The notes under the pieces: generated by a model
Seen by the model: the letters and a program-made list of their open reading frames with translations, nothing else
Databases searched by the model: none
What the model was told of the DNA's origin: nothing
Position numbers and translations under genes: made by a program
Source of the DNA: Escherichia coli
GTDB taxonomy: Bacteria > Pseudomonadota > Gammaproteobacteria > Enterobacterales > Enterobacteriaceae
Assembly: GCF_003334765.1 (NCBI RefSeq)
Contig: NZ_QOWT01000011.1
Length of the DNA stretch: 64,000 nucleotides
Reading direction: 5' to 3' (one strand)
Shown: positions 1-64,000 of the stretch, one piece after another
Layout of the letters: every line of letters begins with the position of its first letter
Numbering within the stretch: position 1 is the first letter of the stretch

Positions 1-11239: not shown

Positions 11240-12124
11240 TTACTTTGTAATGAGATCGGGGTCAACTTCGCTTAACCGGCTTCGTTTTGACAGGTTGCCG
11301 GTCTTTCTTTTTTTCACTTTCGCCAGTTCTTCCGCAGAGTAATGCGACGCGACATCCAGCCGTCGAAGCCCCATTTTGATGTACTCGCTGTTGATCTCAA
11401 TACCAATGAATTTTCGTCCGCTGGCGATGGCTACGGCACCGGTAGTAAAGCTACCAGCAAACGGGTCGAGAACGATATCGCCTGGGTTGGAAGAGGCGAG
11501 AATAATGCGTTTCAGTAAGGCTTCCGGTTTTTGCGTCGGGTGGTTTTCATATTCATCCATCAAATAACGCACGCGCGGAAAATCCCAAACGTTACCCGGT
11601 ACTTTTTGATGATTGTAAGGCTGTGGAGGATTTTTGCGATAATCGATCAACGCGCGCTGCGATCCGGTTTTGGCTTCTACCAGAATAGCATCACCGTTGA
11701 ATGTGTAGTTCTTTGCGTCTTTCACCATCATCAGGATGGGTTCGTACATGGAGCCGTAGTGTTTTTTCGCCTGCACTCCAGAACTGTCATATGACCAGAC
11801 GATGCGACTTTTGATGGTAAAAAGCTTGCGGCACTGGAGATCGATAAAGGGCATGTTTTCCGTACTGTTCATGATGTACATGCTGCCCTGCTTTTTCAGA
11901 ACGCGGTGGCACTCTGCAATCACTTCAAACAGCCAGTCGATAAACAGATCTTCTTTCCAGGCTTCGATCAGACCATCAAAATTTTTACCGATGTTATATG
12001 GTGGGTCGGCAAAGATCAGATCGACACTTTCGGCGGGGATCTTTTTAAGTTCGGCAAGCGCATCACCGTGAATAATGGTCTTAGCTTCATTACCAAACCG
12101 GGTCGGTTCACATCCTGTTCTCAT
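11240..12124 (-). CDS. yhdJ: DNA adenine (N6) methyltransferase, orphan
   Basis: ORF with DPPY motif (FADPPYNIG) and SAM-binding region; 294 aa from MRTGCEP. Confidence 0.9.
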   Translation of the reverse strand: MRTGCEPTRFGNEAKTIIHGDALAELKKIPAESVDLIFADPPYNIGKNFDGLIEAWKEDLFIDWLFEVIAECHRVLKKQGSMYIMNSTENMPFIDLQCRKLFTIKSRIVWSYDSSGVQAKKHYGSMYEPILMMVKDAKNYTFNGDAILVEAKTGSQRALIDYRKNPPQPYNHQKVPGNVWDFPRVRYLMDEYENHPTQKPEALLKRIILASSNPGDIVLDPFAGSFTTGAVAIASGRKFIGIEINSEYIKMGLRRLDVASHYSAEELAKVKKRKTGNLSKRSRLSEVDPDLITK

Positions 12125-12209
12125 GGTCACTCCCTTTGTGACACCTATAAAAAAGGCGCTTCCCCATGCCGAGTAGCGCCTTTTTAATCAAGCATTTAGC
12201 TAACCTGAA

Positions 12210-12506
12210 TTAGTTCATGCCGTATTTTTTCAATTTTTTACGCAGCGTACCACGGTTGATGCCCATCATCAGCGCAGCACGGGTCTGGTTACCACGGGTG
12301 TATTGCATCACCATGTCCAACAGGGGCTGTTCTACTTCAGCCAGTACCAGCTCATAGAGGTCATTCACATCCTGACCATTCAGTTGAGCAAAATAGTTCT
12401 TCAGTGCCTGTTTAACCGAGTCACGCAGGGGTTTTTGGGTTACCTGATCCTGAGAGTTAACGGTAGAAACGGTCAGTACGTCAGAATTTACGCGTTGTTC
12501 GAACAT
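12210..12506 (-). CDS. fis: Nucleoid-associated DNA-binding protein Fis
   Basis: 98 aa [42 protein letters not shown]...[13 protein letters not shown] matches Fis. Confidence 0.97.
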
Positions 12507-12531
12507 AGTTCTGTCAGCTCTTTATTTCTGT

Positions 12532-13497
12532 TTACGCAAAATTTTCGAAGTATGCCTCCAACGCCTCCAGCTGTTCGCTGGCATCCTCAATGGCGTTGAA
12601 TGTGCGCCGAAACTGGTCATTTGGAGCGTGTTCCTGGAGATACCAGGAAACGTGTTTACGTGCAATTCGGTACCCTTTTGCCGGACCATAAAAGTCATGC
12701 AGTTCCCGAACGTGCGCGCAAAGCAAGCGCTTAACCTCTGCCAAAGGCAGCGGGGGCAGCAACTCCCCAGTGTCCAGATAATGCTGGATTTCCCGAAAGA
12801 TCCAGGGTCTTCCCTGAGCTGCGCGGCCTATCATCAGGGCATCCGCCCCTGTATAGTCGAGCACAGCTCTGGCTTTAAGCGGGTCAGTAATGTCGCCATT
12901 CGCGATAACCGGAATGGAAACTTTCTGCTTAACTGCCCGAATACTGTCGTACTCAGCTTCTCCATTGAACAAACAGGCGCGTGTACGGCCATGAATGGTC
13001 AGAGCCTGAATGCCACAGTCTTCAGCCAGTTGGGCAATCTCTTCGCAGTTACGGTGTTCCGGTGCCCAGCCGGTGCGAATCTTCAGGGTAACAGGAACGT
13101 CCACTGCATTGACGACCTCGGTAAGGATCGATTTAACGACATCCGGGTACTGCAAGAGGGCTGAACCTGCGAGCTTGCGATTCACTTTTTTAGCCGGGCA
13201 ACCCATATTGATATCAATAATCTGGGCACCGCTTTCCACGTTAATACGTGCTGCATCTGCCATTTCTTTCGGATCGCTACCAGCAATTTGCACGGTGCGA
13301 ATACCGGGTTCATCAATGTGCACCATCCGTAAACGAGATTTGTCGCTTTCCCAAACCTGTGGGTTAGAAGACATCATCTCGGATACTGTCAATCCGGCTC
13401 CCATCTCGTAGCACAACGTCCGAAAAGGTCTGTCTGTAATGCCAGCCATGGGCGCTGCGATCAGGCGATTTCTGAGCTGATATTGTCCGATGCGCAT
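12532..13497 (-). CDS. dusB: tRNA-dihydrouridine synthase B
   Basis: 321 aa ORF immediately upstream of fis in the same operon; FMN-binding TIM-barrel motifs. Confidence 0.93.
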
Positions 13498-13825
13498 GAG
13501 TTAAGAAATGACCATACTGTGACTGCAAGGCGGCGTATATTACGCATTTTTTGCACGAGATGAAAGGCCAAACTTTGACCAATCCTCTGAGATGGATCAA
13601 AGAATTGCATTTAAAATGAGCGTGGTGCGATAATTACTCATAAAAATCATCATATTAGAAAATAGTGACTAAAATTTACACTCAAAGAAATTTGAGTAAG
13701 TTCTCAATTTTTCTTTATGAATGAAAATTTTGGCACGCAAATTTGCGTAAATAATCGGCAAATTTACGTGCCTTTTGTGAGCTTGCTCGCACTTCGCCCC
13801 GCGTCACCCTACGGCGATGCGAAGG

Positions 13826-14707
13826 TTAATTCTTACGACCGGTAATACGGCACCACTCTTCTTTTTCCACGACCGGGTCCAGTGCGAAGCTATCGGCATA
13901 AGCTTCACAAACGCTCTCTGCCTGGCTTGCCAGAATACCGGAAAGGCCCAGCAAACCGCCTGAAACCGGCAGGACGCTGATTAACGGTGCCAGTTCACGT
14001 AATGGGCCTGCAAGGATGTTAGCGACCACCACGTCGGCTTTCATTTCTTCTGGCTGATCTTTCGGTAAGTAGAGTTCCAGACGGTCAGAAACGCCATTAC
14101 GTTCGGCGTTATCGCGGCTGGCCTGAATCGCCTGCGGATCGATATCAATACCAATGGCTTTTGCTGCACCCAGTTTCAGCGCCGCGATCGCCAGAATGCC
14201 GGAACCACAGCCAAAGTCGATGACTGTTTTACCGGTTAAATCGAGGCTGTCGAGCCATTGCAGGCACAGAGAGGTGGTTGGATGGGTACCCGTACCAAAC
14301 GCCAGCCCTGGATCTAACATCACGTTGACGGCGTTTTCGTCCGGCACATCACGCCAGCTAGGGCAGATCCACAGTCGTTCACCAAAGCGCATCGGGTGGA
14401 AATTATCCATCCATTCGCGCTCCCAGTCTTTATCTTCTAGTTGTTCGATTTTATGCGCGAAGCCTGCGCCGAGCAGCGGATGGTTTTCCAGAATCGCCAC
14501 CACGTCGTTCATATCGGTTTCAGCGTCGAACAGACCAATCACATCGGTGTCGCCCCACAGGCGCGTTTCGCCCGGCAGCGGTTCAAATACTGGCGTATCG
14601 TGGGTATCCTGAAAAGTGATAGAAACGGCACCCGCTTCCATCAGCGCATCGCTAAGATCTTCCGCGTTCGCGCCGGTGGTGTTCAGTTTCAGTTGGATCC
14701 AAGGCAT
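13826..14707 (-). CDS. prmA: Ribosomal protein L11 methyltransferase
   Basis: 293 aa ORF with SAM-binding motif [13 protein letters not shown]. Confidence 0.93.
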
Positions 14708-14718
14708 GGCAAAACTCT

Positions 14719-16170
14719 TTATTTATCAGTAGTCAAAACGGTAGCTTGCGGGACGGATGTACCGAAACGGTTTCCGACCAGGAAAGCCAGCAAACTTAGT
14801 AGTAACGAGGGCACGATAGGGTGGAAGCCCAGGTACTGAATATTCAGCGTCGCGAGTACGGCATACAGCACGCCGCCAACGATCATCGCACTTAGCGCGC
14901 CTTTGGCGTTGGCGCGTTCCCAGTAAAGACCCAGCACCAGCGGCCACAGGAAAACGGCTTCCAGCCCACCGAAGGCCAACAAATTCAGCCAGATGATCAT
15001 TTCTGGCGGCTTCCAGGCGGCAAGCAGCAGCAACGCGCCGAGAACTAACGTAATTACCGCCGACATCCGCTTCAGACGCGTCTCGTTTTGCATTTGATCC
15101 GGACGGATATTCAGATAGAGATCTTTAATGATCGTAGCGGAACTTTGCAGCAGTTGGGCGTTAATTGTCGACATGATCGCAGCCATCGGTGCAGCCAGGA
15201 AGATCCCGGCAGCAAACGGTGGCAGCACTTTTACCATTAACGTTGGGATCACCAGGTCCGGTACGGTGAGATCGGGGATCACCGCCCGACCTAACGCTCC
15301 GGCCAGGTGCATACCGAACATCAGAATTGCGACCACAATCGTACCGATGATGATCCCCCGATGTACGGCTTTGCTGTCTTTATAAGAGATACAGCGCACC
15401 GCAGTATGCGGCAGGCCAATCACGCCAAAACACACCAGTACCCAGAACGACGTCATAAAGGCAGGCGACAGAATATCGTCAGCGCCTTGTGGCGTAACCA
15501 GTTGCGGATCGATGGTTTGCAAGGTCTGTACTGCGTTACTTAAGCCGCCAGCGGCATGTACTACGCCAATAAGCAGCACAACGGTGCCAATCAGCATCAC
15601 AAGCCCTTGCATGGTGTCGTTCAGCACGCTGGCGCGAAAGCCACCAAAGGCGGTATATAACGCAATGCTGATACCAAAAATCAGCAGCCCGGTTTCATAA
15701 GGAATACCCGCCGCGGTTTCCAGCAGGCGCGCACCGCCGATAAACTGCACGGTCATCGCACCAACGAACGCAACCAGCAAACTCAAACTCGCCAGCCACA
15801 CCAGAAGACGACTCTGGTAGCGGGCAAACAGCATATCGTTCAGCGTCACTGCATTGTAGCGGCGCGCAAGAATCGCAAACTTCTTGCCGAGAATACCGAG
15901 TGAAAGCCAGACTGCAGGAAGCTGAATCATCGCCAGCAATACCCAGCCCAGCCCGTATTTATAAGCAGCTCCTGGCCCGCCGATAAACGAACTGGCACTG
16001 ATATAGGTCGCGGTGAGCGTCATCGCCAGCACAATACCGCCCATAGAGCGGCTGCCGAGGAAATACTCATTAAGGAAGGTGCCGGTGCTCCGTTTACGCA
16101 TCGCATAAACCGAGATACCGAACACCACCACCAGATAGGCGACCAGCGGTAGAATTACTTCAAGCTGCAT
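14719..16170 (-). CDS. panF: Sodium/pantothenate symporter
   Basis: Polytopic SSS-family ORF; start placed at [13 protein letters not shown] (483 aa). Confidence 0.92.
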
Positions 16171-16402
16171 CGTCATCCTCCAGTGGGATATCGCGATAGA
16201 TAAATTTCACCATCGCCCAGCACAGTCCAATAAACAGCAGCGGCGTCAGGATGCAGGCCATCTCAAACCAGCGCGGAAAGCCGGTAAAACCGGGGGCAAC
16301 GCCAGATAAGTAAGCGGCTACTAACCAAACTGCCAGATACAAAAGGGTCAGCCCCAGCGCCCAGCGCGCCTCTTTATGGGCCTGAACAAAACGAGTGTCC
16401 AT
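16160..16402 (-). CDS. yhdT: Small inner-membrane protein, DUF997, co-transcribed with panF
   Basis: 80 aa ORF with two TM helices, overlapping the panF start by 11 nt. Confidence 0.8.
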   Translation of the reverse strand: MDTRFVQAHKEARWALGLTLLYLAVWLVAAYLSGVAPGFTGFPRWFEMACILTPLLFIGLCWAMVKFIYRDIPLEDDDAA

Positions 16403-16465
16403 TTTTTGTCCCTGATGGGTGAAGAAAGCGGGGATTGTACCTTATGGGGGTTGTCGATCCCCAGT

Positions 16466-16495
16466 AATAAAAAAGGCCGGAAAATCCGGCCTTTT
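16466..16495 (-). terminator. Rho-independent terminator downstream of accC
   Basis: Minus-strand hairpin aaaaggccggattttccggcc followed by TTTTTT. Confidence 0.65.
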
Positions 16496-16510
16496 GACGC
16501 TTTAGCAGTC

Positions 16511-17860
16511 TTATTTTTCCTGAAGACCGAGTTTTTTCTCCAGATAGTGGATGTTAGTGCCACCATGCTGGAAGTTCTCGTCATTCATGATGCGGATCTG
16601 CAGATCAACGTTGGTTTTGATACCGTCGATGATCAGCTCCTGCAGCGCATTCTTCATGCGGGCAATCGCCACGTCACGGTTTTCACCGTAGCAAATCAGC
16701 TTACCGATCATTGAGTCATAGTACGGCGGTACGGTGTAGCCCGCGTAGATATGAGACTCCCAACGTACGCCAAAACCGCCAGGTGCGTGGAAACGGGTGA
16801 TTTTGCCCGGACTTGGCAGGAAGGTGTTCGGATCTTCGGCGTTGATACGACATTCCACCGCATGGCCGCGAACGTGAACTTCTTCTTGCTTGATCGACAG
16901 CGGTTGACCGGCAGCGATACGCAGCTGTTCTTTGATCAGGTCAACGCCGGTGATCATTTCTGTAACCGGGTGTTCTACCTGAATACGGGTGTTCATTTCG
17001 ATGAAATAGAACTCGCCGTTTTCGAACAGGAACTCGAAAGTACCTGCACCGCGATAGCCGATATCAACACACGCTTTAGCGCAACGTTCGCCGATGTAGC
17101 GACGCAGTTCCGGGGTAATGCCCGGTGCTGGCGCTTCTTCGACCACTTTCTGGTGGCGGCGTTGCATGGAGCAGTCACGTTCCGCCAGATAGATAGCGTT
17201 GCCCTGACCGTCAGCCAGTACCTGAATCTCGACGTGGCGAGGATTTTCCAGGTATTTCTCCATGTAAACCATATCGTTGCTGAAAGCAGCTTTCGCTTCC
17301 GCACGGGTCATGGAGATGGATTGTGCCAGTTCAGCGTCGCCGCGCACTACGCGCATACCGCGACCGCCGCCGCCGCCGGAGGCTTTGATAATCACCGGAT
17401 AACCAATGCGTTTAGCAATGGCACGGTTTTTATCCATATCGTCGCCCAGCGGGCCGTCAGAACCCGGTACGCAAGGGACGCCCGCTTTTTTCATCGCCGC
17501 GATTGCGGATACTTTGTCGCCCATCAGGCGAATGGTTTCTGCTTTCGGGCCAATGAAGATAAAGCCGGAGCGTTCAACCTGCTCGGCAAAGTTGGCGTTC
17601 TCGGAGAGGAAGCCGTAACCCGGATGGATTGCTACTGCGCCGGTGATTTCAGCGGCGCTGATGATTGCCGGGATGTTCAGATAACTTTTTACTGACGGAG
17701 CAGGGCCAATACAGACCGTTTCATCTGCCAGTAATACGTGTTTTAGATCGCGATCCGCGCTGGAGTGCACAGCGACAGTCTTGATGCCCAGTTCTTTACA
17801 GGCACGAAGAATACGCAATGCAATCTCGCCGCGGTTGGCAATAACAATTTTATCCAGCAT
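16511..17860 (-). CDS. accC: Biotin carboxylase subunit of acetyl-CoA carboxylase
   Basis: ATP-grasp ORF; start placed at [31 protein letters not shown] (449 aa). Confidence 0.96.
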
Positions 17861-17870
17861 GTTCGCCTCG

Positions 17871-18341
17871 TTACTCGATGACGACCAGCGGCTCGTCAAA
17901 TTCTACCGGTTGTCCACTTTCGACCAGAATTGCTTTCACGGTACCGGATTTGTCCGCTTCGATCTGGTTCATCATTTTCATGGCTTCAACGATGCACAGG
18001 GTATCGCCCACGTTGACTTTCTGACCCACTTCGATGAACGCTTTTGCGTCCGGGCTTGGGGTGCGGTAGAAAGTACCAACCATCGGGGAACGTACGATGT
18101 GACCACTGATTTCCGCTGCTGCTGGCGCTTCCATGGAAGGAACGGTCGCCGGAGCGGCTGCGTTAGATTGAGCTGGCTGCTGCATCATTGGTGCAGCGTA
18201 AGCTTGTTGCATCACAGGGAAACTTGCGGCAGGAGCTGCACGGCTAATGCGTACTGACTCTTCGCCTTCAGAAATTTCCAGTTCGGAGATGCCTGATTCT
18301 TCAACCAGCTCGATCAGTTTTTTAATCTTACGAATATCCAT
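17871..18341 (-). CDS. accB: Biotin carboxyl carrier protein (BCCP)
   Basis: 156 aa ORF with biotinylation motif [10 protein letters not shown] and Pro/Ala-rich linker. Confidence 0.96.
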
Positions 18342-19318
18342 GAGTGGGTTCCGTACTCTTTGTTTAGTGTGATTGTGACAGGCGTTTCACCGCCGTCTGT
18401 AAAGCGTATGCCCCGACAGCTGTATGCATAGCGATAAATTCCAGCAGGCCGGGACGCCGGTCTATTTTGCCCCAGAGTGTCAATGTTAGACTTGACGGAC
18501 ATTGTGCAGCGATCTGCTGCTATCCTCCGGCAAAAAACAAAATATACCTTCGTTGCGCCAATGTCACCTTTTCCGCAGCGCAAAAACTGCGTCAGGGAGG
18601 ACGAGGTCGCACATTATAACGATTTCGTAGCAATTGGCAGCTAAATACTGGTCTTATCAGGGAAGATAATCAACAGCTAACATGTAAATAACCTTCAACA
18701 CCGTGTAATTTGCAACAAGCCGCACAATTCACGAAATTAGCGCCATCATCGACGGAACTTCTTATAACGTAAGGTGAAAAGCTGAAAAGCCAGCCCTGCG
18801 AAGATGAGGGGCTGCAATGAGATAATCTTCACAGACCACAAATAATGTAGGGATGCCAGGATCGCGACAAGATAGACGACATTACGCAGCGGTTGCTGGG
18901 GATTACCCAATTTTCACTGCATCGTCTGGATAGATGTGAATGCTAAAGCACGCAAAATTAACCGATTGACAATGCTCAGCATTAAATAGGTTCGAGTGAT
19001 TAATTTGTAGTCAAACAAAATCAGATTATTCACCCCATGGTACCAGAAATAAGTAAGGGGCTAAGCGTAGCGTCGCCCAGGCAAAGCACCATAAACCTAA
19101 CAGGCGACGGAGGCGTATCAATAATAGCTGTTTAGTGGAGTATCAATGCGCATCAATTTGTGGTCAGTCGAAATCATGACTTTCCAGTTTGGATGATGTT
19201 GTATAACTTCCTGACCAAGGTGTTCGACGAAAGCTGTCCGGCTAACCGCTTTTCCCGTTAACCGATTGAATAATGATTTCAAAATGAGTTCCCTCTCTTA
19301 TTATTCCCTGCTAAATGG

Positions 19319-20293
19319 TTAGTTAACCTTCACCAGCGTGCGACCCTGGATCTGGTTATTAATGATGGCCTCGGCAAAGTTCGGTGCCTCTGACAGAGAT
19401 ATCTCTTTTGCCGCCTGGGTATAGAATGATTCCGGTAAATCGGCGACCAGTCGCTGCCAGGCTTGTGCGCGGCGTTCTGGTGGCGTCATTACTGAATCCA
19501 CCCCTTGCAAACGGACATTACGCAGAATAAATGGCATGACCGTGGTTGGCAGAGTAAAACCACCCGCCAGACCACAGGCCGCCACGCAGCCGCCGTAATT
19601 CATTTGCGCCAGCACTTTTGCCAGCACTTTGTCGCCAACGGTGTCAATTGCCCCAGCCCAGACTTGTTTTTCCAGAGGACGGGATTCGGCAAACTCATCA
19701 CGAGGGAGAACACGGCTAGCACCTAAACTTTTCAGATATTCATGGGTACTTTCGCGACCGGAAACGGCAACGACCTGATAACCCAACTTATGCAGCAGCG
19801 CCACGGCGGTACTGCCGACGCCACCACTGGCACCCGTCACGACAATCTCCCCGTCCTGCGGGCGAACACCGGCATCTTCCAGCGCCATCACACACAGCAT
19901 GGCGGTAAAACCGGCAGTACCGATAATCATTGCTTTACGCGCGTCCAGCCCTTGCGGCATGGCAACCAGCCAGTCACCTTTCACTCGCGCCTGCTCCGCC
20001 AGCCCACCCCAGTGGTTTTCACCAACGCCCCAGCCAGTGAGTAACACCTCCTGACCGGCATGAAAACGCGGATCTTCGCTGGTGCGTACAGTTCCGGCAA
20101 AATCGATCCCAGGAATCATCGGAAAATTACGGATGATTTTTCCCTTACCGGTAATCGCCAGCGCATCTTTATAGTTCAGGCTCGACCAGTGAACATCGAC
20201 CGTGACATCGCCCTCCGGCAGGCGACTTTCGTCCAGAGTCTGTACTGATGCGAGAGTTTTGCCGTCCTGCTGTTCTAAAAGTAACGCCTGCAT
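19319..20293 (-). CDS. acuI: NADPH-dependent acrylyl-CoA reductase / quinone oxidoreductase-like (MDR family)
   Basis: 324 aa ORF with Rossmann motif VTGASGGVGS; medium-chain dehydrogenase family. Confidence 0.88.
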   Translation of the reverse strand: MQALLLEQQDGKTLASVQTLDESRLPEGDVTVDVHWSSLNYKDALAITGKGKIIRNFPMIPGIDFAGTVRTSEDPRFHAGQEVLLTGWGVGENHWGGLAEQARVKGDWLVAMPQGLDARKAMIIGTAGFTAMLCVMALEDAGVRPQDGEIVVTGASGGVGSTAVALLHKLGYQVVAVSGRESTHEYLKSLGASRVLPRDEFAESRPLEKQVWAGAIDTVGDKVLAKVLAQMNYGGCVAACGLAGGFTLPTTVMPFILRNVRLQGVDSVMTPPERRAQAWQRLVADLPESFYTQAAKEISLSEAPNFAEAIINNQIQGRTLVKVN

Positions 20294-20444
20294 AAGTGGT
20301 CCTCATGTGCATGATGGATTGGAAAATAATTTCTGAAGACTATACTCGCTAATGGAAAAGCAAAGCCGATGAAGCGCAATAAATTGCGAGATAAATCTGA
20401 TTTGCTAGTATGCCCGCTTCCTCACTATCGGAGTTAACACAAGG

Positions 20445-22385
20445 ATGAGATTAACGACGAAATTTTCGGCCTTTGTTACGCTGCTCACCGGGTTAACAAT
20501 TTTTGTGACTTTGCTGGGCTGTTCGCTAAGTTTCTACAACGCCATTCAGTATAAGTTTAGTCATCGCGTTCAGGCGGTGGCGACGGCGATTGATACCCAC
20601 CTTGTGTCGAATGACTTCAGCGTATTAAGGCCACAAATTACCGAATTAATGATGTCGGCAGATATCGTTCGTGTAGACCTGCTCCATGGTGATAAACAGG
20701 TTTATACCCTGGCCAGAAATGGTAGTTATCGTCCAGTTGGCTCCAGCGATCTGTTTCGCGAACTGAGCGTTCCGTTGATAAAGCATCCGGGGATGTCGTT
20801 GCGTCTGGTTTATCAGGATCCGATGGGCAACTATTTCCATTCGTTGATGACCACCGCGCCGCTCACGGGGGCGATTGGCTTTATCATTGTTATGCTCTTC
20901 CTGGCGGTACGCTGGTTACAACGGCAACTTGCCGGGCAAGAATTGCTGGAAACCCGGGCTACTCGTATCTTAAACGGTGAGCGTGGCTCTAATGTGTTGG
21001 GAACCATCTATGAATGGCCGCCCAGAACCAGCAGTGCGCTGGATACGCTGCTTCGTGAAATTCAGAACGCACGCGAACAACACAGCCGTCTTGATACGCT
21101 GATCCGCTCTTATGCCGCCCAGGACGTGAAAACCGGCCTCAATAACCGACTCTTTTTCGATAATCAGTTAGCAACGTTACTGGAAGATCAGGAGAAAGTA
21201 GGTACCCACGGGATCGTGATGATGATTCGTCTGCCGGATTTCAATATGTTGAGCGATACCTGGGGGCACAGCCAGGTTGAAGAACAGTTCTTCACTCTGA
21301 CGAATCTGCTGTCGACATTTATGATGCGCTACCCTGGCGCACTGCTGGCGCGTTACCACCGCAGTGATTTTGCTGCGCTGTTACCGCACCGGACGTTAAA
21401 AGAGGCAGAGAGCATCGCCGGTCAGTTAATCAAAGCCGTTGATACCTTGCCGAACAATAAAATGCTCGATCGCGACGATATGATCCACATTGGTATCTGC
21501 GCCTGGCGTAGTGGTCAGGATACCGAGCAGGTAATGGAACATGCAGAGTCTGCCACGCGTAATGCGGGATTGCAGGGCGGCAATAGCTGGGCTATTTACG
21601 ATGACTCGTTGCCTGAAAAAGGACGCGGTAATGTTCGCTGGCGTACGCTTATCGAGCAAATGCTCAGTCGCGGCGGCCCGCGCCTTTATCAAAAACCGGC
21701 GGTTACTCGCGAAGGTCAGGTTCATCATCGCGAACTCATGTGCCGCATCTTCGATGGTAATGAAGAGGTTAGCTCGGCGGAGTATATGCCGATGGTCTTG
21801 CAGTTTGGCTTATCGGAAGAGTATGACCGTCTGCAAATCAGCCGTCTTATTCCACTATTGCGTTACTGGCCAGAGGAAAATCTGGCGATTCAGGTTACCG
21901 TTGAGTCGCTGATTCGCCCGCGTTTTCAGCGTTGGCTGCGCGATACGTTAATGCAATGTGAAAAATCACAACGAAAACGCATAATTATTGAACTTGCAGA
22001 GGCCGATGTAGGTCAACATATCAGTCGTTTACAACCTGTTATTCGTTTAGTGAATGCTTTAGGGGTACGGGTAGCCGTCAACCAGGCTGGTTTGACGCTG
22101 GTAAGTACCAGTTGGATCAAAGAACTTAATGTTGAGTTACTCAAGCTCCATCCGGGGCTGGTCAGAAACATTGAGAAGCGAACGGAGAACCAGCTGCTGG
22201 TTCAAAGCCTGGTGGAAGCCTGCTCCGGGACCAGCACCCAGGTTTACGCCACCGGCGTGCGTTCGCGAAGCGAGTGGCAGACCCTGATTCAGCGCGGTGT
22301 TACAGGCGGGCAAGGGGATTTTTTCGCGTCCTCACAGCCACTTGATACTAACGTGAAAAAATATTCACAAAGATACTCGGTTTAA
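20445..22385 (+). CDS. csrD: GGDEF-EAL domain RNase E specificity factor (degenerate GGDEF/EAL)
   Basis: 646 aa ORF with N-terminal TM segments followed by GGDEF-like and EAL-like domains. Confidence 0.9.
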   Translation: MRLTTKFSAFVTLLTGLTIFVTLLGCSLSFYNAIQYKFSHRVQAVATAIDTHLVSNDFSVLRPQITELMMSADIVRVDLLHGDKQVYTLARNGSYRPVGSSDLFRELSVPLIKHPGMSLRLVYQDPMGNYFHSLMTTAPLTGAIGFIIVMLFLAVRWLQRQLAGQELLETRATRILNGERGSNVLGTIYEWPPRTSSALDTLLREIQNAREQHSRLDTLIRSYAAQDVKTGLNNRLFFDNQLATLLEDQEKVGTHGIVMMIRLPDFNMLSDTWGHSQVEEQFFTLTNLLSTFMMRYPGALLARYHRSDFAALLPHRTLKEAESIAGQLIKAVDTLPNNKMLDRDDMIHIGICAWRSGQDTEQVMEHAESATRNAGLQGGNSWAIYDDSLPEKGRGNVRWRTLIEQMLSRGGPRLYQKPAVTREGQVHHRELMCRIFDGNEEVSSAEYMPMVLQFGLSEEYDRLQISRLIPLLRYWPEENLAIQVTVESLIRPRFQRWLRDTLMQCEKSQRKRIIIELAEADVGQHISRLQPVIRLVNALGVRVAVNQAGLTLVSTSWIKELNVELLKLHPGLVRNIEKRTENQLLVQSLVEACSGTSTQVYATGVRSRSEWQTLIQRGVTGGQGDFFASSQPLDTNVKKYSQRYSV

Positions 22386-22563
22386 CCTGCCGTTTAATCC
22401 GTTTTCACGTAGAATAACGCGCGCTGCGTCTCATGGGAGTGTGCTTGTCTGCTCGCCAGATTGTTGCAGCACATATGCAGATGAATGACCTTACGCGGTT
22501 GCAAACAGGCGAGGAATGCTGCTGATGCATTAAGCCTTTCTGGACTCAGGCAGAGATTTGTAA

Positions 22564-23733
<1,170 letters not shown>

Positions 23734-23798
23734 TCGGATGCAGGCAGGGGAAGTGTCTGTTTACCCTGCCTGGTCTGATACGAGAATACGCATAACTT

Positions 23799-25390
<1,592 letters not shown>

Positions 25391-25398
25391 AGGTTTCT

Positions 25399-25992
25399 AT
25401 GACTTCTCTGTATTTAGCTTCCGGTTCTCCGCGTCGTCAGGAGTTACTTGCGCAACTTGGCGTGACCTTTGAACGTATTGTTACGGGCATTGAGGAGCAG
25501 CGTCAGCCGCAGGAGAGCGCGCAGCAGTATGTTGTGCGTCTGGCGCGCGAGAAAGCACGGGCAGGTGTCGCGCAAACGGCGAAGGATCTCCCGGTGCTGG
25601 GTGCGGATACTATCGTTATCCTGAACGGAGAAGTGCTGGAGAAACCGCGCGACGCAGAGCATGCGGCGCAGATGTTGCGCAAATTATCGGGTCAGACCCA
25701 TCAGGTGATGACAGCAGTGGCGTTGGCCGACAGCCAGCACATTCTCGATTGCCTGGTGGTCACCGATGTGACTTTCAGAACGTTAACAGACGAAGACATC
25801 GCGGGCTATGTCGCCAGCGATGAACCGTTAGATAAAGCAGGTGCATACGGTATTCAGGGGCTGGGTGGCTGTTTTGTCAGGAAGATAAATGGCAGCTATC
25901 ACGCCGTAGTCGGCTTACCGCTGGTTGAAACGTATGAATTATTAAGTAATTTTAACGCACTGCGTGAGAAAAGGGATAAACATGACGGCTGA
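25399..25992 (+). CDS. yhdE: Maf-like nucleoside triphosphate pyrophosphatase
   Basis: Start placed at [17 protein letters not shown] (197 aa); Maf family. Confidence 0.9.
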
Positions 25993-27451
25993 ATTGTTAG
26001 TAAACGTAACGCCTTCGGAAACGCGAGTGGCGTATATTGATGGCGGTATTCTGCAGGAAATTCATATTGAACGTGAGGCGCGACGCGGAATAGTAGGCAA
26101 TATCTACAAGGGTCGTGTAAGTCGTGTACTTCCGGGTATGCAGGCGGCTTTTGTAGATATTGGGCTGGATAAAGCCGCGTTTCTTCATGCATCCGACATC
26201 ATGCCGCACACCGAATGTGTGGCGGGTGAAGAACAAAAGCAATTCACGGTGCGCGACATCTCGGAACTGGTTCGTCAGGGGCAAGATCTGATGGTGCAGG
26301 TGGTGAAAGATCCGCTTGGCACTAAAGGTGCGCGCCTGACCACCGATATCACGCTCCCTTCTCGCTATCTGGTGTTTATGCCAGGGGCTTCTCACGTTGG
26401 GGTTTCCCAACGTATTGAAAGCGAATCAGAACGTGAACGCCTGAAAAAAGTGGTCGCAGAGTATTGCGACGAGCAGGGCGGGTTTATCATCCGTACCGCA
26501 GCGGAAGGGGTTGGCGAGGCTGAACTGGCCTCCGATGCCGCTTATCTGAAACGCGTCTGGACCAAAGTTATGGAGCGTAAAAAACGCCCGCAGACCCGTT
26601 ATCAGCTGTACGGCGAACTGGCGCTGGCGCAGCGTGTTCTGCGTGATTTCGCCGATGCCGAACTGGACCGCATTCGCGTTGACTCACGCCTGACTTACGA
26701 AGCGTTACTTGAGTTCACCTCGGAGTACATTCCCGAGATGACAAGCAAGCTGGAGCATTACACAGGACGCCAGCCGATTTTCGATCTCTTTGATGTCGAA
26801 AACGAAATCCAGCGAGCGCTGGAACGCAAAGTAGAACTGAAATCCGGTGGTTATCTCATTATCGACCAGACCGAAGCGATGACCACCGTGGACATCAATA
26901 CCGGAGCGTTTGTCGGTCATCGCAATCTGGACGACACCATTTTCAATACCAATATTGAAGCGACGCAGGCTATCGCTCGCCAGTTACGGTTGCGTAATCT
27001 GGGCGGGATTATCATTATTGATTTCATCGATATGAATAATGAAGATCACCGCCGCCGAGTGCTGCACTCGCTGGAGCAGGCGTTGAGCAAAGACCGGGTG
27101 AAAACCAGCGTTAATGGTTTTTCGGCGCTGGGGCTGGTGGAGATGACGCGTAAACGCACCCGCGAAAGCATTGAGCACGTACTGTGTAACGAATGCCCAA
27201 CCTGCCACGGTCGCGGAACGGTGAAAACCGTGGAAACGGTATGCTATGAAATCATGCGCGAGATTGTTCGTGTCCACCATGCTTACGACTCCGACCGTTT
27301 CCTGGTCTATGCTTCTCCGGCAGTAGCTGAAGCCTTGAAAGGCGAAGAGTCACACTCGCTGGCGGAAGTGGAAATTTTCGTTGGCAAACAGGTTAAAGTA
27401 CAAATTGAACCGCTCTATAACCAGGAGCAGTTTGACGTCGTAATGATGTAA
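25982..27451 (+). CDS. rng: Ribonuclease G
   Basis: Start placed at [22 protein letters not shown] (489 aa); S1 domain plus RNase E/G catalytic core; overlaps yhdE by 11 nt. Confidence 0.95.
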
Positions 27452-27518
27452 ACAGATGCTGGGCCGCCATCCGGCAAAGGGTTTTTGAGTCACATTTTTA
27501 GCAGACAAGGAGTGACGG

Positions 27519-30500
27519 GTGAGGCGATTGCCGGGGATTTTACTGCTTACTGGAGCCGCGCTCGTTGTGATCGCTGCCCTGCTGGTTAGCGGCCTGCGTA
27601 TTGCTTTACCGCATCTTGACGCCTGGCGTCCGGAAATCCTCAACAAAATAGAATCCGCGACTGGCATGCCGGTAGAAGCCAGTCAGCTCTCAGCCAGCTG
27701 GCAGAATTTTGGCCCGACGCTTGAAGCACACGACATCCGTGCAGAACTAAAAGATGGCGGCGAATTTTCGGTTAAACGCGTTACTCTGGCGCTGGATGTC
27801 TGGCAGAGCCTGTTACATATGCGCTGGCAGTTTCGCGACCTCACTTTCTGGCAGCTGCGCTTTCGCACCAACACTCCTATCACCAGCGGTGGTAGTGATG
27901 ACAGTCTGGAAGCCAGTCACATCAGCGATCTGTTTCTTCGTCAATTTGACCATTTCGATCTTCGCGACAGTGAAGTCAGTTTCCTGACGCCATCCGGTCA
28001 GCGCGCCGAGCTGGCGATCCCACAACTCACCTGGCTGAACGATCCACGTCGACACCGTGCGGAAGGCCTGGTAAGCCTCTCCAGCCTTACCGGACAGCAC
28101 GGCGTGATGCAGGTGCGCATGGATTTGCGCGATGATGAGGGGTTGTTAAGCAATGGTCGCGTCTGGCTCCAGGCGGATGACATCGACCTGAAGCCGTGGC
28201 TCGGTAAATGGATGCAGGACAATATTGCGCTGGAAACGGCACAGTTCTCCCTTGAAGGCTGGATGACGATCGACAAAGGCGATGTAACCGGCGGTGACGT
28301 CTGGCTGAAACAGGGCGGTGCCAGCTGGTTGGGCGAGAAGCAAACGCATACGCTGTCGGTGGATAATCTGACCGCGCATATTACGCGTGAAAATCCGGGC
28401 TGGCAGTTCTCTATTCCCGATACACGGATCACGATGGACGGCAAACCCTGGCCGAGCGGAGCATTGACGCTGGCCTGGATACCGGAACAGGACGTTGGCG
28501 GCAAAGACAATAAACGCAGTGACGAACTCCGGATTCGCGCCAGTAATCTGGAGCTGGCAGGCCTGGAGGGCATACGCCCGCTGGCCGCGAAACTTTCACC
28601 TGCACTGGGTGATGTTTGGCGCTCCACACAACCGAGCGGCAAGATTAACACTCTGGCGCTGGATATCCCGCTTCAGGCGGCAGACAAGACCCGTTTTCAG
28701 GCATCGTGGAGCGATCTGGCCTGGAAGCAATGGAAATTATTACCGGGTGCGGAACACTTCTCCGGGACGCTTTCCGGCAGCGTTGAAAATGGTTTGCTTA
28801 CCGCGTCGATGAAGCAGGCAAAGATGCCTTACGAAACGGTATTCCGTGCGCCACTAGAAATCGCCGACGGCCAGGCAACTATAAGCTGGCTGAACAATAA
28901 CAAAGGTTTCCAGCTGGATGGGCGTAATATTGACGTTAAAGCCAAAGCCGTCCATGCGCGCGGCGGTTTTCGTTACCTGCAACCTGCTAACGATGAACCC
29001 TGGCTGGGTATTCTGGCTGGCATCAGTACCGATGATGGTTCACAAGCCTGGCGCTATTTCCCGGAAAACTTGATGGGTAAAGACCTGGTTGATTACTTAA
29101 GTGGCGCGATTCAGGGCGGTGAAGCGGATAACGCGACGCTGGTTTATGGTGGCAATCCGCAACTCTTCCCCTATAAACACAACGAAGGTCAGTTTGAAGT
29201 GCTGGTGCCGCTGCGCAACGCGAAGTTTGCCTTCCAGCCGGACTGGCCTGCATTAACTAACCTTGATATTGAACTGGACTTTATTAACGACGGTTTATGG
29301 ATGAAAACCGATGGCGTTAATCTGGGCGGCGTGCGCGCGAGTAATCTTACCGCAGTGATCCCTGACTACTCAAAAGAAAAACTGCTGATTGACGCTGACA
29401 TTAAAGGTCCGGGTAAAGCCGTTGGCCCTTACTTTGATGAGACACCGCTGAAAGATTCTCTGGGTGCGACCCTGCAAGAACTCCAGCTCGACGGCGATGT
29501 GAATGCTCGCTTACATCTTGATATCCCGCTGAACGGCGAACTGGTAACCGCGAAAGGTGAAGTGACGCTGCGTAATAACAGTCTGTTTATCAAACCACTC
29601 GACAGCACCCTGAAAAATTTGAGCGGTAAATTCAGCTTTATCAATAGCGATCTGCAAAGTGAACCACTGACAGCAAGCTGGTTTAATCAGCCGTTGAACG
29701 TGGATTTTTCCACCAAAGAAGGGGCAAAAGCCTACCAGGTAGCGGTAAACCTCAACGGTAACTGGCAACCGGCGAAAACCGGCGTTCTGCCTGAAGCGGT
29801 GAACGAAGCATTGAGTGGCAGCGTGGCGTGGGATGGTAAAGTGGGCATTGATCTGCCTTATCATGCTGGTGCGACCTATAACATAGAGCTGAACGGCGAT
29901 CTAAAGAATGTGAGCAGTCACTTACCTTCACCGTTAGCCAAACCTGCGGGTGAACCACTAGCGGTAAACGTTAAGGTTGATGGCAATCTCAACAGCTTTG
30001 AATTAACCGGACAGGCTGGTGCGGATAATCATTTCAATAGCCGCTGGTTGCTCGGTCAAAAGCTGACGCTCGATCGTGCTATTTGGGCGGCAGACAGTAA
30101 AACGCTCCCGCCGTTGCCGGAACAAAGTGGCGTTGAACTCAATATGCCGCCGATGAATGGTGCCGAGTGGCTGGCCCTGTTCCAGAAAGGCGCTGCGGAG
30201 AGTGTCGGTGGTGCAGCGAGTTTCCCACAACACATAACGTTACGTACGCCTATGTTGTCACTGGGAAATCAGCAATGGAATAACCTGAGTATTGTTTCGC
30301 AACCGACGGCAAATGGCACCCTGGTTGAAGCGCAAGGGCGTGAAATCAACGCCACGCTAGCGATGCGTAATAACGCGCCGTGGCTGGCGAATATCAAATA
30401 TCTTTATTACAACCCGAGCGTGGCGAAAACTCGTGGTGATTCAACGCCGTCATCACCTTTCCCGACAACGGAGCGCATTAACTTCCGTGGCTGGCCGGAC

Positions 30501-31319
30501 GCCCAAATACGATGCACAGAGTGCTGGTTCTGGGGGCAAAAATTCGGTCGCATTGACAGTGATATCACCATTTCTGGCGATACGTTAACGCTGACCAATG
30601 GACTGATTGATACTGGTTTCTCGCGGCTTACTGCCGATGGTGAATGGGTTAATAATCCGGGGAATGAACGTACCTCGCTGAAAGGAAAACTGCGCGGGCA
30701 GAAAATTGATGCCGCCGCAGAATTTTTTGGTGTCACGACGCCCATACGCCAGTCGTCATTTAATGTGGATTACGATTTACACTGGCGCAAAGCACCCTGG
30801 CAGCCAGATGAAGCGACGTTGAATGGCATCATTCATACTCAACTGGGTAAAGGCGAAATTACCGAAATCAATACCGGACATGCCGGGCAATTGCTGCGCT
30901 TATTGAGCGTAGATGCCCTGATGCGTAAGCTGCGTTTTGATTTCAGAGACACTTTTGGCGAAGGGTTCTATTTTGACTCCATTCGCAGCACCGCGTGGAT
31001 TAAAGACGGCGTTATGCACACCGACGACACGCTGGTGGATGGCCTGGAGGCGGATATCGCCATGAAAGGGTCGGTAAATCTGGTACGTCGCGACCTGAAT
31101 ATGGAAGCGGTTGTCGCACCAGAGATTTCTGCGACGGTGGGCGTGGCTGCGGCTTTTGCGGTTAACCCCATTGTTGGCGCGGCAGTGTTTGCCGCCAGTA
31201 AAGTGCTGGGGCCGCTGTGGAGCAAAGTCTCCATTTTGCGCTATCACATTTCGGGTCCGCTGGACGATCCGCAAATCAACGAAGTGTTGCGCCAACCGCG
31301 TAAAGAAAAAGCGCAATGA
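27519..31319 (+). CDS. yhdP: Large AsmA-like inner-membrane-anchored periplasmic protein
   Basis: 1266 aa ORF with GTG start, N-terminal TM anchor (LPGILLLTGAALVVIAALLV) and long beta-rich body. Confidence 0.92.
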   Translation: MRRLPGILLLTGAALVVIAALLVSGLRIALPHLDAWRPEILNKIESATGMPVEASQLSASWQNFGPTLEAHDIRAELKDGGEFSVKRVTLALDVWQSLLHMRWQFRDLTFWQLRFRTNTPITSGGSDDSLEASHISDLFLRQFDHFDLRDSEVSFLTPSGQRAELAIPQLTWLNDPRRHRAEGLVSLSSLTGQHGVMQVRMDLRDDEGLLSNGRVWLQADDIDLKPWLGKWMQDNIALETAQFSLEGWMTIDKGDVTGGDVWLKQGGASWLGEKQTHTLSVDNLTAHITRENPGWQFSIPDTRITMDGKPWPSGALTLAWIPEQDVGGKDNKRSDELRIRASNLELAGLEGIRPLAAKLSPALGDVWRSTQPSGKINTLALDIPLQAADKTRFQASWSDLAWKQWKLLPGAEHFSGTLSGSVENGLLTASMKQAKMPYETVFRAPLEIADGQATISWLNNNKGFQLDGRNIDVKAKAVHARGGFRYLQPANDEPWLGILAGISTDDGSQAWRYFPENLMGKDLVDYLSGAIQGGEADNATLVYGGNPQLFPYKHNEGQFEVLVPLRNAKFAFQPDWPALTNLDIELDFINDGLWMKTDGVNLGGVRASNLTAVIPDYSKEKLLIDADIKGPGKAVGPYFDETPLKDSLGATLQELQLDGDVNARLHLDIPLNGELVTAKGEVTLRNNSLFIKPLDSTLKNLSGKFSFINSDLQSEPLTASWFNQPLNVDFSTKEGAKAYQVAVNLNGNWQPAKTGVLPEAVNEALSGSVAWDGKVGIDLPYHAGATYNIELNGDLKNVSSHLPSPLAKPAGEPLAVNVKVDGNLNSFELTGQAGADNHFNSRWLLGQKLTLDRAIWAADSKTLPPLPEQSGVELNMPPMNGAEWLALFQKGAAESVGGAASFPQHITLRTPMLSLGNQQWNNLSIVSQPTANGTLVEAQGREINATLAMRNNAPWLANIKYLYYNPSVAKTRGDSTPSSPFPTTERINFRGWPDAQIRCTECWFWGQKFGRIDSDITISGDTLTLTNGLIDTGFSRLTADGEWVNNPGNERTSLKGKLRGQKIDAAAEFFGVTTPIRQSSFNVDYDLHWRKAPWQPDEATLNGIIHTQLGKGEITEINTGHAGQLLRLLSVDALMRKLRFDFRDTFGEGFYFDSIRSTAWIKDGVMHTDDTLVDGLEADIAMKGSVNLVRRDLNMEAVVAPEISATVGVAAAFAVNPIVGAAVFAASKVLGPLWSKVSILRYHISGPLDDPQINEVLRQPRKEKAQ

Positions 31320-31379
31320 TTTGACGAGGGCGCGTAATTGCCCCAATCTCATAGGATAATCGTTGCCAAAGGCCAACGA

Positions 31380-31617
31380 GCCAGAACATAACCGTAGGTC
31401 GGATAGGGCGTTCACGCCGCATCCGGCAGCCGTTGCCTGATGCGACGCTGTGCGTCTTATCAGGCCTACAAACGGAACATAACCGTAGGTCGGATAAGGC
31501 GTTTACGCCGCATCCGACAGCCGTTGCCTGATGCGACGCTGTGCGTCTTATCAGGCCTACAAACCGGAACATAACCGTAGGCTGGATAGGGCGTTCACGC
31601 CGCATCCGGCAGCCGTA
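31380..31617. repeat. Cluster of about 2.5 tandem REP/BIME units (period about 91 bp)
   Basis: Repeated ...aacataaccgtaggtcggatagggcgttcacgccgcatccggcagccgttgcctgatgcgacgctgtgcgtcttatcaggcctacaaa... between yhdP and tldD. Confidence 0.9.
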
Positions 31618-31642
31618 AAAAATCCTCTACTGCAGTAACTAA

Positions 31643-33103
<1,461 letters not shown>

Positions 33104-33144
33104 TAATTTCACTATTTTCAGAAGGATAATTAATCTTTCTACGT

Positions 33145-33182
33145 GCACGAACGGTCCCCTCGCCCCTTTGGGGTGAGGGTTA
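33145..33182. repeat. GC-rich inverted-repeat element between convergent tldD and aaeR
   Basis: tcccctcgcccctttggggtgagggttagggtgagggg; a related copy lies at 51010-51041. Confidence 0.6.
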
Positions 33183-33236
33183 GGGTGAGGGGAACCCGTT
33201 GGCACAGGTTTGTACAACGTAACAGTACAATATGAA

Positions 33237-34166
33237 TTACTTCTCTTTCCCGCGCCCGTGCATCTCCTGAAACAATTTACCGACCTCAACAAAATAATCC
33301 GTCAGCGAGTTGATCACGACCTGTACCTTCAGCGGCAGCTTATCTTTTTCGGTATATAACGCATAAACCGGGCGTGGATCTGACTGGTAACGCGGCAGCA
33401 GGATCTCCAGCTCCCCACGATTGATCTCGTTGATCACCCACATCAGCGGCACGTAGGCGATCCCGGCACCCGCCGTCAGCCAGCGCACCAGCGTCATCGG
33501 ATCATTAGTCACAAATCTTCCTTGTGGGATCAGGCGAGTCGAGATCCCTTCCGGTGCGATCAGTTCAAATTCATTGTCGGGCCGCACGCTGTATTCAAGC
33601 CATGAATGACTACTCAAATCGGCGGGTTTTTCCGGTATGCCGTATTGTGTGAGATAGCTTTTCGCGGCGCACACCACCATTGGCATCGCGCCCAGACGGC
33701 GGGAAAACAGGCTGGAATCCTGCAACGCGCCGACGCGGATCACCACATCCAGACCGTCGGCAATCAGGTCGGGGGCTGGAATTCCGGTAACCAGATTGAC
33801 GCTCAAACCTGGGTATTCTTTCAGCATTTTGGCTGTCAGCCCGGCGAGAACATTTTGTGCCATAGTTGAAGAACAGCCAATGCGTAGCGTCCCGATGGGG
33901 GTGTTATTGAAGGCATACAGTTGCTCATGAACATCCTGCACTTCATGAAGCATACGACGGCAGCCCTGGTAGTAAATTCTACCGGCTTCGGTCAGGCCAA
34001 TGCTGCGTGTGCTACGGTTTAACAGCTTTACCTGCAACTCATCTTCCAGTTTTGATACCGTCTGACTGATGGACGAAACGCTCATCTGTAGCTGTCTGGC
34101 GGCGGCGGTAAAAGAGCCAAATTCAACTACTTTGGCAAACACCGACATGCGTTTTAGTCGTTCCAT
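33237..34166 (-). CDS. aaeR: LysR-family transcriptional activator of aaeXAB
   Basis: 309 aa ORF with N-terminal LysR HTH (FAKVVEFGSFTAAARQLQMSVSSISQTVSKLE); divergent from aaeX. Confidence 0.92.
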   Translation of the reverse strand: MERLKRMSVFAKVVEFGSFTAAARQLQMSVSSISQTVSKLEDELQVKLLNRSTRSIGLTEAGRIYYQGCRRMLHEVQDVHEQLYAFNNTPIGTLRIGCSSTMAQNVLAGLTAKMLKEYPGLSVNLVTGIPAPDLIADGLDVVIRVGALQDSSLFSRRLGAMPMVVCAAKSYLTQYGIPEKPADLSSHSWLEYSVRPDNEFELIAPEGISTRLIPQGRFVTNDPMTLVRWLTAGAGIAYVPLMWVINEINRGELEILLPRYQSDPRPVYALYTEKDKLPLKVQVVINSLTDYFVEVGKLFQEMHGRGKEK

Positions 34167-34348
34167 TATTCACTCTGACTTAAAAGTGATTTAGATCACA
34201 TAATATAGATAACAGCATAACAGTTACGCTAATATATTAAATATCAATCTACAGCAATGTTGCTCTCGCCCGGCTTTCCATGCCCTTCTCTGCGGCGACA
34301 GATGCTGAAAATAATAACGCCTGCTCTCTCTTTACAACCAAGGTCAAC

Positions 34349-34552
34349 ATGAGTCTGTTTCCCGTTATCGTGGTGTTTGGGCTGTCCTTCCCACCGATAT
34401 TTTTTGAATTGCTTTTATCACTGGCGATTTTCTGGCTGGTGCGCCGGGTACTTGTGCCAACAGGTATCTACGACTTTGTCTGGCATCCGGCGTTGTTCAA
34501 CACCGCGCTCTATTGCTGCTTGTTTTATTTGATATCGCGACTGTTCGTTTGA
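34349..34552 (+). CDS. aaeX: Small membrane protein AaeX
   Basis: 67 aa [36 protein letters not shown]... Confidence 0.85.
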
Positions 34553-34559
34553 GGTTGAA

Positions 34560-35492
34560 GTGAAAACACTAATAAGAAAATTCTCCCGTACGGCCATCAC
34601 GGTCGTATTAGTCATTCTGGCCTTCATCGCAATTTTTAATGCCTGGGTCTATTACACCGAATCCCCCTGGACGCGTGACGCGCGCTTTAGCGCTGACGTC
34701 GTTGCGATCGCGCCGGACGTTTCTGGACTCATTACCCAGGTGAATGTTCATGATAACCAGCTGGTGAAAAAAGGACAGATACTGTTCACCATCGACCAGC
34801 CGCGCTATCAAAAGGCGCTTGAGGAAGCGCAAGCCGATGTTGCTTATTATCAGGTACTGGCACAGGAGAAACGCCAGGAGGCCGGACGTCGTAACCGTCT
34901 CGGTGTGCAGGCGATGTCTCGCGAAGAGATCGACCAGGCCAACAACGTACTACAAACGGTTCTGCATCAGTTAGCGAAAGCGCAGGCGACCCGCGATCTG
35001 GCAAAACTGGATCTTGAACGCACGGTGATCCGCGCGCCAGCAGATGGCTGGGTGACCAACCTCAACGTCTATACCGGTGAGTTTATTACTCGAGGATCAA
35101 CGGCGGTTGCGCTGGTGAAACAGAACTCCTTCTATGTACTGGCCTATATGGAAGAAACTAAGCTGGAAGGGGTGCGTCCGGGGTATCGTGCAGAGATCAC
35201 GCCGCTTGGCAGTAACAAAGTGCTGAAAGGGACTGTTGATAGTGTTGCCGCAGGGGTCACCAACGCCAGCAGCACGCGTGACGACAAAGGGATGGCGACT
35301 ATAGACTCTAACCTTGAATGGGTGCGTCTTGCGCAACGTGTTCCGGTTCGTATTCGTCTCGACAACCAGCAAGAGAACATCTGGCCTGCGGGCACCACTG
35401 CTACAGTGGTGGTCACTGGCAAACAAGATCGCGACGAAAGCCAGGATTCGTTCTTCCGTAAAATGGCCCATCGCCTGCGTGAGTTTGGTTAA
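34560..35492 (+). CDS. aaeA: p-Hydroxybenzoic acid efflux pump membrane-fusion subunit
   Basis: 310 aa ORF with GTG start; HlyD/MFP family with N-terminal TM segment. Confidence 0.92.
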
Positions 35493-35497
35493 TCACG

Positions 35498-37465
35498 ATG
35501 GGTATTTTCTCCATTGCTAACCAACATATTCGCTTTGCGGTAAAACTGGCGACCGCCATTGTACTGGCGCTGTTTGTTGGCTTTCACTTCCAGCTGGAAA
35601 CGCCACGCTGGGCGGTACTGACAGCGGCGATTGTTGCCGCCGGTCCGGCCTTTGCTGCGGGAGGTGAACCGTATTCTGGCGCTATTCGCTATCGTGGCTT
35701 TTTGCGCATCATCGGCACATTTATTGGCTGTATTGCCGGACTGGTGATCATCATTGCGATGATCCGCGCACCATTATTGATGATTCTGGTGTGCTGTATC
35801 TGGGCCGGTTTTTGTACCTGGATATCCTCGCTGGTACGAATAGAAAACTCGTATGCGTGGGGGCTGGCCGGTTATACCGCGCTGATCATTGTGATCACCA
35901 TTCAGCCGGAACCATTGCTTACGCCGCAGTTTGCCGTCGAACGTTGTAGCGAGATCGTTATCGGTATTGTGTGTGCGATTATGGCGGATTTGCTCTTTTC
36001 TCCGCGATCGATCAAACAAGAAGTGGATCGAGAGCTGGAAAGTTTGCTGGTCGCGCAATATCAATTAATGCAACTCTGTATCAAGCATGGCGATGGTGAA
36101 GTTGTCGATAAAGCCTGGGGCGACCTGGTGCGACGCACCACGGCGCTACAAGGCATGCGCAGCAACCTGAATATGGAATCTTCCCGCTGGGCGCGGGCCA
36201 ATCGACGTTTAAAAGCGATCAATACGCTATCGCTGACGCTGATTACCCAATCCTGCGAAACTTATCTTATTCAGAATACGCGCCCGGAATTGATCACTGA
36301 TACTTTCCGCGAATTTTTTGACACGCCGGTAGAAACCGCGCAGGACGTCCACAAGCAGCTCAAACGCCTGCGGAGAGTTATCGCCTGGACCGGGGAACGG
36401 GAAACGCCTGTCACCATTTATAGCTGGGTCGCGGCGGCAACGCGTTATCAGCTTCTCAAGCGCGGCGTTATCAGTAACACAAAAATCAACGCCACCGAAG
36501 AAGAGATCCTGCAAGGCGAACCGGAAGTAAAAGTAGAGTCAGCCGAACGTCATCATGCAATGGTTAACTTCTGGCGAACCACACTTTCCTGCATTCTGGG
36601 CACGCTTTTCTGGCTGTGGACGGGCTGGACTTCCGGCAGTGGTGCAATGGTGATGATTGCGGTAGTGACGTCACTGGCAATGCGTTTGCCGAATCCACGC
36701 ATGGTGGCGATCGACTTTATCTACGGGACGCTGGCCGCGCTGCCGTTAGGGCTGCTCTACTTTTTGGTGATTATCCCTAATACCCAACAGAGCATGTTGC
36801 TGCTGTGCATTAGCCTGGCAGTGCTGGGATTCTTCCTCGGTATAGAAGTACAGAAACGGCGACTGGGCTCGATGGGGGCACTGGCCAGCACCATAAATAT
36901 TATCGTGCTGGATAACCCGATGACTTTCCATTTCAGTCAGTTTCTCGACAGCGCATTAGGGCAAATCGTCGGCTGTGTGCTCGCGTTCACCGTTATTTTG
37001 CTGGTGCGGGATAAATCGCGCGACAGGACCGGACGTGTACTGCTTAATCAGTTTGTTTCTGCCGCTGTTTCCGCGATGACTACCAATGTGGCACGTCGTA
37101 AAGAGAACCACCTCCCGGCACTTTATCAGCAGCTGTTTTTGCTGATGAATAAGTTCCCAGGGGATTTGCCGAAATTTCGCCTGGCGCTGACGATGATTAT
37201 CGCGCACCAGCGCCTGCGTGATGCACCGATCCCGGTTAACGAGGATTTATCGGCGTTTCACCGACAAATGCGCCGCACAGCAGACCATGTGATATCTGCC
37301 CGTAGCGATGATAAACGTCGTCGGTACTTTGGCCAGTTGCTGGAAGAACTGGAAATCTACCAGGAAAAGCTACGCATCTGGCAAGCGCCACCGCAGGTGA
37401 CGGAACCGGTAAATCGGCTGGCGGGGATGCTCCATAAGTATCAACATGCGTTGACCGATAGTTAA
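35498..37465 (+). CDS. aaeB: p-Hydroxybenzoic acid efflux pump subunit
   Basis: 655 aa polytopic ORF immediately downstream of aaeA. Confidence 0.92.
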
Positions 37466-37467
37466 GT

Positions 37468-37497
37468 CAAAACCGACGCCAAAAGCGTCGGTTTTTT
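37468..37497 (+). terminator. Rho-independent terminator downstream of aaeB
   Basis: aaaaccgacgccaaaagcgtcggtttttt. Confidence 0.7.
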
Positions 37498-37556
37498 CAT
37501 GGCTATACTTAGCGATGCACGGCAGAACTCGCCGCGAAACGTGACGGTGGCAACAG

Positions 37557-37829
37557 ATGAATATTTATACCTTTGATTTTGATGAGATTGAGAGTCAGGA
37601 GGATTTTTATCGTGACTTTAGCCAAACCTTTGGTCTGGCGAAAGATAAGGTACGCGATCTCGACTCACTATGGGATGTGTTAATGAACGATGTCCTGCCG
37701 CTACCACTTGAGATTGAATTTGTTCATCTGGGAGAGAAAACGCGTCGCCGTTTTGGCGCGTTAATATTGCTGTTTGATGAGGCGGAGGAAGAGCTGGAAG
37801 GGCATTTGCGTTTTAATGTTCGTCATTAG
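37557..37829 (+). CDS. yhcO: Barstar-like ribonuclease inhibitor homolog
   Basis: 90 aa acidic [30 protein letters not shown]...; barstar fold family. Confidence 0.85.
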
Positions 37830-37831
37830 CG

Positions 37832-37857
37832 CAAAAAAAAGCCCCCGAACCGGGGGC
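37832..37857 (-). terminator. Rho-independent terminator downstream of yhcN
   Basis: Minus-strand hairpin gcccccggttcgggggc followed by TTTTTTTT. Confidence 0.7.
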
Positions 37858-37884
37858 AATATCGTCGGACAAGACGATGAGGGT

Positions 37885-38148
37885 TTATTTGTACAGTTCA
37901 GCCGTAGCGTGCCAGGTGTCACCGCTACGAGCTTCAGTAATCTGGTAGGCCGTTGCGCCTTTCTCTTCCGCTTTTTTGTTCAGCATTTCACGCATATCCA
38001 TTGGCGAAGACGCCACACCACTTACGGATACGGTCCCGATTGCTTCACGATTTTGTGCTTGTGCAGCATCAATGGAGTCGGCAGCGAATGCACCGAAAGA
38101 GAGAACAGAAAGTACGCTTAATGCAGCAACAGTGGTTTTGATTTTCAT
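37885..38148 (-). CDS. yhcN: Periplasmic stress-induced protein (YhcN/YdgH/BhsA family)
   Basis: Start placed at MKIKTTVAALSVLSVLSFGAFA (87 aa); signal peptide plus DUF1471-like domain. Confidence 0.88.
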   Translation of the reverse strand: MKIKTTVAALSVLSVLSFGAFAADSIDAAQAQNREAIGTVSVSGVASSPMDMREMLNKKAEEKGATAYQITEARSGDTWHATAELYK

Positions 38149-38512
38149 GATTTTTACCTCGACATAATCTTTTAGCTGGGCCTTTGTTTCGTGACCCATA
38201 TCACAAAATCAAGTATACACTAATTATTGAGCTAATTAATACCGCGCTAACTGTTTCAGTTGATACTAAGTGTTAAAAATGTGAATTTTAATAACAAAAA
38301 AGAATTAAAAATACGGTTATTTATCGTTAATTCTAGTTTTTTCAATTAGATAATGAATTTTGCATAATGTGCTTTTTTTACCTTATGTATTCATTGTGTG
38401 AATGACATGTCGCAGTAAAACGCACTATTCGTTAAATTAATCGCAGGGGAAAGCAGGGGGTTGAGAGGGATAAGCAACATTTTCCCCGCCGTCAGAAACG
38501 ACGGGGCAGAGA

Positions 38513-38986
<474 letters not shown>

Positions 38987-39014
38987 TCACCCGATATGGT
39001 GGTTGATACAACAT

Positions 39015-39045
39015 TATTGTGCATACAGATGAATTTTTATGCAAA
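39015..39045 (-). promoter_or_regulatory. ARG-box-like palindromic operator in the argR promoter (autoregulation)
   Basis: tgcatacagatgaatttttatgca, a TGAAT-AT-rich-ATTCA-like dyad directly upstream of the argR start. Confidence 0.55.

Positions 39046-64000: not shown

Follow-up and report, generated by a model that had tools for sequence, protein, structure and literature searches.

The E. coli gene yhdJ encodes M.EcoKII, which we regard, at a probability of roughly 90%, as the orphaned methyltransferase of a restriction–modification (R-M) cassette, maintained by selection and most likely transcribed through read-through from fis. Its identity, fold class, orphan status, ancestry context, and selection are established here, and its ATGCAT specificity and its silence in K-12 are taken from the literature. 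The question that the gene raises is why a methyltransferase that is silent or has no phenotype should be a core gene under strong purifying selection. Its position behind the fis terminator, together with plasmid relatives that are linked to an endonuclease, makes this question of retention more testable; neither observation will surprise R-M specialists, and yhdJ is annotated in every E. coli genome.

yhdJ Encodes a Beta-Class N6-Adenine DNA Methyltransferase

The coding sequence of yhdJ occupies positions 11240 to 12124 on the minus strand of the window (the whole 64-kb stretch of DNA that was analyzed), with its ATG at 12124 and its stop at 11240–11242, and specifies the 294 aa, plus stop, of the orphan beta-class N6-adenine DNA methyltransferase M.EcoKII. 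An in-frame GTG at 12130, two codons 5′ of this ATG, is the mechanical start of the open reading frame. The 1701 nt from 10900 to 12600 are 100% identical to E. coli K-12 MG1655, where the gene is labeled "yhdJ: adenine-specific DNA-methyltransferase," and the same stretch was found in 5426/5426 complete E. coli genomes searched.

Profile matches, structural matches, and motif order agree on the class of the enzyme. YhdJ matches Pfam N6_N4_Mtase (PF01555; E = 3e-64, aa 34–251, model positions 1–218 of 221), the NCBIfam equivalog NF008572 for adenine-specific DNA-methyltransferase (589.5 bits with a cut-off of 292, positions 1–294 of 294), and the PADLOC profile MTase_II PDLC03299 (517 bits), and among solved structures the beta-class enzymes CcrM (6pbd, 3.6e-33), M.MboIIA, and M.RsrI come closest. 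Translation places the catalytic motif IV, DPPY, at aa 40–43 (codons at 11996–12007, minus strand), where it aligns with the DPPY of CcrM (PDB 6pbd), and SAM motif I, DPFAGSFTTG, at aa 220–229 (codons at 11438–11467, minus strand), where it aligns with LDPFFGVGTTG of CcrM. Motif IV is therefore N-terminal to motif I, which is the circular permutation of the beta class. Judged by its sequence, YhdJ is a beta-class type II N6-adenine DNA methyltransferase, the YhdJ/M.EcoKII equivalog. The initial annotation of the region, which had proposed an N6-adenine methyltransferase yhdJ with a DPPY motif and a SAM-binding region, is borne out by the identity to MG1655, by PF01555 and NF008572, and by both motifs. 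The motif I codons include, at 11438, the AgeI site (ACCGGT) through which yhdJ was inactivated to give the null strain ER3413 (PMC4444293).

The gene, its enzyme class, its ATGCAT target, its orphan status, and the lack of a phenotype are already known, having been published since 2007. As relayed in PMC4444293, Broadbent et al. 2007 (J Bacteriol 189:4325) reported that yhdJ encodes M.EcoKII, that overexpressed YhdJ methylates the second A of ATGCAT and thereby confers protection against NsiI, and that yhdJ can be deleted in E. coli without a phenotype. In strain ER2796, 0/1644 ATGCAT site instances (both strands) gave an m6A signal (PMC4444293). YhdJ is active in S. Typhimurium, where 513 ATGCAT sites are methylated and deletion of yhdJ abolishes the modification at every one (PMC9239280). 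A 2026 preprint on Salmonella found that ~61% of ATGCAT sites are methylated in at least one growth stage, with more methylation during mid-exponential growth than in late stationary phase. The earlier description of both the expression and the target sites of YhdJ as poorly defined thus stands for native expression and role, which are unclear, and is contradicted for the target by the ATGCAT data (PMC4444293, PMC9239280). Because these data on ATGCAT have been published, the methylome experiments proposed with that description have already been done. RNA as an alternative substrate of YhdJ was considered and dropped, the sole literature match being a yhdJ deletion strain that retained 23S m6A2030.

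The Methyltransferase Stands Alone at Its Locus

All genes flanking yhdJ could be identified; they are housekeeping or efflux genes and none is a nuclease. Along the minus strand the order is panF, prmA, dusB, fis, yhdJ, yhdU, with acrEF beyond envR/acrS, so that the locus has the arrangement fis-yhdJ-yhdU-envR of the chromosomal YhdJ position. Upstream lie dusB (12532–13497, minus strand), the first gene of the dusB-fis operon, and fis (12210–12506, minus strand), the immediate same-strand neighbor of yhdJ, both taken from the open reading frames and the MG1655 annotation. The downstream neighbor is yhdU (10977–11156, minus strand; MG1655 annotation), which encodes a 59-aa DUF2556 protein and sits where relatives of YhdJ elsewhere have an endonuclease gene. 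It is convergent with envR/acrS, a TetR-type repressor gene (10312–10974, plus strand; open reading frame and MG1655 annotation), and the stops of envR (10972–10974) and yhdU (10977–10979) are 2 nt apart with no terminator between them.

A search for degraded copies of an endonuclease gave the same result as the annotation. We built a hidden Markov model (HMM) from 39 of the partner endonucleases described below and ran it on six-frame translations, where it recovered intact, split, truncated, and frameshifted copies in control loci. Neither the 64-kb window nor any of 24 enteric loci yielded a remnant of the partner endonuclease with this profile (best E = 3.6). The endonuclease and controller genes of the putative ancestral cassette appear to have left no trace at the yhdJ locus. 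There is no adjacent cognate endonuclease that would make this a complete type II R-M system, and YhdJ is an orphan methyltransferase kept at a fixed locus under selection. The annotation and the HMM search confirm the initial reading of the flanks, with envR and yhdU on one side, fis-dusB on the other, and no endonuclease.

Three further features were recorded elsewhere in the window. Positions 1–351 are the distal part of an rRNA operon, comprising the 3′ part of a 5S rRNA (1–106), a tRNA-Thr GGU (121–196), and a second 5S rRNA (236–351). Two tandem matches to the Rfam family naRNA4, a REP-derived nucleoid-associated RNA, lie at 31397–31557 (71 and 77 bits). An amino-acid ABC transporter substrate-binding gene at 3711–4735 occupies the yhdW position, which the MG1655 annotation gives as a frameshifted pseudogene.

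Relatives outside the Enterics Are Mostly Paired with an Endonuclease

We surveyed relatives of YhdJ with one genome per species, which yielded 80 loci (24 enteric and 56 nonenteric). The 56 nonenteric homologs are 58–72% identical to YhdJ, share no common gene context, and come from Pseudoalteromonas, Marinobacterium, Nostoc, Anabaena, Pseudomonas, Prochlorococcus, many Bacteroidota, and some Clostridia. In 48/56 of these loci, a conserved gene of 340–390 aa lies 0–61 nt beyond the methylase. In Bacteroidota the two genes are co-directional, whereas in proteobacteria and cyanobacteria they converge. Its product matches the PADLOC profile REase_II PDLC03455 over its full length (5e-70) and bears the NCBI name "type II restriction endonuclease"; Pfam, NCBIfam, and PDB gave no match, and the identification comes from PADLOC and generic NCBI names only. 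The core of the family reads YKTGRTNANDGGIDFV(L/M)KPLGRFFQVTE (L030, 4853–5920, and 47 other loci).

Loss of the endonuclease is seen among these relatives too. About eight nonenteric loci are without the endonuclease, and several have a frameshifted, split, or truncated copy. Since intact, damaged, and missing endonucleases all occur, every stage from a complete system to an orphan is visible. Loci with damaged copies are L026, L050, L056, L060, and L068 (about 4750–5980 in each), among them Flavobacterium covae and a Clostridiales metagenome-assembled genome. Taken as a proxy for the specificity of the R-M-linked relatives, depletion of ATGCAT in their loci is only moderate (observed-to-expected ratio 0.49, rank 8 of 64), and loci without the endonuclease show a similar depletion.

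Plasmid Cassettes and the Origin of the Orphan

The same endonuclease family is carried by small plasmids of E. coli, Klebsiella pneumoniae, and Enterobacter asburiae, and 4/11 matching records are typed as mobilizable. Two E. coli plasmids were examined, pEC22 (NC_025058) and p2017.15.02CC_2 (NZ_AP027820), both typed as mobilizable. Each has a controller–restriction–modification (C-R-M) cassette that consists of an HTH controller, the endonuclease, and a convergent methylase annotated "yhdJ." With 76% identity, the methylase of pEC22 resembles YhdJ as closely as the Salmonella ortholog does. In a neighbor-joining tree drawn without support values, the enteric chromosomal yhdJ genes group in a single clade whose topology resembles that of the species, with the plasmid methylases as sister group.

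These relationships suggest that yhdJ derives from a type II R-M cassette of a kind that small plasmids of Enterobacteriaceae and bacteria of other phyla still carry. Before Escherichia, Citrobacter, and Salmonella diverged, the methylase gene would have been fixed a single time immediately after the fis terminator. After capture of the cassette, the endonuclease and controller genes would have been lost, and purifying selection would have kept the methylase. One capture followed by loss of the endonuclease and the controller is the simplest reading.

Conservation and Selection

Directly after fis, yhdJ is present in 24/80 loci, all from Escherichia, Citrobacter, and Salmonella, at 75–98% identity (one copy is cut by a contig end). 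Where the contig is long enough, prmA-dusB precedes fis-yhdJ and yhdU-envR-acrE follows it. In the 80-locus scan this synteny is confined to the three genera, and the Fis protein is 100% identical in 23/24 of the enteric loci. Loci of the Salmonella type (L084, 5165–7264) have a 699-aa MHYT-GGDEF-EAL gene between yhdU and envR that is absent in E. coli.

Within E. coli, yhdJ is nearly universal. The gene was found in 5418/5426 complete genomes (99.9%), with at least 80% of its length in 5388, and 8 genomes are without it. Rare natural disruptions of the locus include NZ_CM169476.1 (H1) and NZ_AP027500.1 (H45). Strain EC25 has an insertion of the IS4-like element ISVsa5 in the yhdU-yhdJ-fis stretch, and in strain LR-25 all but the final 22% of yhdJ is gone, the remainder being misannotated as an RsmD family RNA methyltransferase.

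Between species, the protein is strongly constrained. The dN/dS of yhdJ is 0.052 in comparison with E. whittamii (dS 0.48) and 0.04–0.06 in comparison with Citrobacter and Salmonella, where dS is saturated, and the enteric orthologs compared contain no internal stops. Because between-species dN/dS is about 0.04–0.06, selection maintains YhdJ, and yhdJ is a core gene under purifying selection and not a decaying relic.

The opposite view, that yhdJ is a functionless remnant of a dead R-M system that has not yet decayed, is very improbable. It would account for the silence of the gene in K-12 and for a deletion without phenotype, as relayed in PMC4444293, as well as for the near-zero phenotype in Salmonella, where deletion has essentially no effect on virulence and where most S. 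Paratyphi A strains have yhdJ truncated at codon 151 (PMC9239280); the few E. coli genomes in which the gene is missing or truncated also point this way. However, a dN/dS of 0.04–0.06 across genera, with dS saturated, is unexpected for neutral sequence, all the enteric species loci examined have an intact open reading frame, the gene is present in 99.9% of complete E. coli genomes, and the enzyme is active when expressed, according to the work summarized in PMC4444293. A functionless remnant is already disfavored by the selection data.

Transcription behind the fis Terminator

Between the stop of fis and the start of yhdJ lie 85 nt, most of which form the intrinsic terminator of the dusB-fis operon. 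This terminator (12149–12185, minus strand) was recognized from its fold and has an A5 tract, an 11-bp stem around GGCGC, and a U6 tract, with a predicted fold energy of −19.3 kcal/mol. A consensus scan had overlooked it, its loop being long, and it was found by folding. From the U-tract to the ATG of yhdJ there are just 24 nt, too few to accommodate a promoter for the gene, and they include the Shine–Dalgarno sequence AAGGGAG (12130–12136, minus strand), 5 nt 5′ of the ATG and in the loop of a small predicted hairpin.

The terminator is conserved more strictly than the sequence behind it. Across the K-12 window and 24 aligned loci of Escherichia, Citrobacter, and Salmonella, the hairpin, loop included, is essentially invariant, whereas the spacer from the U-tract to the yhdJ ATG varies from 20 to 28 nt, always with a ribosome-binding site. 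In the same comparison, the 14-nt loop region (ACUCGGCAUGGGGA, 12155–12180) is invariant or nearly so and the flanking intergenic bases vary. The conservation of this loop exceeds what a terminator loop needs.

One genome separates the terminator from yhdJ. In the Enterobacteriaceae genome GCA_043358095.1, Fis is 100% identical and DusB and PrmA are about 96% identical to K-12, and the fis terminator is nearly identical (two loop substitutions), yet yhdJ, yhdU, and envR are absent. Since the terminator is found in a genome without yhdJ too, it belongs to the fis operon and yhdJ has been placed behind it; the spot behind the fis terminator is variable. After the terminator, this genome has three convergent open reading frames of 72 aa, 765 aa, and 314 aa, the last of which runs off the end of the locus (L086, 3800–7297). 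They gave no Pfam or PADLOC match, and NCBIfam gave only a subthreshold hint of an HK97 capsid.

In the window, the consensus scan found no promoter-like minus-strand site from 12125 to 13900, that is, up to the region upstream of dusB. Because the gap is 24 nt and no promoter-like site was found, the anatomy of the region makes it most likely that native transcription of yhdJ relies on read-through past the fis terminator. Such read-through would explain why, unless it is overexpressed, the enzyme escapes detection in K-12. Read-through would also fit both the silence in K-12 and the higher methylation of mid-exponential Salmonella, fis being strongly expressed in exponential phase (PMC4751926). 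Deletion of dusB-fis left yhdJ mRNA without significant change relative to the control strain (PMC4751926), but that control strain itself carried a cat cassette between fis and yhdJ, which makes the test unclean. The fis hairpin is identical in Salmonella and K-12 and the Shine–Dalgarno sequence of E. coli yhdJ is the stronger of the two, and the sequences of terminator and leader give no reason why the enzyme is active in Salmonella and silent in K-12. A literature search on fis-yhdJ read-through and on pEC22/EcoT22I returned nothing usable.

Proposed Coupling to Fis

The adjacency of yhdJ and fis had led the initial annotation to suggest an epigenetic or regulatory coupling between them. 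YhdJ would then be a partner of Fis, with ATGCAT methylation modulating fis or Fis-dependent promoters and adjacency reflecting functional coupling. We consider such a partnership highly unlikely, and the available data have already largely refuted it. The two genes are adjacent and on the same strand in 24/24 loci of Escherichia, Citrobacter, and Salmonella, and YhdJ sites are the most condition-dependent of the Salmonella methylome (PMC9239280; 2026 preprint), both of which speak for a partnership. Yet there is no ATGCAT between 9000 and 14000, a range that takes in yhdJ and the dusB-fis operon with its upstream region, and the nearest site is at 18424; because of this absence, a direct epigenetic coupling to fis is unsupported. 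Nor does the Salmonella transcriptome favor it: without yhdJ, just 12 transcripts change in LB and not one in SPI-2 medium, and the majority of the 12 genes have no ATGCAT site (PMC9239280). Differentially methylated ATGCAT sites in Salmonella are likewise unassociated with expression changes (2026 preprint). Finally, the adjacency is limited to one clade of three genera, and the fis terminator exists without yhdJ. The published transcriptomes disfavor a regulatory role of YhdJ more generally. What the anatomy supports is a one-way dependence, in which transcription of fis would feed that of yhdJ.

Avoidance of ATGCAT in the window was also considered and rejected. The window contains 9 sites where a Markov model expects 10.8, a value in the middle of the range of the 64 palindromic hexamers. 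Another expectation, 28.3, was set aside because it appears to count both strands of the palindrome.

Possible Reasons for Retention

One possible function for an orphan under selection is immunity. YhdJ may be kept as a "molecular vaccine," in that premethylation of ATGCAT would block the establishment of, or postsegregational killing by, plasmids with ATGCAT-specific R-M systems. This is a claim about function that is compatible with the origin of yhdJ as the orphan of an R-M cassette, and we hold it only tentatively. The threat that it presupposes could come from the plasmids described above, since small E. coli, Klebsiella, and Enterobacter plasmids carry the cognate endonuclease family (4/11 records mobilizable) and the two mobilizable E. 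coli plasmids have a full C-R-M cassette with a methylase 74–76% identical to YhdJ. It would also suit a core gene that is under purifying selection and has no regulon, and it has a precedent in the anti-addiction role of Dcm against EcoRII, as cited in PMC11602122. Several observations are harder to accommodate. YhdJ activity is undetectable in K-12 (PMC4444293), and with ~61% of sites methylated in Salmonella, partial methylation would leave the chromosome open to cleavage. The ATGCAT specificity shared with the plasmid system is putative, with a moderate depletion of ATGCAT near relatives (observed-to-expected ratio 0.49), and the 9 sites in the window with 10.8 expected indicate no avoidance there.

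Read-through and immunity can be combined into a single account. In this account yhdJ would be promoterless and transcribed only by read-through from fis, ATGCAT methylation would track the early-exponential burst of fis, and the gene would be kept as immunity to addiction plasmids of the ATGCAT C-R-M type. We regard the combination as doubtful. If true, it would account mechanistically for the silence in K-12 and give a function to a core gene that has none assigned.

Comparison with Known Systems

The gene in the window and M.EcoKII of K-12 (Broadbent et al. 2007) are the same gene, with DNA 100% identical to MG1655 and no differences. The published traits of M.EcoKII, namely methylation of ATGC(m6A)T, orphan status, dispensability, and silence in K-12, are thus those of this gene.

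The closest kin of this enzyme outside the chromosomal clade are the methylases of the plasmid C-R-M cassettes, which share 74–76% aa identity with YhdJ over aa 1–267 and the same motif order. They differ in the basic C-terminal tail of YhdJ (aa 268–294) and in context, as the plasmid methylase gene is convergent with a 343-aa endonuclease gene behind a 69-aa HTH controller, whereas chromosomal yhdJ has neither.

CcrM, the GANTC cell-cycle methyltransferase of Caulobacter, is likewise a beta-class N6-adenine enzyme and an orphan. Its structure 6pbd is the best solved-structure match of YhdJ (aa 10–265), with DPPY and motif I aligned. However, YhdJ scores 135.4 bits against the CcrM equivalog NF050803, below its cut-off of 830, and lacks the ~80-aa C-terminal domain of CcrM, the alignment to 6pbd ending at residue 267 of 366. 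The targets also differ (ATGCAT for YhdJ, GANTC for CcrM), and YhdJ, unlike CcrM, is dispensable and has no known cell-cycle regulation. YhdJ shares chemistry and fold class with CcrM but falls outside the CcrM family.

Dcm, an E. coli orphan related to M.EcoRII, offers a parallel of another kind. Both Dcm and YhdJ are conserved enteric orphans with little regulatory phenotype. Dcm shares its specificity with an R-M system that is carried on plasmids, and an anti-addiction role has been proposed or demonstrated for it; it is a constitutively active C5-cytosine enzyme, whereas YhdJ is an N6-adenine enzyme that is silent in K-12.

Follow-up and report, generated by a model that had tools for sequence, protein, structure and literature searches.

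The 977 nucleotides between acuI and accB in the window, by which we mean the whole 64,000-nt stretch of Escherichia coli DNA that was analyzed, are very probably best explained, taken as a whole, as a record of gene loss at an ancestral acuI-msrP-msrQ-aroQ-accB-accC locus. The distal ~650 nt are non-functional residue, while the proximal ~320 nt, consisting of the promoter block and the leader, are probably the sole functional part, driving accBC and probably also tuning it. The interval is a case of ordinary gene decay that was already known in the annotation, and what is new is the ancestry of the decayed parts. The observations behind this explanation are of homology, synteny, lesions, population frequencies and conservation profiles.

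In the order of events that we infer, a core of ~310 nt would have been lost from aroQ in an ancestor common to Escherichia, Citrobacter and Salmonella, leaving the promoter, the 5' UTR, both ends of the gene (its start region and its last 48 nt) and the spacer with the accB ribosome-binding site to form an accBC leader of ~265 nt. In the lineage to E. coli and E. albertii, a second copy of msrPQ would have arisen at the hiuH-zinT locus, the site at which HprRS controls its expression as hiuH-msrPQ, and a cassette of ~900 nt with a distant DUF1444-like gene would have been inserted directly after acuI. The original msrPQ, now redundant, would then have been destroyed by deletion. The short haplotype would have arisen by one deletion, which started at nt 144 of the DUF1444-like gene and ended near nt 198 of msrQ, and yrdE' would have undergone neutral drift after the fusion.

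An interval with two annotated pseudogenes

The earlier note on this DNA had described a gene-free interval of 977 bp between accB and acuI. Its boundaries, taken from the sequence and the ORF list, are exact (18342-19318, between the accB ATG at 18341-18339 on the minus strand and the acuI stop codon at 19319-19321), and no intact gene is present. The term "gene-free" holds for intact genes and fails otherwise, since RefSeq already annotates yrdF (b4697) and yrdE (b4646) between yhdH/acuI and accB in K-12 MG1655. Positions 3404638-3405031 in K-12 correspond to 18746-19139 in the window (yrdE), and positions 3404495-3404637 to 19140-19282 (yrdF). Both are regarded as pseudogenes in the literature, and in some strains PGAP calls a pseudogene of the YedZ/cytochrome b family in the interval. 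The ~600 bp distal to the leader that had been called unexplained hence contain ~540 nt of already annotated yrdF and yrdE, and of the options that had been put forward for this part, that of a decayed gene remnant was borne out for these ~540 nt. The value of our results for annotation is small, the interval being already labelled yrdF'/yrdE' in the reference genome; what they add is a likely cause for the long leader and the identity of the decayed genes, which are aroQ, a DUF1444-like gene of sporadic occurrence and the msrPQ pair of the ancestral site.

The features of the interval and its neighbors are listed in Table 1. On the minus strand, the gene order is acuI, accB and accC, and the AcuI protein of the window is 89.6% identical to that of Citrobacter. 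The GC content of the interval is 45.1%, as compared to 50.5% for the whole window. Sequences matching the interval were identified in all 5426 complete E. coli genomes, and at least 80% of its length was covered, with 90-100% identity, in 5421 of these; within the species, the interval is fixed. It contains ORFs of at least 30 aa, all of which are short, and the four that were tested (89, 54, 39 and 31 aa) are remnants or out-of-frame readings, with no intact gene among them. A search of the interval for repeats, IS ends and tandem arrays yielded short chance matches only.

Table 1. Features of the acuI-accB interval and its two neighbors, in window coordinates.
Feature	Position	Strand	Basis
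acuI (yhdH), upstream neighbor	19319..20293	-	324-aa ORF, annotated, intact
Spacer, 36 nt, with Shine-Dalgarno-like GAGAGGGAA before the yrdF TTG start	19283..19318	-	sequence reading
yrdF', first ~48 codons of a 276-aa distant DUF1444-like gene	19140..19282	-	K-12 b4697, tblastn
yrdE', msrQ codons ~67-199 at the ancestral locus	18746..19139	-	K-12 b4646, NCBIfam, tblastn
Spacer between msrQ stop and promoter	18661..18745	-	91-92% identity among Escherichia species, vs. 77-82% for yrdE
accBC promoter block	18607..18660	-	promoter scan, cross-genus conservation
FadR-like site CTGATAAGACCAGTA	18646-18660	-	resemblance to FadR consensus, literature on FadR and accBC
-35 element, CTGCCA	18635-18640	-	promoter scan
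-10 element, TATAAT	18613-18618	-	promoter scan
5' part of leader, former aroQ 5' UTR	18503..18606	-	77-sequence alignment
Vestigial aroQ (type II 3-dehydroquinase), 139 nt	18364..18502	-	tblastn, DNA alignment
aroQ start codon and ~5-7 codons	18482-18502	-	ATG at 18502-18500
Last 48 nt of aroQ and stop	18364-18412	-	DNA identity, six genera
aroQ-accB spacer, 22 nt, with accB ribosome-binding site	18342..18363	-	conservation
accB, downstream neighbor	17871..18341	-	156-aa ORF, annotated, intact

The accBC promoter and the aroQ stump in its leader

The accBC promoter, which we take to be located about 300 bp upstream of accB, had been invoked together with a long leader to account for part of the interval, and this agrees with the sequence. 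The best match to the sigma-70 consensus (10/12) is CTGCCA-16-TATAAT at 18640-18613, with hexamers at a spacing within the 16-18 nt range of such promoters and kept in relatives. It is located in a block of ~55 nt that is essentially invariant in Escherichia, Citrobacter, Salmonella, Klebsiella, Enterobacter and Atlantibacter and 98-100% identical within Escherichia. The tentative assignment of CTGATAAGACCAGTA to FadR is based on its likeness to the FadR consensus and on a published statement that accBC is promoted by FadR.

The sequence between this promoter and accB, which the earlier note had treated as a plain leader, contains the stump of an aroQ gene. The order aroQ-accB-accC occurs also in other gamma-proteobacteria, such as Pseudomonas, Haemophilus and Yersinia. 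In about 50 species of the Enterobacteriaceae, an intact aroQ gene for a 150-aa protein is located exactly at the site of the stump and ends 21-25 nt before the accB ATG, while ~139 nt are found in its place in Escherichia, Citrobacter, Salmonella and the Klebsiella oxytoca group. A tblastn search aligned residues 136-150 of AroQ to the stump with 80% identity (E 3e-4), and the 3' end of the stump is identical at 44-46 of 48-49 nt to nt 405-453 of aroQ from six genera. The middle ~70 nt of the stump gave no reliable alignment to aroQ and are not conserved between genera, and the aroQ core of ~310 nt is absent in E. coli. What is left of the catalytic domain of ~150 aa that defines the AroQ family (PF01220) is the start with ~5-7 codons and the last 16 codons, which are in different frames.

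Compared to the aroQ-accB-accC arrangement of many Enterobacteriaceae, E. coli has the same promoter block, the same hairpin in the 5' UTR, the same last 48 nt of aroQ and the same spacer, but it lacks the catalytic core, has a mutated Shine-Dalgarno sequence and carries the 139-nt stump within the accBC leader. The former Shine-Dalgarno sequence of aroQ, GGAG, which is located in the loop of the hairpin, has been changed to GAAG or GCAG in all genera without aroQ. The 22-nt spacer is invariant across these genera, nearly so in those that carry aroQ, and 100% identical within Escherichia. The vestigial start codon has been lost in C. sedlakii, K. grimontii and one of two C. amalonaticus assemblies (L090). 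The ORF at 18314-18583 (minus strand), which had been noted to overlap accB and to be unconvincing as a gene, does exist; it encodes 89 aa, starts 5' of the vestigial aroQ ATG (18502), passes through it in the same frame and runs on out of frame into accB. A conserved upstream ORF starting from the vestigial ATG was also considered and was rejected, as it has 63 codons in Escherichia and stops after 5 in Citrobacter sp. MGH106 and Salmonella.

With its length set by the -10 element, from which we also infer the transcription start site, the leader would be ~265 nt long and composed of the aroQ 5' UTR (~105 nt), the stump (139 nt) and the spacer (22 nt). The loss of the aroQ core from an aroQ-accBC operon is probably why the accBC promoter is located ~300 nt 5' of accB: it is probably the promoter of the former operon, of which the first gene has been gutted. 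The old oddity of a distant accBC promoter would be accounted for by this loss.

The alignment of the 5' UTR contained 77 sequences, one per species, with a mean column identity of 85%. In this alignment, the hairpin at 18507-18522, which has a stem of 4 bp and a loop that encloses the former aroQ Shine-Dalgarno sequence, was paired in 96.4% of the cells and included one covarying pair (GC in 22, UA in 21, CG in 19 and AU in 6 sequences). The observed score was reached in none of 500 shuffles, and the slid controls paired at 55% or less. A variable hairpin at 18574-18591 folds in every sequence, with differing stems (mean z -1.35). The global structure of a 285-nt leader did not go beyond that of shuffled sequences (z = -1.32).

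The identity between E. coli and other Escherichia species is 95-100% for the aroQ stump, as compared to 92-96% for the third codon positions of accB, 84-90% for those of accC and 77-82% for yrdE. The conservation of the stump within the genus hints at a function and does not fit well with a simple neutral residue. We tentatively raise the possibility, which we still consider doubtful, that the stump and the former 5' UTR owe their retention to a role as an RNA element that acts in cis to tune accBC. Such a role, which like any regulatory role of the leader we read from the sequence, would explain why the covarying hairpin has been retained in genera without aroQ, why no variation is seen in the 70 nt that precede accB, and why the stump is conserved within Escherichia (96-99%) above the third positions of accC (84-90%). 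The leader may be a target of the autoregulation by AccB or of pairing with OmrA, and the pattern of conservation of the stump is compatible with a role specific to the lineage.

It has also been suggested that the interval could hold extended regulatory DNA. That the whole kilobase serves accBC in this manner, as distal operators or an UP region, would be in line with the conservation above neutral of the promoter block and the ~85 nt upstream of it. It would also be in line with the published regulation of accBC, which depends on growth rate, includes autoregulation by AccB and is promoted by FadR. We nevertheless regard it as very unlikely. Conservation ends sharply at the msrQ stop codon (18745/18746), with 91% identity on the accB side (18661-18745) and 78% on the acuI side (18746-19038), and other genera have an intact msrQ coding sequence immediately 5' of the same promoter. 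Furthermore, wild-type growth and cell shape have been reported for a strain with a kan cassette at 18705/18706, a short way 3' of yrdE (yrdE-kan), which cuts the distal part off from the promoter, and the insertion serves as a neutral marker.

yrdF, a DUF1444-like gene and two haplotypes

The 178 nt next to acuI had no source in msrP, the spacers, the working msrPQ locus, plasmids or phages, and a word-indexed protein search retrieved E. coli ORFs only. Their origin was solved by a full HMMER scan, which identified a 277-aa relative of yrdF with 62% identity over residues 3-49. In some E. coli strains (among them O26:H11 11368 and 2013C-3250), the gap between acuI and accB is 1731 nt long and contains an intact gene for a protein of 276 aa, WP_000202360.1, which PGAP names "DUF1444 domain-containing". 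Residues 1-48 of the O26:H11 protein match the window with 95.8% identity (tblastn, E 2.6e-28), and the spacer at 19283-19318 is co-linear with the spacer 5' of the intact gene in O26:H11. The yrdF' of K-12 (b4697) is the same feature as in the window, to which we add that it descends from the N-terminal part of a DUF1444-like gene.

At this site, 667 of the 5426 E. coli genomes (12%) carry the gene in intact form, as counted from matches of the long form over at least 80% of the query. Its protein matches Pfam PF07285 weakly yet over the full length (i-E 0.0063, model positions 15-254 of 264) and scores 23 bits against NCBIfam NF010189, for which the cutoff is 221. A search of the intact protein with PADLOC and PHROGs gave no match. 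Members of the DUF1444 family match over ~250 residues, of which the window copy retains 48 codons only. Homologs are very rare and were found in E. coli, E. albertii and a few metagenome contigs, in one of which plasmid-like genes adjoin the homolog. This uncharacterized gene thus represents a presence/absence polymorphism within E. coli.

Two haplotypes are seen at the locus. In the short one, represented by K-12 and the window, yrdF' is fused to yrdE'. In the long one, the intact DUF1444-like gene is followed by the ribosome-binding site and the first ~113 nt of msrP, and this msrP fragment is joined to msrQ at about nt 270-300; E. albertii has a junction of the long type. The short form retains nt ~199-300 of msrQ, which are absent from the long form, and the long form retains sequence that is absent from the short form. 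Since each form holds sequence missing from the other, neither can be derived from the other by one deletion, and judging by these junctions both must descend from an arrangement acuI-DUF1444-msrP-msrQ-accB.

The 54-aa ORF at 19118-19282, in which yrdF extends into yrdE sequence, could in principle be a real small protein: it has a TTG start preceded by the Shine-Dalgarno-like GAGAGGGAA, and it is annotated by PGAP in some genomes as the hypothetical protein WP_000838293.1. This is highly improbable given that residues 1-48 are the N-terminus of the 276-aa protein and the rest is out-of-frame msrQ. Its homologs are ORF calls of 54-92 aa, named as E. coli or from metagenomes, with a frame that drifts at the 3' end; four longer proteins match solely the first ~48 residues, which are those derived from DUF1444, and no NCBIfam family was matched.

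This ORF was also considered as a relative of the tail of MsrQ ("KSLFNRL" as compared to "RSLFNRL" in the working protein). The candidate was rejected, as the similarity at the DNA level was not above that of shuffled sequences and the ORF is the N-terminus of the DUF1444-like gene. A marginal match remained at the protein level (E 0.05-0.07), and the upstream boundary gave no support. More speculatively, the tail of 16 residues in the working MsrQ of E. coli may come from the 5' end of the DUF1444-like gene; if so, msrPQ would have passed through a tandem duplication on its way to control by HprRS, and the tail would be a trace of this intermediate.

A small RNA had been another option for the distal part, either independent or derived from the 3' UTR of acuI, and the interval is indeed long, more AT-rich than its surroundings and present in every E. 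coli genome. An Rfam 15 scan of 17800-20500 with E-values up to 10, a check that the earlier note had proposed, identified no family at the gathering score. The only two matches below the threshold were Ysr190 (RF02764) and Betaproteobacteria-1, the latter inside acuI. The weak match to Ysr190 (Yersinia sRNA 190) is full-length, covers 18539-18638 on the minus strand and has a score of 25.3 bits (E 0.53), below the gathering score of 66, which does not make it a member of the family. It is best over the -35 and -10 elements, so that it lies on the promoter and the 5' leader rather than on the distal part, and its most likely source is the conservation of the aroQ/accBC promoter and 5' UTR, not an independent small RNA. 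No intrinsic terminators were predicted on either strand, as compared to 1.4 expected by chance. The distal part evolves at a neutral rate, with 77-82% identity between Escherichia species as compared to 91-100% for the flanks, and in the 12% of strains with the long form ~100 nt of it are replaced by 856 nt of other sequence. With the Rfam threshold not reached, no terminator and its sole weak match on the promoter and leader, the small RNA was not supported by these searches, and we consider it extremely unlikely.

yrdE and the ancestral msrPQ locus

yrdE is the C-terminal two-thirds of the original msrQ gene, left at its ancestral site, as judged from homology and gene order. It matches the NCBIfam model for MsrQ, NF003831, at profile positions 72-193 of 212 (E 9.5e-26) with 90.6 bits, below the cutoff of 130, and 1437 MsrQ homologs were found. 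In tblastn searches, residues 69-98 of MsrQ aligned to 19133-19044 and residues 101-199 to 19036-18740 in another frame. The lesions in yrdE are a +1 frameshift near 19040, a CGA to TGA stop at 18914-18916 and an early terminal stop at 18746-18748. The first ~66 codons are missing, and neither a full-length match above the cutoff (NF003831; Pfam PF01794, Ferric_reduct) nor an uninterrupted frame of ~199-211 codons, as in MsrQ, was found. Two histidines have been replaced by arginine (WATLHL to WATLRL and LHNFVYL to LRNVVYL), while a third (IHYLW) has been retained; both replaced residues are invariant among the intact MsrQ sequences compared. The conserved histidines of MsrQ are presumably the haem ligands. 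A tblastn search of the interval gave no similarity to MsrP, so that an adjacent msrP is also lacking.

In relation to known MsrPQ systems, yrdE aligns to residues ~67-199 of MsrQ and is located where other genera have msrQ, but it is a remnant without msrP and without the first third of msrQ, with a frameshift, an internal stop and two His to Arg replacements. From its sequence, it cannot encode a working haem-binding subunit. The identity to msrQ of Escherichia sp. E1V33 is 81, 84 and 74% at the first, second and third codon positions, as compared to 96, 99.7 and 69% for the intact acuI. The third positions have diverged as in the neighboring gene, while the first and second positions are unconstrained, which is the signature of a drifting pseudogene; by this measure, yrdE has been drifting neutrally since about the time of the species split.

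We searched one genome per species for the locus, which returned 80 loci, three of them short with a downstream side that runs off. In Citrobacter enshiensis and Atlantibacter hermannii, the gene order is mreB-csrD-acuI-msrP-msrQ-(aroQ)-accB-accC-yhdT-panF. The genes msrP-msrQ were located directly 5' of aroQ/accB in 79 of the 80 loci, the exception being the hiuH locus of E. albertii, and acuI, which was sought within the fetched flank, was detected in 66 of the 79. The region of yrdE is co-linear with msrQ-accB of Citrobacter at 78% identity. Intact msrPQ genes linked to acuI were identified in Salmonella, Escherichia whittamii, Escherichia sp. E1V33 and the divergent "E. coli" E69. In the comparison to E1V33, window positions 21000 to 19319 correspond to 1216 to 2898 up to the acuI stop, and positions 19135 to 16500 correspond to 4203 to 6837 from nt 203 of msrQ onward, with 94% identity and one gap. 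E. coli lacks 1304 nt, which extend from the spacer between acuI and msrP through the whole of msrP to nt 202 of msrQ.

No intact copy of msrPQ was found at the old site among the complete E. coli genomes. Matches to the lost 1304 nt in these genomes are 80-90% identical and located at the hiuH locus or on seven plasmids. The working msrPQ genes of E. coli are arranged as hprSR/hiuH-msrP-msrQ-zinT, as they are in E. albertii. The msrQ gene linked to hiuH shares 86-87% identity with the syntenic copies of Escherichia, as compared to 74% with that of Citrobacter; the corresponding values for msrP are 84-86% and 78%. In a neighbor-joining tree of the 3' region of msrQ, based on ~300 nt and without bootstrap support, all Escherichia sequences form one clade, whether remnants, intact copies at the syntenic site or copies linked to hiuH, with Citrobacter, Salmonella, Klebsiella, Enterobacter and Kluyvera outside of it. 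The simplest reading of these distances, on which it is based, is that msrPQ was duplicated to the hiuH site within Escherichia and that the original was subsequently lost.

The least credible of the alternatives is that yrdE is an extra paralog that was inserted at the site and decayed there. A working msrQ is present elsewhere in E. coli, and yrdE is only 75-77% identical to it. Against this stand the presence of msrPQ at exactly the same site in nearly all of the loci scanned, including those in which acuI was detected, the intact msrPQ genes that sister Escherichia lineages hold there between flanks of 94% identity, and the retention of the msrP start region 5' of the msrQ fragment in the long haplotype; the derived location belongs to the working copy. 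The older label "yedZ paralog" implies such an extra copy. The yrdE' of K-12 (b4646) is the same feature as in the window, and our addition is that it represents the original msrQ and not an extra paralog.

A protein of 196 aa (P0002) with 74% identity to the remnant, which differs from it at one position at the C-terminus, was considered as an intact ortholog of yrdE and rejected. The metagenome contigs that encode it (L010 and L011) are chimeric, with 100-nt chunks that match Enterobacter, then E. coli at 99-100% and then Raoultella.

Published work has placed msrPQ under the control of HprRS in E. coli, where the genes are next to hiuH, and under the control of Cpx in Salmonella, rather than of an HprRS homolog. 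This difference fits with the location of the genes, which is derived in E. coli and the ancestral, acuI-linked one in Salmonella and in most relatives. The derived location provides a simple genomic reason for the control by HprRS in the one species and by Cpx in the other.

A presence/absence polymorphism in the acuI-accB interval

The distant DUF1444-like gene between acuI and accB is a presence/absence polymorphism within E. coli. It is intact, encoding a protein of 276 amino acids, in 667 of 5426 complete E. coli genomes, and only its first 48 codons are left in the remaining ones. Very few relatives were identified beyond E. coli and E. albertii, one of which has plasmid-like genes (KfrA, Aca2) as neighbors.

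The short haplotype, represented by K-12, and the long haplotype of O26:H11 each retain sequence that is missing from the other (window 19038-19139); deriving both from one shared acuI-DUF1444-msrP-msrQ ancestor therefore requires two deletions that occurred independently. The long-type junction was also found in E. albertii (L097). In strain 14EC017 (NZ_CP024134.1, 507183-508936), the acuI-accB interval carries an IS1A insertion, which is further evidence that its distal part tolerates disruption.

Coordinates of the DUF1444-like gene and of the MsrQ tail
Feature	Location	Remark
DUF1444-like gene, remnant	window 19140-19282	
DUF1444-like gene, intact	L094 2365-3195	E. coli O26:H11 11368
Tail of the working msrQ	L008 4580-4636	hiuH-linked locus; compared with window 19259-19282

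The MsrQ tail and other copies of msrPQ

The MsrQ protein of E. coli has 211 amino acids, as compared to 199 in the ancestral form, and is distinguished by a 16-residue C-terminal tail that begins exactly where the homology to the old locus ends. The tail sequence RSLFNRLRKQV is similar to the N-terminus of the DUF1444-like protein, TSLFNRLTGKAV (tblastn E-values of 0.05-0.07 in a small search space), but the similarity between the two was not significant at the DNA level. This likeness may have been left behind when a rearrangement relocated msrPQ.

An msrP-msrQ pair was also identified on seven E. coli plasmids (e.g., NZ_CP172135.1, 32246-33429). With 86.7% identity, the plasmid pair is slightly closer to the syntenic copy in Escherichia sp. 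E1V33 than is the chromosomal hiuH-linked copy (84.5%). Intact msrPQ genes were observed at the ancestral site in a genome labeled Escherichia coli strain E69 (CP089930.1), the acuI gene of which is only about 90% identical to that of the window; this is probably another Escherichia species carrying an E. coli label.

The aroQ stump and aroQ decay in other genera

The middle part of the aroQ stump (window 18413-18481), which cannot be aligned reliably to aroQ, is 96-99% identical among Escherichia species, and is more conserved within the genus than the third codon positions of accB and accC; between genera, it is not conserved. Other genera also show a partial, independent decay of the aroQ gene that precedes accB (L028, L029, L056, L038, L075). 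In Phytobacter and Kosakonia (L028, L029, L056), AroQ residues 1-31 are fused to residues 99-150, P. massiliensis, which has a gap of 505 nt, retains no AroQ match, and an AroQ fragment with 53% identity remains in L038.

Chimeric metagenome contigs

The 196-residue protein P0002, first taken as an intact orthologue of the msrQ remnant, is encoded by two independent low-coverage metagenome contigs (L010 and L011), both of which are mosaic: consecutive 100-nt segments match various Enterobacter species, then E. coli (99-100%) and then Raoultella. The apparent points of joining are conserved k-mers in msrQ and the promoter, and the two mosaics serve as a warning about short metagenome contigs.

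Follow-up and report, generated by a model that had tools for sequence, protein, structure and literature searches.

The GTG-initiated gene yhdP, a putative phospholipid bridge, and its conserved setting in Escherichia coli

We analyzed a 64,000-nt stretch of Escherichia coli DNA, hereafter the window, in which a reading frame of 1266 codons followed by a TGA stop begins at a GTG codon, as read from the list of open reading frames and their translations. The RefSeq annotation places this frame co-oriented downstream of mreB-mreC-mreD-yhdE-rng, confirming the gene order given in the original prediction. The features at the locus are the following:

25982..27451, + strand: rng (RNase G), the upstream neighbour, from the RefSeq annotation.
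27452..27518, + strand: the 67 nt between rng and yhdP, containing a weak hairpin and a T-run (27457-27486).
27507..27512, + strand: Shine-Dalgarno sequence AAGGAG, read in the sequence, 6 nt before the GTG.
27513..27515, + strand: in-frame TGA, read in the sequence, two codons before the start.
27519..27521, + strand: GTG initiation codon, the earliest start-type codon downstream of the in-frame stop, also assigned from conservation.
27519..31319, + strand: yhdP coding sequence, from the reading-frame list, translation, RefSeq and the models NF008148, TIGR02099 and PF13116.
27537..27593, + strand: N-terminal transmembrane anchor, codons 7-25, ILLLTGAALVVIAALLVSG, from Kyte-Doolittle hydropathy, the model helix and the literature.
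27663..31115, + strand: beta-rich periplasmic body with a repeating beta-groove or 'beta-taco', codons 49-1199.
31137..31193, + strand: second hydrophobic segment (C-terminal helix), codons 1207-1225, Kyte-Doolittle mean 1.99.

The reading frame is the known and well-studied gene yhdP. Its coordinates match RefSeq yhdP (WP_001253618.1, K-12 MG1655 record) exactly, its DNA is 100% identical to that of K-12 yhdP (b4472), with the protein, start, stop and neighbours all the same, and every one of the 5,426 complete E. coli genomes searched contains yhdP. Family models gave full-length matches above their curated cutoffs: NCBIfam NF008148 scored 2170.5 bits (cutoff 1512) over residues 1-1266 of 1266, and the equivalog model TIGR02099 scored 1521.1 bits (cutoff 519) over residues 2-1262, while Pfam PF13116 matched YhdP end to end, with model positions 1-1224 spread across two halves. 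A word-indexed protein search with YhdP returned at least 120 entries, those listed all being near-identical proteins of E. coli and Shigella. Among 6499 representative relatives the majority are 1250-1400 aa long and align from their own N-termini. The name YhdP is thus borne out by annotation, family models, structure prediction and literature, and the 1266-aa frame from the GTG at 27519 by the reading-frame list and the RefSeq coordinates; the original prediction was correct but, apart from the conservation of the GTG described below, ordinary. Between yhdP and tldD, the window carries a REP array with one 91-bp unit fewer than in NZ_CP032667.1. Matches to naRNA4 (Rfam) downstream of yhdP were rejected as a specific sRNA gene, being units of this ordinary REP/BIME array. 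The characterised REP325 is located elsewhere, between yjdM and yjdN.

The TGA at 27513-27515 excludes a longer N-terminal extension in E. coli, and the GTG is therefore the earliest possible start of the frame. To compare this start across species, we took loci from a scan of genome contigs and a search of representative proteins. We found a GTG at the aligned start position in 78 of 79 Enterobacteriaceae loci (one per species) and, as called, in 6 of 7 distant orthologs, and it persists in orthologs of 23-45% identity. The first base of the start codon was an invariant G in all 73 full-length orthologs, whereas none of 28 neutral control sites with A or G at the third base was invariant. The motif CAAGGAG lies upstream of yhdP in 79/79 related loci, and the Shine-Dalgarno columns are 80-99% conserved, compared with a mean of 54% further upstream. 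Residues 1-4 (V/M-R-R-L) are conserved in 78/79 species, and the three-base codon periodicity of the yhdP alignment begins exactly at the GTG. Judged from these alignments, the GTG start of yhdP appears unusually strongly conserved, more so than neutral sites.

It is very hard to credit that initiation takes place at a downstream in-frame codon, with the GTG annotated by mere convention. Such codons exist, namely TTG (codon 4, 27528), GTG (codon 17, 27567) and ATG (codon 50, 27666), and gene callers assign 1263-1279 aa in a few E. coli entries. An N-terminal peptide for the GTG start was not found in the literature searched, and the E. coli TetRP supplement has no entry for yhdP. However, the alternatives are at least 15 nt away from the AAGGAG, compared with 6 nt for the GTG, the transmembrane anchor at residues 7-25 would be shortened or lost with a start at codon 17 or 50, the conserved residues 1-4 and the codon periodicity count from the GTG, and the TIGR02099 alignment already begins at residue 2. 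In addition, 9 of 10 residue labels in published crosslinking work fit numbering from this GTG, the tenth being off by one, and a Shigella proteogenomic study relocated the start of yhdP to an upstream GTG, with a supporting peptide that maps to residues 107-114. The GTG at 27519, as originally predicted, is thus well supported by the upstream stop, the Shine-Dalgarno sequence at -6 and its presence in 78/79 loci.

The protein has the architecture of its family, whose members are anchored by a single N-terminal transmembrane helix and measure about 1250-1300 residues. Hydropathy peaks at residues 7-25 (Kyte-Doolittle mean 2.59), which fall inside helix 4-48 of an AlphaFold2 model; in the literature, the N-terminal helix of YhdP is described as an inner-membrane anchor. 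The single N-terminal anchor of the original prediction was therefore confirmed as a helix, but the second hydrophobic segment, at residues 1207-1225, had gone unmentioned. This segment lies beyond the AlphaFold2 model, which covers residues 1-1199 only (pLDDT 87.9), and inside 'Chelix_1' (residues 1202-1238), which Cooper et al. found to insert into the bilayer in simulations (PMC10592960). After the N-terminal helix, the model has 59 beta strands of at least 5 residues, with 56% of residues 1-1199 in strands, in line with the beta-rich body that had been proposed. The strands form a long stack arranged as an open groove ('beta-taco' repeats) that follows a Chorein-N-like N-terminal module, and the top structural match of the model, which carries out the structure prediction suggested at the outset, is a eukaryotic bridge-like lipid-transfer protein. 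Hydrophobic/polar alternation within the strands exceeds that of shuffles (z = 5.2), a proxy for the lining rather than groove coordinates, and Cooper et al. describe a continuous lipophilic groove (PMC10592960). There is no solved YhdP structure, and searches of the PDB with the single sequence and with the family profile matched no chain.

Taken together, we are close to certain that the feature is K-12 yhdP, encoding a GTG-started, inner-membrane-anchored groove protein that would carry phospholipid in parallel to TamB and YdbH. The proposed phospholipid-transport role is supported by family, structure prediction and literature, and the suggested checks of the groove and of the genetics with tamB and ydbH have already been published (PMC10592960, PMC8593681, PMC8912898). 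Negative-stain EM showed rods of ~250 Å (PMC10592960), in vivo Bpa crosslinking to 32P-labelled molecules occurred at groove-facing but not at outward-facing residues (PMC10592960), and yhdP, tamB and ydbH are redundantly essential, or synthetically lethal (PMC8593681, PMC8912898). We propose that the strong AAGGAG would direct initiation at the GTG, giving the 1266-residue protein, and that residues 7-25 would hold it in the inner membrane. [quoted passage not shown] TamB and YdbH work in parallel with YhdP: any one of the three suffices for growth, and losing all three is lethal. In this scheme we infer the direct lipid flux through YhdP, its driving force and the docking at the outer membrane.

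In the older framing, YhdP is not the conduit but modulates phospholipid flow or the function of cyclic ECA (PMC6083912, 10.1101/2020.08.09.213157), and the protein could accordingly affect the barrier indirectly, for example through cyclic ECA regulation or by modulating another transporter. This is consistent with the finding that ECA loss suppresses the sensitivity to vancomycin and SDS-EDTA caused by deleting yhdP and with the co-occurrence of YhdP with the ECA operon (PMC6083912), and an earlier preprint has YhdP 'modulating the rate' of phospholipid flow (10.1101/2020.08.09.213157); a reconstituted transport assay for YhdP was not found in the literature searched. However, we consider an indirect role improbable, given the crosslinks to phosphate-containing molecules on the groove-facing side, the resemblance of the fold to bridge-like lipid transfer proteins, and the report that the paralog TamB passes lipids via its groove (10.1101/2025.03.12.642747). 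A further reading concerns the position of the gene, since yhdP behind mreBCD-yhdE-rng might reflect a functional and spatial link between MreB-directed growth of the side wall and the supply of lipid to the outer membrane. Wherever an Enterobacteriaceae locus had enough flanking sequence, rng preceded yhdP in the same orientation (74/74 loci), as it did in 6 of 7 distant loci. We found tldD downstream in 72/72 Enterobacteriaceae loci, so that yhdP occupies the orthologous position between rng and tldD, an order also seen in distant orthologs. The same 74 loci show the longer order mreB-mreC-mreD-maf-rng-yhdP, as do orthologs of 23-45% identity, in which rng and yhdP are separated by 16-24 nt or overlap by 4 nt, and E. 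coli has no clear promoter or strong terminator between the two genes. Despite this deep conservation, which upholds part of the envelope-biogenesis coupling that was originally suggested, the link to MreB fits poorly: polar enrichment has been reported for YhdP, TamB and YdbH, along with binding of YhdP to the division protein DedD, whereas MreB acts along the side wall. Moreover, co-transcription alone can maintain a conserved order, the intervening maf/yhdE (nucleotide pyrophosphatase) and rng (RNase) are not envelope genes, and the YhdP literature searched makes no mention of such a link to mreB, rng or an operon. We therefore regard this coupling as unlikely.

The coding sequence of rng, stop included, runs to 27451, and the terminator-like pattern in the spacer consists of 7 pairs, 2 of them G-T, in a region whose folding does not exceed that of shuffled sequence (z = +0.84). 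The spacer measures 28-129 nt in other Enterobacteriaceae and 1-24 nt, or a 4-nt overlap (GTGA), in distant orthologs. We rejected the hairpin at 27457-27476 as a strong rng terminator that isolates yhdP, as it is weak, folds like shuffled sequence and lies in an unconserved spacer; partial termination may occur there. A search of the + strand at 26800-27519 found no sigma-70-like promoter, and a literature search for a yhdE-rng-yhdP operon found no paper. We tentatively suggest, as a possibility rather than an expectation, that selection actively keeps the weak GTG and the place right behind rng, which together would serve as a fixed low-expression set-point, maybe translationally coupled to rng, for a very large membrane-bridging protein that could do harm in excess. 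The invariant G (73/73, against 0/28 neutral sites) and the GTG in the 23-45% identity orthologs are in keeping with this idea, and we found no paper that discusses it for yhdP.

[quoted passage not shown] This much is already in the literature, and finding the gene again in a K-12 window adds nothing there. The analysis makes a small comparative addition, in that the GTG, the Shine-Dalgarno sequence and the order mreBCD-maf-rng-yhdP-tldD are conserved far beyond Escherichia, and this could be used to test what fixes the dosage of YhdP.

Among known systems, the E. coli AsmA-like paralogs TamB and YdbH share with YhdP the N-terminal inner-membrane helix, the Chorein-N-like start, the long beta-groove body and the redundant essential role in supplying outer-membrane phospholipid. 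TamB has nevertheless diverged so far that sequence and profile searches from YhdP do not reach its solved chains. TamB is encoded beside its outer-membrane partner TamA, and YdbH beside YnbE, whereas no such partner is known for YhdP; a cold sensitivity with fadR that is specific to YhdP, unlike TamB and YdbH, points to a different substrate preference. The fold of YhdP also matches the eukaryotic bridge-like proteins BLTP1/LPD-3, VPS13 and ATG2, yet at a sequence identity of 7-12%. These proteins bridge organelle contact sites, whereas YhdP would bridge the periplasm, and BLTP1, a far larger protein, works with partner subunits of its own.

The long reading frame picked out by the original prediction, with its coordinates and GTG start, is present in the sequence as described there. 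The features around its start are:

27507-27512, + strand, Shine-Dalgarno sequence AAGGAG, six bases before the GTG, read from the sequence
27513-27515, in-frame TGA just upstream of the GTG
27519-31319, + strand, yhdP, 1266 codons with GTG as the first codon (ORF list of the window)

Neither the gene nor its function is new. Searched against 5,426 complete E. coli genomes, a 4.2-kb piece spanning the ORF matched every one of them, with 100% identity to K-12 MG1655 and further strains, and the RefSeq K-12 record has yhdP at exactly the same coordinates (product 'AsmA2 domain-containing protein YhdP', WP_001253618.1), with csrD, mreB, mreC, mreD, yhdE and rng upstream, in that order, and tldD downstream. 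NCBIfam model NF008148 matches residues 1-1266 of 1266 (2170 bits, cutoff 1512), the equivalog TIGR02099 scores 1521 bits (cutoff 519), and Pfam PF13116 (YhdP) spans the protein end to end. At E ≤ 0.001 the family is very large, with 6,499 cluster representatives, and its best matches are mostly 1250-1400 residues long. Elsewhere in the window, the mechanical ORF list extends mreB (22615-23733) to a TTG start and 372 aa; the RefSeq product has 347 aa (CDS at about 22690-23733, by offset from the K-12 record), and we rejected the longer form as an artefact of choosing the first start-type codon. At positions 1-351 the window opens inside a 5S rRNA that lacks its 5' end, followed by a tRNA and a further 5S rRNA in full; this is the end of an rRNA operon whose 5S gene is duplicated.

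Because of the TGA, no start codon of this frame can lie further upstream than the GTG. We compared 80 loci, drawn from contigs of one genome per species in genera that include Escherichia, Citrobacter, Salmonella, Enterobacter, Klebsiella, Kluyvera and Cedecea, with 67-100% identity across the first 400 residues. GTG stands at the aligned first codon in 78 of the 79 loci covering residue 1, with CAAGGAG directly upstream in all 79; the single exception is a metagenome contig in which a one-base insertion leaves TTG in frame. Three-base periodicity in column conservation begins exactly at the GTG, with mean top-base frequencies of 0.90, 0.97 and 0.68 at codon positions 1, 2 and 3, against 0.54 farther upstream. 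The downstream candidates (TTG at codon 4, GTG at codon 17, ATG at codon 50) were rejected, as they lie too far from the Shine-Dalgarno sequence or would truncate or delete the membrane anchor. As a neutrality control, we took 28 alignment columns in which all of 73 full-length orthologs share Lys, Glu or Gln: the A/G third base varies in every one of the 28 (mean top frequency 0.75), and the start-codon G was kept in 73/73. The starts of rng and tldD are ATG in 74/74 loci each. Among seven distant orthologs placed on their contigs (23-45% identity), GTG is the called start in six, and the seventh has an in-frame GTG at the homologous position, two codons upstream of its called start. The only experimental start-site evidence that we found in the literature is a Shigella flexneri proteogenomic study in which the yhdP start was shifted upstream to GTG on peptide evidence; the supporting peptide maps to residues 107-114 and shows translation of the N-terminal region without fixing the first residue. 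No yhdP entry was found in a tetracycline ribosome-profiling supplement. The predicted GTG start is thus borne out by its place in the frame, its Shine-Dalgarno sequence, its conservation and the onset of periodicity, and this comparative proof, drawn from aligned sequences, is a modest addition.

Annotation, family models, structure prediction and literature likewise support the AsmA-like interpretation of yhdP. A single membrane anchor had been predicted; the N-terminal segment is there (residues 7-25, one strong transmembrane segment, mean hydropathy 2.59), but residues 1207-1225 form another, weaker hydrophobic segment (mean 1.99) that had been overlooked, and this C-terminal helix is a modest addition. 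We modelled residues 1-1199 from an alignment with 89 homologs (21-44% identity; mean pLDDT 87.9) and obtained a helix at 4-48 followed by a nearly continuous run of beta strands, 59 of them at least 5 residues long and 56% of residues in strands, in agreement with the proposed long beta-rich body. Hydrophobic/polar alternation inside strands exceeds that of shuffled strands (z = 5.2, measured on the residue pattern), as would be expected of a sheet with one greasy face. The suggested checks had previously been performed by others: Cooper et al. (PMC10592960) described an AlphaFold model with 60 strands and a continuous hydrophobic groove, saw rods of about 250 Å in negative stain, and reported that the C-terminal helices at residues 1120-1145 and 1202-1238 are essential. 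Their in vivo Bpa crosslinks to 32P-labelled molecules formed where residues face the groove and not where they face outward. Of ten residue labels in that study, nine agree with a translation numbered from the GTG, and the tenth, R663, is R664. Ruiz et al. (PMC8593681) and Douglass et al. covered the genetic check, synthetic lethality with tamB and ydbH, Rai et al. (PMC11226057) gave genetic evidence that substrate preference differs between YhdP and TamB, and Mitchell et al. (PMC6083912) tied cyclic enterobacterial common antigen to yhdP phenotypes.

The original prediction also hinted at envelope coupling through mreBCD, and here gene order is deeply kept. In Enterobacteriaceae, the gene next upstream of yhdP, in the same orientation, is rng in 74/74 loci with enough flank, and tldD follows downstream in 72/72. 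The order mreB-mreC-mreD-maf-rng-yhdP is complete in orthologs of 45%, 30% and 23% identity, and a 38%-identity ortholog has it without a called maf between mreD and rng. In these four loci rng and yhdP are 16-24 nt apart or overlap by 4 nt, and on two short contigs rng ends immediately before yhdP. The rng stop overlaps the yhdP GTG (GTGA) in distant locus L090 (5001-5004) or lies within 1-16 nt of it (L088, about 300-312; L082, 4985-5000), which suggests that the two genes are translationally coupled outside Enterobacteriaceae. The E. coli spacer, which has widened to 67 nt, contains a weak hairpin with a T-run and nothing more, folding no better than shuffled sequence; since the hairpin is weak and a search of the + strand over 26800-27519 gave no sigma-70-like promoter, read-through from rng into yhdP is plausible. 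In a reduced-genome ortholog (L087, about 1.2 Mb) the rng/mre context is lost, and yhdP still has GTG and AAGGAG; the 2.6 kb upstream of it (2352-5000) has no called gene, with bamE beyond, in rng's place, and may represent decayed mre/rng genes. These comparisons indicate that the GTG start and the place behind rng have been maintained far outside Escherichia, a modest addition; that the two fix a low YhdP dosage is a further reading, which we consider less likely than not. The mreBCD-rng neighbourhood is not discussed in the three YhdP papers searched for it. A simple spatial link between YhdP and MreB is disfavoured, because a recent preprint found YhdP, TamB and YdbH concentrated at the cell poles and DedD bound by YhdP; the hint holds only in part.

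The spacer between yhdP and tldD (31370-31616) has a 91-bp REP/BIME unit in 2.7 tandem copies, two of which pass the Rfam gathering score:

31397-31466, match to naRNA4 (RF02564)
31488-31557, match to naRNA4 (RF02564)

The characterised source of naRNA4 is REP325, at another place, between yjdM and yjdN. The array is exactly one 91-bp unit shorter than in the 'MG1655' record NZ_CP032667.1; the number of copies therefore differs between K-12-like genomes. A 2026 preprint proposed for arrays of this type a stabilising effect on the mRNA upstream and attenuation of the gene downstream; if this holds, the array here would act on yhdP and tldD. Distant orthologs of 23-30% identity have a nitrilase-family gene (CN_hydrolase) in the yhdP-tldD interval that overlaps or abuts its two neighbours (L085, 9008-9826; L086, 8534-9352; L090, 8827-9654), whereas the E. 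coli interval has no such gene and carries the REP array instead.

Follow-up and report, generated by a model that had tools for sequence, protein, structure and literature searches.

What is the repeated sequence that separates yhdP from tldD in Escherichia coli, and does it have a function? We address these questions in a window of 64,000 nucleotides, the whole stretch of DNA that was analysed. The gene yhdP lies on the + strand at positions 27519-31319 (1266 amino acids, stop codon TGA), tldD follows on the same strand at 31658-33103 (481 amino acids), and a spacer of 338 nt lies between them. The limits of both genes are those of the list of open reading frames and of the RefSeq annotation, for yhdP the annotation of identical DNA; the gene names come from RefSeq records of K-12 E. 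coli that are 100% identical to the window over 961 nt. The original prediction placed about 2.5 copies of a unit of roughly 91 bp at 31380-31617. Tandem Repeats Finder agrees: it reports a single tandem array at 31370-31616, with period 91, 2.7 copies, 91% matches and a score of 424. A repeat search finds three in-register copies, starting at 31384, 31475 and 31567 and thus spaced by 91 and 92 nt, together with internal palindromes; the palindrome quoted in the prediction is the exact reverse complement of positions 31393-31427.

Read from left to right, the spacer is a regular alternation of two types of REP. Its left part, at 31320-31393 on the + strand, is unique, except that its last 11 to 13 nt, the GAACATAACC region, recur inside the array as the linker from Z2 to Y. 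The first REP, Y1, occupies 31394-31430 on the + strand, 74 nt past the stop codon of yhdP. It has its 5' GTAG on that strand, two mismatches to the Y consensus, a 2x2 internal mismatch and a predicted RNA hairpin of -18.7 kcal/mol. A linker of 4 nt, CGTT (31431-31434), leads to the second REP, Z2a, at 31435-31469 on the - strand: it matches the Z2 pattern, is inverted with respect to Y, has its 5' GTAG on the - strand and folds at -20.2 kcal/mol. The linker AAACGGAACATAACC at 31470-31484, a copy of the ancestral left flank, separates it from Y2 (31485-31521, + strand, three mismatches to the Y consensus, -18.8 kcal/mol). A second CGTT at 31522-31525 then precedes Z2b (31526-31560, - strand), which has the same sequence as Z2a and consequently the same pattern match and hairpin energy of -20.2 kcal/mol. 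After the linker AAACCGGAACATAACC at 31561-31576, the array closes on a terminal Y, Y3, at 31577-31613 on the + strand (-19.2 kcal/mol), identical to the only REP of strain H10. The remaining 44 nt, at 31614-31657 on the + strand, are unique and form the leader of tldD. All linkers from Y to Z2 are thus 4 nt long, and those from Z2 to Y are 15 or 16 nt long, of the form AAAC(C)GGAACATAACC.

Catalogues of REP and BIME arrays go back to the 1980s and 1990s. A REP is an imperfect stem-loop palindrome of 30 to 40 nt, whose non-complementary stem bases are required by TnpA(REP); the classes y, z1 and z2, the GTAG tag and the definition of BIME-2 are those of Ton-Hoang 2012 (PMC3333891). The repeat between yhdP and tldD is a canonical E. 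coli BIME-2 of five REPs, Y-Z2-Y-Z2-Y, and shows every defining feature that can be tested, as the reading of the spacer as a tandem REP/BIME array implied. The five REPs are 35 to 37 nt long, and each folds on its own into a hairpin, with energies between -18.7 and -20.2 kcal/mol and a mismatch inside the stem that is 2x2 in each Y and 1x1 in each Z2. All five have the tag at their foot, as GTAGG on the + strand in Y and as its complement CCTAC in Z2. Their order and strands, Y(+) Z2(-) Y(+) Z2(-) Y(+), alternate in inverse orientation, and in predicted folds a neighbouring Y and Z2 can pair into one long hairpin of about -45 kcal/mol. The fold of the whole spacer has an energy of -144.6 kcal/mol (z = -7.67).

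The array is also wholly extragenic and belongs to a dispersed family: used as a query, it has a median of 7 to 19 matches in an E. coli genome, and its Z2 REPs are near-identical to those of REP325, sucB-sucC and araA-araD. The Y and Z2 patterns match three and two times in the 64-kb window, always within the array, where 100 shuffles lead to an expectation of 0.00, so that chance is excluded for these matches. The Z2 pattern was derived from the array itself. Two observations validate the Y consensus: it matches without mismatch in E. albertii and MOD1-EC7003, and the Y REPs of REP325 are near-identical to it. Members of the other family of the same palindrome superfamily, BIME-1 or RIB-RIP, combine Y with Z1 REPs and a long L linker, and it is these that bind IHF (Ton-Hoang 2012, PMC3333891). 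The REPs here are of type Z2, with no Z1 and no long L linker, and the IHF consensus WATCAANNNNTTR is absent from both strands of the spacer even when one mismatch is allowed. The IHF binding that the original prediction listed among the known properties of REP arrays is consequently a property of BIME-1 that does not carry over to this spacer.

A few other sequences in or near the spacer deserve mention. Two mechanical open reading frames cross the array, one of 109 amino acids at 31276-31605 on the - strand and one of 44 amino acids at 31440-31574 on the + strand; both are almost certainly spurious, and no RefSeq record annotates a gene there. Upstream of the array, 40 nt past the yhdP stop codon, positions 31360-31379 form a small hairpin, TCGTTG...CAACGA. 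It is kept in six Escherichia lineages, two of which have a compensatory change from G-C to A-U; as this is the sole covarying pair, the signal is weak. At the start of the window, positions 1-351 hold a 5S rRNA whose 5' end is cut, a tRNA and a second 5S rRNA, which together are the tail of a ribosomal RNA operon.

The array is not new. It is named in a 2018 study that mapped gyrase cleavage, so that the identification given in the original prediction is correct but was already known. The form described there, the BIME-2 between tldD and yhdP of MG1655 and W3110 (Sutormin 2018), has the same locus, the same flanks, the same Y and Z2 units and the same linkers, and its units are 96-100% identical to those of the window. 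The two differ in size: seven REPs in a spacer of 429 nt for MG1655 and W3110, five in 338 nt for the window, the missing 91-bp unit being one that carries the variant combination a,t,G. Taken as a whole, we consider it very probable that this locus is a BIME-2 that acts as a strong gyrase site, gains and loses units of 91 bp, and is a target of IS1397.

Consider the size of the array. The spacer is 155 nt long in H10, with one Y REP, 338 nt in the window and in GM4792, with five REPs, and 429 nt in MG1655 (coordinates 3392029-3392457), J53 and S43, with seven: these lengths differ by exact multiples of the unit. A census of 5426 complete E. coli genomes, with queries built to let only certain alleles through a cut-off of 80% coverage, counted directly 107 genomes with five REPs (2.0%), 1833 with five or seven, and 3676 with one or five. 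By subtraction, about 1726 genomes have seven REPs (31.8%) and about 3569 have one (65.8%), and the remainder, about 24 genomes (0.4%), have other alleles. An independent query made of the flanks only divided 59 evenly spaced records into three allele classes of 39, 19 and 1, and no sampled record showed an allele with three REPs. The prediction that copy number may vary between strains thus holds, and the units both conform to the Y and Z2 consensus with its GTAG and belong to an array that is variable.

The allele with five REPs is the MG1655 array minus one 91-bp unit, in register. Its carriers come from unrelated backgrounds: E. coli W and its derivatives, a BL21 derivative, isolates from poultry, frog and human, and the K-12 strains EMG2, WG1, MC1061 and GM4792. 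Close relatives of these carriers, namely MG1655, DH10B, MC4100, J53 and other BL21 derivatives, have seven REPs, and the gain or loss of units consequently looks recurrent. The alleles with one, five and seven REPs result from the in-register gain or loss of whole 91-bp units, which would come about by replication slippage or by unequal recombination between near-identical units, possibly catalysed by TnpA(REP).

The five REPs of the window might also be a collapsed version of a true K-12 array of seven. The records of MG1655, J53, DH10B and MC4100 all have seven, and GM4792, the strain that agrees with the window, also lacks 300 nt at REP325. Against this, the K-12 strain EMG2, assembled independently, shows both loci in the same short form, with 357 nt at REP325 and a yhdP-tldD spacer of 338 nt, and five REPs are also found in WG1, in MC1061, in three separate assemblies of the E. 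coli W lineage and in many wild isolates. Moreover, 8 k-mers at k=21 and 18 at k=31 are found in the allele with seven REPs and not in the allele with five, and a collapse would mean that the assembler had thrown them away. We therefore regard a collapse as quite improbable, and the difference between five and seven REPs as probably real.

The REP325/naRNA4 array, between yjdM and yjdN, shows a size difference of its own. In coordinates of the extracted sequences, it is 357 nt long and identical in GM4792 (14733-15089) and EMG2 (11731-12087), versus 657 nt in MG1655 (1743-2399), a difference that amounts to the in-register loss of three 100-nt units. Since both loci vary, two BIME-2 arrays differ between sublines of K-12. 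The array between yhdP and tldD is of modest practical use: it helps to annotate a spacer without genes, it behaves as a variable-number tandem repeat that separates laboratory K-12 sublines, and its three alleles could serve as a natural series for the effects of BIME-2 copy number on gyrase and on the expression of neighbouring genes.

We now turn to the origin of the array. When species-representative genomes were scanned with the pattern, five Escherichia lineages came back. In E. albertii, E. whittamii, E. sp. E1V33 and E. sp. MOD1-EC7003, a lone Y REP stands at this same place in a spacer of 148-155 nt, and in two of these four lineages (E. albertii and MOD1-EC7003) this REP is the canonical Y consensus with 0 mismatches. 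The left flank of the array also borders the single Y REP of the other Escherichia species, and the linker from Z2 to Y repeats that ancestral flank, CCGGAACATAACC. Such a copy implies that the array grew by local duplication rather than through repeated insertions of a mobile unit.

One record complicates the polarity of these events. NZ_JAATUR010000001.1, labelled E. coli SCPM-O-B-8794, has yhdP and tldD flanks that are 95.0% and 95.8% identical to those of K-12, which makes them as divergent as those of E. albertii; despite its label, it probably belongs to a cryptic Escherichia lineage. It nevertheless has a homologous array of five REPs, whose units are 88-89% identical to the K-12 units and 97% identical to each other. 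Unit identity is 96-100% within an array versus 88-89% between arrays, an excess that indicates concerted evolution. The outgroups favour a single Y REP as the ancestral state. Given the array of SCPM-O-B-8794, it is equally possible that an ancient array has repeatedly collapsed to one Y, and the array may also have moved between lineages by recombination.

What, then, does the array do? The original prediction mentioned gyrase binding as a general property of REP arrays, and for this very element it is published: Sutormin 2018 (PMC6379681) names the BIME-2 "between tldD and yhdP" as the home of multiple gyrase cleavage sites. Table DS3 of that paper lists, for the tldD-yhdP element of 307 bp in W3110, 35 sites with ciprofloxacin, 13 with rifampicin and ciprofloxacin, 3 with microcin B17 and 10 with oxolinic acid; the corresponding totals for all 263 BIME-2 are 104, 56, 8 and 55. 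These counts belong to a W3110 derivative with the seven-REP allele, to which the 307 bp correspond, and not to the five-REP allele of the window, and they could be distorted by reads that map ambiguously among near-identical units. A further set of elements in Table DS3 sums to 30 ciprofloxacin sites, which leaves at most 39 for all remaining BIME-2; since 11 of these are assigned to three other elements of the table, none of the remaining elements can reach 35 on its own, and tldD-yhdP is the top BIME-2 for gyrase in this table. Among the elements listed, the next highest is aceA-aceK with 8 ciprofloxacin sites, and the REP325 array, of 582 bp, has 0.

The same paper reports that y REPs are a far more frequent target of gyrase cleavage than z2 REPs, and that blocking transcription with rifampicin raises the gyrase signal at BIME-2 (Sutormin 2018, PMC6379681). 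Published work on this locus shows, at the level of DNA, that gyrase binds the array strongly and cleaves it, mainly in the Y REPs and independently of transcription. A strong, transcription-independent gyrase site, already known and measured on the seven-REP allele of W3110, is the best-supported function of the tldD-yhdP array.

The reasons for such a large excess of sites can be sought in a comparison with similar elements. REP325 (yjdM-yjdN, RF02564) is likewise a BIME-2 in which Y and Z2 alternate, oriented on the transcribed strand as they are here, and it too lies between co-oriented genes. Its units are about 100 nt long with linkers of 13 and 17 nt, versus 91 nt with linkers of 4 and 15 nt at yhdP-tldD, and it has no ciprofloxacin site where yhdP-tldD has 35. 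The elements sucB-sucC, aceA-aceK and araA-araD of MG1655 also alternate Y and Z2 in this way on the transcribed strand, lie between genes within operons or gene pairs and are cleaved by gyrase in vivo, but have only 6, 8 and 3 ciprofloxacin sites respectively, and their linkers are locus-specific sequences of 7 to 14 nt. As the longer REP325 has 0 sites in Table DS3, the length of an array does not explain the excess. Linker length was a second candidate: measured from the end of the Y consensus, the spacing from Y to Z2 is 7 nt at yhdP-tldD, sucB-sucC and araA-araD, and 13 nt at REP325. This candidate was rejected, because aceA-aceK has 8 sites with a spacing of 14 nt. One could still conjecture that some feature of the array besides its length makes it a super-site, and that copy number measurably tunes, differently from strain to strain, local supercoiling or domain structure, breakage induced by fluoroquinolones, the expression ratio of yhdP to tldD, or several of these; we hold this to be unlikely.

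The array may also matter once it is transcribed. The scan for intrinsic terminators found none in the spacer, where the last REP is followed by GTAAAAAA, and the scan for sigma-70-like promoters found none at its thresholds in the spacer or anywhere in 31100-31800. Since the two genes are co-oriented and neither kind of signal is predicted between them, the array is probably transcribed, as a 3'UTR of yhdP and leader of tldD. Hairpins in this transcript could hold up 3' exonucleases or reduce read-through in part, as has been shown at REP325. The same Y-Z2 pairs are matched by the Rfam model naRNA4 (RF02564), which was built on REP325, on the + strand, over Y1 and Z2a at 31397-31466 (71.1 bits) and over Y2 and Z2b at 31488-31557 (77.3 bits), with a gathering score of 59.5 bits. 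One RNA-level effect known for other REPs has little bearing on this locus. Liang, Rudd and Deutscher (2015) reportedly found REPs that stall ribosomes at the stop codon. The hairpin has to be close for this, some 15 nt at most past the stop codon of the upstream gene, and the distance here is 74 nt.

Three other readings of the array compete with that of a gyrase site. Suppose that its main selected role were played at the level of RNA: the 3'UTR would shield yhdP mRNA from 3'-5' exonucleases, termination into tldD would be partly Rho-dependent, and copy number would tune the ratio of yhdP to tldD. REP325, with the same Y/Z2 architecture on the transcribed strand, does stabilise the mRNA of yjdM, its upstream gene, and attenuates transcription into yjdN, in part through Rho (Harris et al.). 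The intercistronic REP hairpins of malE-malF, also between co-oriented genes, have a stabilising effect shown by experiment (Newbury et al. 1987, as reported in a paper that cites it). According to the literature, tandem gene pairs split by REPs have a higher ratio of upstream to downstream expression, and REPs are found at 24% of Rho-dependent 3' ends. At yhdP-tldD the hairpins are stable, the genes co-oriented and the spacer free of promoter-like sites, which speaks for such a role; the roles of terminator and stabiliser, measured at REP325, are extended to it by analogy. Against a main role of this kind, the Term-seq tables of Adams 2021 assign no 3' end to tldD and a single one to yhdP, internal to that gene, which leaves none with either label in the spacer, with the caveat that repeats are hard to map. 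Furthermore, tldD is well expressed in MG1655 downstream of seven REPs (base mean about 6976), and the effects of REPs depend on context, with no global lengthening of mRNA half-lives (Harris et al.). The influence on the stability of the yhdP 3' end put forward in the original prediction thus comes from analogy, and gains nothing from the search for intrinsic terminators or from the labelled 3' ends. That RNA is the main level of selection appears possible but doubtful; a function at this level is unproven, and would be secondary to the gyrase role.

The array could, on the other hand, have no selected function at all: a neutral or selfish repeat, seeded by the REP mobilisation of TnpA-REP/RAYT and resized by slippage, for which gyrase binding is a by-product. 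Since about two in three E. coli genomes and four further lineages of Escherichia have a single REP, the array as such is dispensable. K-12 sublines themselves differ in copy number, units are more alike within arrays than between them, as expected of concerted evolution driven by slippage, and TnpA(REP) cleaves and recombines BIMEs in vitro (Ton-Hoang 2012, PMC3333891). Yet the single Y REP has kept its place throughout the tested Escherichia lineages, with flanks that are 93-98% identical to those of K-12, a homologous array persists in a lineage with flanks just 95% identical, and the element is an extreme outlier for gyrase cleavage. We give the neutral reading about the same modest chance as a main role in RNA. 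Far less credible is the conjecture that the Y-Z2 pairs are nucleoid-associated RNAs of the naRNA4 type that condense the chromosome with HU, a role proposed for REP325 (Qian 2015, PMC4550694). The two Rfam matches above the gathering score speak for similarity of sequence and structure between Y-Z2 pairs and for that alone: the model matches in effect any such pair, and gives 50.8-55.8 bits even on the opposite strand. Neither deletion nor overexpression of REP325 changes nucleoid volume, HU does not join cruciform DNA and naRNA4 in a stable ternary complex, and contacts between REPs are absent from Hi-C data (Harris et al. 2026). The nucleoid model is thus largely contradicted, and we consider it very improbable for this array.

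The gyrase site is, finally, also a landing site for an insertion sequence, another property that the original prediction ascribed to REP arrays and that strain BH100 illustrates at this very locus. Its record NZ_CP024650.2 has an IS1397-family element of 1.43 kb in the yhdP-tldD spacer (positions 2452-4041 of the extract), with a transposase gene annotated as frameshifted; the related record BH100N is without it. The insertion lies exactly in the apical loop of the single Y REP of this spacer, with TCA duplicated. It agrees with the known preference of IS1397 for REPs (cited in PMC1525189) and shows that REP loops at this locus are targets of the element. Sequences related to the array also occur outside this locus: positions 13684-13760 of NZ_CP161804.1, a 23.9-kb record of E. 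coli Z135-5, hold a stretch of 76 nt that is 88.5% identical to part of it, and seven plasmid-borne places match it, so that BIME-like sequence is occasionally found on plasmids.

Follow-up and report, generated by a model that had tools for sequence, protein, structure and literature searches.

The BoxC repeat of enterobacteria was named in the 1990s and has since been described as PIT (potential intrastrand triplex) by Maher and co-workers in 2000 and as TMECO (triplex motif of E. coli) by Holder et al. (2015; PMC4666352). The TMECO consensus is CCCTCNCCC-N3-6-GGGNGAGGG-N3-GGGNGAGGG, and 23 copies have been catalogued in strain MG1655, all of them intergenic (PMC4666352). [quoted passage not shown] In work cited in PMC4666352, PIT elements did not act as terminators in reporter assays, had no promoter activity, and left RNA polymerase unaffected. 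The sole association found for TMECO is with higher local variability among strains, and where TMECO pairs are inverted, portions of the two units have often been lost and a stable stem-loop is left, a decay termed the 'palindrome effect' (PMC4666352).

REP/BIME (PU) elements resemble BoxC in being short, G+C-rich, extragenic palindromes at gene ends or between cistrons, with RNA 3′ ends at their base. They are unrelated to it in sequence, REP being of the GCCGGATG... type, have no third block, and occur at far higher copy number. REP has known partners; we know of none for BoxC. Intrinsic terminators are likewise G+C-rich stem-loops at gene 3′ ends, with RNA 3′ ends just downstream. BoxC differs from these in the absence of a U tract, in the lack of terminator activity reported for PIT (PMC4666352), and in the presence of a Rho-dependent region downstream.

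In a preliminary description of a 64,000 nt stretch of E. coli DNA, referred to here as the window, a G+C-rich dyad between the convergent genes tldD and aaeR (site 1) and another between nanA and nanT (site 2) were proposed to be one shared element of a distinct small repeat class, possibly with a role in mRNA stabilisation. The family is real but was already defined, and the finding is thus already known: the motif is BoxC. The explanation that best accounts for the data as a whole, and which is considered highly probable, is that site 1 is a catalogued BoxC copy with a probable barrier role at RNA 3′ ends and that site 2 is a single-copy descendant of BoxC.

Identity of site 1

The window is from an E. 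coli K-12-like chromosome, and the 601 nt around site 1 are 100 % identical to MG1655 and many other strains. The window + strand corresponds to the MG1655 minus strand, the MG1655 coordinate being 3,423,686 minus the window coordinate. Site 1 lies between the convergent genes tldD (31658-33103, +) and aaeR (33237-34166, −), which in NC_000913.3 is between the ends of aaeR (3,390,449) and tldD (3,390,583). Site 2 is in the spacer between nanA (50110-51003, +) and the nanT ATG at 51113. The gene context was therefore described correctly for both sites. The position of site 2, 51010-51041, was also exact, while direct look-up in the window places the site 1 string tcccctcgcccctttggggtgagggttagggtgagggg at 33155-33192, which is 10 nt on from the 33145-33182 originally given.

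Both strings are present with the arms that had been described. The pattern CCCCTCGC-N(3-20)-GGTGAGGGG matches twice in the window, at sites 1 and 2 only, against 0.00 matches expected from 100 dinucleotide-preserving shuffles. Taken by itself with up to one mismatch, the arm GGTGAGGGG was found 10 times in the window against 9.1 expected, which is no excess over chance. A chance match was rejected as an explanation for the two sites. The features of site 1 are as follows.

33156-33192, + strand: BoxC/PIT/TMECO copy no. 14, type A with one mismatched triplet, identical to Table 1 entry 14 of PMC4666352
33156-33166: pyrimidine block CCCCTCGCCCC, followed by the loop TTT at 33167-33169
33170-33179: purine block 1, GGGGTGAGGG, followed by the loop TTA at 33180-33182
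33183-33192: purine block 2, GGGTGAGGGG
33143-33205, no strand assigned: extended palindrome around the core, from the RNA fold and a flank comparison of nine MG1655 copies

Site 1 thus has three blocks, one of pyrimidines and two of purines. The three-block consensus is matched exactly at 33157-33191, and this is the sole match in the window. Entry 14 in Table 1 of Holder et al. (2015; PMC4666352) is CCCTCGCCCCTTTGGGGTGAGGGTTAGGGTGAGGGG, at MG1655 3,390,529-3,390,494, antisense, type A, with one mismatched triplet; it is the same as window positions 33157-33192, letter for letter. As a copy of BoxC, site 1 is ordinary and had been catalogued before: it is identical to the listed copy in sequence and position, has the TTA second loop of type A, and is intergenic, as are all 23 copies. 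It has every testable defining feature of BoxC/PIT/TMECO, and the correct label for it is BoxC/TMECO no. 14 rather than a member of a distinct class. Identity with an already defined class of known function had been named beforehand as a finding that would speak against a new class; the first half of this, a match to a class already defined, is what was found.

One difference from the rest of the family is in the inner purine block, which is GGGGTGAGGG at site 1 and GGGGAGAGGG in nearly all other listed copies. This turns the mismatch into a G.T (G.U) wobble and thereby makes a tighter hairpin. In the RNA fold, pairing can continue beyond the core between GTGC.C.AACGG (33143-33154) on the left and CCGTTGGCAC (33196-33205) on the right. 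Site 1 and other type A copies among the nine from MG1655 that were compared have ..ACGGTC as left flank and GAA as right flank.

The absence of a repeat annotation at this locus is uninformative, since the NC_000913.3 feature table lists only CDS features for the region and a known BIME is missing as well. In an Rfam search (evalue mode) of window positions 30000-54000 there was no match at site 1 or site 2, and the only hit was REP/naRNA4 at 31397-31624 (77 bits). Either site being a REP element was rejected because there is no Rfam naRNA4-type match and the sequences are unrelated. Likewise, a terminator scan found no stem with a T tract at site 1 or site 2, the tails being GAACCCGUUGG, GACCGUUCGUG, and AAAUAAACGC. 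In the absence of a T tract, canonical intrinsic terminators were rejected for both sites, in agreement with the preliminary description.

Copy number and distribution of BoxC

A 44 nt query centred on site 1 was found at a median of 19 places per genome across 5426 complete E. coli genomes and at 22 places in the MG1655 record, as expected of BoxC, a dispersed repeat with about 20-30 copies in each E. coli genome. All nine of the MG1655 BoxC copies examined are intergenic. The site 1 locus itself is intact at ≥90 % identity in 5415 of the 5426 genomes.

The two-arm pattern from the preliminary description was also used to scan one genome per GTDB species. This gave at least 126 matches, with none from Enterobacteriaceae among the matches listed. 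At least 65 of the matches listed are the same 37 nt three-block unit, in Pseudomonas sp. dw_612 (at least 20 copies), Asticcacaulis, Devosia, a Hyphomicrobiales MAG, a Thermodesulfobacteriota MAG, uncultured rumen bacteria, and others; this wide taxon spread is in agreement with the distribution reported previously (PMC4666352). At least about 60 of the matches listed are unrelated simple hairpins of 20-36 nt, from Streptomyces, Bacteroidia, Chloroflexi, and others, and two arms alone therefore do not define the family. The distinction between the three blocks of site 1 and the two arms of site 2 was not drawn in the preliminary description.

In Pseudomonas sp. dw_612, the 37 nt core (at least 20 copies) has a conserved 15 nt left flank, AACAACTCGGTCAGT, and a looser right flank. 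Due to these conserved flanks, the repeat unit in this genome is longer than the core.

RNA 3′ ends at site 1 and at other BoxC copies

Mapped RNA 3′ ends are available for both genes that converge on site 1 (TRS Supplementary Data 2-4, PMC10687069).

About 33187 and 33204 (MG1655 3,390,499 and 3,390,482), + strand: tldD mRNA 3′ termini
About 33145 (MG1655 3,390,541), − strand: aaeR mRNA primary 3′ terminus; the tldD termini are likewise classed as primary

The tldD terminus at about 33187 is a few nucleotides 3′ of the hairpin made by blocks 1 and 2, and that at about 33204 is at the end of the extended palindrome. The aaeR terminus is approximately 11 nt 3′ of the BoxC core as read on the other strand. 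All of these termini are within approximately 12 nt of the base of the site 1 hairpin. On the tldD strand, a Rho termination region with a Rho score of 6.0 has been reported at 3,390,148, approximately 350 nt beyond site 1, a position that is placed only to within an interval of 800 nt (Adams et al., 2021; PMC7815308). Site 1 is not among the curated dominant 3′ ends of the same study (PMC7815308).

Read as RNA, site 1 would fold into a G+C-rich hairpin with no U tract, and this hairpin marks where the mRNAs of the two converging genes end. Transcription would pass through site 1 and be halted further downstream by Rho, and 3′-to-5′ exonucleases would then trim the transcripts back to the stable hairpin, as at REP elements. 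Since 3′-to-5′ exonucleases typically trim Rho-terminated transcripts (PMC7815308), and since the ends are at the foot of the hairpin with a Rho region downstream, it is most likely that the BoxC hairpin acts as a REP-like exonuclease barrier that fixes the tldD and aaeR 3′ ends.

The position of the termini, just past the hairpin on both strands, would also be expected if site 1 were a non-canonical bidirectional intrinsic terminator, without a U tract, for tldD and aaeR, and the 3′ ends at other BoxC copies in two independent data sets can be read in the same way. This is unlikely, however, as there is no T tract on either strand, PIT elements have neither terminator activity nor an effect on RNA polymerase (as cited in PMC4666352), and BCM-sensitive readthrough on the tldD strand peaks approximately 350 nt further downstream. 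In addition, the TRS end statistic is only 0.5-0.8 at the site 1 termini, compared with about 1.0 at the nearby canonical yhcN terminator (PMC10687069).

Mapped 3′ ends are not confined to site 1. In the TRS data they are present at the BoxC copies of hrpB and alx (PMC10687069), and in the Term-seq data of Adams et al. there are 3′ ends at the lldD copy, at the copy antisense to rluF, at the hrpB-side copy, and at a degenerate copy at 847,200 (PMC7815308). An RNA-level role for BoxC can be tested, given that several copies have 3′ ends mapped to their base and that site 1 has them on either strand; the function of BoxC has so far been discussed mainly in terms of DNA triplexes. The role in mRNA stabilisation suggested in the preliminary description, or one at RNA 3′ ends, is thus plausible for site 1, where the termini are at the hairpin base; at site 2 there is no mapped 3′ end. 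Both results come from the comparison with 3′-end maps that had been advised for the two loci.

The degenerate copy, CCCTCTCCCCTATGGGGAGAGGATTAGGGTGAGGGG, is at MG1655 847,200 on the − strand, outside the window, and is absent from the 23 listed TMECOs. In each of two growth conditions, a strong orphan 3′ end was mapped to it by Term-seq (Adams et al., Supplementary file 1).

A role for BoxC as DNA was proposed by Holder et al., in which a transient intrastrand triplex stalls replication or repair and makes the locus unstable. The single strand does form a stable triplex in CD and NMR and blocks DNA polymerase in vitro, and TMECO loci are more variable than control spacers among 56 E. coli strains (PMC4666352). 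The proposal is nonetheless doubtful here, as no triplex is detected by in vivo DMS footprinting or in duplex DNA (PMC4666352), the site 1 locus is intact in all but 11 of the 5426 E. coli genomes, and site 2, having no third block, cannot form a triplex; furthermore, instability is a property of the element and not a demonstrated function.

Structure and conservation of site 2

Site 2 is a simple hairpin in the nanA-nanT spacer, characterized by RNA folds, the consensus scan, orthologous spacers, and alignment.

51007-51043, + strand: site 2 simple hairpin
51007-51021: 5′ arm, GTTTCCCCTCGCTCG
51022-51028: loop, CCCCTAC
51029-51043: 3′ arm, CGGGTGAGGGGAAAT

The stem has 15 pairs, of which three are G.U, and the loop is 7 nt. 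The 44 nt sense-strand RNA folds with a dG of −26.8 kcal/mol (z −5.2). Due to the three G.U pairs, which become C.A on the other strand, site 2 folds well only on the mRNA-sense strand (z −5.7 sense and z −1.1 antisense for 66 nt folds). Its present place is in the intercistronic RNA of nanA and nanT, before the mapped 3′ end of nanA.

The 44 nt site 2 query was found at a median of one place per genome, making it single-copy, with no other copy found by BLAST in E. coli. It is present at ≥95 % identity in 5409 of 5426 E. coli genomes. Some difference from the 44 nt query is seen in 989 out of 5413 genomes, and in the variant strains aligned, three in number, all differences are outside the 15-pair stem. 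Variation within E. coli is too low for covariation in the stem to be tested. In one genome out of 5426, that of E. coli 01G17CRGN001 (NZ_CM148329.1 550,532-550,543; L134), a deletion has removed the 3′ end of nanA, the entire spacer including site 2, and the 5′ end of nanT, and both genes are annotated as partial pseudogenes.

No 3′ end is mapped at the site 2 hairpin in the data of Adams et al. or in the TRS data (PMC7815308, PMC10687069), and a literature search for a described nanA-nanT stem-loop found nothing relevant. Cells for the 3′-end maps were grown in LB, M63 glucose, or minimal EG, media in which the nan operon is not known to be induced.

Origin of site 2

Site 2 has in common with BoxC its two arms (pyrimidine and outer purine), the CCG found in the type B loop, and flanking sequence, with TTT upstream and GGGGAAA downstream. 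It differs in having two blocks only, one pyrimidine arm and one purine arm, with a duplicated TCG(C) in the left arm, in being single-copy, and in being absent from the published list. In the three-block consensus scan, site 2 had no match to a pyrimidine block with a purine block, and no double purine block even at three mismatches.

Orthologous nanA-nanT spacers were compared using affine-gap pairwise alignments, as MAFFT misplaced BoxC parts. A metagenome scan for nanA-nanT spacers from outside E. coli contributed 14 loci, three of which are nan spacers. In Pseudocitrobacter faecalis (L124, 2395-2540), the nanA stop is immediately followed by two full, divergent BoxC units, first an antisense type A and then a sense type B. 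A divergent BoxC pair is also present in the spacer of a metagenomic enterobacterium (L149), and Kluyvera-type sequences (L126, L142) have a single BoxC with a degenerate third block. At the outer edges of the Pseudocitrobacter BoxC array, both junctions correspond to those of E. coli (TGAGTTGTTT|CCCCTC... and ...CCGGGTGAGGGGA..AAACGCATC), the left one as TGAGTT(G/T)TT..CCCCTC and the right one as CCGG(G)GTGAGGGGA..AAACGCATC. Aligned together with its flanks, site 2 scored 30.6 against the Pseudocitrobacter spacer, compared with about 13 ± 4 for shuffled sequences, none of 1000 reaching this score. In a gapped global alignment against a non-orthologous BoxC, the MG1655 type B copy at lldD-trmL, the score was 36.6 compared with 13.9 ± 3.9, and again no shuffle out of 1000 reached it.

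Site 2 is therefore probably a BoxC-derived remnant and not a full member of the family. The alternative is that it is an independent, locus-specific RNA hairpin that looks like BoxC because hairpins of a C-run and a G-run recur, and that it has no ancestry in common with site 1. In favour of this, BLAST gives a single copy, the three-block consensus is not matched even with three mismatches allowed, and the unrelated hairpins of 20-36 nt described above (at least about 60) fit the same two-arm pattern; moreover, the arms are wobble complements of each other, so that there are about nine independent bases in the comparison rather than 17. Evidence against an independent origin is the likeness in the flanks and in the CCG of the type B loop, the score of 36.6 that no shuffle equalled, and the bona fide BoxC units that lie between the same junctions in the orthologous spacers of three other enterobacterial lineages. 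It is accordingly judged improbable.

Descent of site 2 from BoxC could have followed one of two routes. In the first, a type B copy would have lost one purine block when its tandem CCGGGG(A/T)GAGGG units slipped. Alternatively, an inverted BoxC pair would have collapsed onto its two outer, mutually complementary blocks, a route suggested by the decay of inverted pairs to stem-loops described in PMC4666352. Both routes fit, and the optimal alignments differ between the two comparisons. The spacers compared with that of E. coli are from other genera, and no intermediate form was seen among them.

The claim that the two sites are one shared element can be retained, as the probable reading, in so far as they belong to one repeat lineage, but site 2 is not an equal member of it, since it fails the consensus, is single-copy, and has no mapped 3′ end. 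The correct label for it is a BoxC-derived hairpin and not a new repeat class.

Palindromic repeats in the nanA-nanT spacer

Across the nanA-nanT spacers compared (L122-L133, L142, L144, L149), a different palindromic repeat is present in almost every genus sampled. REP or BIME sequences are in the spacers of Citrobacter, Yokenella, Enterobacter, K. oxytoca, Trabulsiella, Lelliottia, and one Salmonella serovar, and typical Salmonella enterica has no palindromic repeat there. The sequence upstream of nanT is of two types, ...CATACCAAAGCG-hairpin-CGCGGGAGACTC and ...ATCGTCGGGAGAGTAAA. This single intercistronic site thus hosts different palindromic repeat families according to genus and documents a probable route of decay from a BoxC, or BoxC pair, to a simple stem-loop.

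It is conceivable, although on balance doubted, that BoxC units, including decayed ones, are orientation-independent hairpins lacking a U tract that define or stabilise RNA 3′ ends in the manner of REP, and that the nanA-nanT spacer of Enterobacteriaceae is selected for the presence of some palindrome. If so, this would explain both the palindrome in almost every genus sampled and the invariant BoxC remnant in E. coli, and it would provide an RNA-level function for BoxC, the function of which has been unclear since it was first described.

Two divergent type A/type B pairs, that at lldD-trmL (MG1655 3,780,928-3,781,256) and that in the Pseudocitrobacter nanA-nanT spacer, share the spacer motifs GTATGTAC.CC and TTTTCT before the type B unit. 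From sequence comparison, a BoxC pair and its spacer may form a composite repeat of approximately 130 nt.

That BoxC is a mobile (MITE-like) unit, or one recognised by a protein such as a dedicated nuclease or transposase and conserved because that protein reads its sequence, is very unlikely: the near-identical 37 nt core across Gamma- and Alphaproteobacteria, Thermodesulfobacteriota, and uncultured rumen bacteria, often with genome-specific conserved flanks (such as AACAACTCGGTCAGT in Pseudomonas sp. dw_612), and the internal spacer motifs shared by the divergent pairs of E. coli lldD-trmL and Pseudocitrobacter nanA-nanT, which suggest the composite unit of approximately 130 nt, would be in keeping with it, but no partner protein is known for BoxC, Holder et al. 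(2015; PMC4666352) did not find it to be associated with transposons, phages, or plasmids, and BoxC positions are mostly stable across E. coli strains (PMC4666352).

A second hairpin upstream of nanT and a BIME upstream of tldD

A small hairpin, GTGGGCATCGCCCAC, is present at window positions 51082-51096, 17 nt upstream of the nanT ATG and followed by 51097-51112. It is conserved in E. coli, Salmonella, Pseudocitrobacter, Kluyvera, K. aerogenes, and the metagenomic enterobacterium L149, with one compensatory change (ATGGGC..GCCCAT in Salmonella) and a G.U intermediate in K. aerogenes. An 'alternative primary' 3′ terminus of nanA at MG1655 3,372,582, which is window position 51104 (PMC10687069), and a weak Rho termination region at MG1655 3,372,577, with a score of 2.1 (PMC7815308), are both just 3′ of this hairpin and over the nanT Shine-Dalgarno sequence. 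The hairpin at 51082-51096, and not site 2, looks like the real nanA/nanT attenuation point.

In the yhdP-tldD spacer, at window positions 31397-31624, three REP/BIME units match Rfam naRNA4 (RF02564), two of them above the gathering score (77.3 and 71.1 bits). A TRS terminus labelled 'tldD 5′ UTR' (MG1655 3,392,117-121, about window 31565-31569) is inside this BIME.

Follow-up and report, generated by a model that had tools for sequence, protein, structure and literature searches.

The Escherichia coli gene yhcO encodes a barstar-family protein that has very probably outlived its RNase gene

The yhcO locus and its product

We analyzed a 64,000-nucleotide stretch of Escherichia coli DNA (the window) that matches a region of the E. 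coli K-12 chromosome. Positions 37557-37829 on its plus strand hold an open reading frame of 90 codons, with an ATG start and a TAG stop, that corresponds to the RefSeq CDS yhcO of E. coli K-12; RefSeq names its product a "barstar family protein". The 90-residue protein is acidic (21 Asp and Glu versus 10 Lys and Arg; pI 4.5). Upstream, aaeB, the final gene of the plus-strand aaeXAB operon, stops at 37465. Downstream, yhcN (37885-38148, minus strand) is convergent with yhcO. The gaps on the two sides are 91 bp and 55 bp, and the annotated neighbors are aaeXAB, yhcN, argR and mdh, with tldD preceding aaeR-aaeXAB-yhcO. A first-pass annotation, made from the sequence alone, had given the coordinates, size, acidic charge and neighbors of the gene (aaeXAB and the convergent yhcN) correctly.

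The aaeB-yhcO intergenic region (37466-37556, plus strand) is the place where syntenic relatives carry an aldehyde dehydrogenase gene, a barnase-type RNase gene, or both; in E. coli, it holds no RNase remnant. Its first part is an intrinsic terminator of aaeXAB (37469-37497, plus strand) with an 11-bp stem and a U-tract (fold -16.7 kcal/mol, z -5.1), which sets yhcO apart from the upstream operon. Beyond the terminator, 46 bp before the start codon, we recognized CTATACTTA (37503-37511, plus strand) by its resemblance to the sigma-S consensus as a -10 element of a candidate yhcO promoter. Salmonella and Klebsiella have the same element after their aaeB terminators. The sequence GGTGG (37546-37550, plus strand), 6 nt before the ATG, may serve as a weak Shine-Dalgarno-like element. 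Between the convergent yhcO and yhcN lies a GC-rich hairpin (37841-37857), with a U-tract on the yhcN strand only. An Rfam search for structured RNAs or sRNAs over the locus returned only sub-threshold, terminator-like matches.

Profile, fold and core motif all place YhcO in the barstar family. Its match to Pfam PF01337 (PF01337.24, Barstar) has an E-value of 2.4e-9 and 37.5 bits, aligning residues 1-81 to positions 1-85 of the 96-position model; none of the NCBIfam models matches the protein. A crystal structure titled "ribonuclease inhibitor Barstar" (PDB 2CX6) is 100% identical to YhcO in sequence, and the Salmonella protein in PDB 5F4C is 84% identical over a 90-residue phmmer alignment (77% by Foldseek). 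Bacillus barstar chains are far more distant by sequence, with ~20% identity and phmmer E-values of only 0.06-1. We used an alignment-based AF2 model of YhcO (pLDDT 95.9) in place of a poor single-sequence model (pLDDT 68.6). The alignment-based model has a TM-score of 0.99 to 2CX6, and of 0.76-0.82 (rmsd ~2 Å, E 1e-4 to 1e-3) to more than 20 barstar chains, including those from barnase complexes. YhcO thus has the barstar alpha/beta fold, in which helices pack onto a three-stranded parallel sheet. The resemblance to barstar-family RNase inhibitors that the first-pass annotation had proposed is therefore borne out both by the HMM search and by structure prediction. The gene, its structure and its place in the family had all been made public before this analysis.

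The first reading of the sequence had also stated that no barnase-type RNase gene adjoins yhcO, and the open reading frame list, tblastn searches and annotation all agree. No PF00545 RNase gene lies directly upstream of E. coli yhcO on the same strand, and no RNase-like alternative-frame ORF is present in the flanking gaps. We ruled out an unannotated RNase ORF beside yhcO by the size of these gaps (91 and 55 bp), the lack of ORF similarity and the lack of a tblastn remnant. Barnase, binase, RNase Sa and RNase T1, used as tblastn queries, gave a best E-value of 0.14 against the 64-kb window. With enterobacterial RNases as queries, tblastn found no match upstream of yhcO and no remnant in the corresponding upstream regions of Enterobacteriaceae. 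The sole annotated RNase within window positions 1-50000 is rng (RNase G, 25891-27360), which belongs to an unrelated cytoplasmic family.

These results bear on whether E. coli has a cognate barnase-type RNase that is unlinked to yhcO or too divergent to recognize, in which case yhcO would not be a true orphan. Such an enzyme is given some room by the depth of the searches, which covered E. coli at the DNA level and, to a limited extent, at the protein level; distant protein-level homologues are beyond the reach of a DNA-level search of the chromosome for the barnase family. It is also given some room by the BECR-fold RNases (the RelE family, colicin D/E5 and some CdiA-CT), which share the barnase fold class (PMC3482391; PMC9990079). 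Against it, the window tblastn gave no scoring match (E at least 0.14), and blastn of one Yersinia RNase-barstar region against 5426 E. coli genomes matched yhcO alone, in 5424 genomes, with no match to the RNase part of the query. A search of the genome for barnase-like partners, suggested in the first-pass annotation, thus came back negative in the window at the protein level and in the E. coli genomes at the DNA level. To our knowledge, moreover, the K-12 proteome has no PF00545 member, and the known E. coli BECR toxins have their own, unrelated antitoxin or immunity proteins. We consider a hidden cognate RNase improbable.

RNase-barstar operons at the syntenic site and the fate of the RNase gene

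A HMMER search of 1.84 billion representative proteins yielded 112 YhcO homologues. The first two 45%-identical homologues that we located lie directly after a PF00545 RNase gene, which is itself downstream of tldD. We scanned species-representative genomes with a barstar alignment and classed the loci by tblastn, using the best-scoring 80 of 171 confirmed matches, a selection in which intermediate RNase states may be missed. Among these best 80 of 171, an intact PF00545 RNase gene lies next to the barstar gene at 64 loci, a decaying RNase gene at 3, and 13 loci carry an orphan barstar. The orphans are from Enterobacteriaceae, Erwinia mallotivora and one metagenomic contig. At the 64 paired loci, the distance from the RNase end to the barstar start ranges from -17 to +32 bp and is usually 1-5 bp. 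One homologue that looked intermediate is really a frameshifted orphan-type gene on a 658-bp contig.

Gene order around these loci differs between families. In Morganellaceae (Xenorhabdus, Photorhabdus, Providencia, Proteus, Arsenophonus), the RNase gene is present in the order tldD-RNase-barstar-darP-pmbA. It is also present in Yersiniaceae, Hafniaceae and their relatives (Yersinia, Serratia, Rouxiella, Ewingella, Hafnia, Edwardsiella), where the order is tldD-aaeR-aaeXAB-(aldehyde dehydrogenase)-RNase-barstar-darP-pmbA. In Enterobacteriaceae (Escherichia, Salmonella, Citrobacter, Enterobacter, Lelliottia, Klebsiella, Kosakonia), Erwinia mallotivora and the metagenomic contig, the RNase gene is absent and the order is tldD-aaeR-aaeXAB-(aldehyde dehydrogenase)-barstar-yhcN-argR-mdh. 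In Enterobacter, the aldehyde dehydrogenase stop codon is 46 bp from the barstar start, whereas in Yersinia the RNase gene lies between that dehydrogenase gene and the barstar, which points to a clean excision of the RNase gene.

In a neighbor-joining tree of the barstars, the orphans form a monophyletic clade whose sister is the paired group of Yersiniaceae, Hafniaceae and Xenorhabdus-Photorhabdus, and this simple tree broadly mirrors taxonomy. Erwinia mallotivora falls in the orphan clade; other Erwiniaceae have divergent pairs at other sites. The paired RNases are 137-183 residues long, with N-terminal basic-then-hydrophobic segments typical of export signals, and 64-65 of 66 enterobacterial RNases keep the equivalents of barnase K27, D54, N58, R59, E73, R83, R87, H102 and Y103. 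One record names a paired inhibitor after the Y. pestis gene, as "probable ribonuclease inhibitor YPO3690".

We propose that an ancestral, vertically inherited Enterobacterales operon at this site would have carried the gene for an exported barnase-family RNase and, 1-5 bp downstream, that for a cytoplasmic barstar-type inhibitor. A single deletion in the ancestor of the Enterobacteriaceae-type clade would then have removed the RNase gene. The RNase gene is gone without trace in the lineage of Escherichia, Salmonella, Citrobacter, Klebsiella, Enterobacter and Kosakonia, and a single deletion from a vertically inherited operon is the most economical reading. On this account, yhcO stands alone in E. 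coli because the upstream RNase gene was deleted in an ancestor of the family. That yhcO is an orphan through deletion of its RNase gene, and has been kept under selection, is in our judgment very probable.

At the three decaying loci, the RNase gene is disrupted and the barstar ORF is intact. In an Arsenophonus endosymbiont of Aphis, the RNase gene has a frameshift. In Edwardsiella ictaluri, it has lost its N-terminal half and carries E73G, and in Hafnia psychrotolerans internal deletions remove the catalytic His region. Decay of the RNase first would be expected for a poison-antidote pair, since losing the inhibitor first would presumably be lethal.

The orphan clade is under purifying selection. 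By the Nei-Gojobori method, dN/dS is 0.14 across orphan pairs, compared with 0.07-0.09 in paired Yersinia and Serratia, with synonymous sites saturated (dS above 1) in the deeper orphan comparisons. Restricted to phylogenetically independent pairs, the values are 0.11 for orphans and 0.09 for paired genes. The orphan ORF is intact in 13 of 13 sampled species, and every one of 5426 complete E. coli genomes carries yhcO over 80% or more of its length (5418 at 95% identity or higher). Matches to yhcO in plasmid records include some of 4-5 Mb, evidently chromosomes labeled as plasmids, and others of 0.18-0.8 Mb, one of them conjugative. Overall, yhcO behaves as a vertically inherited core gene at a fixed chromosomal locus. 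The gene has been reported to be RpoS-dependent in O157:H7 (PMC2907692) and to be induced when cells are rapidly acidified (PMC2270276), and LldR has been reported to bind and activate it (PMC10272880).

This pattern of retention can be set against the idea that YhcO is an inert relic, functionless since the RNase was lost and merely not yet decayed. The three lineages in which the RNase was pseudogenized beside an intact barstar indicate that transient orphan inhibitors do exist. In the searchable literature, we found expression data and in silico annotation for YhcO, no reported phenotype or partner, and no functional study of either YhcO or the enterobacterial RNase. However, the orphan state spans at least seven genera and dS values above 1, yet dN/dS is 0.11-0.14, and the C-terminal half of the protein is better conserved in orphans than in paired genes. 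Purifying selection, universal presence in the sampled species and E. coli genomes, and regulated expression together make an inert relic highly improbable.

The binding segment in orphan and paired barstars

Alignments, a site table and conservation statistics place the equivalent of the barnase-binding segment (barstar residues 27-46) at codons 28-48 of yhcO (37638-37700, plus strand), which encode a loop, helix alpha-2 and the next loop. Within it, codons 36-40 (37662-37676, plus strand) encode D-S-L-W-D, the DxxxD motif defined for the barstar domain (PMC3482391), which supplies the counterparts of barstar Asp35, Trp38 and Asp39. All 77 homologues compared, orphan and paired, share L35, D36, L38, W39 and D40, so that L-D-x-L-W-D (barstar L34, D35, L37, W38 and D39) is common to all. 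E75 and E79, equivalent to barstar E76 and E80 on helix alpha-4, are kept in all orphans. In barstar, Asp39, Asp35 and Glu76 are the energetic hot spots in the phosphate-binding site of the RNase, and these acidic residues are costly for barstar's own stability. Given this cost, their invariance suggests that a basic site is still being bound. Retention of Asp36, Asp40 and Glu75 would be expected just as much if YhcO still inhibited barnase-type RNases.

Other positions in the segment have changed. F30-G31-x-N33 (barstar numbering), just before the DxxxD motif, is present in 64 of 64 RNase-paired inhibitors across three phyla, including Bacteroidota and Fusobacteriota. The orphans have K-V-x-D/N in its place (13 of 13 species); they also have one residue inserted after helix alpha-2, and the T-G pair (T42/G43 equivalents) has become variable. 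E. coli YhcO accordingly has K31-V32-R33-D34 and M43-N44-D45, with one inserted residue, in place of [FY]-G-x-N and T-G. Among 230 retrieved homologues, close Enterobacteriaceae-type relatives follow the pattern [KQRNST][VI]x[DN]LD[STA]LWD, and in all 120 of these in which the motif is present, FG is replaced by a polar residue plus V or I; the FG motif is found only in homologues 45% or less identical to YhcO. We take the F-G-x-N and T-G positions to be ones that touch barnase, following the literature on the 1BRS complex. The change from FG to xV would be expected to weaken RNase binding, and with F-G-x-N replaced, the target of YhcO is most likely no longer the ancestral RNase.

Conservation across the whole protein shows where this change is concentrated. 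In paired barstars, the binding segment is the best conserved part: residues 27-46 are 61% identical between distant and close paired proteins, compared with 37% elsewhere, and 53% identical between Bacillus barstar and enteric paired proteins, compared with 17% elsewhere. This pattern is inverted in the orphans, where the segment is 62% identical and the remainder 74%. Between orphans and their closest paired relatives, the segment is only 34% identical, compared with 56% elsewhere. Judged from these alignments, the segment was remodeled mainly on the stem branch leading to the orphans and has been under purifying selection since. We saw no positive or diversifying selection on the orphan binding segment (dN/dS 0.11).

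Present role of YhcO and comparison with known systems

We propose that YhcO would be the surviving inhibitor half of a lost RNase-inhibitor operon, now in its own terminator-insulated transcription unit. It would act as a small, acidic, cytoplasmic barstar-fold protein that binds the basic, phosphate-binding site of a partner stoichiometrically, using helix alpha-2 (Asp36, Trp39 and Asp40) together with Glu75 and Glu79 in the way that barstar blocks the active site of barnase. Replacement of the peripheral F-G-x-N contacts would date to the stem of the orphan clade, and the present target is probably another protein, in stationary-phase or acid-stressed cells. Taken as a whole (a retained survivor of RNase loss that is still an acidic plug for a basic site, with a changed target), we assign this statement a probability of roughly 0.5. 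A more specific version holds that YhcO was exapted: its loop would have been rebuilt after the RNase was lost, and it would now regulate a different endogenous protein by mimicking a phosphate backbone, for example another nuclease or an RNA- or DNA-binding protein, under RpoS-controlled stationary phase or acid/lactate stress. We advance this version only tentatively.

The first-pass annotation had instead suggested that YhcO is an orphan immunity protein. YhcO would then bind barnase-family RNase domains of toxins delivered by competitors, possibly T6SS, Rhs or CDI tips with a Tox-Barnase domain, or of toxins encoded elsewhere in some strains. The invariance of the acidic hot-spot residues and the Trp of the interface would fit this role, as would purifying selection on yhcO. 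Across many phyla, gamma-proteobacteria among them, Imm-Barstar domains do pair with Tox-Barnase and Ntox21 in polymorphic toxin systems (PMC3482391). In addition, the barnase residues that face those acidic residues are invariant across enterobacterial RNases, which makes a generalist inhibitor conceivable.

The hallmarks of immunity genes are nevertheless absent from yhcO, be it a toxin-immunity cassette context, evident mobility, strain-variable presence or diversifying selection. It is a fixed chromosomal core gene (5426 of 5426 genomes) with no immunity array, Rhs, CDI or T6SS genes adjoining, YhcO has no match in PADLOC or PHROGs, some of the plasmid matches are evidently mislabeled chromosomes, and the binding segment, with its low dN/dS, shows no sign of diversifying selection. 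The motif that is invariant in all 64 RNase-paired barstars has been lost. In tblastn searches, we found no barnase-type genes in phages or on Enterobacteriaceae plasmids; the matches in plasmid records came only from Bacillus, Clostridium and mislabeled Proteus chromosomes. Furthermore, the ancestral RNases would have been short (137-183 residues) signal-peptide proteins with no translocation domain, so that entry into a neighbor's cytoplasm seems unlikely. Because yhcO is a chromosomal core gene in the RpoS regulon and lacks diversifying selection, we consider an immunity role unlikely, if well short of negligible, and a retained or repurposed inhibitor more likely. What stands of the earlier suggestion is a barstar-family protein with no RNase beside it. 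Immunity against a competitor-delivered or unlinked RNase toxin fits poorly with a core gene under purifying selection that has lost F-G-x-N, and deletion of the RNase gene is the simpler account of its orphanhood.

In the searchable literature, we found no description of the syntenic RNase-barstar operon in other Enterobacterales, of the clean RNase deletion in Enterobacteriaceae, or of clade-specific remodeling of the binding loop in orphan barstars. These findings show, in a clean natural case, how unequally the two halves of a poison-antidote pair can fare, with the poison lost first in four independent lineages, and yhcO illustrates that an antidote can persist very long after its poison is gone. 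YhcO is an E. coli K-12 protein with a solved structure and a family name, and its origin in a leftover operon makes its function directly testable.

The nearest well-studied relative is the barstar of Bacillus amyloliquefaciens (PF01337; PDB 1BRS, 1BGS, 1A19), which like YhcO is an acidic alpha/beta protein of 89-90 residues. YhcO keeps the equivalents of D35, W38 and D39 (the DxxxD motif with its Trp) and of Glu76 and Glu80. In contrast, the equivalents of Tyr29/Tyr30-Gly31-x-Asn33 and Thr42-Gly43-Trp44 are replaced, and YhcO has one additional residue after helix alpha-2. It also differs in having no adjoining or known barnase, and its role as an inhibitor is a prediction from sequence. The YhcO of Salmonella Typhimurium (5F4C, "Ribonuclease Inhibitor Barstar") is an orthologue within the orphan clade, with a TM-score of 0.98 and the same gene neighborhood; its counterpart of Ser37 is Thr (DLDTLWD), and its binding segment carries further substitutions.

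The chromosomal RNase-barstar operons of Yersinia, Serratia, Hafnia, Xenorhabdus, Photorhabdus, Proteus and Providencia encode orthologous inhibitors, 38-57% identical to YhcO, at the syntenic tldD / aaeRXAB site, and the C-terminal half of these proteins, RRFGA(L/I)(I/V)LLF(D/E)..., is nearly identical to that of YhcO. Unlike yhcO, these operons keep the upstream signal-peptide PF00545 RNase, with stop and start codons tightly adjacent or overlapping. Their inhibitors keep F-G-x-N-L-D-A-L-W-D-x-V-T-G, and they are followed by darP-pmbA rather than yhcN-argR. Finally, the Imm-Barstar immunity genes (Zhang et al, 2012; PMC3482391) share the domain family and the DxxxD motif with yhcO, but their presence varies and they occur beside Tox-Barnase or Ntox21 tips or within cassette arrays, whereas yhcO is fixed and has no toxin neighbor.

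Loss of the RNase gene beside an intact barstar

Three lineages carry an RNase pseudogene directly upstream of an intact barstar gene. In the Arsenophonus endosymbiont, the barnase-type gene (positions 7535-7994 of L039; L-numbers denote barstar loci from species-representative genomes, with coordinates given within each locus) is disrupted by a frameshift. The Edwardsiella ictaluri copy (L076, 7795-7989) has lost its N-terminus and carries an E73G substitution, and that of Hafnia psychrotolerans (L047, 7795-7992) contains internal deletions. These lineages are independent repeats in which the RNase goes first and the inhibitor is retained. The barstar domain also occurs within a longer protein: P0214, a metagenomic homologue of 255 aa, carries it at the C-terminus (residues 173-251) after 170 N-terminal residues, with the FG-x-N-LDALWD motif intact.

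Rearrangement of both yhcO flanks

A gene for an aldehyde dehydrogenase (PF00171, about 484-508 aa; for example L025 5940-7412, L009 6428-7954 and L086 3506-4960) separates aaeB from the RNase/barstar genes of Yersinia; in Enterobacter, Lelliottia, Kosakonia, Citrobacter amalonaticus and Erwinia mallotivora it separates aaeB from barstar. The corresponding site in the window is the aaeB-yhcO gap at 37466-37556. E. coli, Salmonella arizonae and Klebsiella oxytoca all lack the dehydrogenase gene at this junction, and its loss is therefore a second deletion at the aaeB-barstar junction, later than the first.

On the other side, Enterobacteriaceae have yhcN-argR-mdh after barstar, where Yersiniaceae, Hafniaceae and Morganellaceae have darP-pmbA; this difference places a chromosomal rearrangement breakpoint immediately 3' of the barstar gene (window 37830-37884; counterpart at about 8300-8900 in L018-L035). 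Both flanks of yhcO have therefore been rearranged, and yhcO itself has outlasted these changes on its two sides. Most Enterobacteriaceae loci have two tandem paralogues of yhcN, a YdgH/BhsA-like gene (PF07338), downstream of barstar (L086 5330-5596 and 5712-5975; about 8330-9000 in L008-L016); E. coli has a single yhcN there (window 37885-38148).

Just past the aaeB terminator lies CTATACTTA (window 37503-37511), a close match to the sigma-S -10 consensus and a candidate promoter element for yhcO. Salmonella arizonae and Klebsiella oxytoca have the same -10 element at the equivalent place. Of the seven loci in which barstar follows the dehydrogenase gene, six did not show this element in the 260 bp upstream; in such loci barstar may therefore be co-transcribed with the dehydrogenase gene.

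Sequence variants, database records and an unusual pair

Compared with the MG1655 record NZ_CP032667.1, the window has G instead of A at 37784, a synonymous difference, and a register shift between the two lies upstream of about 31 kb. No exact full-length yhcO copy was seen among an evenly spaced sample of the ranked E. coli matches, as opposed to the top of the ranking; identity in the rows inspected was at most 99.6%, apart from a lone 100% match covering only 83% of the gene.

Several PLSDB records of 4-5 Mb are evidently whole chromosomes carrying a plasmid label (Proteus NZ_OL790811.1 and NZ_OL790812.1; E. coli NZ_OL790696.1, NZ_CP134663.1 and NZ_CP141089.1), and they yield spurious 'plasmid' matches to chromosomal genes.

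Record JRUP01000019.1, labelled 'Enterobacter cancerogenus M004', contains an RNase-barstar pair (L067, 7564-8267) in a different genomic context. This pair clusters with that of Pantoea sp. alder81 (L071), inside a clade of Erwiniaceae-type pairs; probably the record is misnamed or the pair was horizontally acquired. Erwiniaceae generally have divergent RNase-barstar pairs, located away from the tldD/aae site.
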